Of a stretch of DNA of 64,000 nucleotides, positions 1 to 64,000 are shown piece after piece (positions within the stretch are counted from its first letter, which is position 1; each line of letters begins with the position of its first letter). The DNA comes from Nitrospirota bacterium. Its GTDB lineage: Bacteria; Nitrospirota; Thermodesulfovibrionia; Thermodesulfovibrionales; Dissulfurispiraceae. The position numbers and the translations under genes were made by a program. The DNA is taken from NCBI GenBank assembly GCA_963710375.1, contig CAVPZX010000008.1, forward strand, positions 256,001 through 320,000, read 5' to 3'. The notes beneath the pieces are model-generated. The model had not been told where the DNA came from and ran no database searches. It saw only the letters and a program-made list of their open reading frames with translations.

Positions 1-1
1 A

Positions 2-994
2 GAGTTCCAGCTCCGTAAATAACCTCTTCTCGTCAAGAAAGTCGAGCAGATACAAAATCGAGTATATCGGTGTGACGACCTGACGAAATCGTGTACTGCT
101 TAATATCAAAAGCGAATAATCATCCCTTATCTCAAACGAACAATCATCATCCTCATAATCGTGCGGATAAGGCACATAATAAATATTCTTTAAATCGAAC
201 TTCTCGTCATAATACCTTTCAAAATATGGAAATACAGAAAATCGGGGAAACATATCGTATGAGTATGAGGCTTTTCTTATATATCCAACGAAAGTTTCTA
301 GGTAGCTGTCTCCGTCCATCATAACTAGTTCGACTCCCATAAACAGCAAGATTGGCATAATATGAATTCGATGATTTTCCAATACTAAACCGGCATAGTA
401 ATCATTCACTGTTACTATTTTTTTAATTTTTTCCTCTTTAATAAACTTCGCAAGTTCATGAGGCGACATAAAACTGGCCTTGCTGGAGTCAAACATACGG
501 GTATTATTATCCCATCCCGACTCCACAATACGGTAAAGCACGTGCTCAGGGTCCATCTCGCTGCATTTCCCGAAGAAACTGAAAACCCTTTCATTGTCAC
601 CTTCATTGTAAAACAGTATCTTTTTATATTCTGCAGCTATACCCTTTAAATGCATATGCTCGGAAAGAAACCGGTTGGTATTTCTGAGTATATCCGCAAA
701 GGTGTTCACTGGGCCGCTTATCTTTTTCCAAACTTCAGCAGAGCAAGACCCTTTCATGTCGGAAAAACCAGCCAGCGGCATATGACGGAAAATATTTTTG
801 CCGGCGTTGAGGAGCCAGAAGTAGATATACTCTTCGTCAGCAGTGTTAATTTCTTCCAGTGTTAAAGAGTCTTGAGCAATAAGTTTGCCGTTACCATAAA
901 ATTTCAAATAGAGTCTATCCTGATCCATTTCAAGACGAATGTTAACGCACATTTCTGCCACTAGCTTTTCTCCACTTTTTTTTAATGCAGTCAT
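2..994 (-). CDS. Hypothetical protein (over 330 aa, runs off the left edge), last visible gene of the glycosylation operon
   Basis: Manual translation from ATG at 994 (MTALKKSGEKLVAEMCVNIRLEMDQDRLYLKFYG...) is open to the window edge. It starts 6 nt after the upstream stop. It is absent from the ORF track because no stop lies in the window. Confidence 0.8.
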   Translation of the reverse strand, partial: MTALKKSGEKLVAEMCVNIRLEMDQDRLYLKFYGNGKLIAQDSLTLEEINTADEEYIYFWLLNAGKNIFRHMPLAGFSDMKGSCSAEVWKKISGPVNTFADILRNTNRFLSEHMHLKGIAAEYKKILFYNEGDNERVFSFFGKCSEMDPEHVLYRIVESGWDNNTRMFDSSKASFMSPHELAKFIKEEKIKKIVTVNDYYAGLVLENHRIHIMPILLFMGVELVMMDGDSYLETFVGYIRKASYSYDMFPRFSVFPYFERYYDEKFDLKNIYYVPYPHDYEDDDCSFEIRDDYSLLILSSTRFRQVVTPIYSILYLLDFLDEKRLFTELEL

Positions 995-999
995 TATAG

Positions 1000-1767
1000 C
1001 TAATCCTTAACAAAATAGCCGGCTGGGGAATTAGTCCATGGTAATACCTTAATTTGTATTTGCGGCATACCGCTGAAGAAGTCATCTACAGCCTTTGTTT
1101 CTCCCGGCCATTCTGCTAATCCATATTCGTCAAAGATTATGACTCCACCACGGGAAAGTCTTTCCCATAGGCACTCCAAGGCAACCTTTGTCGGCTTGTA
1201 GAGATCACAGTCAAAGTGAATAAGAGAAAATCTCACTCCAGGATTAGAATCTGTAAACTGGACAACCGTCTCCTCAATATTTCCTTTTACGAGCTTTATC
1301 CGATTTTTGAACGGAATGAATCGATCTCTATCAAAGATAGCTATTGCATCAACAAGTTCATCATAGTAGTGTCCGGGTGAGAATCCACCGATGATCTTTT
1401 GGACATCCGGTTCTTCTTTTCCATCCTCGGCAGAGAGGTTTGGGAACCCCTCCCAGTTGTCGAAACCATAGACAATTTTTGTGCGGTTTCCGATGCAATA
1501 GGCTTCAAGCATGTTTGCCCACGACATCAGACCCAAGCCTCTAAATACGCCAAGCTCTGCAATGTCGCCGGGCACGTCAATGGTTTTTTGAAAAAGATCG
1601 TGGTGGGCCATGAAGCGTTTCAACCATTGACGGCGCGCTAATACAGGGAAAAACTTTGTCGCGGTTAAAGGGTCAATATTGAAACGCGTGCAGTGGTCAG
1701 AGATCATCTTTTCAATATCGGCATCTGTGCCCAATTTTCTGTATCCATCGAATTCTCTGTTTTCCAT
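1000..1767 (-). CDS. TylF/MycF/NovP-family sugar O-methyltransferase
   Basis: Motifs GDIAELGVFRG, YGFDNWEGFP, IHFDCDLYKPTKVALE and GGVIIFDEY. Confidence 0.85.
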   Translation of the reverse strand: MENREFDGYRKLGTDADIEKMISDHCTRFNIDPLTATKFFPVLARRQWLKRFMAHHDLFQKTIDVPGDIAELGVFRGLGLMSWANMLEAYCIGNRTKIVYGFDNWEGFPNLSAEDGKEEPDVQKIIGGFSPGHYYDELVDAIAIFDRDRFIPFKNRIKLVKGNIEETVVQFTDSNPGVRFSLIHFDCDLYKPTKVALECLWERLSRGGVIIFDEYGLAEWPGETKAVDDFFSGMPQIQIKVLPWTNSPAGYFVKD

Positions 1768-1773
1768 AGATAA

Positions 1774-2778
1774 CTACTCCTTAGGTAGATTAAAGATCGA
1801 ATATGCATCAAGCGGTTTTGTAATGCCCACGTAAGGCATAATGTATTTGTCTATGAAACTATGATCCTCACCGCATAAACAGAGCGGGTTAGTGGTAGAG
1901 CCAAAAATTGGATTTGTCAATAAAGCATCCCGAGCAATCTTCAAATTTGTGTCCTTAATGTTTCCAAGTGAAAACTGCAGGAAATTGCATGGCAGGATAT
2001 TTCCGTTAGCTGTAATGTGCATGAAATCTGTTCCTGCCGGGCAGTGGTCTACTGGATCACAAAAAACATCACGCTTGATGGATTTTTGTCCTTGAAGCGT
2101 TAATGGACTTTCATCTCTCAATTTTCGTATATATTCCACATCTGCTTTTGTCATCAAAATATCTTTTCTGCCGTCCCAATTGCCTACCGGTTCGGCAATT
2201 TGCAAATCGATTCTTATTTTTTTGTTAATTGCATAATCGTATACCTTCTTAAAACCTTCACTATACAAAGATTGATGAGTCACAACAACATCAAGTGCCA
2301 CTATTAAGCCCTCGTTTGTTATGTTATCGACAGCTTCAAGTACTCTTTTATAAGACCCTTTTCTCCTATTGGAATCGTGTCCACTCTCCAGGCCTGAGTC
2401 GAGGCTGATCGAAATTTTATCAACCTGAAGGTCCTTTAACCATTGTATGGTTGCCAGTGTCATGTCCCAACCATTTGTTGTAACAGTAATAAATGACTCC
2501 TCCGGATGACAGTTCTTAAGTATTGACTCGACTCTTTCACGATCCAATATCGGTTCTCCACCCATCAGGACATAATGTGAAACACCAAGTTCATGCGCAT
2601 ACTGAAGAGTAGAAAGCAAATCTGATAATTCGATTGGTTCTGTATTCTTGAAGGTCGAAGCATAACAGTGCGGACAACTCATATTGCATTTTGTAGTAAC
2701 ATCGATAACCAGTGTTTTTAAATCGCCCGATTTCCGATCCTTTTCCTTTCGATGCAATTTTGTTTTTTGGCTGAACAT
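1774..2778 (-). CDS. Radical SAM protein with SPASM/twitch domain
   Basis: CNMSCPHC (CxxxCxxC), GGEP, and C-terminal CPAG...GNILPC...LGNI. Confidence 0.9.
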   Translation of the reverse strand: MFSQKTKLHRKEKDRKSGDLKTLVIDVTTKCNMSCPHCYASTFKNTEPIELSDLLSTLQYAHELGVSHYVLMGGEPILDRERVESILKNCHPEESFITVTTNGWDMTLATIQWLKDLQVDKISISLDSGLESGHDSNRRKGSYKRVLEAVDNITNEGLIVALDVVVTHQSLYSEGFKKVYDYAINKKIRIDLQIAEPVGNWDGRKDILMTKADVEYIRKLRDESPLTLQGQKSIKRDVFCDPVDHCPAGTDFMHITANGNILPCNFLQFSLGNIKDTNLKIARDALLTNPIFGSTTNPLCLCGEDHSFIDKYIMPYVGITKPLDAYSIFNLPKE

Positions 2779-2824
2779 TTCTATCTCCGCAAATTAACAC
2801 AAGGTAAGGATTGTTTATACACAG

Positions 2825-3595
2825 CTACCAATCAACCTTTATATAACCTGAAGGGGCACTGTGCCAGGCAAATTTCACAATATTAGGCTTCATCCCAAAA
2901 TGCTCCTGAAAGTATTCATCCACGGCCTTGGATTCACCTCCAAATGTTTCCAAGGCATATTCATCCAAAATTATAATCCCTCCCTTTACCATCATGGGTG
3001 CAAAGTTTTCAAGAGCGACTTTGGTTGGCTCATACAGATCACAATCAATATTAAGAAGCGTTACACGCAGGCCATGGCCTTTAGCTTTCACAAATTCAGG
3101 GATTGTCCGGACCATGTCCCCTTTGATAAGATCTATTCGATTCAAGTGTTTAATATGTTTGTCGGCGGATAATGCCTTTTGAGCAAGGTGCAAATCCCTT
3201 TCAATAGAAGTACCTGTTGCAAATCCTCCAGCTTTCCGGTCAACCTCAACATTTTCATCTCCGTCTTCTTTTGCCAACGAGGGGAAACCTTCAAAAGAAT
3301 CAAAGCCATAAACTACCTTCCTAACGTCTGTCGGACAGAATATTTCACATAGTTTAGCCCATGTAAATGTAGATGATCCCCTGTAAACTCCCAGATCAAT
3401 TATGACGCCCGGCAATTCATAAATTTGTTTGAATAACTCATAATGAACTAAAAACCTGGCCAGATTATACCTCGGAGTGAACACAGGAAAATTCCTGAAC
3501 ATCTCAAAAACGGACAAACCTGTAGTTGAAAACAAATCTTCCAATATCTCTTTCTGCAGCCTTTCATTTTCATGTCTTGACGATAAATCCGTCAT
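2825..3595 (-). CDS. TylF/MycF/NovP-family sugar O-methyltransferase (second paralog)
   Basis: Motifs GVIIDLGVYRG, YGFDSFEGFP, LNIDCDLYEPTKVALE and GGIIILDEY. Confidence 0.85.
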   Translation of the reverse strand: MTDLSSRHENERLQKEILEDLFSTTGLSVFEMFRNFPVFTPRYNLARFLVHYELFKQIYELPGVIIDLGVYRGSSTFTWAKLCEIFCPTDVRKVVYGFDSFEGFPSLAKEDGDENVEVDRKAGGFATGTSIERDLHLAQKALSADKHIKHLNRIDLIKGDMVRTIPEFVKAKGHGLRVTLLNIDCDLYEPTKVALENFAPMMVKGGIIILDEYALETFGGESKAVDEYFQEHFGMKPNIVKFAWHSAPSGYIKVDW

Positions 3596-3630
3596 GCGAT
3601 ATCTCCTTTTACTATTAAGTCAAATCTCTT

Positions 3631-4551
3631 CTACTTTTGACAAATATATTCCTCTATTATTCTTGTTATGGTATGGCTGGAGACGCTGAAACACTCTCTC
3701 ATCCCTTTTGCATCTCTTATTTCATGAATAAACCTGTAAGGTATTCCAATTGTTTTTAATATCCACTGGGGCATATATTCTGCATGCATTTTGGCTAATA
3801 TGCTTCCTAAGCCGCTATTTTCAAAGTGCTCCTCAACGGATATTACGAATTTCATATCCTTTAAAATGTCAAACAATACTTCATTGTTTATGGGCTGTAT
3901 GGTTGGTATTGATATTAATGCGGGCAAGATATTTTTTTCCGCCAGGTAATCGTATGCTTCCATAACCTCAAGAGATATAGAACCATGAAATAGAATTGCT
4001 ATGTCTGTACCGGTTTTCAAAACTTGTGGGAGTGTTATATCAAAAACCTCATCTGTGTGGAGATTAGGTTCTCCACGCTTTGGAAGTCTGACATAGACAG
4101 GATCAGGAGAGTCTAAAGAATAAAGGGCAGCCATTTTTGCCTCGATAGGATCTATTGGCGATATGACCGTTAGATTGGGTAATGTTTGAGCGATACCGAT
4201 ATCCTCTACCGAATAATGAGTCATGCCGGCCGGCGCATAGGTTACCCCGCTGCCAATCCCTGCTAAAACGACAGGAAGCCTTTGATAGCAAATATCATTT
4301 CTCACCTGCTCATAGCATCTGTACAGCAGAAAGGGGATAATATTGTACATATACACTTTATAACCTGCCATGGCAAGTCCGGACGAGAAGCTCGCCATGT
4401 TCTGCTCGGCAATGCCCAGGTTAAGAAACCTGTCAGGATATTGTTCCTTGAATTCATCGAATACCCCAAGACCGGCGTCACCGCTGATCATAAAGATATC
4501 GTCGCGCTCATTGCAGGCATTAATAATCGTATTTATAAAAGCGTTCCTCAT
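3631..4551 (-). CDS. Transketolase-like TPP enzyme, C-terminal subunit
   Basis: MRNAF start, NLGIAEQNM, GMTHYSVED and VEEH motifs; overlaps the stop of the N-terminal subunit gene. Confidence 0.92.
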   Translation of the reverse strand: MRNAFINTIINACNERDDIFMISGDAGLGVFDEFKEQYPDRFLNLGIAEQNMASFSSGLAMAGYKVYMYNIIPFLLYRCYEQVRNDICYQRLPVVLAGIGSGVTYAPAGMTHYSVEDIGIAQTLPNLTVISPIDPIEAKMAALYSLDSPDPVYVRLPKRGEPNLHTDEVFDITLPQVLKTGTDIAILFHGSISLEVMEAYDYLAEKNILPALISIPTIQPINNEVLFDILKDMKFVISVEEHFENSGLGSILAKMHAEYMPQWILKTIGIPYRFIHEIRDAKGMRECFSVSSHTITRIIEEYICQK

Positions 4552-5336
4552 CTCAGCTCTTGCAGCGCCCTTTCCCTATGCTCATCTGTAACAACATAGT
4601 AATGCCAGACAAGCTGGTCCTCCATAAACGAAACTCCCTTTCCTTTTGTGGTGCAGGCAATAATTATTTTCGGCTTCCCTTTCGGGTCCTCATTGAAGGC
4701 GTCTTTCAGTGCGGACAGGTCATGCCCGTCTACATCTACCGCATGCCAACCGAATGCCTGCCATTTCGCCCTCACCGGTTCAAAACTGCAGATACTCTTT
4801 GCCCTCCCGTATCCTTGCAGGTTGTTGAAGTCCATTACCGCAGTAAAATTATTAAGCCCGAGTTTCGGAGCAAACAGCGCTCCCTCCCATACGGAGCCTT
4901 CCTGCGATTCTCCATCGCCTATGAGTGCATAGACTTTTCTGTCGTAATTACTTTTTTTGAATCCGAACGCAATACCGAGACCAATATTAAAACCATGTCC
5001 CAAAGAGCCCGCCGAAACTTCCACGCCCTTTGCCGTAAATCTGTCAAGGTGTGCCGGCAGGGAGCCGTTGTCACAGTAATAACCATCCAGCAGGCCTTCG
5101 TCGATAATACCCCGCACAGCCAAAGTGCTGTACAGAGACATTGCCGCATGCCCCTTGCTCAAAATAAAAATATCCCGTTTCTCCCAGGGCTCCAATCGTA
5201 AAATATCAAAGTATAAGGCCGTCAGGATATCGACACAGGAGAGAGAAGAACCTATATGCGGGCCTTTCGACCTGTTAGCCATATCAATGATCTTTCTTCT
5301 TATTCTCTTTGAGATTTCTATCATATCCATAACCAT
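4548..5336 (-). CDS. Transketolase-like TPP enzyme, N-terminal TPP-binding subunit
   Basis: HIGSSLS, LSKGHA, GSLGHG, GDGESQEG (TPP motif) and TTKGKG. Confidence 0.93.
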   Translation of the reverse strand: MVMDMIEISKRIRRKIIDMANRSKGPHIGSSLSCVDILTALYFDILRLEPWEKRDIFILSKGHAAMSLYSTLAVRGIIDEGLLDGYYCDNGSLPAHLDRFTAKGVEVSAGSLGHGFNIGLGIAFGFKKSNYDRKVYALIGDGESQEGSVWEGALFAPKLGLNNFTAVMDFNNLQGYGRAKSICSFEPVRAKWQAFGWHAVDVDGHDLSALKDAFNEDPKGKPKIIIACTTKGKGVSFMEDQLVWHYYVVTDEHRERALQELR

Positions 5337-5411
5337 TCGTCATTCACTAAAATAGGCATACGGGTGAATAAGCTTCACACTCATTCACTCGTTTACTCAT
5401 CTGTTTTCTCA

Positions 5412-6407
5412 TCACTTATCGGTCTGTAATATTTCTGTAGTTTGAGAAGCTATATGGCTCTTAACAGCATCAGCAACTTCTTCTATGTCGATATGCTCCA
5501 TGCAATTCAGACCGGTAAGACATTTTGCACGATAACACGGCATAAGATGACATTTCTGATTGGAATAAATCGATCGTCCGAAACCGTGAAGATCTATCTC
5601 CTGCGAACCAGTCGGGCCGAAAAGCACGATTATCTTTTTTTTGAGGGCAAGACCTATATGCAGACCCAGACTGTCCTGTGATACCAGAAGTCTGCACGAA
5701 TGGATCCAGTCCATATAGTCATAAAGATTCTTGAGCCCCTGCTGCCATGATATGGAATATCCCGCTTCCTGTAATTTTCTTTCCAGCTCTTTCCATTTTT
5801 CGAGCGGCATTGCCTTTGTCTGCCATTTTGTCCCTACATTAAAATTAAATCCGACATCATATGTTTCAACCGATTTCGGCTGGTAACCGAGCATATATCC
5901 CTGGCCCTTCCACTCTATGCCGGTCATCTCTATGAGTGCCTGCTGCCAACAATCCTTCGGCTTTTTCCCGTTCTTCTTCGCACTTATGTAATCGATAAAG
6001 CTCAGGCCCTTTTCATAAGCGTGGTACGTCCCGTTAATGCTCTCAAAACGGAAACCATATTTAACCCATGCGTCTATCATATCGGAGATGGCGCAAATGC
6101 CTGGGATCTTTTCAAGATTTACAAGTACGTCAAACTTCTCTCTCATCAACTGAAAAGGAACAAATTCATCCCATGTCAGCAACCTGTCGATGAATTTAAT
6201 TCCGTTTAAGAGCGGCTCCGCCTCCTGTGAAACAAGCCACGTTATATGTGAATCAGGATACTTCTCTTTAAAGGCCCATAAAACAGGTGTTGTCCTGATA
6301 ACATCACCCAGGCTTGGAACCCTGCCTATCTCAGGGTCCAATGTCTCAGAATAACCTAGCTTTATTATGAGAATCTTTGTTGCCACAATCGCCTCCCTGC
6401 CACTCAA
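5412..6407 (-). CDS. Glycosyltransferase family 9 (heptosyltransferase-like)
   Basis: SLGDVIRTTP, DSLGLHIG and LFGPT motifs. Confidence 0.85.
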   Translation of the reverse strand: MSGREAIVATKILIIKLGYSETLDPEIGRVPSLGDVIRTTPVLWAFKEKYPDSHITWLVSQEAEPLLNGIKFIDRLLTWDEFVPFQLMREKFDVLVNLEKIPGICAISDMIDAWVKYGFRFESINGTYHAYEKGLSFIDYISAKKNGKKPKDCWQQALIEMTGIEWKGQGYMLGYQPKSVETYDVGFNFNVGTKWQTKAMPLEKWKELERKLQEAGYSISWQQGLKNLYDYMDWIHSCRLLVSQDSLGLHIGLALKKKIIVLFGPTGSQEIDLHGFGRSIYSNQKCHLMPCYRAKCLTGLNCMEHIDIEEVADAVKSHIASQTTEILQTDK

Positions 6408-7477
6408 ATAAAGTTTATATGCTCCGGCTTATTATCCAGAAACTCCAGAAACTCATTTATCCTCGACATTCTGCAGTTAAGCCTGCATTCCTCCTCTATG
6501 ATCAAGACTTCTTCTCCGTACCTGATCGATGCCTGTCTTTTCTCTCCAGATAAAATCTCAGCCATCCCGTTTGCATAAATATTTCCTGTTCTGAACCTCT
6601 CATCCCCTATGAAAACACTGCATGTATAGAAGTCTCCCTTGGAGGAAATATATCCCCAAAACGGCAGAGCGCGACAATGCCCGAACATCTTGTTTTTTTC
6701 AACATACCTGCTAAAGGCCTCTTTTCTGAAAATCACGTTAAGTTTTGAATTAGCGCCATATTCGCTGATTACCGCTTCGACCCCGTCTATCAATTCATCG
6801 GTGTATGCCGTGTCCCTTTTTTTTATCATTTGAGGGTGCAGGGAATAAGGCTTCAGGCTTAAGTAATCCACTCCGATTTCGTCAAACAGACGCAAGGCAT
6901 TTTCAATATCCTTAATATTTTCCTCTATAATGAGGAACTGAACACCTATGGTGACTTCAAGTCCGAGATCTCGCTTGACCCTCAACGCCTCTTTTATACT
7001 TCCTATTGTCCTATTGAAAAAATCTGCCGGGACATTATGGACCTTTGAATGCACCTCAGGGCTCCCGGCATCAACGCTGAAACGAATCCAGGTGAGGTAG
7101 GGAAGAACCTCCGTCCATATTTCATAATTGCCGATAGTGCCGTTCGTTGTCAGGGAAACATCCATCCCTGAATCTTTTGCAACCTTTATAAGCTTCGGCA
7201 GGTCCTTATGCAGCAATGGCTCTCCTTCTCCGGCGAACATTATGCTCCTTACACCCAGCCTTCCCATTTCTTCGAGTCTTTTGCACAGAAGCCCGGTATC
7301 CAATTGGAACCCCTTGTCCCTGGCAAAATCAATGCCGCAAAAGATGCACCTGTGATTGCAGAAAGAGACAGGGCTAATCTCAATATAAACCGGCGGAATG
7401 ACCCTGTTATCCTGCCATTCGACAACTCTGTCCAGATGCCAAAACAGCTTATGACCGTCTATAAGATATTTATCCAA
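6404..7477 (-). CDS. Radical SAM protein with SPASM/twitch domain
   Basis: CNHRCIFC, GEGEPLLH, and C-terminal C...GDFYTC...CRLNC. Confidence 0.9.
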   Translation of the reverse strand: MDKYLIDGHKLFWHLDRVVEWQDNRVIPPVYIEISPVSFCNHRCIFCGIDFARDKGFQLDTGLLCKRLEEMGRLGVRSIMFAGEGEPLLHKDLPKLIKVAKDSGMDVSLTTNGTIGNYEIWTEVLPYLTWIRFSVDAGSPEVHSKVHNVPADFFNRTIGSIKEALRVKRDLGLEVTIGVQFLIIEENIKDIENALRLFDEIGVDYLSLKPYSLHPQMIKKRDTAYTDELIDGVEAVISEYGANSKLNVIFRKEAFSRYVEKNKMFGHCRALPFWGYISSKGDFYTCSVFIGDERFRTGNIYANGMAEILSGEKRQASIRYGEEVLIIEEECRLNCRMSRINEFLEFLDNKPEHINFI

Positions 7478-8378
7478 ATTGAACCTCTACCCTTTGCCCT
7501 ATGCCCCTTATCTCCACGCTCGTATGGCCGAACACCTGAAACCTGTTTGTCTTGACCTTCACGTCGCATGGATTGCAGTCGCCAAAGGATGAGCATTGCC
7601 TGAATTCATCTATAGACGCCTCGCTAAACCCCTTGTCGAGAATATGTGCTATAGGATCCCTGCCGTTGTATAAGTCTGAATGGCATTTGTAGACATAACC
7701 GGCAGGATCGACTATGATCTCGGTGGTCCTGCATTCACAGCTTCTATGATTTTCTCCGCGAACAGAACCTTCGTATTTAAAAGTCCCATAAAGCTTCCCT
7801 TCCCATTCACCCAGGAACTCCTTGGTCCTGAAATCAATACCGAGTTTCAGACACCTCTCTTTTGTTTCGAGTATATGATTTATTATCACCGGGTGCTCGA
7901 TTCCATATATCCCGACCCTAAAGCCGGCATCGTGAAGTTTTAATGCCTTCCTGACGAGGTCTTGAATATCATTTTGCCCGGGATGATAACTTACTCTGAT
8001 CGACGCATAGGGGGCCTCTCTGGTAAACCTCCAGACAGGTACATTCCCTATGAACTCATCAACATCGAACATCATGTTTGTCATCAAATCCATCTTGATA
8101 TCGGGTTTGACTTCGTTGACTACTCTGTAAAATCCCTTAAAGAGGGTCGGCTCTCCTCCCTGAAGTGTGAGCGGCAAATCATCCCTTAAAACCAGCCGGT
8201 TTGCGGCTTTTATCCAGTTATCCGCATCCATATGCTTTCTGGCTGCCTTTGTATATCTGGAGCCGCCACCGTGCAGGTTGATACAATAAGGGCAATGGAG
8301 GTTGCATGCGAGCGTGAGGAAAAACGCTACGTAATTATGATGTTCTTTTGGTTGTATGAAGCACGATTTTTCAGACAT
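7470..8378 (-). CDS. Radical SAM protein
   Basis: CNLHCPYC, QGGEPT, and C-terminal Cys cluster (CEC...YKC...CSSFGDCNPC). Confidence 0.88.
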   Translation of the reverse strand: MSEKSCFIQPKEHHNYVAFFLTLACNLHCPYCINLHGGGSRYTKAARKHMDADNWIKAANRLVLRDDLPLTLQGGEPTLFKGFYRVVNEVKPDIKMDLMTNMMFDVDEFIGNVPVWRFTREAPYASIRVSYHPGQNDIQDLVRKALKLHDAGFRVGIYGIEHPVIINHILETKERCLKLGIDFRTKEFLGEWEGKLYGTFKYEGSVRGENHRSCECRTTEIIVDPAGYVYKCHSDLYNGRDPIAHILDKGFSEASIDEFRQCSSFGDCNPCDVKVKTNRFQVFGHTSVEIRGIGQRVEVQFG

Positions 8379-8403
8379 TTATCTTTCCATCGCGCAAAAA
8401 TAA

Positions 8404-8419
8404 AGCAATAATTATGCCC
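8404..8419 (-). promoter_or_regulatory. Putative sigma-54 (-24/-12) promoter of the leftward glycosylation operon
   Basis: Minus strand reads GGGCATAATTATTGCT (GG-N10-GC, close to TGGCAY-N5-TTGCW), 25 nt upstream of the ATG at 8378. Confidence 0.7.
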
Positions 8420-8501
8420 GCGGCCAAAAGCAAAGCATCAAATTGTATTTCAAGATAATTTATTATTCGTGCAGCAATGCTTTAAAACCTCTTAACAATA
8501 A

Positions 8502-8603
8502 AGGAAAAAAGTTTTCCTATATAATGAGGAAATATTTTCCTGTCATATAATTGACTATTAATATTTTATCGGCATTTATAAAAGTGAGGATAAACTTTTC
8601 CCT
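8502..8603. promoter_or_regulatory. Three related imperfect palindromes, candidate enhancer (UAS) sites
   Basis: AGGAAAAAAGTTTTCCT (8502-8518), AGGAAATATTTTCCT (8527-8541) and AGGATAAACTTTTCCCT (8587-8603) in the divergent intergenic region. Confidence 0.45.
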
Positions 8604-8656
8604 GAATTAAATGCTAACATTTAGTTGTTGCTAATAAAATGAGGCAAAGGTGAAAA

Positions 8657-10543
8657 ATGAAATTTTTAATTGCCGTACCCAGCTATGTACTGAAAAGGTT
8701 CCATTACTACCATATTCCGCTGGGACTCCTCTATATTTCATCAAACCTAAAAAAAAGAGGCTTCGACGTCGAAATCGTTAACTTGAACGAATTTCCAGAA
8801 GATCCCTTGGAGTCCACATTGCGCAGATTCCTGCTAGGAATGAAAATAGACGTATTGTGTACCGGTGGACTATCCCCACACTATCAGGCAATAAAAAGCA
8901 TCTTGCAAGTCGCTAAACATGTCAAAAGCGACATAATTACCGTTGCTGGCGGAGGACTTATAAGCAGTGAACCGGAATTGATGATGCGGTTACTGCCTTT
9001 GGACTTCGGGGTCATCGGAGAAGGAGATGAAACTATAGGGGAACTGGCAAGTGCACTTGAGACTGGCAAAGGCTTTGATAAGGTAAACGGGATCATTTAT
9101 AAGGACCCTGAAAATGGGGCTATAGTGCAAACATTGCCTCGTACACCGTTGTCCGACATCGATAGTGTTCCCTGGCCCGATTATGAAGGTGTCAATACCG
9201 AGGATTACCTTACACTACAGAAACCTTCAGACTGCTATTACCGTAGCATCGTTGACAATCCACGTGAACTGGCTCTTATAGCAAGCCGTTCCTGTCCCTA
9301 CAAATGCACCTTCTGCTATCATCCTTTGGGGAATAAATACCGACAGCGGAGCCTTGACTCCATTTTCGAGGAAATAGAATTTCTTGTTCTGCGTTATAAA
9401 ATAAATATACTGGCCATATATGACGAATTATTCTCTAGCGATCTTAATAGACTAAGCGAATTCTGCACCAGGATTAAGAAATACGGCATCCACTGGTCTG
9501 CTCAACTAAGAGTGGACAAAGTAAACCGCGAGATACTGTCCCTGATGAAAGACTCGGGATGTTATATCATCAGTTACGGGATAGAAAGCGCGCAAGATGA
9601 GATACTGAAGAGCCTCAAGAAGTACATTACTGTGGCCCAAATCGAAAATGCCCTTCGGTTAACAAACGACTCGAAAATTTGTGTACAAGGGAATATTATT
9701 ATCGGGGCTGAGGATGAAACAATCGAAACGGCCAACACCTCCTTGCGTTGGGCCCTTGATAACTGGACCTATCAGTTGGGCGTCAACCATATACAGGTTT
9801 ATCCTGGCAGTGAACTATATGCCATAGCTCTTAAAAAGGGAATTATTACCGACAAAGCTGCCTATATCGAGGCACGCTGTCCAGTCATAAATGTCACTAA
9901 AATGACAAGTGAAGAATTTTCCAGCGTATCAGCTTCCATCAAAAAAATGAGGTTCCCCAAAATTACAAGTGTCGCTGAAATTATCTCTTTGGAGAAAAAA
10001 ACTGAGGATTCTTTCGGCCGGGACTCATACTATCTAAAGTTGCGCTGTCAGTACTGCCGCCAGGAAGTTGAATACAACAATATGGCTGGACCAATGCCCC
10101 ATGGAAATAGCCTCTTCTTCTGCAGGAAATGCTTTATGCGTTACGAAATACCGCTTTATTTTAGCGGCCTGCTGAATTACGAGTCCTTTAAGGCCCTTAA
10201 CTCGGCAATTGACTATATATTGAACAGGCTTAAGCAGGATACCAAAATCGCTCTGTGGGGCTTCAACGACGTTACCTACCTGGTTTTTGTCATCACAAGA
10301 CTGTGCCAGAAAAAAATTGCATGCATTTTCGACAGCAGGAAAGAGGTACAAGGACAGGAAATGGACGGGGTTAAAGTAATACCACTGCCTGACAATGCCG
10401 CCGAAGCCCTTTCGTACGCAGATGCCATTATCATAACTTCGAACAACAACCGTACCGAACTGCAGGCGCGGGAAGCTGATCTTCAAAAAGCCGGCATAAT
10501 GATAGCCGATCTGCACATTAAAGTAGGGGCCAGTGATCTTTAA
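8657..10543 (+). CDS. Cobalamin-dependent (class B-like) radical SAM protein with C-terminal CxxC pair and Rossmann-like tail
   Basis: N-terminal B12-binding domain (PLGLLYI, VAGGG, VIGEGDET), SRSCPYKCTFC, then CQYC...CRKC. Confidence 0.9.
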   Translation: MKFLIAVPSYVLKRFHYYHIPLGLLYISSNLKKRGFDVEIVNLNEFPEDPLESTLRRFLLGMKIDVLCTGGLSPHYQAIKSILQVAKHVKSDIITVAGGGLISSEPELMMRLLPLDFGVIGEGDETIGELASALETGKGFDKVNGIIYKDPENGAIVQTLPRTPLSDIDSVPWPDYEGVNTEDYLTLQKPSDCYYRSIVDNPRELALIASRSCPYKCTFCYHPLGNKYRQRSLDSIFEEIEFLVLRYKINILAIYDELFSSDLNRLSEFCTRIKKYGIHWSAQLRVDKVNREILSLMKDSGCYIISYGIESAQDEILKSLKKYITVAQIENALRLTNDSKICVQGNIIIGAEDETIETANTSLRWALDNWTYQLGVNHIQVYPGSELYAIALKKGIITDKAAYIEARCPVINVTKMTSEEFSSVSASIKKMRFPKITSVAEIISLEKKTEDSFGRDSYYLKLRCQYCRQEVEYNNMAGPMPHGNSLFFCRKCFMRYEIPLYFSGLLNYESFKALNSAIDYILNRLKQDTKIALWGFNDVTYLVFVITRLCQKKIACIFDSRKEVQGQEMDGVKVIPLPDNAAEALSYADAIIITSNNNRTELQAREADLQKAGIMIADLHIKVGASDL

Positions 10544-12532
10544 ATCGGTAAATCCCTTGAGTGACGCAGAAAATCATCATCTTTTGGCAAAAAGCCTACC
10601 CATTTCGTAAAAAACCTGACCCTGTTCTTCCAATTCTCATCAGAGACATCTTCCAGAAAAAAAGTCTCCTTATAATTAAATGCAAGACAATCAGGCAGGT
10701 ATCTTATTGGAATACTCAATTCTTTTGCCTTAAGGCATATATCCGGCTCAATAAGATGATTTGCCAGCCCATCATCAAATCCTCCAACTGATTCGAATAC
10801 GCTTCTATGCATACCAATCATTCCACCGCCCAGAGCATCCCTATGTGTGTTGAGTATTATGTCCTCTTTTATAAGGTAAGGCGTAAAGTTAAAATCAAAG
10901 CCTATGCCGAGACAGTAAGGCGTCAAATCCGGGTTCTTTATCGGCACTCCGGCTATCCCGTCTTTCATGGCATTGGCCATGCCTTCATCTGTAGAGTACA
11001 CAATGCCGGGTCTTATAAAAACCAGATATTCACCTGATGATATTTCAGCGCCGGTATTGTAGAGATGAGCAAGATTTCCTTCAGCCGCGATAATGCTTAC
11101 ACCTCCTGTAATATGGGAAAGCGTTTCCTTTATGCCGCTGTCACTCACGACAATTACAACTTCCCAATCCTTATGTTTCACATTCCGGGGAAGAGACGCA
11201 AGAGTTGCCATCAATGCTTCGGAATCATGTCCTGAAGGAACAATAAAACTGACCTTACCCGCACTAATTTCCTTTTGCAAGGCTGCCGAGCCCCTTTGTC
11301 TACTCCCCCTCACATCTAAAATATAACTCATAACACCTATCGCCCTTTCCACAGACTTGCCATCGAGTTTATAATAATTGTCGGCTAAAAATTTGCCGAG
11401 GCGGGCCTGCAAGTCAGAAGGGACTCCTTTTTCCATTGTGCTGAATAGGCTTGCCCAGTTCCCAAGTGGATAAACAGACTGTGCAACGCCCTCATTAACA
11501 AGATAATCATTTGTTAAATCCGGATCCGGAACAGAAAAGAGCGGCTTGCCAAAGGCCAATGCTTCTATATTGAGTGTTGTCTTGCCCAGGGCCACGCAAT
11601 AATCCGAGATAGCAATTAACTTGTAGGGGTCATAGGTATCACAAATAATAGCAGCTGTATTAATCTCCCTGAATATCTCCTTAATTTGTTCAACAGGTTT
11701 CTTTAATACATTGGGGTGCCACTTGAATATTAAAACAGCGCTGTCTTCGACCCTTTCAAGTCCATGCAACAATGCCTCCCAAACGTCCTTTCTTATCATT
11801 CCCCCATATTTTACTCCTACCAGAAAGAGAACGATTTTTTTGTCTGGCCGGATGGCCAGTTCCTTCCTGATCGCATTTCTCACTTCATGACCTGAATATT
11901 CCTTAATAGCGCCCTCGATATGAGTATTTCCTACAGGAAACATTTTATCCACCGAGCATTTGTATCTCGACAGCCTCTCTTTTGTCACATTGCCCCATAG
12001 CAGGTTGGCGGTAGAATATTCTGTGTGCATAGCATTGCCGATCTGACCCGTATAATAATCCCCTTCCTGAAATGTCACAAGAGGTATTTTGTTCTTATAA
12101 CAGAGATGGCCTATTATCTTGCCCCAGCGTCCGCATTCATGATGGACCAGAAACAGGTCAGGCCTCTCAACCTCCATAAACCTCTCCATACAAAAATACT
12201 CTTCTATAAATTCCTTGAAGATCCAGGTTTCCTTAAACAGGGGCCAGCGCCGAAATCCTTTCCACCTGAAACAAATAGCTGACCAGCGTTCGAACAGACT
12301 CAGATAACCCGGTATTGATCTTATTCACAACATCGTCCGTCAAGTAATCGGTAAAATGCCTGTACCACAGGTTACGCTCAATCATGTCAAGCTCATAGGG
12401 ATAATCCGACAACGGCGTGACAAAAAGGATGTCGCCTTTATGTTTTCTTATTTCCTCTCTGATAGGCATAAAAAACCTTGTATGATGAGGAAATGCCAGG
12501 AAACTCGCTATTTTCTTCCCTTTGAGGCTCAT
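10540..12532 (-). CDS. Two-domain glycosyltransferase-like protein (GT-B-like N-terminus, GT2-like C-terminus), interrupted by a +1 frameshift at about 12308-12310
   Basis: ORFs 12233-12532 and 10540-12189 join into one frame (...NKINTG-YLSLFERWSAICFRWKG...EEYFCMERF...) if one G is removed from ACCGGGTTAT. Motifs KWHP, EALAFGKP, YNTGAE and VGGFDD. Confidence 0.75.
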
Positions 12533-13704
12533 CGTTTTCCCGCTGTCAGCTCGTTGATGATATCAATCATGCCGACTGTATCATTCTTTGTTTTATAGGC
12601 CCTTTTGAGGGACCGGGCAAGTGTAACGGGACTTTTTATAAACATAACACCATCATTGTCAGGCATTGGGTCATTCATCGGATTATATATCCATGCACCC
12701 TTTCCATTCAGGGCCGAAAATTCAACCGGAGAGATATAGGATGGAGATATTGCAACATCAGAAATCATGACAACGGGCACAATACTGTCTGGTCCAACCA
12801 CATAAAATCTACCCTTGATTTTCTGCAGATATTTGAGAAAAACCCCCTCTATGATTTTATCTTCCGTAAATTCCCGTATAACAAAATTGCGCTTGACCAG
12901 GAATAACACGACCGGAATCCGGGTTTCTGTAATGACCCTGAAAATCTCCGTCAACTGGGGCCTGAACCTTGAATGGTTAAAAACCACTACGCCCAGCTCG
13001 GAACGGCTCACGGTTATCTGTGAATTATAGAGATGGTTTTTATAGACGTCTTCTATAGTAGATAAAGAATATATGTCTTTGATGTCCGTCAATACACTTA
13101 TTTTTTCCGGAGCAATCCCTTTTTTAACATAAAATTGTTTTTCATATTCTTTTCTAACGATAATGGCATCCATTAGTCCGGCCATGAGCAGGCCGCTTTC
13201 GACTGCAGGGTAAACCTGGTATCCCGCCACCTTTATACCTGCCTCTTTGGCGTCAAACAGCAAGGTGGTATAAAAGACATCGACGACATCAGAAATGGCT
13301 TCGTCATAATTCATTAACGGAAATAAAACCATATCAGCATCGATACCGCCAATTTCCGGGAAGGAGGATCCTGATAAATGCCCCCAGAAATCATCAAATG
13401 CAGTGGGCTTCCATAATTTCAGGTCTGTTCCCGGCACAACCATATCATATGTATATTGAACAAAACCTTTTGCAAGGTCATCTCTAAAAGCATCGGTAAC
13501 AGGCAGCGATTCCGCCTCGATGATCCTTGTAAGAATATTGGAAGATGGACTGCCGAGTTTTTTATTTATGTCATCATATACCTCATTTGAAATAGTCAAA
13601 ACCTCCACAATAAAATGCTTCGATAGTCCATTCAGCAAATGACAAATTCTCCCCGACGTCGCAAAATAATCGCGTTCGCTGACAGGAAAGAGCAGTTTCT
13701 TCAT
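12529..13704 (-). CDS. Hypothetical protein, possibly GT-B-fold, in the glycosylation operon
   Basis: 391-aa ORF with overlapping start/stop codons on both sides; no diagnostic motif recognised. Confidence 0.7.
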   Translation of the reverse strand: MKKLLFPVSERDYFATSGRICHLLNGLSKHFIVEVLTISNEVYDDINKKLGSPSSNILTRIIEAESLPVTDAFRDDLAKGFVQYTYDMVVPGTDLKLWKPTAFDDFWGHLSGSSFPEIGGIDADMVLFPLMNYDEAISDVVDVFYTTLLFDAKEAGIKVAGYQVYPAVESGLLMAGLMDAIIVRKEYEKQFYVKKGIAPEKISVLTDIKDIYSLSTIEDVYKNHLYNSQITVSRSELGVVVFNHSRFRPQLTEIFRVITETRIPVVLFLVKRNFVIREFTEDKIIEGVFLKYLQKIKGRFYVVGPDSIVPVVMISDVAISPSYISPVEFSALNGKGAWIYNPMNDPMPDNDGVMFIKSPVTLARSLKRAYKTKNDTVGMIDIINELTAGKR

Positions 13705-15827
13705 GAATTCTCCTCGTCGCTCCTGATGGCTGTTACCGACTGAAAAAATCGCTCAAGTTCTCTCACCGCATCAATGTTATCATAAAATATATTATTCCTT
13801 TCGAGTATCTTTATACTTATTTTCTCTCTCCAATCTGCATCGTTGGCCAGTCGCAACGCTAACTGAATGTATTGTTCGCTGTTATTGCTGATGAGATCCA
13901 TGATATCCATTTTCTTATAGTAGGCGTATGTAAAACGGCTTGCCATCCTGCTTGAAGGCCATGTTACTATCGGACAGCCGACTGAAAATAACTCCAGGCT
14001 GGTTGTGCCGCCACAAAAATAAGGTGTATCCAATACAGCATCCGCACTTCTCAAAAGACTGAGAAAATCATCGATAGGAAGACGGGGCAAAAAAATTATC
14101 CTGTCCGAAACATCAGGCATTGATCGCAAGAACCGCTCCATAAGCAAGGTGCTCCAATGCTTGTTCGCATCATCAAATAAAATGAGCAGGCCCTTATTGT
14201 CGCGTCGTAAAATCTCACCTAAGACAGCATCAAAATCCGGGTGGAATTTGATTAAGCTTTGAGGCGCAACATATAATCTGCTGTCTGCCGGCAACCCCAC
14301 CCTTCTCCTGATCTCCAGCGAGCCTGTTAATTCAACAACAGCAGGTCGATAAAAATAATTTGGCACATTTTTCATTCTGACAAGACATTCCGAGTATTGA
14401 GTTTCAGAACCCTCCGGCTCGAAGTCTTCACAGGATATAAAGTAATCCAAATTGGGTATCCCGGTTGTGTCAGGATGCCCCCATGTGACACACTGCACAG
14501 GAGCCAACCTGGAGAAAGCAAGGAAATAAGTAAAGGGGTCCATTCCGATATCAGTATAAAACAGGATATCCAGCTCACATTCGGCTATCTGCTCCCGAGC
14601 CGTTTCCAAAGCAGGAGCGAGCGACACTGATTTACCGGCATTTCGTTCTATGAATTGCGATATTTCATCGGATCTCTTTTTGCCAAAGAAAACATTGACA
14701 TTAAAAAGCTCACGGGACAGGTTCGCAATGACCCCCCGGAAATGTTTACCCATAGTATGTTCGCAAAAATAGCTCGAAATAAAACCGATCTTTATTTTTC
14801 CTGTCCTCTCAATATTCCCTCCATTTTTGCAATGCGGCGCCGTATAAAGCAGCGAAGGGCAGGCATCTGCATAAAGCTTTGCTATCTTAATCTGCAATTC
14901 CCGATTGTTGAGCCCATGATATGCCAAAAAAAAGTTTGTTTGACCAATATCCTTAAGAGGATTATTCAGGACAACACCCGATTGTAGGAAGTCATCTATG
15001 GCATGGTCAAACTGCCGGCGAAAATGCAGAACACTTTCTTTGGACGGCATGATTATCGGCGGCAGTGCTGCCAATTTTATTTTCACGCCGGCACTGTGTG
15101 TTAACTCAAATACTTTTCGGTAATGGGCCTTAGCTTCCTCAATCTTGCCCTGGTCCGCAAGCGCATTACCCAGATTGTAATGCGCCTCATGAAAATCAGG
15201 TTTTGAGGACACAGCCCTGCGGAAAAAGGGTATTGCTTCATCTATCTTCCACTGCTCTGCAAGCGCATTGCCCAGATTGAAATTAGCCATGTGCGAATCG
15301 GGTTTTAGGGACACAGCCACGTAGTAACAGGCTGTCGCTTCTACCAGCTTACCTTGCTCTTTAAACGCATTGCCCAGATTGTATTGGGCCTCGAAAGAAC
15401 GAGGGTCCAAAGACACGGCCCGGTGATAACAGGCTATCGCTTCATCCAGTTTACCCTGCTCCGCAAGCACGGAGCCCAGATTATTGAGCGCCTCGAAATA
15501 ATCCGGATTTAAAGATAATGCACGGCGGTAACAGGCAATTGCTTCATCAGGTTTAATCAAAGCTCGATACACATTGCCGGCATTATTATGATACAAAGGA
15601 ATCGCCTGATTTACATTTATCGCTTTTTCAATTAAACCGATCGCAGTTTCGTTCTGCCCAAGTTGATTGGCAATAACGCCGAGTAAGTGTAATGCGTCAG
15701 CATTGTCGGGTTGAGTCTGCAATACTTGATGATAAATAGCTTCTGCTTGTTGCAGCTCACCTTTCTGGTGGTGCTTTAACGCCAGTTGCAGTGCATCAGT
15801 AACAGCTAAGTGCTCCGGTTTGTTCAT
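13701..15827 (-). CDS. TPR-containing O-GlcNAc transferase / SPINDLY-like protein (GT41)
   Basis: About 7 TPRs, then KIKIGFISSYFCEHT, RLAPVQCVTWGHPDTTG, SLIKFHP and DTPYFCGGTTSLE. Confidence 0.9.
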   Translation of the reverse strand: MNKPEHLAVTDALQLALKHHQKGELQQAEAIYHQVLQTQPDNADALHLLGVIANQLGQNETAIGLIEKAINVNQAIPLYHNNAGNVYRALIKPDEAIACYRRALSLNPDYFEALNNLGSVLAEQGKLDEAIACYHRAVSLDPRSFEAQYNLGNAFKEQGKLVEATACYYVAVSLKPDSHMANFNLGNALAEQWKIDEAIPFFRRAVSSKPDFHEAHYNLGNALADQGKIEEAKAHYRKVFELTHSAGVKIKLAALPPIIMPSKESVLHFRRQFDHAIDDFLQSGVVLNNPLKDIGQTNFFLAYHGLNNRELQIKIAKLYADACPSLLYTAPHCKNGGNIERTGKIKIGFISSYFCEHTMGKHFRGVIANLSRELFNVNVFFGKKRSDEISQFIERNAGKSVSLAPALETAREQIAECELDILFYTDIGMDPFTYFLAFSRLAPVQCVTWGHPDTTGIPNLDYFISCEDFEPEGSETQYSECLVRMKNVPNYFYRPAVVELTGSLEIRRRVGLPADSRLYVAPQSLIKFHPDFDAVLGEILRRDNKGLLILFDDANKHWSTLLMERFLRSMPDVSDRIIFLPRLPIDDFLSLLRSADAVLDTPYFCGGTTSLELFSVGCPIVTWPSSRMASRFTYAYYKKMDIMDLISNNSEQYIQLALRLANDADWREKISIKILERNNIFYDNIDAVRELERFFQSVTAIRSDEENS

Positions 15828-15873
15828 TTCTTAGCCCACAACTTGCGTCAAAACGTGATTCATGTTGTATTTT

Positions 15874-15889
15874 AGCAAATATTGCACCC
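15874..15889 (-). promoter_or_regulatory. Possible sigma-54 promoter of the GT41 operon
   Basis: Minus strand reads GGGTGCAATATTTGCT (GG-N10-GC with TTGCT), 46 nt upstream of the ATG at 15827; the -24 box is imperfect. Confidence 0.45.
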
Positions 15890-16027
15890 CTATTGCCGGG
15901 CGAAGGCTTCTAACGGTAGCAGACTCCGCTTCACTTCCCCGCACAGTTCTGGCATGTTGAATGAATGAATAGAAACTCATAAGAAAAAATGTTATGATTG
16001 AGTAATTTCCCCAAAAGGAGGCGAACT

Positions 16028-16249
16028 ATGCGAGTAATGGATATTCCACAAATTAAAAAATTAAGTGTACCCGAAAAGATTCTTCTTGCCGAGGATCTGT
16101 GGGATAGCATATCTTCTGAAGAATCTACTATCCCTGTTCCAGAGAGCCACATGACAGAGTTGGACAGACGGCTTGCTAGACATGCCTCCAGTCCGGGAGG
16201 ACTTTTATCTCTGGATGAGCTTCGGAAAAGAATAGAAGCAAGCAAATGA
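16028..16249 (+). CDS. Putative addiction-module antitoxin component
   Basis: LSVPEKILLAEDLWDSI...ELDRRLA signature; AAGGAGG RBS before ATG 16028; overlaps the toxin start. Confidence 0.85.
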   Translation: MRVMDIPQIKKLSVPEKILLAEDLWDSISSEESTIPVPESHMTELDRRLARHASSPGGLLSLDELRKRIEASK

Positions 16250-16557
16250 CTTATGACCTGCGGTTTCTTCCCGAAGTTGAAGAAGATATCGTCAACGGTT
16301 ATGTTTGGTATGAAACAAAATCCAGAGGGCTCGGTGAAGACTTTCTTCGCATGTTCTATGTTTGTGCAAATGAAATTCTCTGCAATCCGCTGCTTTACCG
16401 GAAAGTTCATCTGAACTTTCGGAGGCGTCTGCTTCGTCGATTTCCCTACGCTATCTATTTTATGATAGAGAACGACCAGATCGTTGTATTTGGGCTTTTT
16501 CATTGTGCGCGCTACCCACAAGCTATAAATGCAGAACTCCAAAATAGAGAAAAATAG
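16246..16557 (+). CDS. RelE/ParE-family type II toxin
   Basis: LRFLPEVEEDI...WYE...GLGEDF...RRFPYAIYF...VFGLFHCAR pattern. Confidence 0.88.
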   Translation: MTYDLRFLPEVEEDIVNGYVWYETKSRGLGEDFLRMFYVCANEILCNPLLYRKVHLNFRRRLLRRFPYAIYFMIENDQIVVFGLFHCARYPQAINAELQNREK

Positions 16558-16613
16558 AGGCCATTCCGCAGGATGCGGTACGACCGCCGCACCTGTGACC
16601 TCAGTCGATGGAT
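16552..16613 (+). other. Decayed attC-like hairpin downstream of the TA pair
   Basis: Arms CAGG-A-TGCGG (16569-16578) and CCGCACCTG (16587-16595) with one unpaired A, followed by TGACCTCAGTCGATGG; the GTT core is degenerate. Confidence 0.4.
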
Positions 16614-16628
16614 TAGATTTCAGAAGAT

Positions 16629-18681
<2,053 letters not shown>

Positions 18682-18705
18682 TAAGGAGCACTGAGTAATA
18701 ATTTT

Positions 18706-19470
18706 TCAATCTCCCTTAACCTTGCCGACAGGTGCGAGGTAGATCGCAAACTCGTCACTCCCATCAACACCCAAAAGTTTGTCTAACAACTCTTGATGAT
18801 ATGCAGCAACTGCACAGGTGGCAGCGCGGATCGCCTCACAGGCGATATAGAGGTTTTGGCAGACATGACCCGCATCAATGGCAATGACCTTGTGTGCGGC
18901 TATGTCATATCGCCACTCCATCCGATAGGGTATGGCAGTCCAAATGAAAGTAACAGCAGACTTCCCTACGAAAACCTGTCCCAGGGCTGCCTCAGAGATC
19001 CTGGAGGATAAGTGCGCCGGCTGAGAAACCGGCAGCAGCTGATGTTCCACCGGCAGATAGCGATATATCCCCTCTTCAAGCCCTGCAACATTAAAGACAC
19101 AGAGATAGGTCTCAAGTGCATGCCTGCATCCTGCAGACGGAACCACTCTGAAGGCGTTGCCCGGCGAAGCGGGCTTCCGGACCCCCTGAGTTGCCCAGAG
19201 CAGAAAGGAAAGCTCTTTCATTGAAAGCGGTACTGCATTGAAAACCCGGCGGCTCCTTCTGTGGTCAATCGCGGTAAAGACATCAATAACCGGGATATCG
19301 CGAAGTTTTTCAGCCGGGACGAGATCGATACATTGAGTTCCGCTGGGGATAGGTTTTTCGAGAGGCGGAGGGGCTATCCCTCTGTTCTGATCGGTATTGC
19401 TGAAATCAACCTCCTGCCTCACTGTATCCTTCAGAAAATCCCTGAACCTGTCACGCGATAATCTATCCAT
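18706..19470 (-). CDS. SagB/ThcOx-family FMN-dependent dehydrogenase (nitroreductase superfamily)
   Basis: RRSRR, LSFLLWATQG, RVVPSAGCRHALETY and DAGHVCQNLY; ATG at 19470 is the preferred start. Confidence 0.9.
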   Translation of the reverse strand: MDRLSRDRFRDFLKDTVRQEVDFSNTDQNRGIAPPPLEKPIPSGTQCIDLVPAEKLRDIPVIDVFTAIDHRRSRRVFNAVPLSMKELSFLLWATQGVRKPASPGNAFRVVPSAGCRHALETYLCVFNVAGLEEGIYRYLPVEHQLLPVSQPAHLSSRISEAALGQVFVGKSAVTFIWTAIPYRMEWRYDIAAHKVIAIDAGHVCQNLYIACEAIRAATCAVAAYHQELLDKLLGVDGSDEFAIYLAPVGKVKGD

Positions 19471-19483
19471 TTTTGTTCTTCCC

Positions 19484-19981
19484 TTAAGACCGTATGTCTT
19501 CTCCGGCGGCTTCAAGAAGGAATTTCATTGCAAAATAAGAAGCCTTTTCCTTATTTGCAGCCCTGTCGCCCGACAACAACAGCTCTTTGACAATAGTTTT
19601 CCCCTCGCTGCTTACTGCGATATATACAAGCCCTCTTTCCTTACCTTCAAGCACGTCCGGGCCGAGATTGCCTGTGGTAGCAAGGGCGTAGTCTGTCTTA
19701 AGCAATGCCCTCACCCTCTCCGCCATTTCACGCGCAACAGTTTCGCTTATTACGCCGTATGTTTCGATAGTATCCGGAGCAAGGCCGAGAATGCTCAGCT
19801 TTGAAGTATTTGAGTAGGTCACAAGGCCTGCCTGAAAAAAAACGCTCGAGCCGGGCAGCATTGTCATGAAGTGGCTGATCAGGCCGCCCGTGCACGATTC
19901 AGCAACCGCAAGGGTCAACCCTTTCCCGGTGAACAGTTTATGCACACGCCTGATGCTGCCCTGCACATCTTCATCCATCAC
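19484..19981 (-). CDS. CinA/PncC-family nicotinamide-nucleotide amidohydrolase
   Basis: LAVAESCTGGL, YSNTSK, GVISETVAREMA and TTGNLGP. Confidence 0.92.
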   Translation of the reverse strand: MMDEDVQGSIRRVHKLFTGKGLTLAVAESCTGGLISHFMTMLPGSSVFFQAGLVTYSNTSKLSILGLAPDTIETYGVISETVAREMAERVRALLKTDYALATTGNLGPDVLEGKERGLVYIAVSSEGKTIVKELLLSGDRAANKEKASYFAMKFLLEAAGEDIRS

Positions 19982-20043
19982 TATAAACTATAATGAAAAA
20001 ACCTGCGTGTCAAGAATTTTATTTTCTGAAGTATAATAGAGTC

Positions 20044-21285
20044 ATGGGCACTCAATACCGGAAGATTGAAGAACCAGATGAGCTTGTCCTTGTAAGGCAG
20101 CTCATCAATGGTACCATGCTTCCCTGTGATATGTTTATAAAAGAGAACGACACTTTCAAGTTGCTCTTTAACAGGGAGGTCCTCTATACGAAAATTTCAG
20201 AGGACATCTTGAAAGAAAAAGGCATATCCGAAGTCTACATTTTTAAGAGAGATGTCCCCAACTTCGACTCTTACATCTCCAGGAACCGTTCGCTAAATCG
20301 GAACAGAGATGTCAACAGCAGTGGGATATTCAAAGAATATGCGTTCCAGAAAGAAAAGCACTATCAGATCGATGCCGCAGTTCTGACGCCTGGCACAAAT
20401 ATACATTTTAGCCTCTTTGTCGTGAATAAACTGAATTTTTCTCCGCTTGTTGAAGCGACCGACCAGCATCCGGCTGTTGTCAACGACAGCGTGTTGAACA
20501 TCGCTGGTGACGTCGTCATAAAGAAATCCGACGTGCCCCTCTACCTTGAATATATCTCTTCCCTGGGGCAATACTCTAAGCAGCTCGAAAACACTGACAC
20601 AAAAATAAAAGCGATTGCCCTGAGAGAGACCTCAAAGGCCGTATTGCAGAATTTCCTTGACGACCCGAAGAGCGGTGAGAAAATAAAAGAGGTAAACACG
20701 CTGGTCAACAGCATGATCGACTTTATCCTGCAGGACAAGGATGCAATATATATGCTTTTGTCCATGAAAGGATACGATTATTATACCTATACCCATTCGG
20801 TCAATGTCGCCGCACTATCCATCAGCATGGGGATTTTAACAGGTATGAAGCAGGATGACATGGAAAAACTCGGCATGGGGGCCATGCTTCATGACATCGG
20901 AAAAAGTCAGATCTCGCACGAAATATTGGGCAAGCAGGGCAAGCTTAGTAATGTCGAATACAATATGATTAAAAGCCATGTCCTCGAAGGCGAGAAAATC
21001 ATGCGCAACCATAAGGACTTTTCAGCAGAGTCTTTATATGCTGTATTACAGCACCACGAAAAGCTGTCCGGCAAGGGATATCCACTAGGCCTTGCCGGGA
21101 AAGAGATAAGCCTTTTCGGCAGAATTTCCGCTATCGCCGACTGCTATGACGCATTGACAACACGGCGGCCCTACAAAGCGGCCTTTACACCGTTTAATGC
21201 CCTTTTGATGATTTCCAAAGATACAGGAGACTACGATGCCGAACTTTTAGCGGTCTTCATAAGAATGTTAGGCAAGATAAAGTAA
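20044..21285 (+). CDS. HD-GYP domain phosphodiesterase
   Basis: YTHSVNV, LHDIGK, HHEKLSGKGYP and IADCYDALTTRRPYK; start uncertain (19993 or 20044). Confidence 0.9.
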   Translation: MGTQYRKIEEPDELVLVRQLINGTMLPCDMFIKENDTFKLLFNREVLYTKISEDILKEKGISEVYIFKRDVPNFDSYISRNRSLNRNRDVNSSGIFKEYAFQKEKHYQIDAAVLTPGTNIHFSLFVVNKLNFSPLVEATDQHPAVVNDSVLNIAGDVVIKKSDVPLYLEYISSLGQYSKQLENTDTKIKAIALRETSKAVLQNFLDDPKSGEKIKEVNTLVNSMIDFILQDKDAIYMLLSMKGYDYYTYTHSVNVAALSISMGILTGMKQDDMEKLGMGAMLHDIGKSQISHEILGKQGKLSNVEYNMIKSHVLEGEKIMRNHKDFSAESLYAVLQHHEKLSGKGYPLGLAGKEISLFGRISAIADCYDALTTRRPYKAAFTPFNALLMISKDTGDYDAELLAVFIRMLGKIK

Positions 21286-22547
21286 TGGATTTATTTGACC
21301 ACGAAGAGAAATCTCCCGAGAAACCCGGCCTGTCCGCTGCAGCTGCACCGCTCGCGTACCGCATGGCTCCTGCTACACTCGATGAATACGCAGGACAGGA
21401 CCATATTATTGGCAAGGGGAAGCTTTTGAGGCGTGCCATTGAAGCCGACAGGATCTCCTCGTTAATCCTTTACGGCCCTCCCGGCACCGGTAAAACAGCA
21501 CTCGCCAGGGTAATCGCAAACCGGACGCAGGCACATTTCGAATGGCTCAACGCGGCGGTTGCCGGTATCGAGGACCTCAGAAAAATTATACAGTCGGCAA
21601 AGGCGCGCAGAGCAAACGGCATACGCACCGTGCTTTTCCTCGACGAAATTCACCGGTTTAACAAACTGCAGCAAGATGTGCTGCTGCCGGATGTTGAGGA
21701 AGGCATTATTACGCTGATTGCTGCAACTGTCGAAAACCCTTTTTTCTATGTCAATTCCGCGCTTATCTCGAGAAGCCAGGTTTTTGAGTTGAAGCCGCTA
21801 AGCACTGAGTCTCTTCTTAAAATTCTTGATGCAGCGCTGCAGGACAGAGAACACGGGTTGGGGAACATGAAAATTCAGGCCGACAGCGACGCGATGCGCC
21901 ATATTGCCAAAATGTCTGACGGAGACGCCAGAAAGGCACTTTCCGCCCTGGAACTCGCCGTGCTCACCACCACGCCCGATGAGGACGGCCTCTTGCACAT
22001 CACGCTTGCCACAGCAGAAGAATCGATTCAGAAAAAGGCGGTTTTATACGATAAAAAGGGTGACCAGCACTATGACACTATTTCGGCGTTCATAAAAAGC
22101 ATGCGCGGCTCCGACCCCGATGCAGCTGTCTATTATCTTGCCAAAATGCTTTATGCCGGAGAAGATCCCCGTTTCGTGGCACGAAGGATTGTCATATGCG
22201 CTTCAGAGGATGTAGGTAATGCAGACCCTATGGCTTTAGTTCTCGCAACTTCGGCGCTGAGAGCAGTTGAATTTGTAGGCATGCCCGAGGCCAGGATACC
22301 CCTTGCCCAGGCAGCCATCTATATTGCTGCCGCTCCGAAAAACAACGCCTGTTACCGTGCGATCGAAGCTGCAATGGCTGATATGGAAAATGAAGAGACT
22401 ATGGAAGTGCCCGACCATTTGAAAAGCAGCAGCTATTCCGGTGCAAAAAAACTGGGCCACGGTGAAGGCTACAAGTATCCACACGACTACGGCGGACACG
22501 TGGAGCAGGAATATCTCAAAAAAAAGCGCAGCTACTATAAACCTTAA
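21285..22547 (+). CDS. rarA: Replication-associated recombination protein A (MgsA/RarA AAA+ ATPase)
   Basis: APLAYRM, GPPGTGKT, DEIHRFNKLQQD, SAFIKSMRGSD and YKYPHD. Confidence 0.95.
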   Translation: MDLFDHEEKSPEKPGLSAAAAPLAYRMAPATLDEYAGQDHIIGKGKLLRRAIEADRISSLILYGPPGTGKTALARVIANRTQAHFEWLNAAVAGIEDLRKIIQSAKARRANGIRTVLFLDEIHRFNKLQQDVLLPDVEEGIITLIAATVENPFFYVNSALISRSQVFELKPLSTESLLKILDAALQDREHGLGNMKIQADSDAMRHIAKMSDGDARKALSALELAVLTTTPDEDGLLHITLATAEESIQKKAVLYDKKGDQHYDTISAFIKSMRGSDPDAAVYYLAKMLYAGEDPRFVARRIVICASEDVGNADPMALVLATSALRAVEFVGMPEARIPLAQAAIYIAAAPKNNACYRAIEAAMADMENEETMEVPDHLKSSSYSGAKKLGHGEGYKYPHDYGGHVEQEYLKKKRSYYKP

Positions 22548-22571
22548 AACAGGAATGTGAGTATATGAGTA

Positions 22572-23555
22572 GTGGATAACAAATTTAACATTTATTTTTA
22601 TTGTTATGACCTGAATATTCCGTCAGGGGGAATCAGAGTATTATATAAACATGCCGATATCCTGAACAGGAACGGCTTTCCAGCTTTTATACTCCACCAA
22701 AAACCTGGCTTTCGCTGCACGTGGTTTGAAAATCGTACGCCCGTTACGAATACTGTCAACACCAAAATCATGCCAAATGATTACCTTGTAATTCCCGAAG
22801 AAATATTTGCGGAAATCATTAAACTGGCAAGAGGTATCAGGAAGATAGTTTTCAATCAAAATTGCTATTATACCTTTTCACATGGATATTCACTGGATAA
22901 AAATGAAAAAATTATAAGTTATCAGGATAAAGAAGTTATTGCAGCTCTTGTGGTTTCCGATGACAGCGAACGGTATCTGTCTTATGCGTTTCCGGAGTTA
23001 AAAGTCATTAAAATTCATAACTCCATTGATCCGCATCTTTTTTTCTATAATAAGGCCAAGAAGCCTCTTATTTCCTTTATGCCCAGAAAACATTTGGAAG
23101 ACTCATTGCAGGTGATAAATATTTTAAAATCCAGGGTTGCATTCGGCGATTTTGAAATCATGCCTATTGCCGATAAAACCGAAACCGAAGTTGCGCAGAT
23201 ACTAAGAGAATCCCTTATTTTTCTGAGTTTCGGATATCCGGAGGGGTTTTCTCTGCCGCCTGCTGAAGCAATGGCTTGTGGATGCATCGTTATCGGATAT
23301 CACGGCATGGGGGGCCTCGAATTTTTCAGGCCGGAGTTTTCCTACCCCGTCACTAACGGGGATATCATCACCTTTGCACAGACAATCGAAAAGGTCATAG
23401 ACCTGTATAAGCGTGATAAAAGCATTCTGGACGAAAAGGGGGAGTCGGCTTCTCAGTACATATTAAATAATTATTCCCCTGAACAACAGGAAACAGATAT
23501 CATACAATTCTGGAAGCATATTACAGAAAACCATAATATTGCCGGAAATCCCTAA
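22572..23555 (+). CDS. Glycosyltransferase, GT4-like
   Basis: PSGGIRVLY and EGFSLPPAEAMACGC (EX7E motif). Confidence 0.85.
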   Translation: MDNKFNIYFYCYDLNIPSGGIRVLYKHADILNRNGFPAFILHQKPGFRCTWFENRTPVTNTVNTKIMPNDYLVIPEEIFAEIIKLARGIRKIVFNQNCYYTFSHGYSLDKNEKIISYQDKEVIAALVVSDDSERYLSYAFPELKVIKIHNSIDPHLFFYNKAKKPLISFMPRKHLEDSLQVINILKSRVAFGDFEIMPIADKTETEVAQILRESLIFLSFGYPEGFSLPPAEAMACGCIVIGYHGMGGLEFFRPEFSYPVTNGDIITFAQTIEKVIDLYKRDKSILDEKGESASQYILNNYSPEQQETDIIQFWKHITENHNIAGNP

Positions 23556-24445
23556 TGAAAAAATACAGTACAAACCCCGAAGGTGTCGGGTCGCCTGCCA
23601 TGAAAAAATTCACGCAGTTACTGTTTTCCGTTTTAGTGTTTTTATTTATTTTTGGTCCGGTGCAAAGCTACGGTGTTGAGAGAGTTGTCAGGATAAGTGA
23701 CGGGAAAGTTATCACCTTTATGCAGATGATTCAGGAAATCAGGGACTCGAATATTATCTTTGTCGGCGAAGCACACAATAATACTGAACACCACGCTGCG
23801 CAGCTGCAGGTCATCAAATCACTTGAGGCATTGCCGGTTACTATCGCAGTCGGGCTTGAGATGTTCAAGGCCGATAGCCAGAACGTGTTGAACCATTGGC
23901 TGGCAGGCAGATTGGGAGATGAGGCTTTCATCGAAACCTACCTGGATAACTGGGGCTACCCATGGCAGTACTACAGGGATATCTTCCTTTATGCAAAACA
24001 ACGCCGGATTTCGATGATAGGGCTGAATGTTTCCCCTGAAATTACTCAAAAGGTTTCACAGAACGGTTTCTCTTCGCTCACACCCGGCGAGCTCAAACAA
24101 CTGCCGCCTCAAATAGGCTGTGATATTGATGAAAGGTATATGGATTACATTAAGAAGGCTTACGAATTCCATGGAATGCAAAGCAAATCCTTTATACATT
24201 TCTGCGAGGCGCAAATGATATGGGACAAAGTCATGGCATGGAACCTCGCAAAATACCTGACTCACAATCCCGGCACAACCGTGGTGGTACTCGCTGGAAC
24301 AGGTCACGCATGGAAAAGGGGCATTCCGGAGCAACTGAGAAGGCAGTATGAGTTCCGTTATAAAGTAGTGCTGCCTGAAATACCTGACCGCATAAACACA
24401 AGCACCATAACAACCGAAGACGCGGATTATATTTTATTGCAATGA
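23555..24445 (+). CDS. ChaN-family exported protein
   Basis: Signal-like N-terminus, VGEAHNN, GLEMF, AQMIWD and LAGTGH; the real start may be the ATG at 23600. Confidence 0.85.
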   Translation: MKKYSTNPEGVGSPAMKKFTQLLFSVLVFLFIFGPVQSYGVERVVRISDGKVITFMQMIQEIRDSNIIFVGEAHNNTEHHAAQLQVIKSLEALPVTIAVGLEMFKADSQNVLNHWLAGRLGDEAFIETYLDNWGYPWQYYRDIFLYAKQRRISMIGLNVSPEITQKVSQNGFSSLTPGELKQLPPQIGCDIDERYMDYIKKAYEFHGMQSKSFIHFCEAQMIWDKVMAWNLAKYLTHNPGTTVVVLAGTGHAWKRGIPEQLRRQYEFRYKVVLPEIPDRINTSTITTEDADYILLQ

Positions 24446-24550
24446 AAACAAAACAACTTCTCCTGTCTTCCGCCGATCCATTGCATTTTCGCCGCTTTTT
24501 CTGTTTTAATTTTTAGGTACATAGAAAATACAGTATGGGAAAGGAGTTAC

Positions 24551-25312
24551 ATGATAAAACTGGTTCTACTCAGACACGGCGAAAGCATATGGAATGAAGA
24601 AAACAGGTTTACCGGCTGGACAGATGTTGACCTGTCCCCTAAGGGAACTGAAGAAGCTAAGAAAGCAGGTCTCGTTCTGTTAAACTCAGGGTTTGAGTTC
24701 GATACCGCCTTTACATCGGTACTCAAAAGGGCAATAAGGACCTTGTGGATTGTCCTGGACAAGATGGACCTGATGTGGATTCCTGTATACCATTCATGGC
24801 GTTTAAATGAGCGGCATTACGGAGCTTTACAGGGATTGAACAAAGCTGAGACGGCAGGCTGCTATGGAGAAGAACAGGTGCGCATATGGCGGCGGAGCTT
24901 TGACATCCCACCGCCGGCTCTTGACAGCAATGATCCCCGTTACCCAAGAAATGACCCACGTTATAAAGAACTCAGCACCACAGACCTGCCGTTGACGGAA
25001 AGTCTAAAAGATACCATAGCGCGGTTTCTGCCCCACTGGCATGAAACTATCGCTCCAGCTATACGTGCAGGCAAGAAGGTAATAATCGCCGCTCACGGCA
25101 ATTCCCTCAGGGCCCTTGTAAAATATCTCGACGCCATCCCCGACGACGAAATTGTGGCACTTAATATTCCTACCGGCATCCCCCTGGTATATGAGCTTGA
25201 CGAAAACCTGAAGCCGCTCAGGCACTATTACCTCGGCGATGCCGCAGAAATTGAAAAAGCAGTCCAAAAGGTGGCCGCCCAGGGCAAGGCGGTCGATGCT
25301 CCAGGTCAGTAA
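24551..25312 (+). CDS. gpmA: 2,3-bisphosphoglycerate-dependent phosphoglycerate mutase
   Basis: [24 protein letters not shown] and AAHGNSLR. Confidence 0.97.
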
Positions 25313-27164
25313 CCTATCAAAAGCATATGGTCAACAGGTGATCTTTGATGCGGTCAGCTTCACGGTCAATCCCGGAGAGCGCGTAGGGCTGGTTGGCAGA
25401 AACGGGCACGGCAAAACCACCCTCTTCCGCATGATTCTCGGTGAGGAGAAGCCCGATGATGGAGTAATCAGCGTGCCCGCAGGTTATACCGTGGGCCACC
25501 TTTCACAGCATATCCGCTTCACCCGGCCGACAGTACTGGAAGAAGGAAGCGTCGGTCTCCCGGAATCAGAGGACGGCAGGGACGAATCCTACAAAGTAAA
25601 AACCGTTCTGACCGGACTCGGCGTATCGCCCGGTGCTTTCGACCGGGACCCCTACGAACTCTCGGGCGGATACCAGATTCGCCTGAACCTCGCAAAGGTG
25701 CTGGTGGAGTCGCCCGACCTCCTCCTCCTCGATGAACCTACAAATTATCTCGACATCGTATCTATACGCTGGCTTACACAATTTTTACGCACCTGGAAAA
25801 ACGAACTGATTTTAATTACCCACGACAGGGACTTTATGGACAGCGTAACAACCCATACTATGGGTATTCACCGCTGCAAGATCCGAAAAACAGCAGGCCC
25901 TACCCAAAAGCTTTACGACCAACTGCTGCAGGAAGAAGAGGTCTACGAGCAGACAAGAATCAACGAGGGTAAAAAACGTAAAGAGGTGGAACAATTCATC
26001 AACCGTTTCAGGGCACAGGCTACACGTGCCAGGGCCGTGCAATCAAAGATTAAAGCACTTCAAAAAAAAGAGACGCTGGAGAAAATCGCCGCAATAAAAA
26101 ACCTTGATTTCGAATTCAGTGCCGCGCCATTTACAGGAAAATTTCTCGTTGAGGCAAGCAACATTTCATTTGCATTTGCCGCTGAAGAACCCCTCTTAAA
26201 CGGCTTCAGCATAGCTGTCGGGAAAAATGACGTCATTGCCGTCATAGGAAAAAACGGCAAGGGGAAAACAACGCTCCTGAACCTGCTGGCCGGAGAATTA
26301 CATCCTTCGAAAGGGACAGTTATCCGCCATCCGAAATTAAAACTTGCCTACTTCGGACAGACCAATATAAACCGCCTCAACACCGACAAGACCGTTGAGG
26401 ATGAAATCCTGGATGCCCTGCCCGAATACAACAGAAAATTTGCGCGCACAATCTGCGGCATTATGATGTTTGATGGAGATAAGGCGCTGAAAAAAATAGA
26501 GGTCCTTTCCGGTGGAGAGAAAAGCCGCGTGCTGCTGGGGAAGCTCCTTGTAAGCCCCGCCAACCTGCTCCTGCTGGATGAGCCGACCAACCATCTGGAC
26601 ATGGAATCGATCGATTCTCTTCTGGAGGCGCTGACAGCCTTTATGGGAGCGGTTATAATAGTTACCCACAGCGAAATGATCCTCCATGCGCTTGCTACAA
26701 GACTTGTAGTATTCGATGATGACCGGGTGAGCGTATTCGACGGCACTTATCAGGATTTCCTCGACAGGGTTGGGTGGGCAGATGAAACATCAGATGCTGG
26801 AAGCTCCGTTCCATCTAACGGCTCCCGTTGCGCTAACCTAAGCAAAAAAGATATGCGAAGATTCAGGGCCGATCTAATCAGCGAAAGGGGAAGAGTGCTG
26901 GGAGCGCTCAAAAACAGAATTGCCGAAATCGAAGGGAACATAATAGGATTGGAGCAGAAAGTGAATAACGACACAGAGGTACTGCTGGATGTTTCGGTAA
27001 AAGGGGACGGTGCGGCAATAAAAAGCCTGTTAAAGTCACTGCATGCAGCAAAAGGACAGATCGATGCCCTTTTTGACGAGATGGCAGTTCTCACCGCCGA
27101 ACTCGAAAGCAAAACAAAAGAATTAGACCAAAAAATAAATCAGGCAATAGGCCAGGGGCTATAG
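25296..27164 (+). CDS. ABC-F family ATPase
   Basis: Two ABC cassettes ([28 protein letters not shown] twice), coiled-coil tail, no transmembrane segments. Confidence 0.93.
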
Positions 27165-27165
27165 G

Positions 27166-28698
27166 CTACAACCTATAACCTGTCTTTTTCAGGAGTTCTC
27201 CCAGGCTGCCAAGAGCGCCGGTAGACTTTCCTTCAGCCTTGATGGAATCCTTGTAACGCTTGAAGTCTTCCCGCTCCTCCATCTCCTTGAGCGCCTTGCG
27301 GCTAAGGAGCACTTTGCCGCGCCGGGTGTCCACTTCACGCACGGCAACCTGCATGGCCGAACCAGAGGGAAACATGCGGCTATGATCTGAACCATTCGGC
27401 GTGTCCATCTCAGAATTTGGGACGAGTCCGGTCAGCTCATCGCCTATTTTAACAAAAACTCCGAAAGGCATTACCTTATCCACTACCCCATCGATAATGT
27501 CACCTTCGGAAGGCAGGACAATCTTTTTCACTTCACGCTTTGGCTGCATCGAAAGGGAAAGCTTCCTGTTCGGCGGATCAACAGCGAGTACATATGCTTC
27601 AACCTGCTGGCCCACCGCAACAACTTCTTTCGGATGCTGTATACGCCGGCCGGCCCCAAGATTCGATATGTGCACTAACCCGTCTATTCCATGTTCCAGC
27701 GTGACAAAAGCACCAAAAGGCGCCACTCTGACAATGGTACCGGTTACTTTTTCGCCCACAGGATACTTCTCCGCCACAATGCACCATGGATCAGGCTGTA
27801 TCGCTTTCATGCTGACCGTCAGACGCTCTTTGTCCCAGTCGAGAGATAAAACCCTGACCCTAACTTCCTGTCCGATGGACAGTACCTCATCAGGCTTCTC
27901 TATTCGTCCCCAGGATATTTCGCTGAAGGGGATCAGACCGTCAACGCCGCCGAGGTCAACAAAAGCACCGAAACTCTGGAGAGATACTACTTTCGCGGTG
28001 ATGTCCATCCCGATTGAAATAGTCTCCTTAAGAAGGTCGATACGGGCACGTCGCTCCTGCTCAAGCGCGGCCCGCCTCGAGATCACTACGGTGCGCCCGC
28101 CTTCCTTATAATCCAGGACCTTGAACGAGAAGGTCTTGCCAATATATTCGGCGCCCGTTCTTCCACCTCTAATGTCAATATGAGACCAGGGACAGAAGCA
28201 TACTACGCCGCCTATAGAAACCTCGAACCCTCCCTTTATCTCACGTTTGACCTCTCCGTTTATTGCAATTCCCGCGCTGAAGGCATCGCGGACTGCGTTA
28301 AGCCGCAATGAAGAATAACCATTTAAAAGCGTGGTAAGATTTCTGATCCCGTCCTGCACAGACAGGAAAAAAGCATCGACAACATCTCCCTCTCTCACCC
28401 CGCATATTCCGTTTTCGTCGATAAATTCGCTTAGCGTTATCATGCCCTCGCTCTTTCCGCCAAGGTCGATATAAACAGCATCGCCGGAAATACTGATCAC
28501 TCTGGCCCTGACCTTCTGGCCGGGCGTGAGTCTTACAGAAACAGCGCCGTTCTTCTCAAGCAGGGCGGCAAAACTCTCTTCTTCAGGAGCACCCACGGTA
28601 TCTAAAAAGTCTGTGGCTTCTCGTGGAAAGCCGACTGGGGGAATCGTTTCCTGCCCTGCAATATTCAGAGCAGCATCTTTTACAGAATCATCAGACAT
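27166..28698 (-). CDS. Multi-S1-domain RNA-binding protein (ribosomal protein S1 or paralog)
   Basis: About five S1 repeats (FGAFVDLGGVDGLIP, FGAFVTLEHGIDGLVHIS, FGVFVKIG) and C-terminal SLGELL. Confidence 0.9.
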   Translation of the reverse strand: MSDDSVKDAALNIAGQETIPPVGFPREATDFLDTVGAPEEESFAALLEKNGAVSVRLTPGQKVRARVISISGDAVYIDLGGKSEGMITLSEFIDENGICGVREGDVVDAFFLSVQDGIRNLTTLLNGYSSLRLNAVRDAFSAGIAINGEVKREIKGGFEVSIGGVVCFCPWSHIDIRGGRTGAEYIGKTFSFKVLDYKEGGRTVVISRRAALEQERRARIDLLKETISIGMDITAKVVSLQSFGAFVDLGGVDGLIPFSEISWGRIEKPDEVLSIGQEVRVRVLSLDWDKERLTVSMKAIQPDPWCIVAEKYPVGEKVTGTIVRVAPFGAFVTLEHGIDGLVHISNLGAGRRIQHPKEVVAVGQQVEAYVLAVDPPNRKLSLSMQPKREVKKIVLPSEGDIIDGVVDKVMPFGVFVKIGDELTGLVPNSEMDTPNGSDHSRMFPSGSAMQVAVREVDTRRGKVLLSRKALKEMEEREDFKRYKDSIKAEGKSTGALGSLGELLKKTGYRL

Positions 28699-28721
28699 AT
28701 TGTGTACCTCTCACTTTATCT

Positions 28722-28772
28722 CCCGCAGCAAGCTTCGGGGTATTCTAAAATCTTCCCTCCCATGACGGGAGG
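28722..28772. repeat. Two adjacent short GC-rich REP-like palindromes
   Basis: CCCGCAGC-AA-GCTTCGGG (28722-28739, one mismatch) and CCTCCC-ATGAC-GGGAGG (28756-28772). Confidence 0.5.
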
Positions 28773-28936
28773 AGATGCAGGAAAAAGCATATCAATGTAA
28801 TACGCTTAATTAGATCAACCGTTAGTCTAAAGGATTTGAGCAATTTGAGTCAATTTATGTTACAGAGGGGTAGCGGGTCAGTTTGTGCTTTACCTTCCAG
28901 AACCGGCATAGTATAATTTAGAAAAGGGTGGAAAAA

Positions 28937-29089
28937 ATGGAGCAGGCTAAGAAAAATCCTTGTCCGGATTGTACGTTTTGTCAGTGTTGCAGTGAAACTC
29001 GTTGCAGCATGTGCAGGCCTTCTGTAAACAAAAAACCGAAAAAGGAAAATAAATTAAAGGCACACAAACCGCTTTTCAGGCCATACTAA
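28937..29089 (+). CDS. Small Cys-rich protein (50 aa, 7 Cys), candidate metal-binding or metallothionein-like
   Basis: MEQAKKNPCPDCTFCQCCSETRCSMCRPSVNKKPKKENKLKAHKPLFRPY; RBS-like AGGGTGG; TATAAT at 28912-28917; below the ORF-track length cutoff. Confidence 0.7.
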   Translation: MEQAKKNPCPDCTFCQCCSETRCSMCRPSVNKKPKKENKLKAHKPLFRPY

Positions 29090-29112
29090 TTCAAAATTCA
29101 ACATTGCTTTTC

Positions 29113-29781
29113 TCAGCCGCCTCTCATCATAAGCAATCTCGCCTTCCATGCCCACTTCCTTTCTATTTTGCGCTTATAACGCGGCGCCTCTTTGAATACG
29201 GCTACCGCTTTCTTAAGGTACTCCCTTCCCTCGTCTGCCTTCGCGGTCTTCATTTTGACTAGACCCATCTGATAGAGCCCTTCAGTGCTCGAAATACGCA
29301 CCTTCAGGAACCGCTCAAGAAACGGCTCCGCTCTGTCATATGCACCCGTATCAATATACACTTCTGCCATTGCCAGATAAGGATCGCCATATTTCAACCC
29401 GGGAGCGGCAAGAAGGGCATTATCCACAAGCTCTCGTCCCTTGTCAACAGCGCCGGTTCTGGCTAGCGCGATGCCGTAATAATAATTGAATTCCGGCTCG
29501 TCGGACATTTTTGATGAGGCCAAAGTGAAATACTCGAGTGCTTTCTGATAATTTTTCCTTTCGACCATAAAAATGCCGAGTTCTTTCATTGACCGGGCAT
29601 CATGAGGATTAATTGCAATAATCCTCTGAAGTTCCCTGATTCTGCCGGCAGACCTGAATGCCCGAAAAGGGTCCGGAACAAAGCCATAATATCTCCTGTC
29701 TATCGCCAGGTAAACAACGAGCAGAATAACCACTGCTATGATCGGATTTCCCGTGAGCCATGAGAGAAAGAAAAACAGCAT
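29113..29781 (-). CDS. Membrane-anchored TPR protein
   Basis: Hydrophobic N-terminus followed by TPR-like helices (INPHDARSMKELG, YYYGIALA, GLYQMG). Confidence 0.85.
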   Translation of the reverse strand: MLFFFLSWLTGNPIIAVVILLVVYLAIDRRYYGFVPDPFRAFRSAGRIRELQRIIAINPHDARSMKELGIFMVERKNYQKALEYFTLASSKMSDEPEFNYYYGIALARTGAVDKGRELVDNALLAAPGLKYGDPYLAMAEVYIDTGAYDRAEPFLERFLKVRISSTEGLYQMGLVKMKTAKADEGREYLKKAVAVFKEAPRYKRKIERKWAWKARLLMMRGG

Positions 29782-29807
29782 CAGCTTGCCCACTAAAACC
29801 TCCAAGA

Positions 29808-29934
29808 AAAAACGAGTGAAAAGTGAATGGTGAAAGGTGAAAAAAAACTAATACAGATTGCTTCTATTGTTAAGTTTGCTTTTAGTCTTTGCTGTTAACT
29901 TTTCACTTTTCACCTTTCACTTTTTACTTGTCTT
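29808..29934. repeat. Dispersed ~127-bp inverted-heptamer hairpin element, copy 1
   Basis: AAAGTGA-type heptamers at left and TTTCACT-type at right; its reverse complement aligns along its length with 42394-42520. Confidence 0.8.
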
Positions 29935-30538
29935 ATGTATAGGCGGACTTGTCACCAATATCATAGTGCAAGGGCATAAACACCTTTCTTAAAGTGAAAA
30001 CAACGAGCATGGCTGCTATCAAAATAAGACCATAGGAGACCCCTTTAGCTGTCAAGCCCCGCCCAGCCAGCACGACAAGATACACGGGCATCGTCAGGGC
30101 AAGGAGATACCCTTCGATCAGCCTGAAACAGAAAGCCTCTTTTACAGTAATAAAACCAAGGCAGCCTGACAGGGGAAGAAGCAGAATCGGCCCGTAAGTC
30201 TTGCTGACAAGGACTCCCAGTACATCTCCCCTGCCGATGATAAACAAAAGGATTAACGAGATAACCGCAATATAATAAAGTTTCTTAAGAGCCCGGTGAA
30301 ACTTGCCGACATAAAGATGTATAAAAAACACACTAATGCCAACCGCTACATACAATTTTATCAGGAGCACATTGGTCAAGAACGCATATGATATATACTC
30401 CTGATAACGAGAGGCATTTGATGAAAAAAAAGCACCGGCGAGGATAAACAATGTTGACAGCACAATGCCCGCCCGGTATAAAATTACAGAAATTTTGTCC
30501 CCCGGCGTCAGCGGCTGAAAGTATCCCTGTTCACCCAT
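29933..30538 (-). CDS. DUF2301-like integral membrane protein
   Basis: Several TM segments, IHLY, KEAFCF and C-terminal HYDIGDKS. Confidence 0.8.
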   Translation of the reverse strand: MGEQGYFQPLTPGDKISVILYRAGIVLSTLFILAGAFFSSNASRYQEYISYAFLTNVLLIKLYVAVGISVFFIHLYVGKFHRALKKLYYIAVISLILLFIIGRGDVLGVLVSKTYGPILLLPLSGCLGFITVKEAFCFRLIEGYLLALTMPVYLVVLAGRGLTAKGVSYGLILIAAMLVVFTLRKVFMPLHYDIGDKSAYT

Positions 30539-30724
30539 ATTTCATATCATAGCAAATCCTCATTTTTTTGAGGAGAAAAAAGACGCAGTGAGAAGCTTTT
30601 AAGGCTGGTGTATCAAAAGGGTTCTCACAGTGGGCTTAACAATATGTGCTGCTGTCTTGGTTGCGTTATTTTCTTTCTCAATGATATTCTTTACTAAAAA
30701 TTGCGTCAGAGCGGGTGATCTTGT

Positions 30725-33700
30725 ATGAAACCACTAATGCCTCCGGGAGCAAGGCTTTTCGGACGTCATCCTGATCTTCTGCATTTATTGAATAGGGTCA
30801 CTGGAAGTGGGCTGACCGTTGTCTCCGGACGCCCAAGGATCGGTAAGACCTGGCTGATCAGGACTCTCTGCGACAATCTCGCCTCCACAAAAAACTGTCT
30901 CATAGGATATTGTGCAACCACTAGCGAGTCTGATGTTATGGGCCAATCCCTCTCAAATCTCTATTTCCGCTGGCTGGAGGATGCCACCTACCGGGAGCAG
31001 GCCCGAAGCCTGTACGAGAGGCACAAGGGAAAACTGACCGAAAAGGTAGGAACTTTCATTGGCGGGCTTTTCTCAAAGGCAGTACCTATTGTAGGAGATG
31101 CCGTAGAAAAGGGGATGCTGGCGCTCAAAAGCCTATCCGAAGACATGCGGATTGGAGGTATGCAGTTTGCCACTGTTCCCTATGAGACTGTGCATGACCT
31201 TGTCACCTCCCTGAGCACGATCATGGAAGGTCGCCCCATTCTCCTTGTCCTGGACGCCTGGGAGCAGGGACAAAACCCTAAAAGTGATTTCGGGACACTA
31301 AGAAAGTTCCTGAGCAACCTCTGGGACTGGCCGGATAATTTTCACGTGATCGTCATCATCCGCGATGAACCTAAATATACGCCATATCGTGAATTGGCTG
31401 GGGAGCTGTGCATGTCCCCTGCCGCTGAACTATTCGATCTGACTCCGATGCACCTCGATAACGATCCGGAAGAGGCTGACAGGGTTGTGAGATATATCCG
31501 TGAGCTAGCTCCTGGTGCGCAAAATATTGACGCCCGGGGGCTTCTGGAGATGGTGAACGAGAACCCGGCTGTTCTTGAGAACTGGGTAAATGCTGCGCCA
31601 CAGACAGAGGCGGCGCTAAGAAATACCGCCGCCAATGCCCATAGCAATTCATATCCTGAACTGGAGGCGATACTGTTTGGATTGTTCAAGGAGAACAAGG
31701 ACTATTTTACCGTTGCCGTCCGTCTGGCGGTTCTTTATGAGTTTACTGCTGAATCTGGATGGGAGCCATTAGCTCCTATTGTTCTAAGCAATGCGCCTCA
31801 ATATGGGCTTACTGAGCTGGAGAGCCAGGGCCTGTTGAAGGGACAGTCTCCACCGTCTTTTGGCCACACCACCCGGTATGAGGCAGCGCGGCGTTGTCTT
31901 TTTAATAATCAAAGCCTGAGGCCCTATGCCAGGGATATTACATTTGACCTGATACGCATGATTTCCGGGCAGATAAGGCAGGTCATTGAAGACAATAGAG
32001 CCTTTGCATCGGCCTTGACAGTAATTCTTTCTCCGGCGGAAAAACTAGGGCTTACTGATTTTCAGTATTACCCCTGTGTCACGGCCCGCACATTGTTTGG
32101 ATTGACCTTGAGCGAATCACACAAAAAACTCATACGAGAAAAAGCCATACTGACTGCCCAAAAAGTGCCGGAAACACGCACCCTTGTTGCCGTGGGGCTG
32201 TTCAACACTCTCAATGAAGCCAAAGAGGAGAATGATCTTCCGCGCAGGGACGCACTGCTTGATGAGCTCGACAGACTGCACACTGCCTATCCTGATGACA
32301 GCACTGTTAGAGAAAATCTCGCCAAGGGGCTTTACAACACCCTCTTTGACGCCAAGGCGGAGAATGACTTTCCTCGCAGGAACACACTGCTTGATGAACT
32401 GAGACTACTGCAAGCTGCGTATCCTGATGACGCCGCTGTAAGGGAAAATCTCGCCACGGGGCTATACAAAACCCTCATTGACGCCAAGGCGGAGGATGAC
32501 CTTCCGCACAGGGACGCACTGCTTGATGAGCTGAGACAGCTGCACACTGCCTATCCTGACGACGCCGCTGTAAGGGAAAATCTCGCCACGGGGCTATACA
32601 AAACCCTCATTGACGCCAAGGCAGAGGATGACCTTCCTCGCAGGAACGCACTGCTTGACGAGCTGAGAGCTGCACACCGCCTATCCTGATGACACCGCTG
32701 TCAGTAAATACCTCGCCAAGGGGTTGTACAACACCCTCTTTGACGCCAAGGCGGAGAACGACTTTCCTCGCAGGAACACACTGCTTGATGAAATGAGACT
32801 ACTGCACACTGCCTCTGATGATGCCGCTGTCAGGGAAAATCTCGCCAGGGAGCTATACAACGCCCTCATTGACGCCAAGGCAGAGGATGACCTTCCTCGC
32901 AGGAACGCACTGCTTGACGAGCTGAGACGGCTGCACACCGCCTATCGTGATGACACCACTGTTAGAGAAAGACTCGCTAAGGGGCTTTACAACACCCTCA
33001 ATGACGCCAAGGCAGAGGATGACCTTCCTCGCAGGAACACTCTACTTGATGAGCTAAGACGGCTGCACTCAGCCTATCCTGATGACGCTGCTATCAGGGA
33101 AAATCTCGCCAGGGGGCTGTACAACACCCACATTGACGCCAAGGCGGAGGACGACCTTCCTCACAGGAATATACTGCTTGACGAACTGAGACGGCTGCAC
33201 ACCGCCTATACTGATGACAGCACTGTTAGAGAAAATCTCGCCAAGGGGCTTTACAACACCCTCAACGATGCCAAGGCAGAGGATGACCTTCCTCGCAGGA
33301 ACACACTGCTTGACGAGCTGAGGCGGCTGCACTCCGCCTATCCTGATGACGCCGCTGTCAAGGAATGCCTCGCCATGGGACTGTACAACACCCTCAATTA
33401 CGCCAAGGCACAGGACGGCCTTCCTCGCAGGAACGCACTGCTCGATGTGCTGAGGCAGACTGCACACCGCCTATCCTGATGACGCCGCTGTCAAGGAATG
33501 CCTCGCCATGGGACTGTACAACACCCTCAATTACGCCAAGACGGAGAACGACCTTCCTTGCAGGAATGCACTGCTTGATGAACTGAGACAGACTGCACAC
33601 CGCCTATACTGATGACGCCGCTGTCAGAGAAAGACTCGCCAGGGGGCTGTACAACACCCTCAATTACGCCAAGGCGGAGGATGACCTTCCTCGCAGGAAC

Positions 33701-34091
33701 GCACTGCTTTATGAGCTGAGGCAGCTGCACACCGCCTATACTGATGACGCCGCTGTCAAGGAATGCCTCGCCAGGGGGCTGTACAACACCCTCGTTGACA
33801 CCAAGGCGGAGGATGACCTTTTTCGCAGGAACGCACTGCTTGATGAGCTGAGACAGCTGCACACCGCTTATCCTGATGACGCCGCTGTCAAGGAATACCT
33901 CGCCAGGGGGCTGTACAACATCCTCGTTGACGCCAAGGCGGAGGATGACTTTCCTCGCAGGAACGCACTGCTTTATGAGCCGAGACGACTGCATGCCGCC
34001 TATCCTGATGACGACGCTGTCAGGGAATACCTCGCCAAGGCTGGTTAACACCCTCTTTGTCCTCGGACAGAAGACAACGGCAAGTGGATGA
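30725..34091 (+). CDS. STAND/NLR-like P-loop ATPase with C-terminal 44-aa helical (TPR-like) repeat array; reading frame broken by indels inside the array
   Basis: LFGRHPDL, Walker A GRPRIGKT, Walker B LLVLDAWE, helical middle region, then repeats that continue through ORFs 30725-32689 and 32724-33479 and beyond; true 3' end uncertain (34048 or 34091). Confidence 0.8.
32186..34060 (+). repeat. Coding tandem repeat: 14 full 132-bp units plus a partial 15th
   Basis: Unit starts at 32186, 32318, 32450, 32582, 32712, 32841, 32973, 33105, 33237, 33369, 33502, 33635, 33767, 33899 and 34031; approximate consensus LAxGLYNTLxDAKAEDDLPRRNALLDELRxLHTAYPDDAAVREx. Confidence 0.97.
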
Positions 34092-34190
34092 AAAAAAATA
34101 TCAGGAGATTAAAAGGTTACAGGATGCCTCGGGGATATTCTTTCATTTCCTTAGTGCGGCACTTCCTGCTATCAGCCGGGCGCTTGCTCT

Positions 34191-34568
34191 TTATTTCATC
34201 TTTAGTATTGCCCCGATCTTCTGACACAGGACCTCAGGTGTGAACGGCTTTACGATATAACCCGTTACTTTTTCACTGATGCACTCCTCCACGCTCCCTT
34301 TTGCCGTTGTCCCCGTCACCATGATAAACGGAAGTGTTGCAAGCGAAGGCGTGCTGCGCACCCATTTCAGAAGGTCAAGGCCGCTCAGTTCAGGCATTTC
34401 CCAATCGCAGAGCACAATATCAAAATGCTCGTTCTCGAGCTTCCTTTGTGCCTCCTTCCCGGTAGCGGCTTCGCGCACGATAATGCCAGGAAAGGCCTCG
34501 ATAAGGCTGTCCTTGATAATGTCCCGCATCAGCACAGAGTCATCAGCAATAAGCAGCTTTGTCGTCAT
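34191..34568 (-). CDS. Single-domain CheY-like response regulator
   Basis: LIADDS, LCDWEMPELSG, MVTG and YIVKPF. Confidence 0.93.
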   Translation of the reverse strand: MTTKLLIADDSVLMRDIIKDSLIEAFPGIIVREAATGKEAQRKLENEHFDIVLCDWEMPELSGLDLLKWVRSTPSLATLPFIMVTGTTAKGSVEECISEKVTGYIVKPFTPEVLCQKIGAILKMK

Positions 34569-34762
34569 GTCCGTCTCTCCTCCTTCACGCTCTGGCGGTT
34601 GACCTATTGAATACTAAACACCCTCTAAGGAAATATTAGCATACTGATGTTGTTTTTACAGAAAAAATGCTGCTCTGCTAACTGTATAGCACGCGGGAAC
34701 TAACGCTCGATCTAATATTGGAGGAAAAATGGATGAAACAGTGGTGCATTTACGGGTGCTTG

Positions 34763-36301
34763 TCATCTCTTCTTCTGCCCCATCACTAACAGCGGTGCAT
34801 GGTTAGAGGTAAAAAAGGGCGGCTCCCGTCTTATAATCGGTGCAATTGCCGGATGCCGTTTAAAAGTACCATCCAGGAACTGTTTTACCCGCTTCCTGGA
34901 CCATCCCTTCGGATGCCTGTAATCTGTATAAAGGGACAGGTCTCCTTCATAAAATGTGCTTGTGCCGAATAACGCGGCATCGGGACTGCTTATCGGCATA
35001 TTAAATAGAGCGATATTCAGGAAGCCGATATCCCTGCTGTGAGCAACTGTAAAATCCAATGTCTTTCGCGCCTCATCTTCAGACTCATACGGAGTACCGA
35101 ATAGCAAATAGATGTAAGTCGCAATCCCGGATTCCGCAAGCGTTTTCAGCACGCGGGATACTGTTCCCAAATTAATGCCCTTCTGCATGTGGTCGAGCAC
35201 TCCCTGATCCCCTGACTCAATCCCGAGCTTGAGCATGACACAGCCTGAGCGTCTCAGAGACTCGCAAAAAGAGCGGTCAGCCAATTCCTCTCCAATTCTG
35301 GCAAAGCCGTACCACGGCATATCAGGCGGATTCTCGGATAATGATTTCATGAGAGACAGGCTTACAGCATTATCAAGCAAATGGAGGAGCACCGGCTTCG
35401 TCTCCACATCCCGTCCAGTCATGTCCGCAATCTGACTTAGGGCCTGTTCGGCAGGTATAGGCCTGTATAAGTTTCCTTCAGAGCTCTCAGGGCAGAATGA
35501 GCACCTGCACCAGTAACAACCTTCCGAAGCGCTGTAAGGAAGGACCAAGCCAGGAGCAATGTAATCATTTCCGCTCACGAAACTGTAATCGGGCTTATAG
35601 TGCTCTTGCGGAACATCCACCCCGAACAAAGAAAGCAAAGGTCGTTCGCCAGGTCCGGCAATGATGTGATCTACTAATCCTGCAAAGGGATTCCGCCGAT
35701 TCCAGCCCGGACTCTTCATCCAGGAGGTCACCAGACCTCCTCCAAGGCAGACGGTTATCCCCGGATATTCCTTTTTCAAAAAACCGATCATTGCAAAGGT
35801 ACACAGGGCCTGGCTCAAAAAGGTGAGTGAAAATCCAACGGTATCATCCCGGGCAGATTCCAGTGCTGTGCCGAGGCGGCCCTTAAAATAAGGGTAGAAT
35901 GGATTTTCTTCCGGACTCTCCGCAGCCCTGAGGAGATCGCTGCTTTTTACCGGAGAGAGTCCATAATGCCGGTAATTTGAAAGACTCAGTGTTACTTCTT
36001 TCTTGTCCAGGGATGATTCCAGAATACGGTTAATATCTGAGACTGCCCTCCGATAGCGTTCGGGATGGCTATAGATGTCCAGCGCCCTGAGAGAAGCAAG
36101 ATGGTCCGAACGGTTCCTTAATGCACGGTGAGTCCATGTATCAATCGATGTCTCAGGCCGGTGCAATAGATGCAGGATTCCCTCCAGGTTGGCATCCAGG
36201 ACACTGCTTTGTATACCGTGTCCATTAAGGGCGCCCAAAAGTCTTGCTACGCCTGCAGGCGGTTCACAGGGTTTTGCAACCGGAGGATATATAAGAATCA
36301 T
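34763..36301 (-). CDS. B12-binding-type radical SAM protein
   Basis: LIYPP...[20 protein letters not shown] and LGIESG. Confidence 0.88.
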
Positions 36302-36612
36302 TTGATGAAAGAACAGCAGTAATCAGTCAGAGACGTTACCCTGAGTTTGAATTTTGCGTTAGATGCAGCCTCAAACGACTCTCCCCCTTTGATCGTCTTC
36401 CATGTTTCTTCTCCGGGCAGCAACACCGCAAGTTCACCAGAAAATATTTCCATCGACTCTTTATCCGCGGTTCCGAATTCATATTCGCCAGGCAGCATTA
36501 TGCCTAGCGTTTTCTTTGATCCGTCACCAAAAACCACTGTCCTGCTCGTGACCTTGCCGTCAAAATAGACATTCGCCTTTTTTACTACGGTTACGTTTTT
36601 GAATTCCGACAT
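36298..36612 (-). CDS. ppnP: Pyrimidine/purine nucleoside phosphorylase
   Basis: [27 protein letters not shown] and DYCCSF. Confidence 0.93.
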
Positions 36613-36784
36613 ATCAATTCTCCTTCGTGCTTTTCAGTTCATGAATGAAGCGCTTATTAATCTTAATTTATGACCCGGCATGTCATTACACTCTATCAGA
36701 CGCGCATAGGAGCATTCAAGGGGGCCTTTCGGGCGCCGCTTTTTTGTGTTACAATTATACGGACAACTGAAAGGACATGCCAGA

Positions 36785-38578
36785 ATGAAACAGATACAAT
36801 GGAATCTCAGACAACTCTTCGAGGGCGACAATGACCCTGAGATCGAAAAAGAAAGACAGCGCACAGAAGAGAAAAGCTACCGCTTTATAAACAAATGGAA
36901 AGACCGCACCGATTATCTTGAAGACCCGGCTGTTCTCAAACAGGCACTCGATGAATATGAAGTGTGGTCAGGAGATTGCGGGACCGATGGAAATGAGGGG
37001 TACTATTTCTGGCTGAGGACACAGCAGGACCAGAATGACCCTGTGCTCAAAGCCAGGTTCAATCGGGTCGAAAACTTCAGCAGGACCATCCAGAACGACA
37101 TACAATTTTTCCAGCTCCGCATAGCCAAAATCCCTTCCGGACAACAGAAAAAATTTCTCGACTACAACCGGTTAAGTGAGTATAAGCACTTTCTTGAGCG
37201 CATATTCGCCGAATCAAAGTACCTGCTGAGCGAGCCCGAGGAAAAGATTATGAACATGAAGTCATCGACCTCGTACTCAAACTGGATAAAAATGACTTCC
37301 GGTTTCCTTGCAAAAGAGCAAAGGACCGTCCTGCTTGAGGATAGCTCAAAAGGCAGCAAAAACATTTCAGAACTGTCAAGCCTTCTGGACAGCAAGATCA
37401 AAAAAGTGAGGGACTCTGCGGCAAAAGCTCTAAACGGCATTTTTGACAAATACATCGAGGTAGCGGAGGCGGAACTCAATTCTGTCCTCGCTAACAAAAA
37501 AACGGATGATGAACTGCGCGGCATTCTGCGTCCCGATCTTTCGCGGCATATCAGCGACGACATCGGAAGCGAAATTGTAGACGCCCTCATCGACGCTGTA
37601 TCGGGCAGGTTTGCTATAGCGCACCGTTTTTACGAACTCAAGGCAAAGCTGCTGGGGCTTAAGAAACTGAAGTACCACGAGAGAAATATCGAGTACGGGG
37701 ATATCGTAAAAAAGTATCCTTATAAAACCTCACTTATGCTGGTCGAGAAGGTTTTTAAGGGCCTGGACCCGGAATTTTCCGAAATCCTGTCCATGTTTAT
37801 AGAGAACGGCCGTTTCGACGTGTATCCTAGAAAGGGCAAGGGAAGTGGCGCCTTTTGCGCCCACCACCTTATTTCGCAGCCTACATATATTCTGGTCAAC
37901 CATACAGATAAGCTGAATGATGTCCTTACACTGGCCCATGAACTCGGGCACGGAATCAATAACGAGCTGATCAGAAAAAATCAAAATGCCCTGAATTTTG
38001 GCACTTCCACCGCAACTGCCGAAGTTGCAAGCACATTCATGGAGGATTTTGTACTACAGGAAGTGCTAAGAAAAGCCGATAACGAACTTAAGCTCGCCAT
38101 GATGGTAAAAAAACTCAACGATGATGTCTCGACAATATTCCGTCAGGTTGCCTGCTACTGTTTTGAGCAGGAACTCCATCGTGATTTCAGGAGCAAAGGC
38201 TATCTTTCAAAGGAAGATATAGGGGGTCTTTTCGTAAAGCACATGGCTGCCTACATGGGGTCTTTCGTAGAACAGTCCAAGGGATCGGAGAACTGGTGGA
38301 TATACTGGAGTCATATCAGGTATTTCTTTTATGTGTACTCCTATGCAAGCGGCCTGCTCATCTCCAAGTCACTTCAGCACTCAGTAAAGGAAAATCCCGC
38401 CTTCATCAGCCGTGTGAAGGGATTCCTCGCAGCCGGCCTCTCTGATTCACCGCAGAATATATTTAAACGGCTCGGCGTAGATATAACCGACAGCGGCTTC
38501 TGGAATAAGGGTCTTGATGAGGTGGAAGGATTGCTGGAAGAAACAACCGCTCTTGCGCGAAGACTGGGCAAAATATAG
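36785..38578 (+). CDS. M3-family oligoendopeptidase F
   Basis: WNLRQLF, GKGSGAF, TLAHELGHG (HExxH), AEVASTFME and FYVYSYA. Confidence 0.92.
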   Translation: MKQIQWNLRQLFEGDNDPEIEKERQRTEEKSYRFINKWKDRTDYLEDPAVLKQALDEYEVWSGDCGTDGNEGYYFWLRTQQDQNDPVLKARFNRVENFSRTIQNDIQFFQLRIAKIPSGQQKKFLDYNRLSEYKHFLERIFAESKYLLSEPEEKIMNMKSSTSYSNWIKMTSGFLAKEQRTVLLEDSSKGSKNISELSSLLDSKIKKVRDSAAKALNGIFDKYIEVAEAELNSVLANKKTDDELRGILRPDLSRHISDDIGSEIVDALIDAVSGRFAIAHRFYELKAKLLGLKKLKYHERNIEYGDIVKKYPYKTSLMLVEKVFKGLDPEFSEILSMFIENGRFDVYPRKGKGSGAFCAHHLISQPTYILVNHTDKLNDVLTLAHELGHGINNELIRKNQNALNFGTSTATAEVASTFMEDFVLQEVLRKADNELKLAMMVKKLNDDVSTIFRQVACYCFEQELHRDFRSKGYLSKEDIGGLFVKHMAAYMGSFVEQSKGSENWWIYWSHIRYFFYVYSYASGLLISKSLQHSVKENPAFISRVKGFLAAGLSDSPQNIFKRLGVDITDSGFWNKGLDEVEGLLEETTALARRLGKI

Positions 38579-38654
38579 CCTTGTGGGAAATAAGGTTTTG
38601 ATGTCGCACAGCCATCATCTTTAAAGAAGTCGAAACTGAGGAAAGGAAACGGAA

Positions 38655-40043
38655 ATGGAAGCTTCCCGGATCTTAAAAGACGGAAATATGGCCAGTGTGC
38701 TGGTAGTCGACGATGAGGCGATAATCAGAAAGGACTTTTGCAGCTTCCTGAGTGCAAACGGATTTGACACTCATGAGGCGTCGGCCGGCAAATCAGCCAT
38801 AGAAAAGTTCAGCAAGGTAAATCCCATGTTGGTGCTGCTCGACCTCAACATGCCTGATATGGGCGGGATAGAAGTCCTGCAGGAGCTGAAGAAAAGAGAT
38901 CCGGACGTTCCTGTGATAATAGTAACGGCATACGGCGATATCCCGTCTGCGGTCAATGCAATAAAGCAAGGGGCCTATGATTTCCTGTCAAAACCGGTAG
39001 ATTTCGAAAAGCTTTTGATGATAGTCAACAGGGCGACTGAGAAAGCCATGCTTGCAAAGAGGGTGGACGAACTGAATAACGCCCTGCACTCATCCCTCGA
39101 ATCCATTTTCGGCCGAAGCATTACCATTAAAGCTATAATCGACAGTTTGTGCCAGATTGCCGCAACGGACTTCTCGGTAGTCATTCTTGGAGAGACAGGT
39201 ACAGGAAAAACTTTTCTTGCCAATACGATTCACCACTTAAGCAAAAGAGCTCAGATGCCGTATGTAAAGGTGTCGATTGGAAGCATCCCTGATACGCTCA
39301 TCGAAAGTGAACTTTTCGGCCATGAAAAGGGGGCCTTTACAGGAGCGGAAAAAATGAAGAACGGCTACTTCGAAGCTGCCAACACTGGAACGCTTTTTAT
39401 AGATGACATAGATAACATCCCATCCCACGTCCAGGGAAAACTGCTTAGCTCAATTGAAGACAGAAAAATATTCCGTTTAGGCAGCACCGTCCCAATAGAC
39501 CTTGATTTCAGGGTTATATGTGCAACCAATGTGGATTTATTGCAGGCTGTAAAGGAGGGAAAATTCAGGCAGGACCTTTACTATCGTCTAAGTGAGTTAG
39601 TTATACATATTCCGCCCCTGAGGGAAAGGAAAGACGACATAGCATTTTTTGCCCAAAAGTTCATCGGGGATACGTGTTTGGAATTGAACAGACCTGAATA
39701 TAAAATTCTCGAAAGCGCTATGAAAACTCTGCTGGATTATTCCTGGCCCGGCAATTTAAGGCAACTTAAGAACGTGATAAGAAGGTCAGTGCTGCTGACT
39801 GCCGATGGTATGATAAAACCCGAAGATGTCAGTTTTTTAATGGAAAATAGAAATGAACCTGTAAAGGAATGGGGGGGCATTGACACTAAGGAAGGCCCTG
39901 TCCTCAGTGTCAAAGAGGCTGAGAAGATCGCCATTAAAAGAGCTCTTCTCCATACAGGAGGGCAGAAGCTCAAAGCGGCTTCCATTCTGCAAATAACCTA
40001 TAAGACACTCGTAAAAAAAATGCAGGAATACAATATACTGTAA
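38655..40043 (+). CDS. Sigma-54-dependent response regulator (REC-AAA+-Fis HTH)
   Basis: LLDLNMP, GETGTGKT, ELFGHEKGAFTGA, WPGNLRQL and C-terminal HTH. Confidence 0.95.
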   Translation: MEASRILKDGNMASVLVVDDEAIIRKDFCSFLSANGFDTHEASAGKSAIEKFSKVNPMLVLLDLNMPDMGGIEVLQELKKRDPDVPVIIVTAYGDIPSAVNAIKQGAYDFLSKPVDFEKLLMIVNRATEKAMLAKRVDELNNALHSSLESIFGRSITIKAIIDSLCQIAATDFSVVILGETGTGKTFLANTIHHLSKRAQMPYVKVSIGSIPDTLIESELFGHEKGAFTGAEKMKNGYFEAANTGTLFIDDIDNIPSHVQGKLLSSIEDRKIFRLGSTVPIDLDFRVICATNVDLLQAVKEGKFRQDLYYRLSELVIHIPPLRERKDDIAFFAQKFIGDTCLELNRPEYKILESAMKTLLDYSWPGNLRQLKNVIRRSVLLTADGMIKPEDVSFLMENRNEPVKEWGGIDTKEGPVLSVKEAEKIAIKRALLHTGGQKLKAASILQITYKTLVKKMQEYNIL

Positions 40044-40132
40044 TGAGTACGTATATTCCCATATACAATGGTAATATCTCCAACTTACAGGATTAATATA
40101 ATAAATAACCTTAAAAATCATTTGGTATTTTC

Positions 40133-40148
40133 AGGTATAAATATTGCA
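40133..40148 (+). promoter_or_regulatory. Putative sigma-54 promoter
   Basis: AGGTATAAATATTGCA (GG-N10-GC), just downstream of a sigma-54 activator gene and 16 nt before the ATG at 40165. Confidence 0.55.
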
Positions 40149-40164
40149 GAAGCATATTTTAACT

Positions 40165-40533
40165 ATGCCTGCGAGCGTTCAAAAAAGCATTCTTGTTGTA
40201 GACAGCGACCCTTATTATGGCAGCTTGATGATTTCAGCTCTCAGGTCGGTAGGCTTTTGCGCCCTGGCCTGCAACGAGAAGGAAGCTCTTATTACTATAA
40301 AAAAATCACTTTTCGATTTGGTGATTCTGGATATGGGCATGTTCTCTATTTCTGCTAGACAGTTATTAATGACAATACGGCGAAAAGAGACAGCCATACC
40401 TGTTTTTACGGTGGCCGACCCTGCAGACAAGATGTTTGTAATCGATTTGCTTAGAAACGGACACAAAGACTTTTTAGAAAACTATATGGCTGTAGAGCAG
40501 GAAGAACGAAAGCAGCTGGACATATTTAATTGA
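40165..40533 (+). CDS. Atypical single receiver-domain protein
   Basis: ILVVDSD and FDLVILDMGM present; the conserved Lys-Pro after beta-5 is missing (GHKDFLEN). Confidence 0.75.
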   Translation: MPASVQKSILVVDSDPYYGSLMISALRSVGFCALACNEKEALITIKKSLFDLVILDMGMFSISARQLLMTIRRKETAIPVFTVADPADKMFVIDLLRNGHKDFLENYMAVEQEERKQLDIFN

Positions 40534-40639
40534 GTCGACCAATAGCCGGTATGACGGTCGAATTCAATAATAATATTGTCCGGAAGATTACGGGCTCGCA
40601 AACCCTACCGGACAACACGGCGTGAATTAAAAAGAGATA

Positions 40640-41869
40640 TTGGTTATGCAACTGCTGCCACTTGGGAAAAGAGAGCTTTTTAATAAGCTGATATCGTTAA
40701 AACCATCCGGTCTCCTCTGGTTAGCAGTGGTATTCTCCATAATCTCCACTGAGATTATAGTTATCCCGCTGAGTATATTCTTTAACGGGAGAGTTACTTA
40801 CGATTTTTTTGTTACTGGTCTCGTCTGTGCCTCTTTGGTCTCTCTGGTCGTTTCTTATCTCCTTATTCACCTGATCAATAAAGTGCGGGACAGCGAAAAA
40901 GAATTCCGGACCATTTTTGAATCAGCCACTGACGCACTCTTTATCATCGACATGGAGGGGAACATAATAGATATCAACAGAACCGCCTATTCGCGTCTGG
41001 GCTACACCAAAGAAGAAATGTTGTCCATGAGCATATCAGAGTTGGATATGCAAGAGGCTGCAAATACAGCACCCACGCGTTTAGAGCACGTTAAGAGATA
41101 TGGCAGCGGTGTATTTGAATCGGCACATCGGAAAAAAGACGGTACAAGCATGCCTGTTGAGGTAAATGGCATGGCTATTGATTTCGGTGGGAAGAGCGTC
41201 ATTTTCAGTATCGTGCGCGACATCACCGAACGCAAAAAAGCGGAAAAAGATAAAGATACATTGCTTCAGGAAATCCATCACCGGGTAAAAAACAACATGC
41301 AGATAATTTCGAGCCTTCTAAATATCCAGGCCCGTAATATTGAGGATAAACAGCTGCTTGCCATATTTCAGGACTGCCAAAACCGTATAAGGGCAATGGC
41401 CCTTGTCCATGAGGAGCTGTATCATTCCAGGAACCTGTCTAAAATCAATGTTAAGCATTACCTTGATGCGTTGCTGCAGGGGCTGTTGTCTTCTCTCGTA
41501 AAAAAAGCAGATGTCAGGTTAAAAGTAACAATTGACGACATATTCTTTAATATTGATACGGCAATCCCTTGCGGCCTGATAGTCACTGAACTGGTAACAA
41601 ACTCCTTCAAGCACGCATTCCGTGAACAGAGAGAGGGTGAAATATCAGTGGCTATCCTGCAGGAAGACGGCACTTTCACTCTCAGCGTAAAAGACAACGG
41701 AGCTGGATTGCCGGAAGGGTTGGATACCGAAAAGACCACATCTTTAGGGTTTCAGCTGGTACGCGGGCTCACAGTTCAACTCGGTGGAACCATAAAGATC
41801 GGATCCGATCACGGCACAGAAACAATTATCGTATTCAAAGAAATTAAACCGGCAGGTATGGGACAGTAA
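40640..41869 (+). CDS. Membrane PAS sensor histidine kinase (HisKA_2 type)
   Basis: Two TM segments, PAS domain, EIHHRVKNN, ELVTNSFKHAF and DNGAG. Confidence 0.93.
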   Translation: MVMQLLPLGKRELFNKLISLKPSGLLWLAVVFSIISTEIIVIPLSIFFNGRVTYDFFVTGLVCASLVSLVVSYLLIHLINKVRDSEKEFRTIFESATDALFIIDMEGNIIDINRTAYSRLGYTKEEMLSMSISELDMQEAANTAPTRLEHVKRYGSGVFESAHRKKDGTSMPVEVNGMAIDFGGKSVIFSIVRDITERKKAEKDKDTLLQEIHHRVKNNMQIISSLLNIQARNIEDKQLLAIFQDCQNRIRAMALVHEELYHSRNLSKINVKHYLDALLQGLLSSLVKKADVRLKVTIDDIFFNIDTAIPCGLIVTELVTNSFKHAFREQREGEISVAILQEDGTFTLSVKDNGAGLPEGLDTEKTTSLGFQLVRGLTVQLGGTIKIGSDHGTETIIVFKEIKPAGMGQ

Positions 41870-41882
41870 CCGACCCACTATC

Positions 41883-42380
41883 CTACTCTACCAGATCTCC
41901 AATTACCCTGAACTTGTCCTTCAATGCCTTTTCTACCACTTCGGGCACCAGCCCGCTAATATCTCCGCCCAACGACGCAGCCTCTCTTACAATCGTCGAT
42001 GTAAGGTAGGAGAACTCTTGCGAGGGCATCATAAAAACGGTTTCCAGATTGCCCGCAAGCCGTCTGTTCATTAGTGCCATCTGCAGTTCATATTCGAAAT
42101 CCGACACTGCCCGCAAACCCCTTATAATCGCTATACCGCCTTTTTCTTCAACATAATCGACGAGCAGCCCGGCGAATGCCTCCACTCTCACACCGCGGTA
42201 CTCCCTGACTGACTCTTCAACAAGCGCAAGGCGTTCCGCCACGCTGAACATAGGCTTTTTCTTAGGGTTATGCGAAACAGCAATAATCAGCTCATCGAAT
42301 ATCATCAGCCCGCGTTTAACAAGGTCGAGATGCCCGTTTGTTATTGGATCAAATGTGCCCGGATAAATTGCCAGCTTCAT
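41883..42380 (-). CDS. coaD: Phosphopantetheine adenylyltransferase
   Basis: MKLAIYPGTFDPITNGHLD and RGLRAVSDFEYE; GGAGG RBS before 42380. The longer ORF-track extension is the repeat element. Confidence 0.97.
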   Translation of the reverse strand: MKLAIYPGTFDPITNGHLDLVKRGLMIFDELIIAVSHNPKKKPMFSVAERLALVEESVREYRGVRVEAFAGLLVDYVEEKGGIAIIRGLRAVSDFEYELQMALMNRRLAGNLETVFMMPSQEFSYLTSTIVREAASLGGDISGLVPEVVEKALKDKFRVIGDLVE

Positions 42381-42393
42381 CGGTCTTCCTCCG

Positions 42394-42520
42394 AAAGACA
42401 AGTGAAACGTGAATAGTGAAACGTGAATAGCAAAGACTGAAAGCAAACTAAAAAAAGAAGTAATTTGTTTTAGGTTTTTTTCACCTTTCACCTTTCACTT
42501 TTAACTTTTCACTTGTCTTT
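42394..42520. repeat. Dispersed ~127-bp inverted-heptamer hairpin element, copy 2, with perfect 14-bp terminal inverted repeat
   Basis: AAAGACAAGTGAAA (42394-42407) and TTTCACTTGTCTTT (42507-42520); core GCAAAGACTGAAAGCAAACT matches copy 1 with one difference. Confidence 0.85.
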
Positions 42521-43073
42521 TATATAGGCTTAACGCTGTATCGCCATATTTATATCTCTTCTTTAATACCAATTCGCCGGCCTGCTCCCCCAACTCTCTT
42601 TTTGAGGAATGTTCGGCGATAACGATTCCATCTTCATCAGATGTCCCGAGTTCGTCGATCAGTGATATTATCTGCATTGTTTCTTCCGATGCATAAGGGG
42701 GGTCAAGAAAAATAACACTAAACCGCTCTTCATTTTTCCTCAGAAAATCCTGGACCCGCGCCCTCACGATAAGTGCTTTTTCCCTGAAGCCGAAACGGTC
42801 CACAAACTCCTTCATTATATTGACCCTCAGATGATTCTCTTCTACAAACACGACCCTCCCTGCGCCCCTGCTCAGTGCCTCGAGGCCCACAGCGCCGGTC
42901 CCGGCATAAAGATCGAGAAATGCAGAGCCTTCTATTCTGCCGCTCAGGATATTAAAGACCGCCTCTCTCACTTTTGCAGGCGTCGGCCGCAGTTCGTCGC
43001 CATCCTCCCGCCGCAAAAAGGCTTTTTTTATGCCGACCTTCCTGCCTTTTGCCGTGCCGCCTGAAATCCTCAT
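42501..43073 (-). CDS. rsmD: 16S rRNA m2G966 methyltransferase
   Basis: MRISGG, LRPT, LDLYAGTG, EALSRGA, DPPY and YGDT. Confidence 0.95.
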   Translation of the reverse strand: MRISGGTAKGRKVGIKKAFLRREDGDELRPTPAKVREAVFNILSGRIEGSAFLDLYAGTGAVGLEALSRGAGRVVFVEENHLRVNIMKEFVDRFGFREKALIVRARVQDFLRKNEERFSVIFLDPPYASEETMQIISLIDELGTSDEDGIVIAEHSSKRELGEQAGELVLKKRYKYGDTALSLYKRQVKS

Positions 43074-43079
43074 AAAATC

Positions 43080-43162
43080 AGGTTAAGGCTAAGGTTAAGG
43101 TCAAGGCTAAAGCAATATTTTCTTTTTCTTTTTTTCTTAACCTCAACCTTAACCTCAACCTT
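43080..43162. repeat. Inverted hexamer tandem-repeat hairpin between purN and rsmD
   Basis: Five AGGYTA-like hexamers on the left, four TYAACC hexamers on the right, T-rich loop; contains the purN stop codon. Confidence 0.8.
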
Positions 43163-43808
43163 TTCTTAAAGGCGGATTCACAATATACCCGTCTTGCATT
43201 TCATAACCGGAAATCCTTACCGCCCTGCCCTCAACGCGCAGCCTGCCCTCCGCATATAGCCGCAGAGCCTCTGGATATAACATATGCTCCAGTTTCAGTA
43301 TTCGTGAGGAAAGCGTGTCCTCGGTGTCGTCCGGAGAGACAGGTACAGCGGCCTGAATTATGACAGGTCCGGTATCCATTCCACCGTCAACAAAATGCAC
43401 TGTACAGCCGCTTATCCTCACCCCATACTCCGCGGCCTGCTTCTGTCCGTGGAGGCCTGGAAAGGCTGGGAGAAGGGCTGGATGTATATTCATGATCCTG
43501 GTTGGAAACGCATCGATCAGGGGTTTTCCGACAATGCGCATAAACCCGGCAAGCGCCACCAGTTCCACATCGCGCTTTTGAAGCTCACGTGCAATGGATG
43601 CAAAATAATCGACCCTGGATAGTGAGGCTTTAGGGTCTATATGGAGGTAGTCTATCGAATGTTTTTTCGCCCTCTCGATAGCATAGGCTCCGGCATTATC
43701 AACAACGAGCAGTTTGATTGCAGCAGGAAGCCTCCCTGCCTCTATCTCATCAATGATCGCCTGAAAGTTTGAGCCCCTGCCGGATGCAAGGATACCGAGA
43801 TTGAGCAT
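43155..43808 (-). CDS. purN: Phosphoribosylglycinamide formyltransferase
   Basis: ASGRGSNFQAI, LAGFMRI, NIHPALLP and GCTVHFVD. Confidence 0.97.
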   Translation of the reverse strand: MLNLGILASGRGSNFQAIIDEIEAGRLPAAIKLLVVDNAGAYAIERAKKHSIDYLHIDPKASLSRVDYFASIARELQKRDVELVALAGFMRIVGKPLIDAFPTRIMNIHPALLPAFPGLHGQKQAAEYGVRISGCTVHFVDGGMDTGPVIIQAAVPVSPDDTEDTLSSRILKLEHMLYPEALRLYAEGRLRVEGRAVRISGYEMQDGYIVNPPLRKG

Positions 43809-43861
43809 ACATGCCTCCCTGCCAACCTGCGTACTGAATAGATTTGATTGAAACAGTCAAT

Positions 43862-44134
43862 CTATTTTATTTCTGATTTCAGCGTCGCCCCTGCGCTAAA
43901 TTTGGGGACTTTCCTAGCCGGTATCTTGATAACCTCGCCGCTCCTGGGATTCCTGCCTTTCCTGGCCTTCCTCTTTGAAACGGAAAAAGTGCCAAACCCT
44001 ACAAGAGTAACTTTCTTTCCCTTCTTTAACGAACCAGCAACTGAAGACATAAAAGACTTGAGCGCTGTTTCCGCCTGCTTCCTGGAAATGTCCGCATCCT
44101 TGGCCATCTTTAAAACAAGTTCAACCTTTGTCAT
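43862..44134 (-). CDS. hup: HU-family DNA-binding protein
   Basis: VTLVGFGTF, RKGRNPRSGE and PKFSAG. Confidence 0.95.
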   Translation of the reverse strand: MTKVELVLKMAKDADISRKQAETALKSFMSSVAGSLKKGKKVTLVGFGTFSVSKRKARKGRNPRSGEVIKIPARKVPKFSAGATLKSEIK

Positions 44135-44213
44135 AGTGTCCCCCCCTGTAAATTTATGTTGAATTATTGTACTTTAACTACAGCGTCTTTACAACAACAA
44201 AAAACATACCGGC

Positions 44214-46088
44214 TCAGAGTTCTTCTTTTATTTCGTCCAGATATCTTGACTCCAGCATAGGTGAAATATTACCGAATTTCATCCTCGACCCCGCCGATGA
44301 AAGGTATAGTCTCTCTTTCGCCCTCGTGCATCCGACATAAAACAGCCTTCGTTCTTCCTCAAGACTTGATAAATTGTCGAGCGATTTTGCGGAAGGGAAA
44401 ATCCCCTCCTCAAGTGCAGGTATAAAAACTACCGGGAATTCGAGCCCTTTAGCAGCGTGGAGAGTCATAATTTTTACCGATTGATCACTGCCGATCCTGT
44501 CCTGCTCCGAACTCAAAAGATTATCTTCCATGAATTCCGAGAAAGTCTTCCCCTCGGTCTCAAGATTTTTAAAAACGTTGGCAAGTTCCGATATGTTTTC
44601 GATGCGATCATCATAATCATCCTTGTACTCATTTTTCAAGTAATCAAAGTAGCCTATCTCCTTTATGAGTTCCATCAGGACCGAAAATGGAGCATCTTCG
44701 ATCATATCCGAGTATTTTTCTACAACATTTATAAATATATCTGCGTTTATGCGCTGCCTGGGAGACAGTTTTGCTTCCCTCAGCGCCTGTACCCAATCTG
44801 TTTTGTGATGTTCTCTTATCATCGACAAGGCTTTGCTGCCTATGTATCTGGAAGGTATATTAATGATCCTTTCAAACGCGGCTTTATCTTTTCGATTTGC
44901 TATGAATCTCAGGTATGCGACCAAATCCCTTATTTCCGCATGCTCATAAAATGCAAGTCCTCTGACCACCTGGTATGGAATGTTATTTTTCATTAAAGCG
45001 CTTTCCAACCCTCGTGACAGAAAGCTCATTCTTATTAAGATTGCTATATCGGAATAAGAATAGCCATGGATATTCAAAAGTGACCTTATTTTATTCGCTA
45101 TGTAGTTTGTTTCTTCAATGTCATTTTCATTCTCTTTATTTTCAATCTCTCCGTCGAGCTCGCTGTCCGTATGCAGTTTCAGGATTTTATCTCCCCACAT
45201 ATCACCTGCACCACAAAGTATCTTATTGGCCAGCTTAAGAATTTTTTTTGTGGATCTATAGTTCTTTTCGAGCTTCATTTCAACTGCACCGAAATCCTCT
45301 ACAAAACGGAACATATTTGAGGGTTTTGAGCCTCGCCAGGAATATATGGATTGAAAAGGATCGCCAACTGCAAAAAGGCCCTTTTTGTTTCCGGCGAGGA
45401 GTTGAATAATCTGATATTGGACATCATTTGTATCCTGAAACTCATCTATCAAAATGTAATCAAATCTCTCTTGCCATTTGTGTCTTGTGAAAGAATCTTT
45501 TAAAAGCACCTCAGTAGTAAAAAGCAGAAGATCATCATAATCAAGTGCATTAGATTTCTCCAGGTCTTTCCTGTATTCATCGGCTACAACCGAATATGAC
45601 GACGCGGGAAAGGGAAGACTTTTAATGTAATCGACCATATCAGCCCTATGTTCTTGCTTTGCTTTCGATATAATATCTTTTGCCATGGCAGCCTCTTTTG
45701 GCTTCATGTTCAGCCTTTTCATTATGTCTTTAATTATTTTGAGACTGTCATCAGCGTCGTAGATAATGAACTTTCTGTCGAAATTCTTGCCCAGGACAGC
45801 TATATCCTCCCTCAATACCCTGACCCCAAATGCATGAAAGGTGCTGATCCAGTGCGGGCTGACAGATAAAGCTTTCCTGACTCTCTCTGCCATCTCATTT
45901 GCAGCTTTTTTCGTAAACGTTATCGCAAGAATCCTGTTTGCCCTGGTCCCTCTCTCTTTAATAAGATAAGCGATCTTTGAAGTCAGGACCTTCGTTTTCC
46001 CGCTGCCGGCTCCGGCAATCAAGAGCAAAGGCGAATCAAAATATTTTACTGCTTCTTTTTGCTGAGGGTTGAGGCCGTCGAGCAACAT
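44214..46088 (-). CDS. UvrD/PcrA/Rep-family SF1 helicase (short form)
   Basis: LNPQQ, AGAGSGKT, DEFQDTN, VGDPFQSIYSWRG, TLHAAKGLEF and EERRLFYVGCTRA. Confidence 0.95.
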   Translation of the reverse strand: MLLDGLNPQQKEAVKYFDSPLLLIAGAGSGKTKVLTSKIAYLIKERGTRANRILAITFTKKAANEMAERVRKALSVSPHWISTFHAFGVRVLREDIAVLGKNFDRKFIIYDADDSLKIIKDIMKRLNMKPKEAAMAKDIISKAKQEHRADMVDYIKSLPFPASSYSVVADEYRKDLEKSNALDYDDLLLFTTEVLLKDSFTRHKWQERFDYILIDEFQDTNDVQYQIIQLLAGNKKGLFAVGDPFQSIYSWRGSKPSNMFRFVEDFGAVEMKLEKNYRSTKKILKLANKILCGAGDMWGDKILKLHTDSELDGEIENKENENDIEETNYIANKIRSLLNIHGYSYSDIAILIRMSFLSRGLESALMKNNIPYQVVRGLAFYEHAEIRDLVAYLRFIANRKDKAAFERIINIPSRYIGSKALSMIREHHKTDWVQALREAKLSPRQRINADIFINVVEKYSDMIEDAPFSVLMELIKEIGYFDYLKNEYKDDYDDRIENISELANVFKNLETEGKTFSEFMEDNLLSSEQDRIGSDQSVKIMTLHAAKGLEFPVVFIPALEEGIFPSAKSLDNLSSLEEERRLFYVGCTRAKERLYLSSAGSRMKFGNISPMLESRYLDEIKEEL

Positions 46089-46366
46089 CACTTCTCCTTT
46101 AACCATACTATCAGTAATTGAGTTTTGAGGTAGTGGGACAGGCTGGATTTACCATTATGATCTTACCTCTTATTTTACCATAATCGTGCGGCAGCGGAAA
46201 TCAAAATTCATCAAGTTGTAACATAAGCTTAATACTAAAGTAATTTTGATATGCTATTATTAAAGGTGCTGGTAAACTATATGCAACCGCCCTTGAATGT
46301 CATTGCCGGCCCCTGCATTGTGGTTTCACATATTTCTGAAATAATCACTTTCCAAGGAGGATCGTT

Positions 46367-46933
46367 ATGAACACTAAAAAGCAGTCTACAAAGAAAACAG
46401 TCACTAAAACCAAAAATAACGGGGGAAACGTCACTGAAAAAACTCAGGTCGATGAGAAACCTTCAGTGCCGGAGAAACTATTAACAGAGAAGAACACAAC
46501 TGCGAGGTCAGGGGCGGCAAAGAAACCCGTTGCTGATAAACTCGATGTTGCCATAGCGCCGGCTGTCGCACAAAAAGCCGGCCCGAAAACAAAATCACCT
46601 GCCCCGCAAAAATCCAAAGCAGAACCTCATGGGATCATGAAAGAGTATACTAAGTCGCGGAACCTCTGCAAAGTCACATTCATATTGCCTGGAGAGGCCG
46701 CACCAAAGGCTCAACAGGTTGCTATAGTTGGAGATTTTAATAACTGGAACATGACATCCACTTACTTAGGCAAAACAGAAAACGGTGATTTTAGTGTCAC
46801 ACTTGAGCTTGAAGCAGGAAAGGAATACCGTTTCCGCTATCTTATCGATAACCATCGGTGGGAAAATGACTGGTTCGCTGATAAGTATCTTGCGGGCCCA
46901 TACGGCGTTGAGGATTCCGTCGTGAGCCTTTAG
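46367..46933 (+). CDS. Isoamylase early-set / CBM48-like glycogen-binding protein with Lys/Pro-rich N-terminus
   Basis: KVTFILP, VGDFNNW, YRFRYLID and WENDWFADKY. Confidence 0.88.
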   Translation: MNTKKQSTKKTVTKTKNNGGNVTEKTQVDEKPSVPEKLLTEKNTTARSGAAKKPVADKLDVAIAPAVAQKAGPKTKSPAPQKSKAEPHGIMKEYTKSRNLCKVTFILPGEAAPKAQQVAIVGDFNNWNMTSTYLGKTENGDFSVTLELEAGKEYRFRYLIDNHRWENDWFADKYLAGPYGVEDSVVSL

Positions 46934-46966
46934 GGTGGGCACTTTGTTGATTGACTCATTGCCCCG

Positions 46967-47188
46967 TCATTTATCAACTCCGTGATCCTCTAAACATTCT
47001 TGATATGTACGCATTCTCTTCTTATTCTGGTCCCAGGGCGGTCGCGGTCGTGCGTTCACTTTCTCTTCTTCCGCACACAATGCTCTTATATCGGATGGTC
47101 TATATTTATACCAGTAGATCAAACCAAGAGCGGTTAGAGTTATAAGTACACATAAAAGTAATATGACTCCCCGCGAATGCTGTTTCAT
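46967..47188 (-). CDS. Small single-TM hypothetical protein
   Basis: One hydrophobic helix, then two Cys (IRALC...YQECL); fills an intergenic gap. Confidence 0.55.
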   Translation of the reverse strand: MKQHSRGVILLLCVLITLTALGLIYWYKYRPSDIRALCAEEEKVNARPRPPWDQNKKRMRTYQECLEDHGVDK

Positions 47189-47404
47189 TTCTGACCCGCT
47201 CTCTATTTATTATTCTACCACAGTGAAATTACTATCCGTGAAAGATTTGGCAGGGATCAGTTTGTTTTACCTCTGGATCACTGGGTTGTCAGATGCAATT
47301 TCGATCCGTTGCAATCATAAACTTCAATAGGTTATGATAATGTTTGCATGGTTTTTTGTGCTCTGGTAAAGACGAAATGCAGGGTGGAGGCTACGGAAGC
47401 GGTG

Positions 47405-47552
47405 ATGCCTGTTCGGATATTAGTCGTCGATTATATGATGCCCATGAGGGCGTTTATCAAGGCTGGTATTATAGCAAATGTTTCTAAAGAAATCGAGATC
47501 CACGAAGCAAGCAGCGGCGAAGCAGCGAAAGCGAAGCTGGAAAGTAAAGGCT
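47405..47552 (+). pseudogene. Truncated receiver-domain remnant
   Basis: MPVRILVVDYMMPMRAFIKAGI...IHEASSGEAAKAKLESKG resembles the first half of the 34191-34568 receiver and loses similarity before the phosphoacceptor Asp. Confidence 0.6.
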
Positions 47553-47606
47553 GTATTGAGCGAGTCCATGGCCGACGGAACCAGGAAAGCGGAAGGTTAG
47601 AAAAAC

Positions 47607-48125
47607 ATGGACGCTGAAAAAACAAAGAGCGACCGTATTCTGGAACAGTTAAGGAAACGCAGTGCACGCGAAAAGGTAGTGGATGTAGAGGAGGAGAAGG
47701 TCAAGCTCGTCATCTTCTCCCTTGCGGATGACTATTACGCCTTTAACGGCAACGAAGTAAGAGAGATTATGCTGCCTCCCGGCGATATTTCTTATGTTCC
47801 AGGCACCCCTGACTATGTCCTCGGAGTAATCAACGTGAGGGGAGATATAGAATCAGTGGTAGCCATCAATACCTTCCTGGCTCTGCCCGAAAGCAAAAGG
47901 ACCTCCCGAAGCAGAATTGCAATTGCTGTCAAAGGCGGCGTCCGGTCCGGCATTATGGTGGACTCCATAGAGGACGTGCTCGACGTGCCTGTGAGCAGCA
48001 TCAAGCCTCCCCTTTCGACACTCGATGCATTTAAGAAAGAGTGCGTCACGGGCGAACTGACATTTAAAGGCAGAAACGTTACCATCCTTGATACCGGAAA
48101 AATCTTCGGGAAGCTGGCGGTTTGA
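47607..48125 (+). CDS. cheW: CheW coupling protein
   Basis: VIFSL...YAF...VREI, VPGTPDYVLGVINVRGDI and GIMVDSIEDV. Confidence 0.93.
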   Translation: MDAEKTKSDRILEQLRKRSAREKVVDVEEEKVKLVIFSLADDYYAFNGNEVREIMLPPGDISYVPGTPDYVLGVINVRGDIESVVAINTFLALPESKRTSRSRIAIAVKGGVRSGIMVDSIEDVLDVPVSSIKPPLSTLDAFKKECVTGELTFKGRNVTILDTGKIFGKLAV

Positions 48126-48577
48126 TGGAAGAAGGGTGCTGCCCTGTCTGCCCGGAAGAACTTACTCTCCTCGTGTTTAACGTAGGTGGTGTCAGAATGG
48201 CGGTTGATACCGCCCAGGTAGATGGTATGGCGCATCCCGATGATGTCGAAATGCAGGGCAGGGAGACGCTGGGTTTCGATCAGATCATTTCATTTCGTAA
48301 TCCCGTATGCTACAAGGCCCCGTGGGTACTACAGGTGAAAGACGAAACAATGCCCTACGGTGTTATGATAGACCAGCCGGATGAGATTGTCCCTGTAAAC
48401 CTCGATGTCCTTCAGCCTCTCCCCTACCTCATTGAGGCCGGCAGAGGCTCTGAGGCGATTTGGGGCGCCATGGTCCGGGCAGACGGTACTATTCTTTTAA
48501 TTGTTGATCTGTACAAACTGCCGAGAAGCGTTCCGGCAATGGAGGGCAGCAACCCGGCAAATTCAAGGGTTACTTGA
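48125..48577 (+). CDS. Divergent CheW-like protein
   Basis: LLVFNVGGVRMAVD, GVMIDQPDEIV and LIVDL; operon position. Confidence 0.75.
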   Translation: MEEGCCPVCPEELTLLVFNVGGVRMAVDTAQVDGMAHPDDVEMQGRETLGFDQIISFRNPVCYKAPWVLQVKDETMPYGVMIDQPDEIVPVNLDVLQPLPYLIEAGRGSEAIWGAMVRADGTILLIVDLYKLPRSVPAMEGSNPANSRVT

Positions 48578-48639
48578 TTGGACTCCGAAACGAAAGGCTC
48601 ATTTAGATATTTGTTTAAATAAAATTGGCGAGGTCGAAT

Positions 48640-50322
48640 ATGAAACTTTCAGTGAAAAAGAAAATATTAGCTTTTACCACTATTCCTTTGATTCTGGGTT
48701 CGTTTGTTTTTTCTTATATCGGAGTGGCAACTATTACCTCTGCAGGTGAAAAAAGGTTGAAAGAATACAGGGAAACGCTAATGGCTGAACGAAAAGAGAA
48801 AACATTGAACCTTATTGAAATTGCGATTAAATCACTAGAAGATTTGCCTGAAAAAAAGGCTGCAATTGCCCTTAAAAAGCTTCGGTATGGCAAAAACGGT
48901 TATTTCTTTCTCTTAGATTTTAATGGTTTTATGATCTCACACCCTGATCCAAAACTGGAAGGTAAAAATGACAACGACCTGAAAGACCCTAACGGAGTAT
49001 ACATTGTGAGAGGAATCATCAAGACAGCAAGGGAAAACCCGGATGAGGGAGGATACACTTCATACATGTGGAAAACTCCCGGCAGCGATCAAATGCAGCC
49101 CAAGCTCACTTACTCAAGGGTCATAAAAAAGTGGAACCTGGTAATCGGGACCGGTATTTATATAGACAATATCGAGGTCCTGGTTGCCAAAGAAAGGGGG
49201 AAGGTCAACAGCGAAATTTCGTCCCTGGTCGTCAATAATACGATTATCACCGTAATTATTGTGATGGTATTATTGGCAATTGTAACTTTCTTCGTGAACA
49301 AATACATTAACAAACCAATCGGTGATATCAGCAACGGCATAAAGAATTTCGACAATGACCTCACAAAGAAAGTCACCGTAACCACCGATGACGAAATTGG
49401 AGAATTGGCAAAATGGTTTAATAGCTATATCGACAATTTGCACGATGTTATCAAGAAAGTTTCCGATGCCACTACGGATATTAATTCAGGTCTTAGCGAG
49501 TGCTCAACGGCTGTTGAACAGCAGGCTACAATTTCGACGGAGCAGTCTGCGGCGGTCTCCGAAATCACGTCTACAATGGAAGAACTTTCAGCATCATCCA
49601 GCCAGATCGCCGACCATTCCAACGCTGTGGTGGATATCGCCACGAAGACCTGGGATGACACAAAGAAAGGCACCAGCGCCCTGGAATCATTGATAATGAA
49701 GATGGGCGACATTAAGAACGACAACCTCAACAGTATCCAGGAAATAGTTGAACTGGGACGGAAATCCAAGGAGATATCAAAGGTGATGGAGATCATTAAT
49801 TCCATAGCCGACCAGACCAAACTCATCGCGTTCAACGCTGCATTAGAGGCCTCCAGTGCTGGTGAAGCCGGCAAGAGATTCGGCGTAGTTGCGGTAGAAA
49901 TCCGGAGACTCGCGGACAGCGTCATGGAATCCACCGGAGAGATCGAGGGCAAGATCAACGAAATCCAGGAGGCGATCAACCGGCTGGTCATCGCGTCCGA
50001 GAAGGGGTCTAAAGGTATCCAGGATGGCATGGAATACTCGACCCAGACCGCAGACCTTCTCTTCGGGATCGTGGATGCTGCCCAGACCACCACAGACGCG
50101 GCAAAACAAATATCCCTCTCCACACAGCAGCAGAAGACAGCCAGTGGCCAGGTGGTGGCTGCCCTACGCGAGATAGTGGCAGGCTCCAGCGAGACCACTG
50201 ATGCCATAAACCAGATCAGCACTATCACCAAGCAGCTTTCCCGGCTCTCGAACAACCTGCAAGAGATGGTCGCAACATTCAAGGTGGAAAGTCACGGCGC
50301 GAAAGAAGGGAAAGAGGTCTAA
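48640..50322 (+). CDS. Methyl-accepting chemotaxis protein (TM-Cache-TM-HAMP-signalling domain)
   Basis: GYFFLLD...HP...DPNG Cache domain, DEIGELA HAMP, and IADQTKLIAFNAALEASSAGEAGKRFGVVA. Confidence 0.95.
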   Translation: MKLSVKKKILAFTTIPLILGSFVFSYIGVATITSAGEKRLKEYRETLMAERKEKTLNLIEIAIKSLEDLPEKKAAIALKKLRYGKNGYFFLLDFNGFMISHPDPKLEGKNDNDLKDPNGVYIVRGIIKTARENPDEGGYTSYMWKTPGSDQMQPKLTYSRVIKKWNLVIGTGIYIDNIEVLVAKERGKVNSEISSLVVNNTIITVIIVMVLLAIVTFFVNKYINKPIGDISNGIKNFDNDLTKKVTVTTDDEIGELAKWFNSYIDNLHDVIKKVSDATTDINSGLSECSTAVEQQATISTEQSAAVSEITSTMEELSASSSQIADHSNAVVDIATKTWDDTKKGTSALESLIMKMGDIKNDNLNSIQEIVELGRKSKEISKVMEIINSIADQTKLIAFNAALEASSAGEAGKRFGVVAVEIRRLADSVMESTGEIEGKINEIQEAINRLVIASEKGSKGIQDGMEYSTQTADLLFGIVDAAQTTTDAAKQISLSTQQQKTASGQVVAALREIVAGSSETTDAINQISTITKQLSRLSNNLQEMVATFKVESHGAKEGKEV

Positions 50323-50336
50323 AAGGACTACTCCTA

Positions 50337-51380
50337 ATGAAAGAGATCAGGACCCTGGTGGTTGACGACAGTCCCTTTGCGCGGGAGCTGATCATGGATA
50401 TTCTATCCACCGACAAGGAGATAAGGGTGGTGGGGGAGGCGGCAAACGGCCTGGAGGCGACGCAGAAGGTCAGAGATTTAAAACCTGACATTGTGACTAT
50501 CGACATCGAGATGCCGGTAATGAACGGCATTGACGCTATTGAAGAGATCATGGCCAACAATGCGGTCCCCATACTGGTCGTCACAACCAGCGGAGACGCC
50601 AAGACTGCCTATGATGCCATTTCCCATGGAGCGTTAGACCTGGTGATGAAACCCGACGTAAGCAGGGAGGGGGCCAGGGAATTTATCGACAAGATTAAAC
50701 TCCTTTCAAGGATTAAGGTCATTACCCATATCAGCAAGAGAGCCATGAGGGAAGCAAAGCACGTAAAGAAGTTCTCATTTGCGGGCGGAGAAATGGACAG
50801 GACAGTGGCTATCGCTGCTTCCACCGGAGGGCCGGAAGCTCTTTCACTTATTCTTTCTTCCCTGCCCGCAGGTTTCCCCTGTCCGGTAGTTATTGCCCAG
50901 CACATATCTGACGGTTTTGTTGACGGAATGGCTAAATGGCTCGGTAAACTGTCGAAGCTCAATGTCAAGTCCCCTGCCGACGGAGAACCGTTGCTCCCCG
51001 GCACTGTCTATATAGCCCCGTCAGAGAAGCACATGGAAATAACCGTCGCAAAAACCATTACATTGGCGGAAAGACAGGATAAGGACATCTACCATCCTTC
51101 CTGCGACAGATTGCTATTCTCTGTGGCCCGGGTCTTTGGCTCCAGAGGTATAGGAGTGATTCTCACCGGCATGGGCAGCGACGGTGTGCGCGGCATGGAG
51201 AAAATCAAGAAAGCTGGAGGGATCACCATAGCGCAGGACCAAAAAACCTCTGTTGTCTTTGGGATGCCGAAGATAGCCATCGAAAGCGGCTGCATTGACA
51301 AGGTGCTGCCCATCGAGAGAATAAGCAGCGAGATCGTAAACATCTTGAGCGGGGCTGCAGAGGAGTGGAAGAGACGATGA
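50337..51380 (+). CDS. cheB: Chemotaxis methylesterase response regulator
   Basis: REC domain plus AASTGGP, AQHI, LTGMGSDG and VFGMP. Confidence 0.96.
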   Translation: MKEIRTLVVDDSPFARELIMDILSTDKEIRVVGEAANGLEATQKVRDLKPDIVTIDIEMPVMNGIDAIEEIMANNAVPILVVTTSGDAKTAYDAISHGALDLVMKPDVSREGAREFIDKIKLLSRIKVITHISKRAMREAKHVKKFSFAGGEMDRTVAIAASTGGPEALSLILSSLPAGFPCPVVIAQHISDGFVDGMAKWLGKLSKLNVKSPADGEPLLPGTVYIAPSEKHMEITVAKTITLAERQDKDIYHPSCDRLLFSVARVFGSRGIGVILTGMGSDGVRGMEKIKKAGGITIAQDQKTSVVFGMPKIAIESGCIDKVLPIERISSEIVNILSGAAEEWKRR

Positions 51381-52867
51381 GTATGAACCTGATCCCCTTC
51401 AAGAACCTTATCAGGGACAGATGCGGCCTGCACTTTGAAGATGTGCGGACAGCGTCCCTTTCCGAGGGCATCAGGAATAGGATGGAACAAAAGGGGATGA
51501 GCTCATACCCGAACTATTTGGATTGCCTGGTGTATGACCAGGACGAGTTCCAATGCCTTGTGAACCTCCTAACCGTGAACGAGACATATTTTTTCAGGGA
51601 GCCGGGCCACCTGCAACTTTTAACCGATCGTGTAATCCCGGAGTTGTTAGCCACAAAAAAAACCGGGGATAAGATTCGGATCATCAGCGCCGGATGCTCC
51701 ACAGGTGAAGAACCCTATTCCCTGGTCATTGCGGTCATGGAGAAGTACGGTGCAGCCGCGAATGCATTCTGTACAGTCATCGGAGCGGACATCGATGGCG
51801 ATGCCGTGTGCAAGGCTGAAAAAGGAGTCTACAATACACTTTCCTTTCGGGGTCTTAGTGATGACCTCCGGGAGCGGTATTTTGAACCTATGCCAGGCAA
51901 CCAACACCGTATCAAAGACTTTATAAGAGAAAGAGTGGAATTCAGAAGGCTTAACCTGCTAAGTGACGACTACCCGTCTGAATTCAGTGGAGCAGATGTT
52001 ATTTTCTACCGGAACGTTTCGATCTATTTCGAGCCTGATGTGCAGAAACATATTTTTACCAAACTGGCGGGTATCCTTAATGAAAACGGTTATCTTTTCG
52101 TCAGTTCCACCGAGACACTTTCTCACAATATCGGGGTCCTTTCCCTGGTAGAGATCAACGGGATATTCCTCTACGAAAAACATATAGAGATATGTCTAGA
52201 TGAAAGGCGAAGGCAACATGCGCCAAAAGAGAAGAAGGAAGTCGTGCGGGAGAGGCCGGAGCGGAAATCTCCCCCCGGCAACGCTGGTGCTGCAGAGCGA
52301 AAAAAGGCTTTGACCTCTGTCCTCACTAGAAGTGATGACAGGAGAAAGGACAGTCCTTCGCTCTTTGACAATGTCTTGTCCCTTGCTAAGGAAAAAAGGT
52401 ACGAAGAGGCCTTGGAGAAGACAGAATCCCTCATCGGTCAGGACCCGACCTTTGTAAAGGCTTATTCGCTGAAAGCAGGTATCCTTATCAATATGAAGCG
52501 CCTGGAAGAGGCAGAGGCTGTCTGTTTAATGGGTATCGCCAAGGACCTCTGGTGTCTGGAAGCATATCTTCTTTTGGGGCTCATCTCCAGGATACGGAAC
52601 GATGAGGAAAGCGCTCTCAAGAGATTCAAGGAGGCCCTTTACATTCAGTCGTCCTGCTGGCTGGCCCATTTTTATCTGGCGGACATCCATGCCTCCCGCG
52701 GTGAAGTGGAGAAGGCATGCCGCGAATATGAGATTGTTATAAAGCTGCTGACAAAGGGGGACGTGGCAGACCACGGCCTCACTTTTTTCCCCCTGTCGTT
52801 TCCTGCAGAAAACATGGCGCATCTCTGCAGGCATAACCTGACTGAACTGAGAAAAAGACTGCAGTAA
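51377..52867 (+). CDS. cheR: CheR methyltransferase with C-terminal TPR (WspC-like)
   Basis: TVNETYFFRE, SAGCSTGEEPYS, DVIFYRNVSIYF and TPR tail. Confidence 0.95.
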   Translation: MSMNLIPFKNLIRDRCGLHFEDVRTASLSEGIRNRMEQKGMSSYPNYLDCLVYDQDEFQCLVNLLTVNETYFFREPGHLQLLTDRVIPELLATKKTGDKIRIISAGCSTGEEPYSLVIAVMEKYGAAANAFCTVIGADIDGDAVCKAEKGVYNTLSFRGLSDDLRERYFEPMPGNQHRIKDFIRERVEFRRLNLLSDDYPSEFSGADVIFYRNVSIYFEPDVQKHIFTKLAGILNENGYLFVSSTETLSHNIGVLSLVEINGIFLYEKHIEICLDERRRQHAPKEKKEVVRERPERKSPPGNAGAAERKKALTSVLTRSDDRRKDSPSLFDNVLSLAKEKRYEEALEKTESLIGQDPTFVKAYSLKAGILINMKRLEEAEAVCLMGIAKDLWCLEAYLLLGLISRIRNDEESALKRFKEALYIQSSCWLAHFYLADIHASRGEVEKACREYEIVIKLLTKGDVADHGLTFFPLSFPAENMAHLCRHNLTELRKRLQ

Positions 52868-52879
52868 AGGGGAGCTTTC

Positions 52880-55162
52880 ATGGCTTTGGATATGGCTAAA
52901 TTTCTCGCGCGTTTCGTTGAAGAGGCGCGAGACCACGTGACGAAGCTCAATGAAGGCCTTGTGCGTCTCGAAAAAGACCCGGAGGACGCGGAGACTACCA
53001 ACGCCATCTTTCGCTCGGCCCACACCATAAAGGGGTCTGCCCGGATGATGAAGCTGGCCCCCATATCGGACGTGGCCCATAAGATAGAAGATTGCCTGGG
53101 TGCGGTGCGGGAAAAGAAAATTTCTTATTCGCAGGAACTTGCGGACCTCCTTTTCAAAGGTATAGACACCATCTCGGAGATGATAGAGAAGACTGCTGCA
53201 GGGCAGGAACTTACCATGGACAATGCGACCCTTTGCGAGGAATTAATGAGAGCTGCAGAGGGTCAGCCTCTGTCAGGGGACGCGGTCGCTATGCCCGCGG
53301 AAAAAAAAGCAGAGACATTGACCGTCTCAACTCAGCCTTTTCAGGCAGCAGAAGCGGCCCCTCCTGTTCCTGGAACTCCTCCTTCGGGCACGTCAGCGAC
53401 ACCACCTCCTGCCAGTGCTCCTGAGACCGCAATTCAGCAGAAAACGAAGGAGATGACAGGTGAGAGCGTTCGAATCAATGCGGAGAAACTGGATGATCTC
53501 ATCAAGCTCATGGGAGAAATCGTCTCCAACCAGAACCGTCTGAAGCAGCGACTGCGGGACGTGAAAGAGCTGGAAGCGGTTGCGCAGCGCCACGCGAAAT
53601 TCGTCACGAAGCTTGAAAGTGATAATAATTCCGGTTCCGGGAAGGAGATAGTGTCGACGACCAACTCTCTTTTCAGCAAGATAAAACAGCTCGTATTTAA
53701 TGTAAGGAACGATACCGTAATACAGGAGTTTCTTACAGAGGAGCTCCAGGAAAAGGCGCTGATGCTGAGAATGGTCCCCCTTTCCACGGTCTTTGATTCT
53801 TTCGGACGGATGATGAGGGACATCAGCCGGTCACTTGGAAAAGAGATCGATTTTCTTGTGGAGGGAGGAGATATCGAACTGGATAAAAAAATGGTGGAGA
53901 AGCTGGGTGACCCTCTCGTCCATATGCTCAGGAATTCTGTTGACCATGGTGTCGAGACCGGGGAGGAGAGGATCAGGGCCGGAAAGACCGCGAAAGGAAT
54001 GGTAAGGCTTTCGGCATCTTACGATGCGGGAAGTGTCCTGATCGAATTGACCGATGATGGCCGGGGCATTTCTCTCGAAAAGATCAGGGAAAAGGCGCTC
54101 AAGAAAAATATGTCCACTCGCGAGGAGCTGGACGTCATGCCGGAAGCGGATCTCATCGATTTTATCTTCCATCCGGGGTTCAGCACGAGTCCCATTATTA
54201 CCGATATGTCCGGACGGGGCGTTGGTTTGGACGTGGTAAAACGTAATATTGTGGAGGAACTCCGGGGCACAGTCAACATCGAAACAAGGGATGGTTATGG
54301 CACTGCATTTTTCATCAGGCTTCCTTTGACACTAGCAGTCATGCGTATCCTCCTTGTCAATGCTTCGGGTATGCCTTTTGCCATCACCTCTCACTACGTC
54401 TCCGAGATCATAAGGGCCTCGCTGGAAGACGTTATTACGGTAGTGGACAAGAAGGCGGTGCGTCTCCGTGAGGAACTCATACCTGTAACAAGGCTCGAAG
54501 ATCTTCTGAAACTTCCGTCAAGTGAGAAGAAAGCGGACCGGGACAAGGAAGGCGCGCTGATCATTATTGTGCGTGTAGGAAACGAGAAAGTCGGGCTCAT
54601 AGTGGACAATATTTTGGACGAGGAGAACATGGTGATCAAGTCGCTGCCTACCCACATGCGGAACATCCCTCTGGTCTCAGGCCTTACCCTGTCAGGGAAG
54701 AACGAGATCATCAATGTACTGAATATCCCTGCCGTGATCGATGCGGCCAGGGAAATCCGCGAGGCAAAGGTTTCCAAAGAGGCTGTGGGCAAGGAGCGCA
54801 TCAGTATCCTTGTAGTGGACGATTCCATGAACACGCGGGAAATCGAGCAGAATATCCTTGAAGCATACGGGTACAAAGTCACTCTGGCCGGGGATGGCAT
54901 AGAGGCACTAGAAAAGACAAAGGAGTTCGCCTACGACCTCATCATCACCGATGTCGAGATGCCCCGTCTCGACGGTTTTTCCCTTACGGAAAGGCTGCGG
55001 GCCAGCGAGGAATACAAAAGCACCCCCATTATCATTGTCACATCAAGGGAGAAGGAAGAGGACAAACGGCGCGGCATAATGGTGGGCGCCGATGCATATA
55101 TTGTAAAAGGCGCTTTCGACCAGTCCAATCTGCTGGAGACGGTACAGAACCTTGTGGGATAA
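52880..55162 (+). CDS. cheA: Hybrid CheA kinase (Hpt-dimerisation-HATPase-CheW-REC; WspE-like)
   Basis: FRSAHTIKG, HMLRNSVDHG, DDGRG, SGRGVGLDVV and C-terminal REC. Confidence 0.96.
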   Translation: MALDMAKFLARFVEEARDHVTKLNEGLVRLEKDPEDAETTNAIFRSAHTIKGSARMMKLAPISDVAHKIEDCLGAVREKKISYSQELADLLFKGIDTISEMIEKTAAGQELTMDNATLCEELMRAAEGQPLSGDAVAMPAEKKAETLTVSTQPFQAAEAAPPVPGTPPSGTSATPPPASAPETAIQQKTKEMTGESVRINAEKLDDLIKLMGEIVSNQNRLKQRLRDVKELEAVAQRHAKFVTKLESDNNSGSGKEIVSTTNSLFSKIKQLVFNVRNDTVIQEFLTEELQEKALMLRMVPLSTVFDSFGRMMRDISRSLGKEIDFLVEGGDIELDKKMVEKLGDPLVHMLRNSVDHGVETGEERIRAGKTAKGMVRLSASYDAGSVLIELTDDGRGISLEKIREKALKKNMSTREELDVMPEADLIDFIFHPGFSTSPIITDMSGRGVGLDVVKRNIVEELRGTVNIETRDGYGTAFFIRLPLTLAVMRILLVNASGMPFAITSHYVSEIIRASLEDVITVVDKKAVRLREELIPVTRLEDLLKLPSSEKKADRDKEGALIIIVRVGNEKVGLIVDNILDEENMVIKSLPTHMRNIPLVSGLTLSGKNEIINVLNIPAVIDAAREIREAKVSKEAVGKERISILVVDDSMNTREIEQNILEAYGYKVTLAGDGIEALEKTKEFAYDLIITDVEMPRLDGFSLTERLRASEEYKSTPIIIVTSREKEEDKRRGIMVGADAYIVKGAFDQSNLLETVQNLVG

Positions 55163-55191
55163 AAAATATTTTTGAGCATACGGGAGAGACT

Positions 55192-56367
55192 ATGGGACCG
55201 GAAAAAACAACGATTCTTGTGGTGGATGACGATTCCTTTGTGAGAGAGATGCTGTGCATGATTCTCGAGACCAGCGGCTATGCCGTTGCAACTGCCGAAA
55301 ACGGTGCTGCCGCCTTTCACCAATGTGTCGGAGGGCAGAGGACCGACCTCATCGTCTCTGACATGAACATGCCGCAGATGAATGGTCTTGAGCTTATCCG
55401 CAAGCTTCGCGAAAACAACATAGACACGCCGCTTATTATTCTTACCGGCAATAACGAGATATCGGTGGCGGTGGAGGCACTTAACAGCGGCGCCACCGAT
55501 TATCTTCTGAAGGACGAGAACATCCAGGACACAGTTATCCTCTCGGTGGAGAAGTCCCTGGAGAAATACAGGCTCAAAAAGCAGAACATCCAGTTGCTGG
55601 AAGACCTGGCCGCCAAGAACTGCGAACTTGAGGCTTCAAACAAACAACTCATTTACCTGGACAACCTGAAAAACAAGTTTTTGGGCATCGCGGCCCACGA
55701 CCTGCGCAACCCGCTGACCTCTATCAGAGGCCTCAGCGAAATCCTTATCGGCGAAGCCTTCGGTCCGCTGACTGCGGACCAGAAAGAATATCTAACCGTC
55801 ATCAACACAACATCGGACGAGATGCTTTCGCTGGTGAATGACTTGCTGGATGTTTCGGTCATCGAGAGCGGAAAGCTCGAACTGCACACCACCCCCGGTT
55901 CTCTAAAAGATACGCTGGAAGCGAGAGTGAAGATAATTACGGTGATTGCTGACAGAAAAGGGATTTTGATCGAAGCAAACCTTGCTCCTGTTCCTGACGT
56001 TGTCTTCGACAGCAACCGCATCAGTCAGGTCATCGACAACCTGGTGAGCAATGCAATCAAATTCTCGCCGGCAAACTCCACAATCCGTATCACCCTGGCA
56101 GAGGCCGGAAACGGCGTAAGGGTGAGCGTTAGAGATGAGGGTCCCGGAATACCTCCTGAAGACCGCGCCAGGCTCTTCAAAGAGTTTCAGCGACTGAGCG
56201 CTCAGCCAACCGCGGGTGAGAAAACCACCGGCCTGGGGCTGGCCATTGTCAAGAAGATTGTTGACGCACACGGTGGCAGCCTGGAGGTGGAAAGCGAAGT
56301 GGGCAGGGGTTCGATCTTCAGTTTTACAATACCGCTGAAGCGCAGCGGAGGAGATTTGAAACTTTGA
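55192..56367 (+). CDS. Hybrid response regulator-histidine kinase (REC-HisKA-HATPase)
   Basis: VSDMNMP, AAHDLRNPL, NLVSNAIKF, DEGPG and GLGL. Confidence 0.93.
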   Translation: MGPEKTTILVVDDDSFVREMLCMILETSGYAVATAENGAAAFHQCVGGQRTDLIVSDMNMPQMNGLELIRKLRENNIDTPLIILTGNNEISVAVEALNSGATDYLLKDENIQDTVILSVEKSLEKYRLKKQNIQLLEDLAAKNCELEASNKQLIYLDNLKNKFLGIAAHDLRNPLTSIRGLSEILIGEAFGPLTADQKEYLTVINTTSDEMLSLVNDLLDVSVIESGKLELHTTPGSLKDTLEARVKIITVIADRKGILIEANLAPVPDVVFDSNRISQVIDNLVSNAIKFSPANSTIRITLAEAGNGVRVSVRDEGPGIPPEDRARLFKEFQRLSAQPTAGEKTTGLGLAIVKKIVDAHGGSLEVESEVGRGSIFSFTIPLKRSGGDLKL

Positions 56368-58037
56368 GCAGACCATCCATAAAGGACCAACTGAACAAAC
56401 TGCGCGAAGCATACGCTTCGCAGCTTCCTGAAAAAATCAGCAGGATCGAGAAGGACTGGGTTGCTTTGCAAGAGCACACGGACAATGCTGAAGGGACCAG
56501 GGCGCTGCTCCTTGCAGTTCATACGCTCAACGGATCTGCCGCTTCTTTCGGTTTTAAGGAAGTGAGCATTGCGGCCCGTGAACTCGAATCGGAACTGAAG
56601 ACCGTGGTGGAGAAGGGCTGCCTGGCCCGGGACATTCTCGATCTTCCGTTGGCAACGTATATAGAGAAAATGCGCTCTGCCTGTTCCGCCAAAGTAGACG
56701 CTGCGGCCCAGGATATGACGGTAATATACGAGGATGCTGAAACTCAGCCCCTTGACGAAGACGACGATAATATCCGGGAGCCGAAGATAGTATTTCTCGT
56801 AGAAGACGATCTCTCTGTTCTGGAAAGCCTGAGCATGCAGATAGGCCATTTCGGCTATGAGGTGAAGACTTTTTCCGACCTCGCTCCGTTAAAGAAGGAA
56901 CTGCAACAAACCGAACCTTCTGCCATAATCATGGATATGGTCTTTCCGGAAGGCAGCCTGGCAGGCGCCGAGACTATAACAACCATACAGGAAGGCAGGG
57001 AAACCAAAGTCCCGGTAGTCTTCATCTCGGTGCGTAATGATTTCGATGCCCGCCTGCAGGCGGTGCGGGCCGGTGGGGACGCTTATTTCCTCAAGCCGGT
57101 CAGCGTCGGTTCCCTTATCGACAAACTGGATGCAATCACCAGGAAAGAAGTGATAGAGCCCTACCGCATCCTGATTATTGACGATGACGTTGACCTCACC
57201 TCCTTCTATTCCCTGATTCTCCAGGAAGCAGGAATGGCGACCTGCGAGGTGAATAATCCGAGGGAGGCGCTCGCCGCTATCACAAAATTCAACCCGGACC
57301 TCATTTTGATGGATGTATATATGCCGGAGTGCAGCGGACAGGAGCTGGCAACAATGATCCGGGCCATGGACACATATGTGAGTATTCCCATAGTCTACCT
57401 TTCGGGAGAGACTGACCTTGAGAAGCAGATGTCCGCCATGAGAATGGGAGGTGACGACTTCCTTACCAAGCCAATCGAGCCTGCGCATCTCATCTCGTCA
57501 GTGTGCACGCGGGCTGAGCGCATGCGCATCATCCGCTCGCACATGGACAGGGACAGCCTCACCTCTCTTTTGAACCACACGAAGACCAGGGAGCAACTGG
57601 ACATAGCCATGGACAGGGCCCGCAGACATGGCGGCAGCCTTTCCTTTGCCATGATCGACATCGATCATTTCAAGGAAGTGAATGACGCGTATGGACATCC
57701 GACCGGGGACAGGGTCATCATGAGCCTTGCCAGGCTGCTCCAGCAGCGTCTGCGCAAGACAGACGTGGTAGGCCGCTACGGCGGCGAGGAATTCGCTGTG
57801 ATAATGAACGATACCGGGGCATCCAACGCGGCCAAAGTTCTGGATGCCATCCGCATCAGCTTTTCCCGGATCAGGAACATGGCTGATGGCCGGGAGTTCT
57901 CGGTCACCTTTAGTTGCGGCATCGCATCTTTCTCAGGCCATGGCGACGCCGCTGTCCTCACAAGCGCTGCAGACAACGCACTCTACGAGGCAAAACGCGG
58001 AGGCAGAAACCGCATTGTTCTAAGGGGTTCCGAATAA
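56364..58037 (+). CDS. Diguanylate cyclase, Hpt-REC-REC-GGDEF
   Basis: VHTLNGSAASFG (Hpt), two REC domains, RKTD I-site and GRYGGEEF. Confidence 0.93.
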   Translation: MSRPSIKDQLNKLREAYASQLPEKISRIEKDWVALQEHTDNAEGTRALLLAVHTLNGSAASFGFKEVSIAARELESELKTVVEKGCLARDILDLPLATYIEKMRSACSAKVDAAAQDMTVIYEDAETQPLDEDDDNIREPKIVFLVEDDLSVLESLSMQIGHFGYEVKTFSDLAPLKKELQQTEPSAIIMDMVFPEGSLAGAETITTIQEGRETKVPVVFISVRNDFDARLQAVRAGGDAYFLKPVSVGSLIDKLDAITRKEVIEPYRILIIDDDVDLTSFYSLILQEAGMATCEVNNPREALAAITKFNPDLILMDVYMPECSGQELATMIRAMDTYVSIPIVYLSGETDLEKQMSAMRMGGDDFLTKPIEPAHLISSVCTRAERMRIIRSHMDRDSLTSLLNHTKTREQLDIAMDRARRHGGSLSFAMIDIDHFKEVNDAYGHPTGDRVIMSLARLLQQRLRKTDVVGRYGGEEFAVIMNDTGASNAAKVLDAIRISFSRIRNMADGREFSVTFSCGIASFSGHGDAAVLTSAADNALYEAKRGGRNRIVLRGSE

Positions 58038-58221
58038 ATAAATGGCACATTGATGCTTACAGCTCTGCCCTTTTGGGGCAAACGGTTCTTGATTGCTCAA
58101 TGACAAAAAGGTGATAATATAACATTCTATTTAATTAGCGGCATTAGGTATAACAGGAAGGAACAAAATTTGATCTCACATATTTTCTCTCTCCAGGCGT
58201 CAAAAAAAGAAGAAGGTTGTC

Positions 58222-59211
58222 ATGCCGGATAAACCAAAGTTAAGCATGTACTGGGCAGCATCGTGCGGTGGTTGTGAGATCGCCCTTGTAAACATCAACG
58301 AAAAAATACTGGACGTGGCCGCAGCCTTTGATTTCATGTTCTGCCCCTGCCTCATTGATACCAAGAAAAAAGACATTGAGGCAATGCCCGACAAGAGCAT
58401 AGCCATTACCCTTTTCAATGGGGCTATACGAACAGAGGAAAACCTGGAGATGGCGTGTCTCTTGAGGAAGAAATCCCGCTTCCTCATTGCATTCGGCTCC
58501 TGCTCCTATGAAGGGTGCATTCCAGGTCTCGGAAATCTCTCGACGAAAGCCGACGTTATGAAGACCGTTTACCTGGACAACGCCAGCATCGACAACCCTT
58601 CCGGGATCGTCCCCCAGCCGGTGACTCAGGTCCCCGAAGGCACTCTGCACCTGCCTGTTTTTTTTGATGTGGTTAAGACCCTCGCTCAGGTGACGGACGT
58701 CGATTATTTCATTCCGGGATGTCCTCCCGAGCCGCACCAGATATGGAACGTGGTGGAGGCGGTGGTCTCAGGCGATCCCCTGCCGCCCAAGGGGAGCGTT
58801 ATCGGAGCGGGTAAATCGTCAGTATGCGAGGAATGCGACCGGATTAAAGAGGACAAGAATATTGGAGGGTTGCGGAGGACTTACGAGTTCATCCCGGACT
58901 CGAAGCAGTGTCTCCTTGAGCAGGGATTGATCTGCATGGGCATCGCCACGCGGAACGGATGCGGCGCTCTCTGCCCCAAAGTTAATATGCCTTGCACGGG
59001 CTGCTACGGCCCGCCCGAAGGCGTGCCGGACCAGGGAGCAAAGATGATTGGGGCGCTGGGTTCCATCCTTGACATCGGTGACTTGAAGGGCCTCCAGGAA
59101 GAAGAAATTGATAAAAGGACCGACGCTATCATCGACGCGATCCCAGATTTAGCCGGGACATTCTACAAATATACTCTGCCCGGGTCGATTCTAAGAGGCA
59201 AGGTTTCATGA
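58222..59211 (+). CDS. mvhG: F420-non-reducing [NiFe] hydrogenase small subunit
   Basis: SCGGCE, AFGSC, IPGCPP, CEEC, CLLEQGLICMG and CTGCYGP. Confidence 0.9.
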   Translation: MPDKPKLSMYWAASCGGCEIALVNINEKILDVAAAFDFMFCPCLIDTKKKDIEAMPDKSIAITLFNGAIRTEENLEMACLLRKKSRFLIAFGSCSYEGCIPGLGNLSTKADVMKTVYLDNASIDNPSGIVPQPVTQVPEGTLHLPVFFDVVKTLAQVTDVDYFIPGCPPEPHQIWNVVEAVVSGDPLPPKGSVIGAGKSSVCEECDRIKEDKNIGGLRRTYEFIPDSKQCLLEQGLICMGIATRNGCGALCPKVNMPCTGCYGPPEGVPDQGAKMIGALGSILDIGDLKGLQEEEIDKRTDAIIDAIPDLAGTFYKYTLPGSILRGKVS

Positions 59212-60701
59212 AAAAAATCAGTATAGACCCCATTACAAGACTCGAGGGACATGGGAAGATCGAGATATTCCTGAACGACGAAGGGGATGTGGCAAATACC
59301 TACTTTCAGGTGCCTGAACTCAGAGGGTTTGAACAATTCTCTGTCGGAAGGATGGCAGAGGACATGCCGGTGATCACCAACAGGATATGCGGTGTCTGTC
59401 CCGAAGCCCACCATATGGCGTCTGTTAAGGCTTTGGACATGCTCTTCGATGTGGAGCCGCCGTCGGCTGCGAAAAAGATCAGAGAACTAGTCTACATGGC
59501 TTTTTATGTCACTGACCATACAACTCATTTCTATGCCCTGGGCGGACCGGACTTTATCGTCGGCCCCGATGCTCCCCCTTCGGAGAGGAACATCCTCGGC
59601 GTGATAAAAAAAGTCGGTATCGATATTGCGAGACAGGTTATCGATTGCAGGGCGAGGAACCATCATGTCATAGAGAAGCTGGGCGGCAGAGGAGTCCATC
59701 TCGTAGCCGGTGTTCCCGGAGGATGGAGCAAGCCGGTTTCCGAGGAGGAGCGGAAAGAGATTGAAGAGATCGCGAAAAAAAACATCGACTTCGCTCTCTT
59801 CTCTCTTAAAGCCTTCGATGACATAGTCCTGAAGAACCCGACCTACCTGGATCTGGTGACCTCAGACATTTATATGCACAAAACATATTACATGGGAACG
59901 GTCGATGAGAAGAACAGGGTCAATTTTTATGACGGTATGATACGAATTATAGATCCCGAAGGCAAGGAACTTGTTAAGTATCACCCTAAGGATTATGCGT
60001 CGCACATTGCGGAACACGTCGAGACCTGGACGTATCTCAAATACCCTTATATAAGGAAAATCGGCTGGAAGGGTTTTGTGGACGGCATGGACAGCGGCGT
60101 CTACGCTGCGAGTCCGCTGTCAAGGCTCAATGTTGCGGACCGTATGTCAACGCCAAAGGCTCAGGAGCATTTTGAGAGGATGTACGAGACATTCGGTTCC
60201 AGGAAGGTCAATGGCAGATACCAGCCGATACATCATCGTCTGGCAACGCATTGGGCAAGGCTGGTAGAGCTTCTTTATGCTGCCGAACACATGCTCGAAC
60301 TTGCAACAGACCCTGAGATCACCTCCCCAAATGTACGGACTATTCCAGGAAAGATCAAGGGTAAGGGCATAGGTTCAGTGGAGGCCCCGCGGGGGACACT
60401 GACTCACGATTATGAGTCGGACGAAAGGGGAGTTCTGACAAAAGTCAACTTGATTGTGGGCACGACCAATAATTATGCGCCTATGACAATGTCCATCAAA
60501 AGGGCTGCTGAAAAGCTTATCACCAAAGGAAGGGTAGTTGAAGAATCCCTCTTGAACAAGATCGAGATGGCCTTCAGGCTCTATGATCCCTGTCTTTCCT
60601 GCGCTACCCATTCCATGCCCGGAAAGATGCCCATGACGGTGAACTTGAGAAACCCGGATGGCCAAATTATCAGGACGTTCAAAAGAGAGGGACGCAGTTG
60701 A
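59208..60701 (+). CDS. mvhA: F420-non-reducing [NiFe] hydrogenase large subunit (group 3c-like)
   Basis: TRLEGH, L1 RICGVCPEAH, EAPRG, and L2 DPCLSCATH followed by a cleavable tail. Confidence 0.92.
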   Translation: MKKISIDPITRLEGHGKIEIFLNDEGDVANTYFQVPELRGFEQFSVGRMAEDMPVITNRICGVCPEAHHMASVKALDMLFDVEPPSAAKKIRELVYMAFYVTDHTTHFYALGGPDFIVGPDAPPSERNILGVIKKVGIDIARQVIDCRARNHHVIEKLGGRGVHLVAGVPGGWSKPVSEEERKEIEEIAKKNIDFALFSLKAFDDIVLKNPTYLDLVTSDIYMHKTYYMGTVDEKNRVNFYDGMIRIIDPEGKELVKYHPKDYASHIAEHVETWTYLKYPYIRKIGWKGFVDGMDSGVYAASPLSRLNVADRMSTPKAQEHFERMYETFGSRKVNGRYQPIHHRLATHWARLVELLYAAEHMLELATDPEITSPNVRTIPGKIKGKGIGSVEAPRGTLTHDYESDERGVLTKVNLIVGTTNNYAPMTMSIKRAAEKLITKGRVVEESLLNKIEMAFRLYDPCLSCATHSMPGKMPMTVNLRNPDGQIIRTFKREGRS

Positions 60702-61183
60702 AGACGATCGTCATCGGTCTCGGCAATCCCATCTTGTCTGATGATTCAGTGGGGGTGAGGATTGCGCGGGAGTTGAAGGAAAGAATTGAAAGCGCCGGAC
60801 AAAGCGATGTGGAAGTCATAGAAATGTATGCGGGAGGTATCCGTCTAATGGACGCGATGGCGGGTTACGATAGGGCCGTAATAATCGACTCCATGGTAAC
60901 GGGTGTGGAGAGGCCGGGGACTCTGCTGCGACTTTCGCTTTCCGATCTGGTAACCACTCGGAATACCCTGTCGGTGCACGACATGGATCTGCCCACAGCA
61001 CTCGAGATGGGGAGGATGCTGGGTATGCCCATTCCCTCTGAGGTTGTCATCTGGGGGATTGAGGCAAAAGACGTGGAAAACTTTGGTGAGGAACTTACAG
61101 CAGAGGTTGAGGCATCATTGTCCAGTACCATCGAGATCATCGAAGAAGATTTGAATTTTTCTGTACGGCAGGGAGCATTTTAA
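60698..61183 (+). CDS. Hydrogenase maturation protease
   Basis: IGLGNPILSDDSVG, IIDS and SVHD. Confidence 0.93.
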   Translation: MKTIVIGLGNPILSDDSVGVRIARELKERIESAGQSDVEVIEMYAGGIRLMDAMAGYDRAVIIDSMVTGVERPGTLLRLSLSDLVTTRNTLSVHDMDLPTALEMGRMLGMPIPSEVVIWGIEAKDVENFGEELTAEVEASLSSTIEIIEEDLNFSVRQGAF

Positions 61184-63144
61184 TGAAGATCGGCATATAT
61201 TTCTGCAAGTGCGGCACTAATATCACCGACAGAGTGGACGCTGACAAGGTGAAGGAAAACATCAGCGTCTCTTCTGGTGAGATACATTTCAAGGCCGTTG
61301 ATTTCCTCTGCTCAGAAGAGAGCAAGGGATTTCTCGAACAGGACATTCGTGAAAACGGTGTAGAGCGTGTAGTCATTTCCGCCTGCTCGCCCCGGGAGCA
61401 CGAGAGCACTTTTATGCGTGTGCTCTCAAAGGCTGGGATCAATCCATATCTGATGCAGATGGTAAATATCCGGGAACAGGTGGCCTGGGTGACAACTGAC
61501 AGCGAAAAGGCAACCGAGAAGACGTCGCGCTATATCAACGCGGCCATCAAGAGGGTCGTGCTGCACGATGCGCTGGAGAACAAAGAAATCGATGCAAGTC
61601 CCGATGCCCTGATCATTGGAGCAGGTCCCGCAGGACTCAAGATTGCACTAAGCCTGGCTGAAGCGGGACGTAAAGTGGTTATTGTGGAGAAGACCCCTGT
61701 TATCGGCGGTATGCCGGTGAGGTACGAGGAGATCTTCCCCAACATGGAATGCGGACCCTGCATGCTCGAACCGGTGATGGGAGATATTCTGCACGGTGAG
61801 CATGCAGAGAACATTGAACTGCTCACCATGGCCGAAGTAAAGGATGTGGTGGGCTCATACGGCAACTTCACAGTTAAGATACGCCAGGCAGCACGCTACT
61901 CGGACCCTCATAAATGCATCGGCTGCTACGAATGCATCGGGCCCTGTCCGGTCTATGCGAAAAACAGCTTCAATTGCGACCTGAGCGAGCGGAAGGCAAT
62001 TTCTTTCCCCTTCGCAGGCGCACTGCCCAATGCTCCTTACATCGACAATGCCCTCTGTCTGCGGATGAAGGGACAGGATTGCCGGCTCTGCAAGGACGCA
62101 TGCCCGGTGGACGACGCCATTGTTTTTGACGAACAGGAAAAAATCATCGACAGGACAGTGGGTGCTATTGTTATCGCCATAGGCTCCGACATCTACGACT
62201 GCACAAAGATCCCGAACCTGGGCTATGCCGATGTTCCGGATGTATATACGGGGATTGAGTTCGAGAGGATCATGGCGTCCAATGGTCCCACCGAAGGTGA
62301 AATACGGACATCAAAAGGCGTTGCGCCCCGGTCCGTGGCAATCGTGCACTGCGTGGGAAGTCTCGACAAAAACCACAAAGAGTATTGCTCCGGCATATGC
62401 TGCCAGTACGCGTTCAAATTCAGTCATATAATAGAAACCAGGCTGCCAGGAACAAAGATATATCATTTTTACAAAGAACTTTCCATTCCCGGCAAGGATG
62501 ATTTCAGCCTCTATCACCATGCAAAGAACAATCCCGACGCCGTTTTCATCCGATACTCGGACATCAGGGACCTGACGGTGAAGGGAAAGAACGGGGAGAA
62601 CGTTATCGAGTTCAGTGACTCCTCCGGGGAGAAGGGCCTGGCGACGGCAGACATGGTGGTTCTCTGTCCTGCGGTTGTGCCTTCAAAGGGATCTGACAAA
62701 CTTGGCCATCTGCTGGAAACGTCCCAGGACAAGGCGGGTTTCTTCGAAGAGCTTCACGACAGGATGGATTCCGCCCGGAGCAAGATAAAAGGCATTTACC
62801 TTGCGGGTTCCTGCCAGTCGCCCATGGACATCCAGAAGACCATAAACCAGAGCATGGCTGTGGCAGGATATATATTGTCCGGCCTAGTGATGGGAAGGAA
62901 GCTTGAGATCAAACCAATCACCGCCGTCATTAATTCCGATGCGTGTTCCGGCTGCCGTGTATGTTTATCGGTATGCCCGTACAAGGCGATTTCCTTTGAT
63001 CCATGCAAAAAGGTTTCAGTAATAAACGAAGTCCTTTGTCAGGGCTGTGGCACCTGTGTGGCAGCCTGCCCGTGTGGAGCTGTCAATGGCAACCACTTCA
63101 CCAATGAGGAGATTATGGCTGAAATTGAAGGAGTCCTGGCATAA
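61183..63144 (+). CDS. hdrA: Heterodisulfide reductase subunit A-like flavo-iron-sulfur protein
   Basis: CKCGTNI, SACSPR, NIREQ, IGAGPAG, ferredoxin insert, HCVGS...YCSGICC and C-terminal 2x[4Fe-4S]. Confidence 0.93.
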   Translation: MKIGIYFCKCGTNITDRVDADKVKENISVSSGEIHFKAVDFLCSEESKGFLEQDIRENGVERVVISACSPREHESTFMRVLSKAGINPYLMQMVNIREQVAWVTTDSEKATEKTSRYINAAIKRVVLHDALENKEIDASPDALIIGAGPAGLKIALSLAEAGRKVVIVEKTPVIGGMPVRYEEIFPNMECGPCMLEPVMGDILHGEHAENIELLTMAEVKDVVGSYGNFTVKIRQAARYSDPHKCIGCYECIGPCPVYAKNSFNCDLSERKAISFPFAGALPNAPYIDNALCLRMKGQDCRLCKDACPVDDAIVFDEQEKIIDRTVGAIVIAIGSDIYDCTKIPNLGYADVPDVYTGIEFERIMASNGPTEGEIRTSKGVAPRSVAIVHCVGSLDKNHKEYCSGICCQYAFKFSHIIETRLPGTKIYHFYKELSIPGKDDFSLYHHAKNNPDAVFIRYSDIRDLTVKGKNGENVIEFSDSSGEKGLATADMVVLCPAVVPSKGSDKLGHLLETSQDKAGFFEELHDRMDSARSKIKGIYLAGSCQSPMDIQKTINQSMAVAGYILSGLVMGRKLEIKPITAVINSDACSGCRVCLSVCPYKAISFDPCKKVSVINEVLCQGCGTCVAACPCGAVNGNHFTNEEIMAEIEGVLA

Positions 63145-63213
63145 CCTCAAAATAGAGAAGCAATAAAGCTGATATAGCTGTGGAACCAATTTTTTTAAAA
63201 CAGGTGTGCATGC

Positions 63214-63651
63214 ATGGCAATGGATTTTGAGCCGAAAATAGTTGGATTTCTCTGCAATTGGTGCTCCTATGCCGGGGCAGATAAAGCAGGAACAGCACAA
63301 AACGTTTATCCGCCGAACATCAATGTGGTGAGGGTAATGTGCAGTGGCAGGGTCGATCCGCAGTTTGTAATGAAAGCATTCGAAAAAGGTGCGGATGGTG
63401 TCTTAATACTGGCATGCCATCCGGGTGACTGCCACTATAAGGAAGGCAATTACCGGGCAGCCCGGCGATACCGTATGCTCGGCAGACTGCTGGCCCAGCT
63501 AGGGATCGAAGAGGGAAGATACCGGTTTGATTATGTTTCAGCGGGTGAAGGCGACAAATTCGTTTCAGTGATAACGGATATGGTCAATACGGTGAAAAAA
63601 TTGGGTCCCCTACGCATGGCGCTTGCTGATACAACAGCATGCAGCAAATAG
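63214..63651 (+). CDS. mvhD: Methyl-viologen-reducing hydrogenase delta subunit
   Basis: FEPKIVGFLCNWCSYAGAD, RVMCSGRVDP and CHPGDCHY. Confidence 0.95.
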   Translation: MAMDFEPKIVGFLCNWCSYAGADKAGTAQNVYPPNINVVRVMCSGRVDPQFVMKAFEKGADGVLILACHPGDCHYKEGNYRAARRYRMLGRLLAQLGIEEGRYRFDYVSAGEGDKFVSVITDMVNTVKKLGPLRMALADTTACSK

Positions 63652-63699
63652 TGGTAGGGAAGTTTGCTTGGCATAAATTTTCTCGCAAGGAGGTTCAAG

Positions 63700-63924
63700 A
63701 TGGCTGTTCAGGTTCTCGAAGCGAAGGGTCTTAAATGCCCCCAGCCGACATTGAAGATTACGGCAATGGCGGTAAAGATGAAGCCGGGCGATGTGTTGGA
63801 GGCGATTGCAGACTGCCCTACCTTTGAAAAGGATGTGAGGGACTGGTGCACCCGCACCAAGAAAATCTTGCTCTGGATCAAGGAAGAAGACGGAGGCTCC
63901 AAAAGGTGCAGGATCCAGCTCTAG
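63700..63924 (+). CDS. TusA-family sulfurtransferase / sulfur carrier
   Basis: LEAKGLKCPQP, MKPGDVLE and DVRDWC; AAGGAGG RBS. Confidence 0.9.
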   Translation: MAVQVLEAKGLKCPQPTLKITAMAVKMKPGDVLEAIADCPTFEKDVRDWCTRTKKILLWIKEEDGGSKRCRIQL

Positions 63925-64000
63925 CGGTATAGCACAGTGACTGGTCCCGAAGATACCGATAGCGCGGAAACAGAGAAAGGCCTCGAATGGCTGGAGGGAG

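Follow-up and report, generated by a model that had tools for sequence, protein, structure and literature searches.

A gene in the window, as we call the whole 64,000-nucleotide stretch of Nitrospirota DNA analysed, very probably encodes a STAND (NOD-like) ADP/ATP switch carrying ligand-binding repeats. The reading that we favour, at slightly under even confidence, is that of a single-gene STAND receptor that can be re-tuned towards a foreign protein, probably of a phage or mobile element, with a predicted switch and a candidate output built in; that the ligand is foreign is in itself probable, and its origin in a phage is an evenly balanced proposition. Counting for this reading are the intact NTP-binding motifs, the modelled fold, the gain and loss of repeats, the diversifying repeat positions, the purifying selection on the core and the patchy spread of the family.

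Gene architecture and integrity

The features of the gene are listed in Table 1. The P-loop domain lies at the N terminus, as originally predicted, with FGR at residues 12-14 preceded by about 11 residues, Walker A (GRPRIGKT) at 35-42 and Walker B (LLVLDAWE) at 173-180. The gene had been drawn to 34091 with a partial 15th repeat; it ends at a TAA stop codon (34046-34048), and the extra piece after the last full unit, although present, is a short capping helix.

Table 1. Features of the gene and its surroundings (positions in the window).
Feature	Position	Strand	Basis and remarks
Whole gene, effector-less STAND NTPase with 44-aa repeat sensor	30725..34048	+	ORF start; single copy in its genome
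Nucleotide-binding domain, residues 1-245	30725..31459	+	Boundary inferred from model
Insert, Gly/Ala-rich, amphipathic helical, residues 84-152	30974..31180	+	Family-specific; alignment and model
Helical and winged-helix domains, residues 246-395 (inferred)	31460..31909	+	Motifs, model, structural matches
Helical arm (HD2-like), residues 396-487 (inferred)	31910..32185	+	Four helices in model
14 x 132-bp (44-aa) two-helix TPR-like repeats	32186..34030	+	TRF, alignment, model, TPR-domain match
Apparent frameshift, unit 4, 2 bases short	32664	+	Unbroken in 4 of 8 runs, other 4 without cover; short left side; likely assembly error
Apparent frameshift, unit 10, 1 base extra	33459	+	Unbroken in 5 of 8 runs, rest without cover; assembly error
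Apparent frameshift, unit 11, 1 base extra	33592	+	Unbroken in 6 of 8 runs, rest without cover; assembly error
End of capping helix and stop codon	34031..34048	+	Gap-free cover by contigs of runs X1-X4
Accessory segment: gene plus convergent receiver-domain gene (34191-34568)	30570..34759	.	Variable site, DUF2301 gene to radical-SAM gene

The three frame breaks are absent from the short-read contigs that cover them among eight sequencing runs, one of which may be the source sample, so that a single gene of 1,107 residues is likely if, as is most likely the case, assembly errors alone broke its frame. The flanks of each break differ by at least 8 bases from every other location in the array, which makes the bridging contigs site-specific; at 32664 the bridging contig reaches just 25 bases beyond the break on its left, and in three runs further contigs overlap the site. 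Programmed frameshifting at the breaks was considered and set aside as unneeded, given their absence from the short-read contigs. An in-frame loss of three bases in unit 5 is real, being present in gap-free contigs of four runs. A joint in run X7 that skips 12 units occurs in one contig with 53 bases on its short side and was excluded as evidence.

The predicted switch core and its insert

The predicted STAND-like nature of the N-terminal half held when checked on a structural model (mean pLDDT 89.5, with 3 of the 14 repeats included), which has an NBD-HD-WHD-arm fold and matches 6mfv in Foldseek with an E value of 1.8e-5. The core aligns with those of MalT (8bob; Z 15.6, rmsd 5.1, 371 residues aligned), PH0952 (structural Z 14.5) and NRC2 (8rfh; Z 13.9, rmsd 4.5, 284 residues aligned). 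The Pfam matches of the window protein, i.e. AAA_16 over the nucleotide-binding domain (E 4e-6), NPHP3_N, AAA_22 and nSTAND6 (E 0.078), are all under their cut-offs, as are weak matches to nSTAND1 in 2 of 17 proteins, and Pfam NACHT and NB-ARC gave no match to the window protein at E 0.1. Searches of NCBIfam, of PDB sequences and of the Atlas returned generic AAA_16/AAA_22/TPR clusters but no named family.

A whole core is present in 115 of the 152 relatives examined, the other 37 proteins having been dropped before motifs were counted. Within these cores K41 and G40 of Walker A are invariant (115/115), and D177 of Walker B is retained in 110, Arg213, after strand 4, in 102 and H381 of the winged-helix-domain FGH (379-381) in 105. 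At the GxP-equivalent (279-281), where the window protein reads E-N-P, the Gly occurs in 101 and P281 in 106 of the 115. The core is under purifying selection (dN/dS 0.11-0.16), with the helical arm its least conserved part.

A terminal effector domain, usual although not universal in STAND proteins, is absent. All 115 whole cores begin at most 36 residues from the profile start and none has room for an N-terminal effector, as had been proposed for the window protein; C-terminal tails are short wherever repeats were traced, and one MFS fusion (L022) may be an artefact. An effector hidden by a frameshift or a split gene was rejected, since no ORF recurs upstream, whatever the frame, at loci that include the core start; the few upstream cross-hits come from near-identical strains, the first residues of the family itself or low-complexity text. 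The window has a short hydrophobic open stretch upstream of the gene, without counterpart in relatives. Longer fused forms were not found among 7,992 candidates of 854-2,435 residues, although that search was weak and failed to recover long relatives already known.

The claim that no effector is present in cis is correct with respect to effector domains, but overlooks the conserved insert of about 70 residues as a possible output. The insert is flanked by the helix that follows strand 2 (the ISM position) and by the helix that precedes Walker B, is 69-80 residues long (5th-95th percentile of aligned relatives) and has a dN/dS of 0.12-0.13 in three pairs. It is too polar to span a membrane constitutively, with a median best 19-residue hydropathy of 1.0 and less than 1% of values above 1.6; no second copy was found in the genome or among the neighbours. 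In the parts of the structural accounts used here, the helix-loop-helix ISM of Apaf-1 lines the central pore of its ring (PMC5050015) and the TPR sensor of PH0952 caps the ISM tip, in an autoinhibitory contact (PMC6468293). Since our model held only 3 of the 14 repeats and the PH0952 sensor caps this very tip, the low pLDDT of the insert (39-54 over residues 101-150) may reflect a missing partner. By analogy, the insert could be an output or autoinhibitory element, a role as output being possible but on the doubtful side.

The repeat array and its diversifying positions

TRF detects a period of 132 bp in 14.0 copies (32194-34040), bearing out, together with the alignment of units, the predicted 14 units of 132 bp. 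They had been described as near-identical in DNA; units 2-14 are in fact 79-93% identical (mean 85%), and the encoded blocks in the window share 68-80% amino-acid identity with each other. At 44 residues the unit is, as noted originally, longer than a canonical 34-residue TPR, and Pfam TPR_14 matches the array only at or below its cut-off. In the model, helices of 20 and 17 residues form a helix-turn-helix solenoid with TPR packing. The repeat region aligns with the TPR domain 4yvq (Z 12.8, rmsd 3.4, 119 residues aligned), and matches to FLU-TPR, PlcR, STI-1 and LGN fall at Z 11.5-12.8, a range that helical repeats can reach through their common arrangement.

The residue columns reported for unit positions 44 (N,N,N,Y,N,R,N,N,C,C,R,C,Y,Y), 3 (V,K,T,T,K,R,K,R,K,M,M,R,R,R) and 10 (N,F,I,I,F,I,N,I,N,N,N,N,V,V), and the E, D or Y at position 11, were all recovered. 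That variation concentrates at these four positions is true of the family, where they are the top four, but only partly of the window, in which positions 30, 23, 42, 33, 36 and 39 exceed position 11, which is among the four most variable only when the family is taken as a whole. Positions 6 and 43 are the next most variable, and position 7 is mostly a conserved Asn. The variable residues lie on one helix face, as predicted (permutation p = 0.0013). From the TPR consensus, we take unit positions 43, 44, 3, 6 and 7 to be TPR positions 5, 6, 9, 12 and 13. These TPR positions are described, in the part of the source used here, as ligand-contacting and on the concave face (PMC1261162). In this register the variable positions would lie on the concave face.

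Selection was measured after dropping arrays with fewer than four internal units, the first and last units, and 6 of 41 arrays as near-duplicates. Positions 44, 3, 10 and 11, singled out in advance, take ranks 1-4 among the 44 in variability across 34 other arrays, and in each of the 34 are more variable than the other 40 positions. By simple pairwise counting, in which recombining arrays do not yield independent counts, dN/dS at the four positions (with background dS) is 2.73 (2.09-3.61) in 18 arrays of at least 80% identity, compared with 0.47 at other codons, and 2.62 (1.66-4.51) in nine homogenised arrays on this same core. Taken against the four codons' own dS, the values are 1.08 (0.83-1.43) for the full set of 34, 1.92 (1.30-3.03) for the 18 homogenised arrays and 1.46 (0.95-2.53) for the nine on this core. 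Relaxed constraint on exposed sites contributes to the excess. In the window array the own-dS ratio is 1.14 at the four codons and 0.38 at the remaining 40 codons of the repeat, and a conservative count (11 non-synonymous and 3 synonymous changes) gives pN/pS of 0.8 versus 0.44; the anticipated excess of non-synonymous change is thus seen across the family, whereas the window alone is not above 1 on the conservative count. Median identity is 83% within arrays and 59% between them, with 7 of 35 arrays above 90% DNA identity. As judged from these sequences, the arrays are homogenised internally while a few codons diversify.

Relatives, fusions and genomic setting

Repeat number is not fixed, running from 1 to 20 units across loci, and the homologues have no conserved housekeeping context, in keeping with the original prediction. 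Units are gained and lost between relatives whose units are divergent (9 versus 10 in L034 and L100; 12 versus 8 in L089 and L028), whereas 44-residue steps within the P0002 cluster and between L052 and L053 may be assembly collapse. In other proteins this repeat is joined to an Mrr nuclease (L028), to TIR (L031) and to trypsin plus nSTAND5 (L026), and more diverged versions of it to DUF4062 (P0079) and to SIR2 plus nSTAND5 (P0158); an ECF sigma fusion (L081) means that non-toxic outputs also exist. Four proteins (L025, L032, L079 and L106) consist solely of about 12 repeat units. The spread of the family is broad but uneven: named hosts span about ten phyla or classes, yet none of 67 genomes of the same taxonomic family matches, and one further strong match was found among 400 genomes of the phylum. 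Exact-peptide scans, run with the window protein alone, found no match in genome-contig or viral-contig collections.

The accessory segment occupies a site at which its flanks are only 190 bp apart in one genome (G042), an IS-like transposase pair is present in another (G046), and the segment is missing together with the radical-SAM gene in a third (G039). No terminal inverted repeats were found around it, and a promoter scan found nothing on the plus strand. In codon usage the core ranks at the 8th percentile of its genome, and its GC3 is ordinary, a signal too weak to date a transfer.

After removal of 11 of 56 related loci as near-duplicates, 45 remained, only 14 with at least 3 kb on both sides. 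PADLOC matches (E 1e-12 or better) were found for 11 of 255 neighbours, a raw count without background control, and those of the 11 with Pfam names are mostly housekeeping look-alikes. One locus of the 45 (L074) is in a plausible defence or mobile setting; a TIR gene (L020) and a HEPN gene (L074) lie directly upstream in two, and no neighbour or partner gene recurs among the related loci. Neither the window protein nor 19 relatives matched an AVAST model in PADLOC 2023, which predates Avs6-21, and no Avs or NACHT defence profile matched. Of the proposed variable-specificity, possibly antiviral receptor, the receptor part is supported, whereas the antiviral part has no backing from neighbourhoods or profiles.

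Proposed mechanism and alternative readings

If the favoured reading is correct, the resting protein would, as in MalT, PH0952 and Apaf-1, be an ADP-bound monomer closed by its arm and sensor. The repeat groove would bind an extended peptide or a protein surface, with the Asn at position 7 holding the ligand backbone and positions 44, 3, 10, 11, 6 and 43 reading side chains; binding would open the core, which would take up ATP and form a ring. In the most speculative step, the ring would gather copies of the insert on its axis as a membrane-damaging or partner-docking bundle, so that the infected cell may cease to grow. Specificity would be reset when units recombine unequally. The fullest form of this proposal, i.e. 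widespread one-gene bacterial immune receptors with recombining 44-residue repeats and a four-position code, killing or arresting cells by an amphipathic hairpin at the ISM site upon ring assembly, is doubtful.

The absence of a catalytic effector in cis, the upstream TIR and HEPN genes and the autoinhibitory contact at the PH0952 ISM tip (in the part of that account used here) would also fit a sensor-only NLR that recognises a foreign ligand and acts in trans through an unlinked helper or a host effector, its insert being a docking site or an autoinhibitory latch. We consider this unlikely, as the gene moves alone among distant phyla without a recurrent partner, which makes a dedicated two-part system hard to sustain, and the copy of the insert that an adaptor pair would need is found neither in the genome nor among the neighbours. 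The stand-alone repeat proteins and the diversifying groove are likewise compatible with a direct inhibitor or decoy, whose array sequesters an invader protein while the ATPase does no more than regulate binding or polymerise the complex, with no downstream effector; purifying selection on the whole STAND switch, WHD His and GxP included, fits threshold signalling rather than stoichiometric binding and makes this very unlikely.

The best structural matches, MalT and PH0952, are non-immune regulators and count against an immune role. Along with the ordinary neighbourhoods, the receiver-domain gene in the same accessory segment and the own-dS ratio near 1 in the whole array set, they are consistent with a signalling STAND that responds to a self or environmental ligand, its repeat variation arising from relaxed constraint and slippage. 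However, a DNA-binding or enzymatic output is absent, independent arrays show dN in excess of background dS at fixed positions of the groove, gain and loss are rapid, and the partner domains of the repeat elsewhere are mostly conflict effectors, which also counts for the favoured reading; we regard such a regulator as quite unlikely. A decaying pseudogene with a neutrally expanded minisatellite is extremely improbable: three frame breaks in the window, 9 of the 45 related loci split over more than one ORF and one 98%-identical record ending at residue 370 point that way, but the unbroken short-read contigs speak against it for this gene, the core motifs are intact, and the other 40 repeat codons of the window are constrained.

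Relation to known systems

As a single-gene receptor for a foreign protein, the predicted product would join several described themes, which we compare going by the parts of the published accounts drawn on here. Fungal NLRs with highly conserved repeats (the Podospora HET-E/NWD family and the NB-ARC/TPR protein Pa_2_10340; PMC4986451), for which the benchmark is above 85% identity across at least 100 residues of repeats, share with it a STAND core, homogenised repeats and repeat-number polymorphism, and their selected codons lie on concave helices, the side on which the few diversifying codons here would also lie. The present family differs in being bacterial, in its 44-residue unit, its core without NACHT or NB-ARC match and its insert at the ISM position, and in having no N-terminal HET, HeLo or amyloid domain. 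For bacterial NB-ARC/NACHT-TPR NLRs with conserved repeats, diversification of the fungal kind has already been suggested (bioRxiv 10.1101/2020.01.06.895854); compared with the Bell/BASS pairs, there is here no amyloid motif and no adjacent Bell gene, the spread extends beyond filamentous lineages, and selection is measured rather than, as in the Bell/BASS preprint, only suggested.

bNACHT01, an effector-less single-gene NACHT protein, protects against phage and needs its Walker A motif (bioRxiv 10.1101/2022.07.19.500537). Its clade resembles this family in consisting of single genes with no fused effector and a diversifying C terminus, but has a NACHT core, a short SNaCT domain and a place beside CBASS, in contrast with the long tandem repeat, different core and lack of defence context here. 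Avs proteins, too, combine a STAND core with a TPR-like sensor, and sensors are shared between NTPase clades and NTPase-free defence fusions, as with Avs7/Dsr1 (PMC13581612) and with the repeat described here; they differ in their N-terminal effectors and in clade-typical sensors for conserved phage folds, whereas the sensor here is reshuffled and homogenised. The family lacks the defence effector expected in at least half of the members by one defence criterion of that study, and would probably also fall outside the other, enrichment near known defence genes; two motifs and DUF6584 were not found in the text of seven of its supplementary files, and the family may be among its 589 clades. MalT (8bob) and PH0952 (6mfv) share the NBD-HD-WHD-arm order, the TPR sensor, the WHD His and GxP, but have DNA-binding effector domains, ordinary TPRs, no long insert and only 10-14% identity to this protein in the structural alignments. 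The original suggestion of an undescribed system is too broad for the theme of effector-less and repeat-bearing NLRs, which is known from fungal NLRs and bNACHT01, while we found no description of this family.

What is new here is a conserved amphipathic insert of about 70 residues where Apaf-1 lines its ring pore. Since screens that require a fused effector or a defence island would miss the family, it marks a blind spot in STAND catalogues. The natural 44-residue repeat, with its few specificity positions, is a possible binder scaffold. The family provides a measured case, across unrelated phyla, of a repeat-shuffling bacterial NLR and a genetically tractable model, in which deletion of one insert makes signalling by effector-less bacterial NLRs testable.

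Repeat array and reading frame

Tandem Repeats Finder places 14.0 copies of a 132-nucleotide period at 32194-34040 of the window and, once the units are cut in register (Table), the four variable columns of the original prediction (positions 44, 3, 10 and 11 of the 44-residue unit) are reproduced exactly. Its wording that the units are near-identical at the DNA level was too strong, because units 2-14 are only 79-93% identical (mean 85%). The gene is single-copy in its own genome (3.19 Mb, 9 contigs).

In the window sequence, the frame is broken in units 4, 10 and 11, and one codon is missing from unit 5. Part of the stretch is present in 11 soil or sediment short-read runs; of the eight whose contigs were compared, site-specific, mismatch-free contigs have an open frame at 32664 in four, at 33459 in five and at 33592 in six, the remaining runs being without cover there, and the flanks of the three sites have at least 8 bases unlike every other place in the array. 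The weakest site is 32664, with 25 bases on its short side and overlapping other contigs in three runs; one run possibly represents the source sample, yet contigs from two studies concur at all three sites. Short-read contigs also confirm the codon loss in unit 5 and the stop codon (34046-34048). Most probably the gene is intact and its frame breaks are assembly errors, the predicted product without them being 1,107 residues long; that it is a pseudogene, decayed at these sites, is hardly credible. No single contig crosses the whole array, so the order of units depends on the assembly. Within the unit, all three breaks hit one and the same codon, twice in a CAGCTG context, and we guess that long reads erred there through base modification or a dinucleotide repeat. 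A related strain in run X7 has a net 9-base deletion at 31152-31166, near the end of the insert described below, 51 additional bases beyond the gene (34112) and many substitutions within the repeats.

Features in the window and at related loci (L-numbers)
Feature	Location	Strand	Description
Repeat units	32186-34030	+	14 units, cut in register
Intergenic hairpin element	29806-29930 and 42396-42520		tandem GTGAAAA-like 7-mers opposite their own reverse complements, AT-rich spacer
102-bp tandem repeat	15133-15482	-	in gene of ~610 aa with canonical TPRs
NTPase-free repeat + Mrr-type nuclease	L028:9452-11653; close relative L089:3982-6588
NTPase-free repeat + TIR domain	L031:5227-6546
NTPase-free repeat + ECF sigma factor	L081:8846-11074
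Repeat on other NTPases	L019:7640-12082; L026:7859-11089; L044:386-2842; L035:8474-11381; L070:3162-6254

The hairpin elements look like a REP/MITE-like family: the copy at 29806-29930 folds into a long hairpin (-43 kcal/mol), and a pattern of at least three GTGAAAA-like 7-mers occurs 22 times genome-wide, both strands counted. In the gene carrying the 102-bp repeat, the domain after the TPRs is presumably O-GlcNAc-transferase-like.

Fold of the core and its insert

The product is a STAND protein, though not demonstrably an Avs, NACHT, NB-ARC or BASS-type NLR; no Pfam, NCBIfam or PADLOC family scored above cut-off for it. Residues 1-619 were modelled from 116 aligned sequences with pLDDT 89.5 and pTM 0.81 (pLDDT 78.6 from 6 sequences). 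Among 48,161 chains searched, the best structural match is MalT (Z 15.6, rmsd 5.1, 371 aligned), and PH0952 (Z 14.5, rmsd 7.4, 418 aligned) and resting NRC2 (Z 13.9, rmsd 4.5, 284 aligned) also match, while the repeat part pairs with TPR domains. Foldseek matches to PH0952, MalT, Avs5 and SAMD9 are in line with this search and bear out the predicted STAND-like N-terminal half. One modelled repeat comprises a 20-residue and a 17-residue helix; by register with the TPR consensus, we take the unit to be a TPR with helix A longer by ten residues. The P-loop domain does lie at the very N terminus (FGR 12-14, Walker A 35-42, Walker B 173-180), and in 115 whole cores (the STAND part before the array) K41 is conserved in 115, D177 in 110, R213 in 102, P281 in 106 and H381 in 105. 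The ADP contacts of PH0952 include GxP and the His of the winged helix (PMC6468293).

The claim that no effector lies in cis stands in that there is no N-terminal head, but it overlooked a conserved insert (residues 84-152) in the NTPase domain. This Gly/Ala-rich amphipathic helical segment, of 69-80 residues (5th-95th percentile of aligned cores), sits between the helix that follows strand 2 (residues 71-86), which by topology occupies the ISM position, and the helix preceding Walker B. It is the model's one long low-confidence stretch (pLDDT 39-54 over 101-150). Its charge is close to neutral, and its polarity is too high for a segment that permanently spans the membrane; its dN/dS of 0.12-0.13 in three pairs is comparable to that of the core (0.11-0.16). 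No second copy was found in the host genome or among neighbour genes. The central pore of the apoptosome is lined by the ISM helix together with a long loop and the helix that follows (PMC5050015), and this same tip is capped by the TPR sensor in PH0952 (PMC6468293). By analogy, the insert may serve as an output or as a latch; both readings fit.

Variation and selection in the repeats

Of 41 arrays with at least four internal units, 35 were kept once near-duplicates were removed. Median identity is 83% inside arrays versus 59% between them, and thus variation inside each array arose largely independently. Across the 34 non-window arrays, positions 44, 10, 3 and 11, named beforehand, occupy ranks 1-4 of 44 (chance, 1 in 135,751), positions 6, 43 and 14 coming next, and the four are more variable than the other forty in every array. 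As foreseen, they share one helix face, variability being unidirectional on the helical wheel of helix A (p = 0.0013). Repeat positions 43, 44, 3, 6 and 7 presumably equal TPR positions 5, 6, 9, 12 and 13, again by register; Asn occupies position 7 in 188 of ~246 units. These TPR positions are named as ligand-contacting and concave in PMC1261162.

Excess non-synonymous change was found across homogenised arrays but was weaker on the codons' own dS and in the window. By simple counts without a recombination model, dividing dN of the four codons by dS of the remaining forty gives 1.59 (1.30-2.00) for the full set of 34 arrays, 2.73 (2.09-3.61) for the 18 of at least 80% identity and 2.62 (1.66-4.51) for the nine of those on the window-type core, the remaining codons giving 0.41-0.48; over their own dS, the four codons give 1.08, 1.92 (1.30-3.03) and 1.46 (0.95-2.53), respectively. 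The window array alone gives 1.77 on the other codons' dS and 1.14 on that of the four codons themselves, with 11 non-synonymous versus 3 synonymous steps on a conservative count. The repeat observation is real, and its support goes beyond what the window alone could give.

Repeat number, where homologues were compared, differs between relatives (9 versus 10 units in L034/L100; 12 versus 8 in L089/L028), a real gain or loss because the units are too divergent for assembly collapse. In L065/L066 the core is identical and later units differ; in two other pairs the arrays are stable. Length steps of 44 in the cluster of protein P0002 may be assembly collapse.

Distribution of the family

Against 1.84 billion representatives, the search gave 937 matches, 312 at E 1e-30 or better. 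Examination covered 152 proteins (147 from the 150 matches listed, plus 5 further); 115 have a whole core, all beginning no more than 36 residues from the profile start, and the 44-residue unit is absent from 12 of these. Alignment-based scans gave 39 genome and 79 metagenome loci, named hosts including Chloroflexota, Alpha- and Gammaproteobacteria, Acidobacteriaceae, Armatimonadota, Planctomycetota and Actinomycetota. Among genomes close to the host the family is rare: with a single protein as query, none of 67 same-family genomes matched, and 400 genomes of the phylum held one further strong match, in addition to ten short hits at Walker A. The corresponding site is vacant in genome G042, occupied by IS-like transposase genes in G046, and rearranged in G039. 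After de-duplication, nine of 45 loci have the gene divided over more than one ORF, through either errors or decay. Ordinary TPRs replace the repeat on the same effector-less core in P0153, P0164, P0166 and P0138, which suggests sensor swapping. One member (L022:9962-13675) is joined in frame to an MFS transporter, a fusion that probably reflects read-through or an artefact of assembly.

Discussion

A signal passed in trans to an unlinked effector is an unlikely reading, though one to be weighed. Around the family's loci, the only recurrent neighbours are mobile genes and generic domains of the receiver or kinase type, and upstream no ORF is conserved in any frame. Stringent PADLOC matches number 11 of 255 neighbours, the Pfam-named ones including a methyltransferase, UvrA and a luciferase-like enzyme, and L074 is the only locus resembling a defence or mobile setting. 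There, a Swt1-like HEPN gene (L074:8556-9650) lies directly upstream of the family member, and an IrrE-like HTH-peptidase and DUF2188 are also present; in L020, a TIR gene (L020:2-409) is directly upstream.

The link to conflict is made because of the sensor's other fusion partners, among them an Mrr nuclease, TIR and trypsin with nSTAND5, and, for diverged repeat forms, SIR2 and DUF4062, the last termed an immune NADase (bioRxiv 10.64898/2026.09.04.749371). The NTPase-free fusions are candidate one-step sensor-effectors, and the other NTPases bearing the repeat are nSTAND5-like (with a trypsin or unnamed helical head) or ORC/CDC6-like with a MarR-type winged helix. Stand-alone proteins of ~12 repeats with no other recognised domain occur at seven loci (L025, L032, L079, L083, L096, L106, L107). 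The repeat's partners also include the ECF sigma factor. That the protein is a non-immune regulator is improbable, and that it acts as a direct inhibitor is slightly more so.

Conserved repeats under positive selection are likewise found in fungal NLRs (PMC4986451); bacterial NLRs of this repeat type have been noted, and the same regime proposed for them (bioRxiv 10.1101/2020.01.06.895854); and an antiphage NACHT clade without effector is known (bioRxiv 10.1101/2022.07.19.500537). STAND clades have been classed as defensive by effector or neighbourhood (PMC13581612; 589 clades), and this family, which may be one of them, would on the present results be picked out by neither; it also differs from nSTAND1 and nSTAND2 as defined in PMC8195603. 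The literature searched, mostly outside subscription papers, yielded no description of the core, insert or 44-residue repeat.

We tentatively favour, at not quite an even chance, a one-gene receptor that would rest closed on ADP, open when a foreign protein, perhaps from phage, binds in the repeat groove, and assemble into an ATP-bound ring whose axis would collect the amphipathic inserts as output, recombination between units retuning specificity. Of this reading, the analysis itself provides the fold, the motifs, the lack of a head, the diversification and the mobility; the nucleotide switch, the oligomer, the ligand, the phage role and the insert's function are inferred. Less likely still is that the family would be a self-sufficient receptor clade with a repeat-recombined four-position code, in which the hairpin at the ISM site would become the weapon upon ring assembly.
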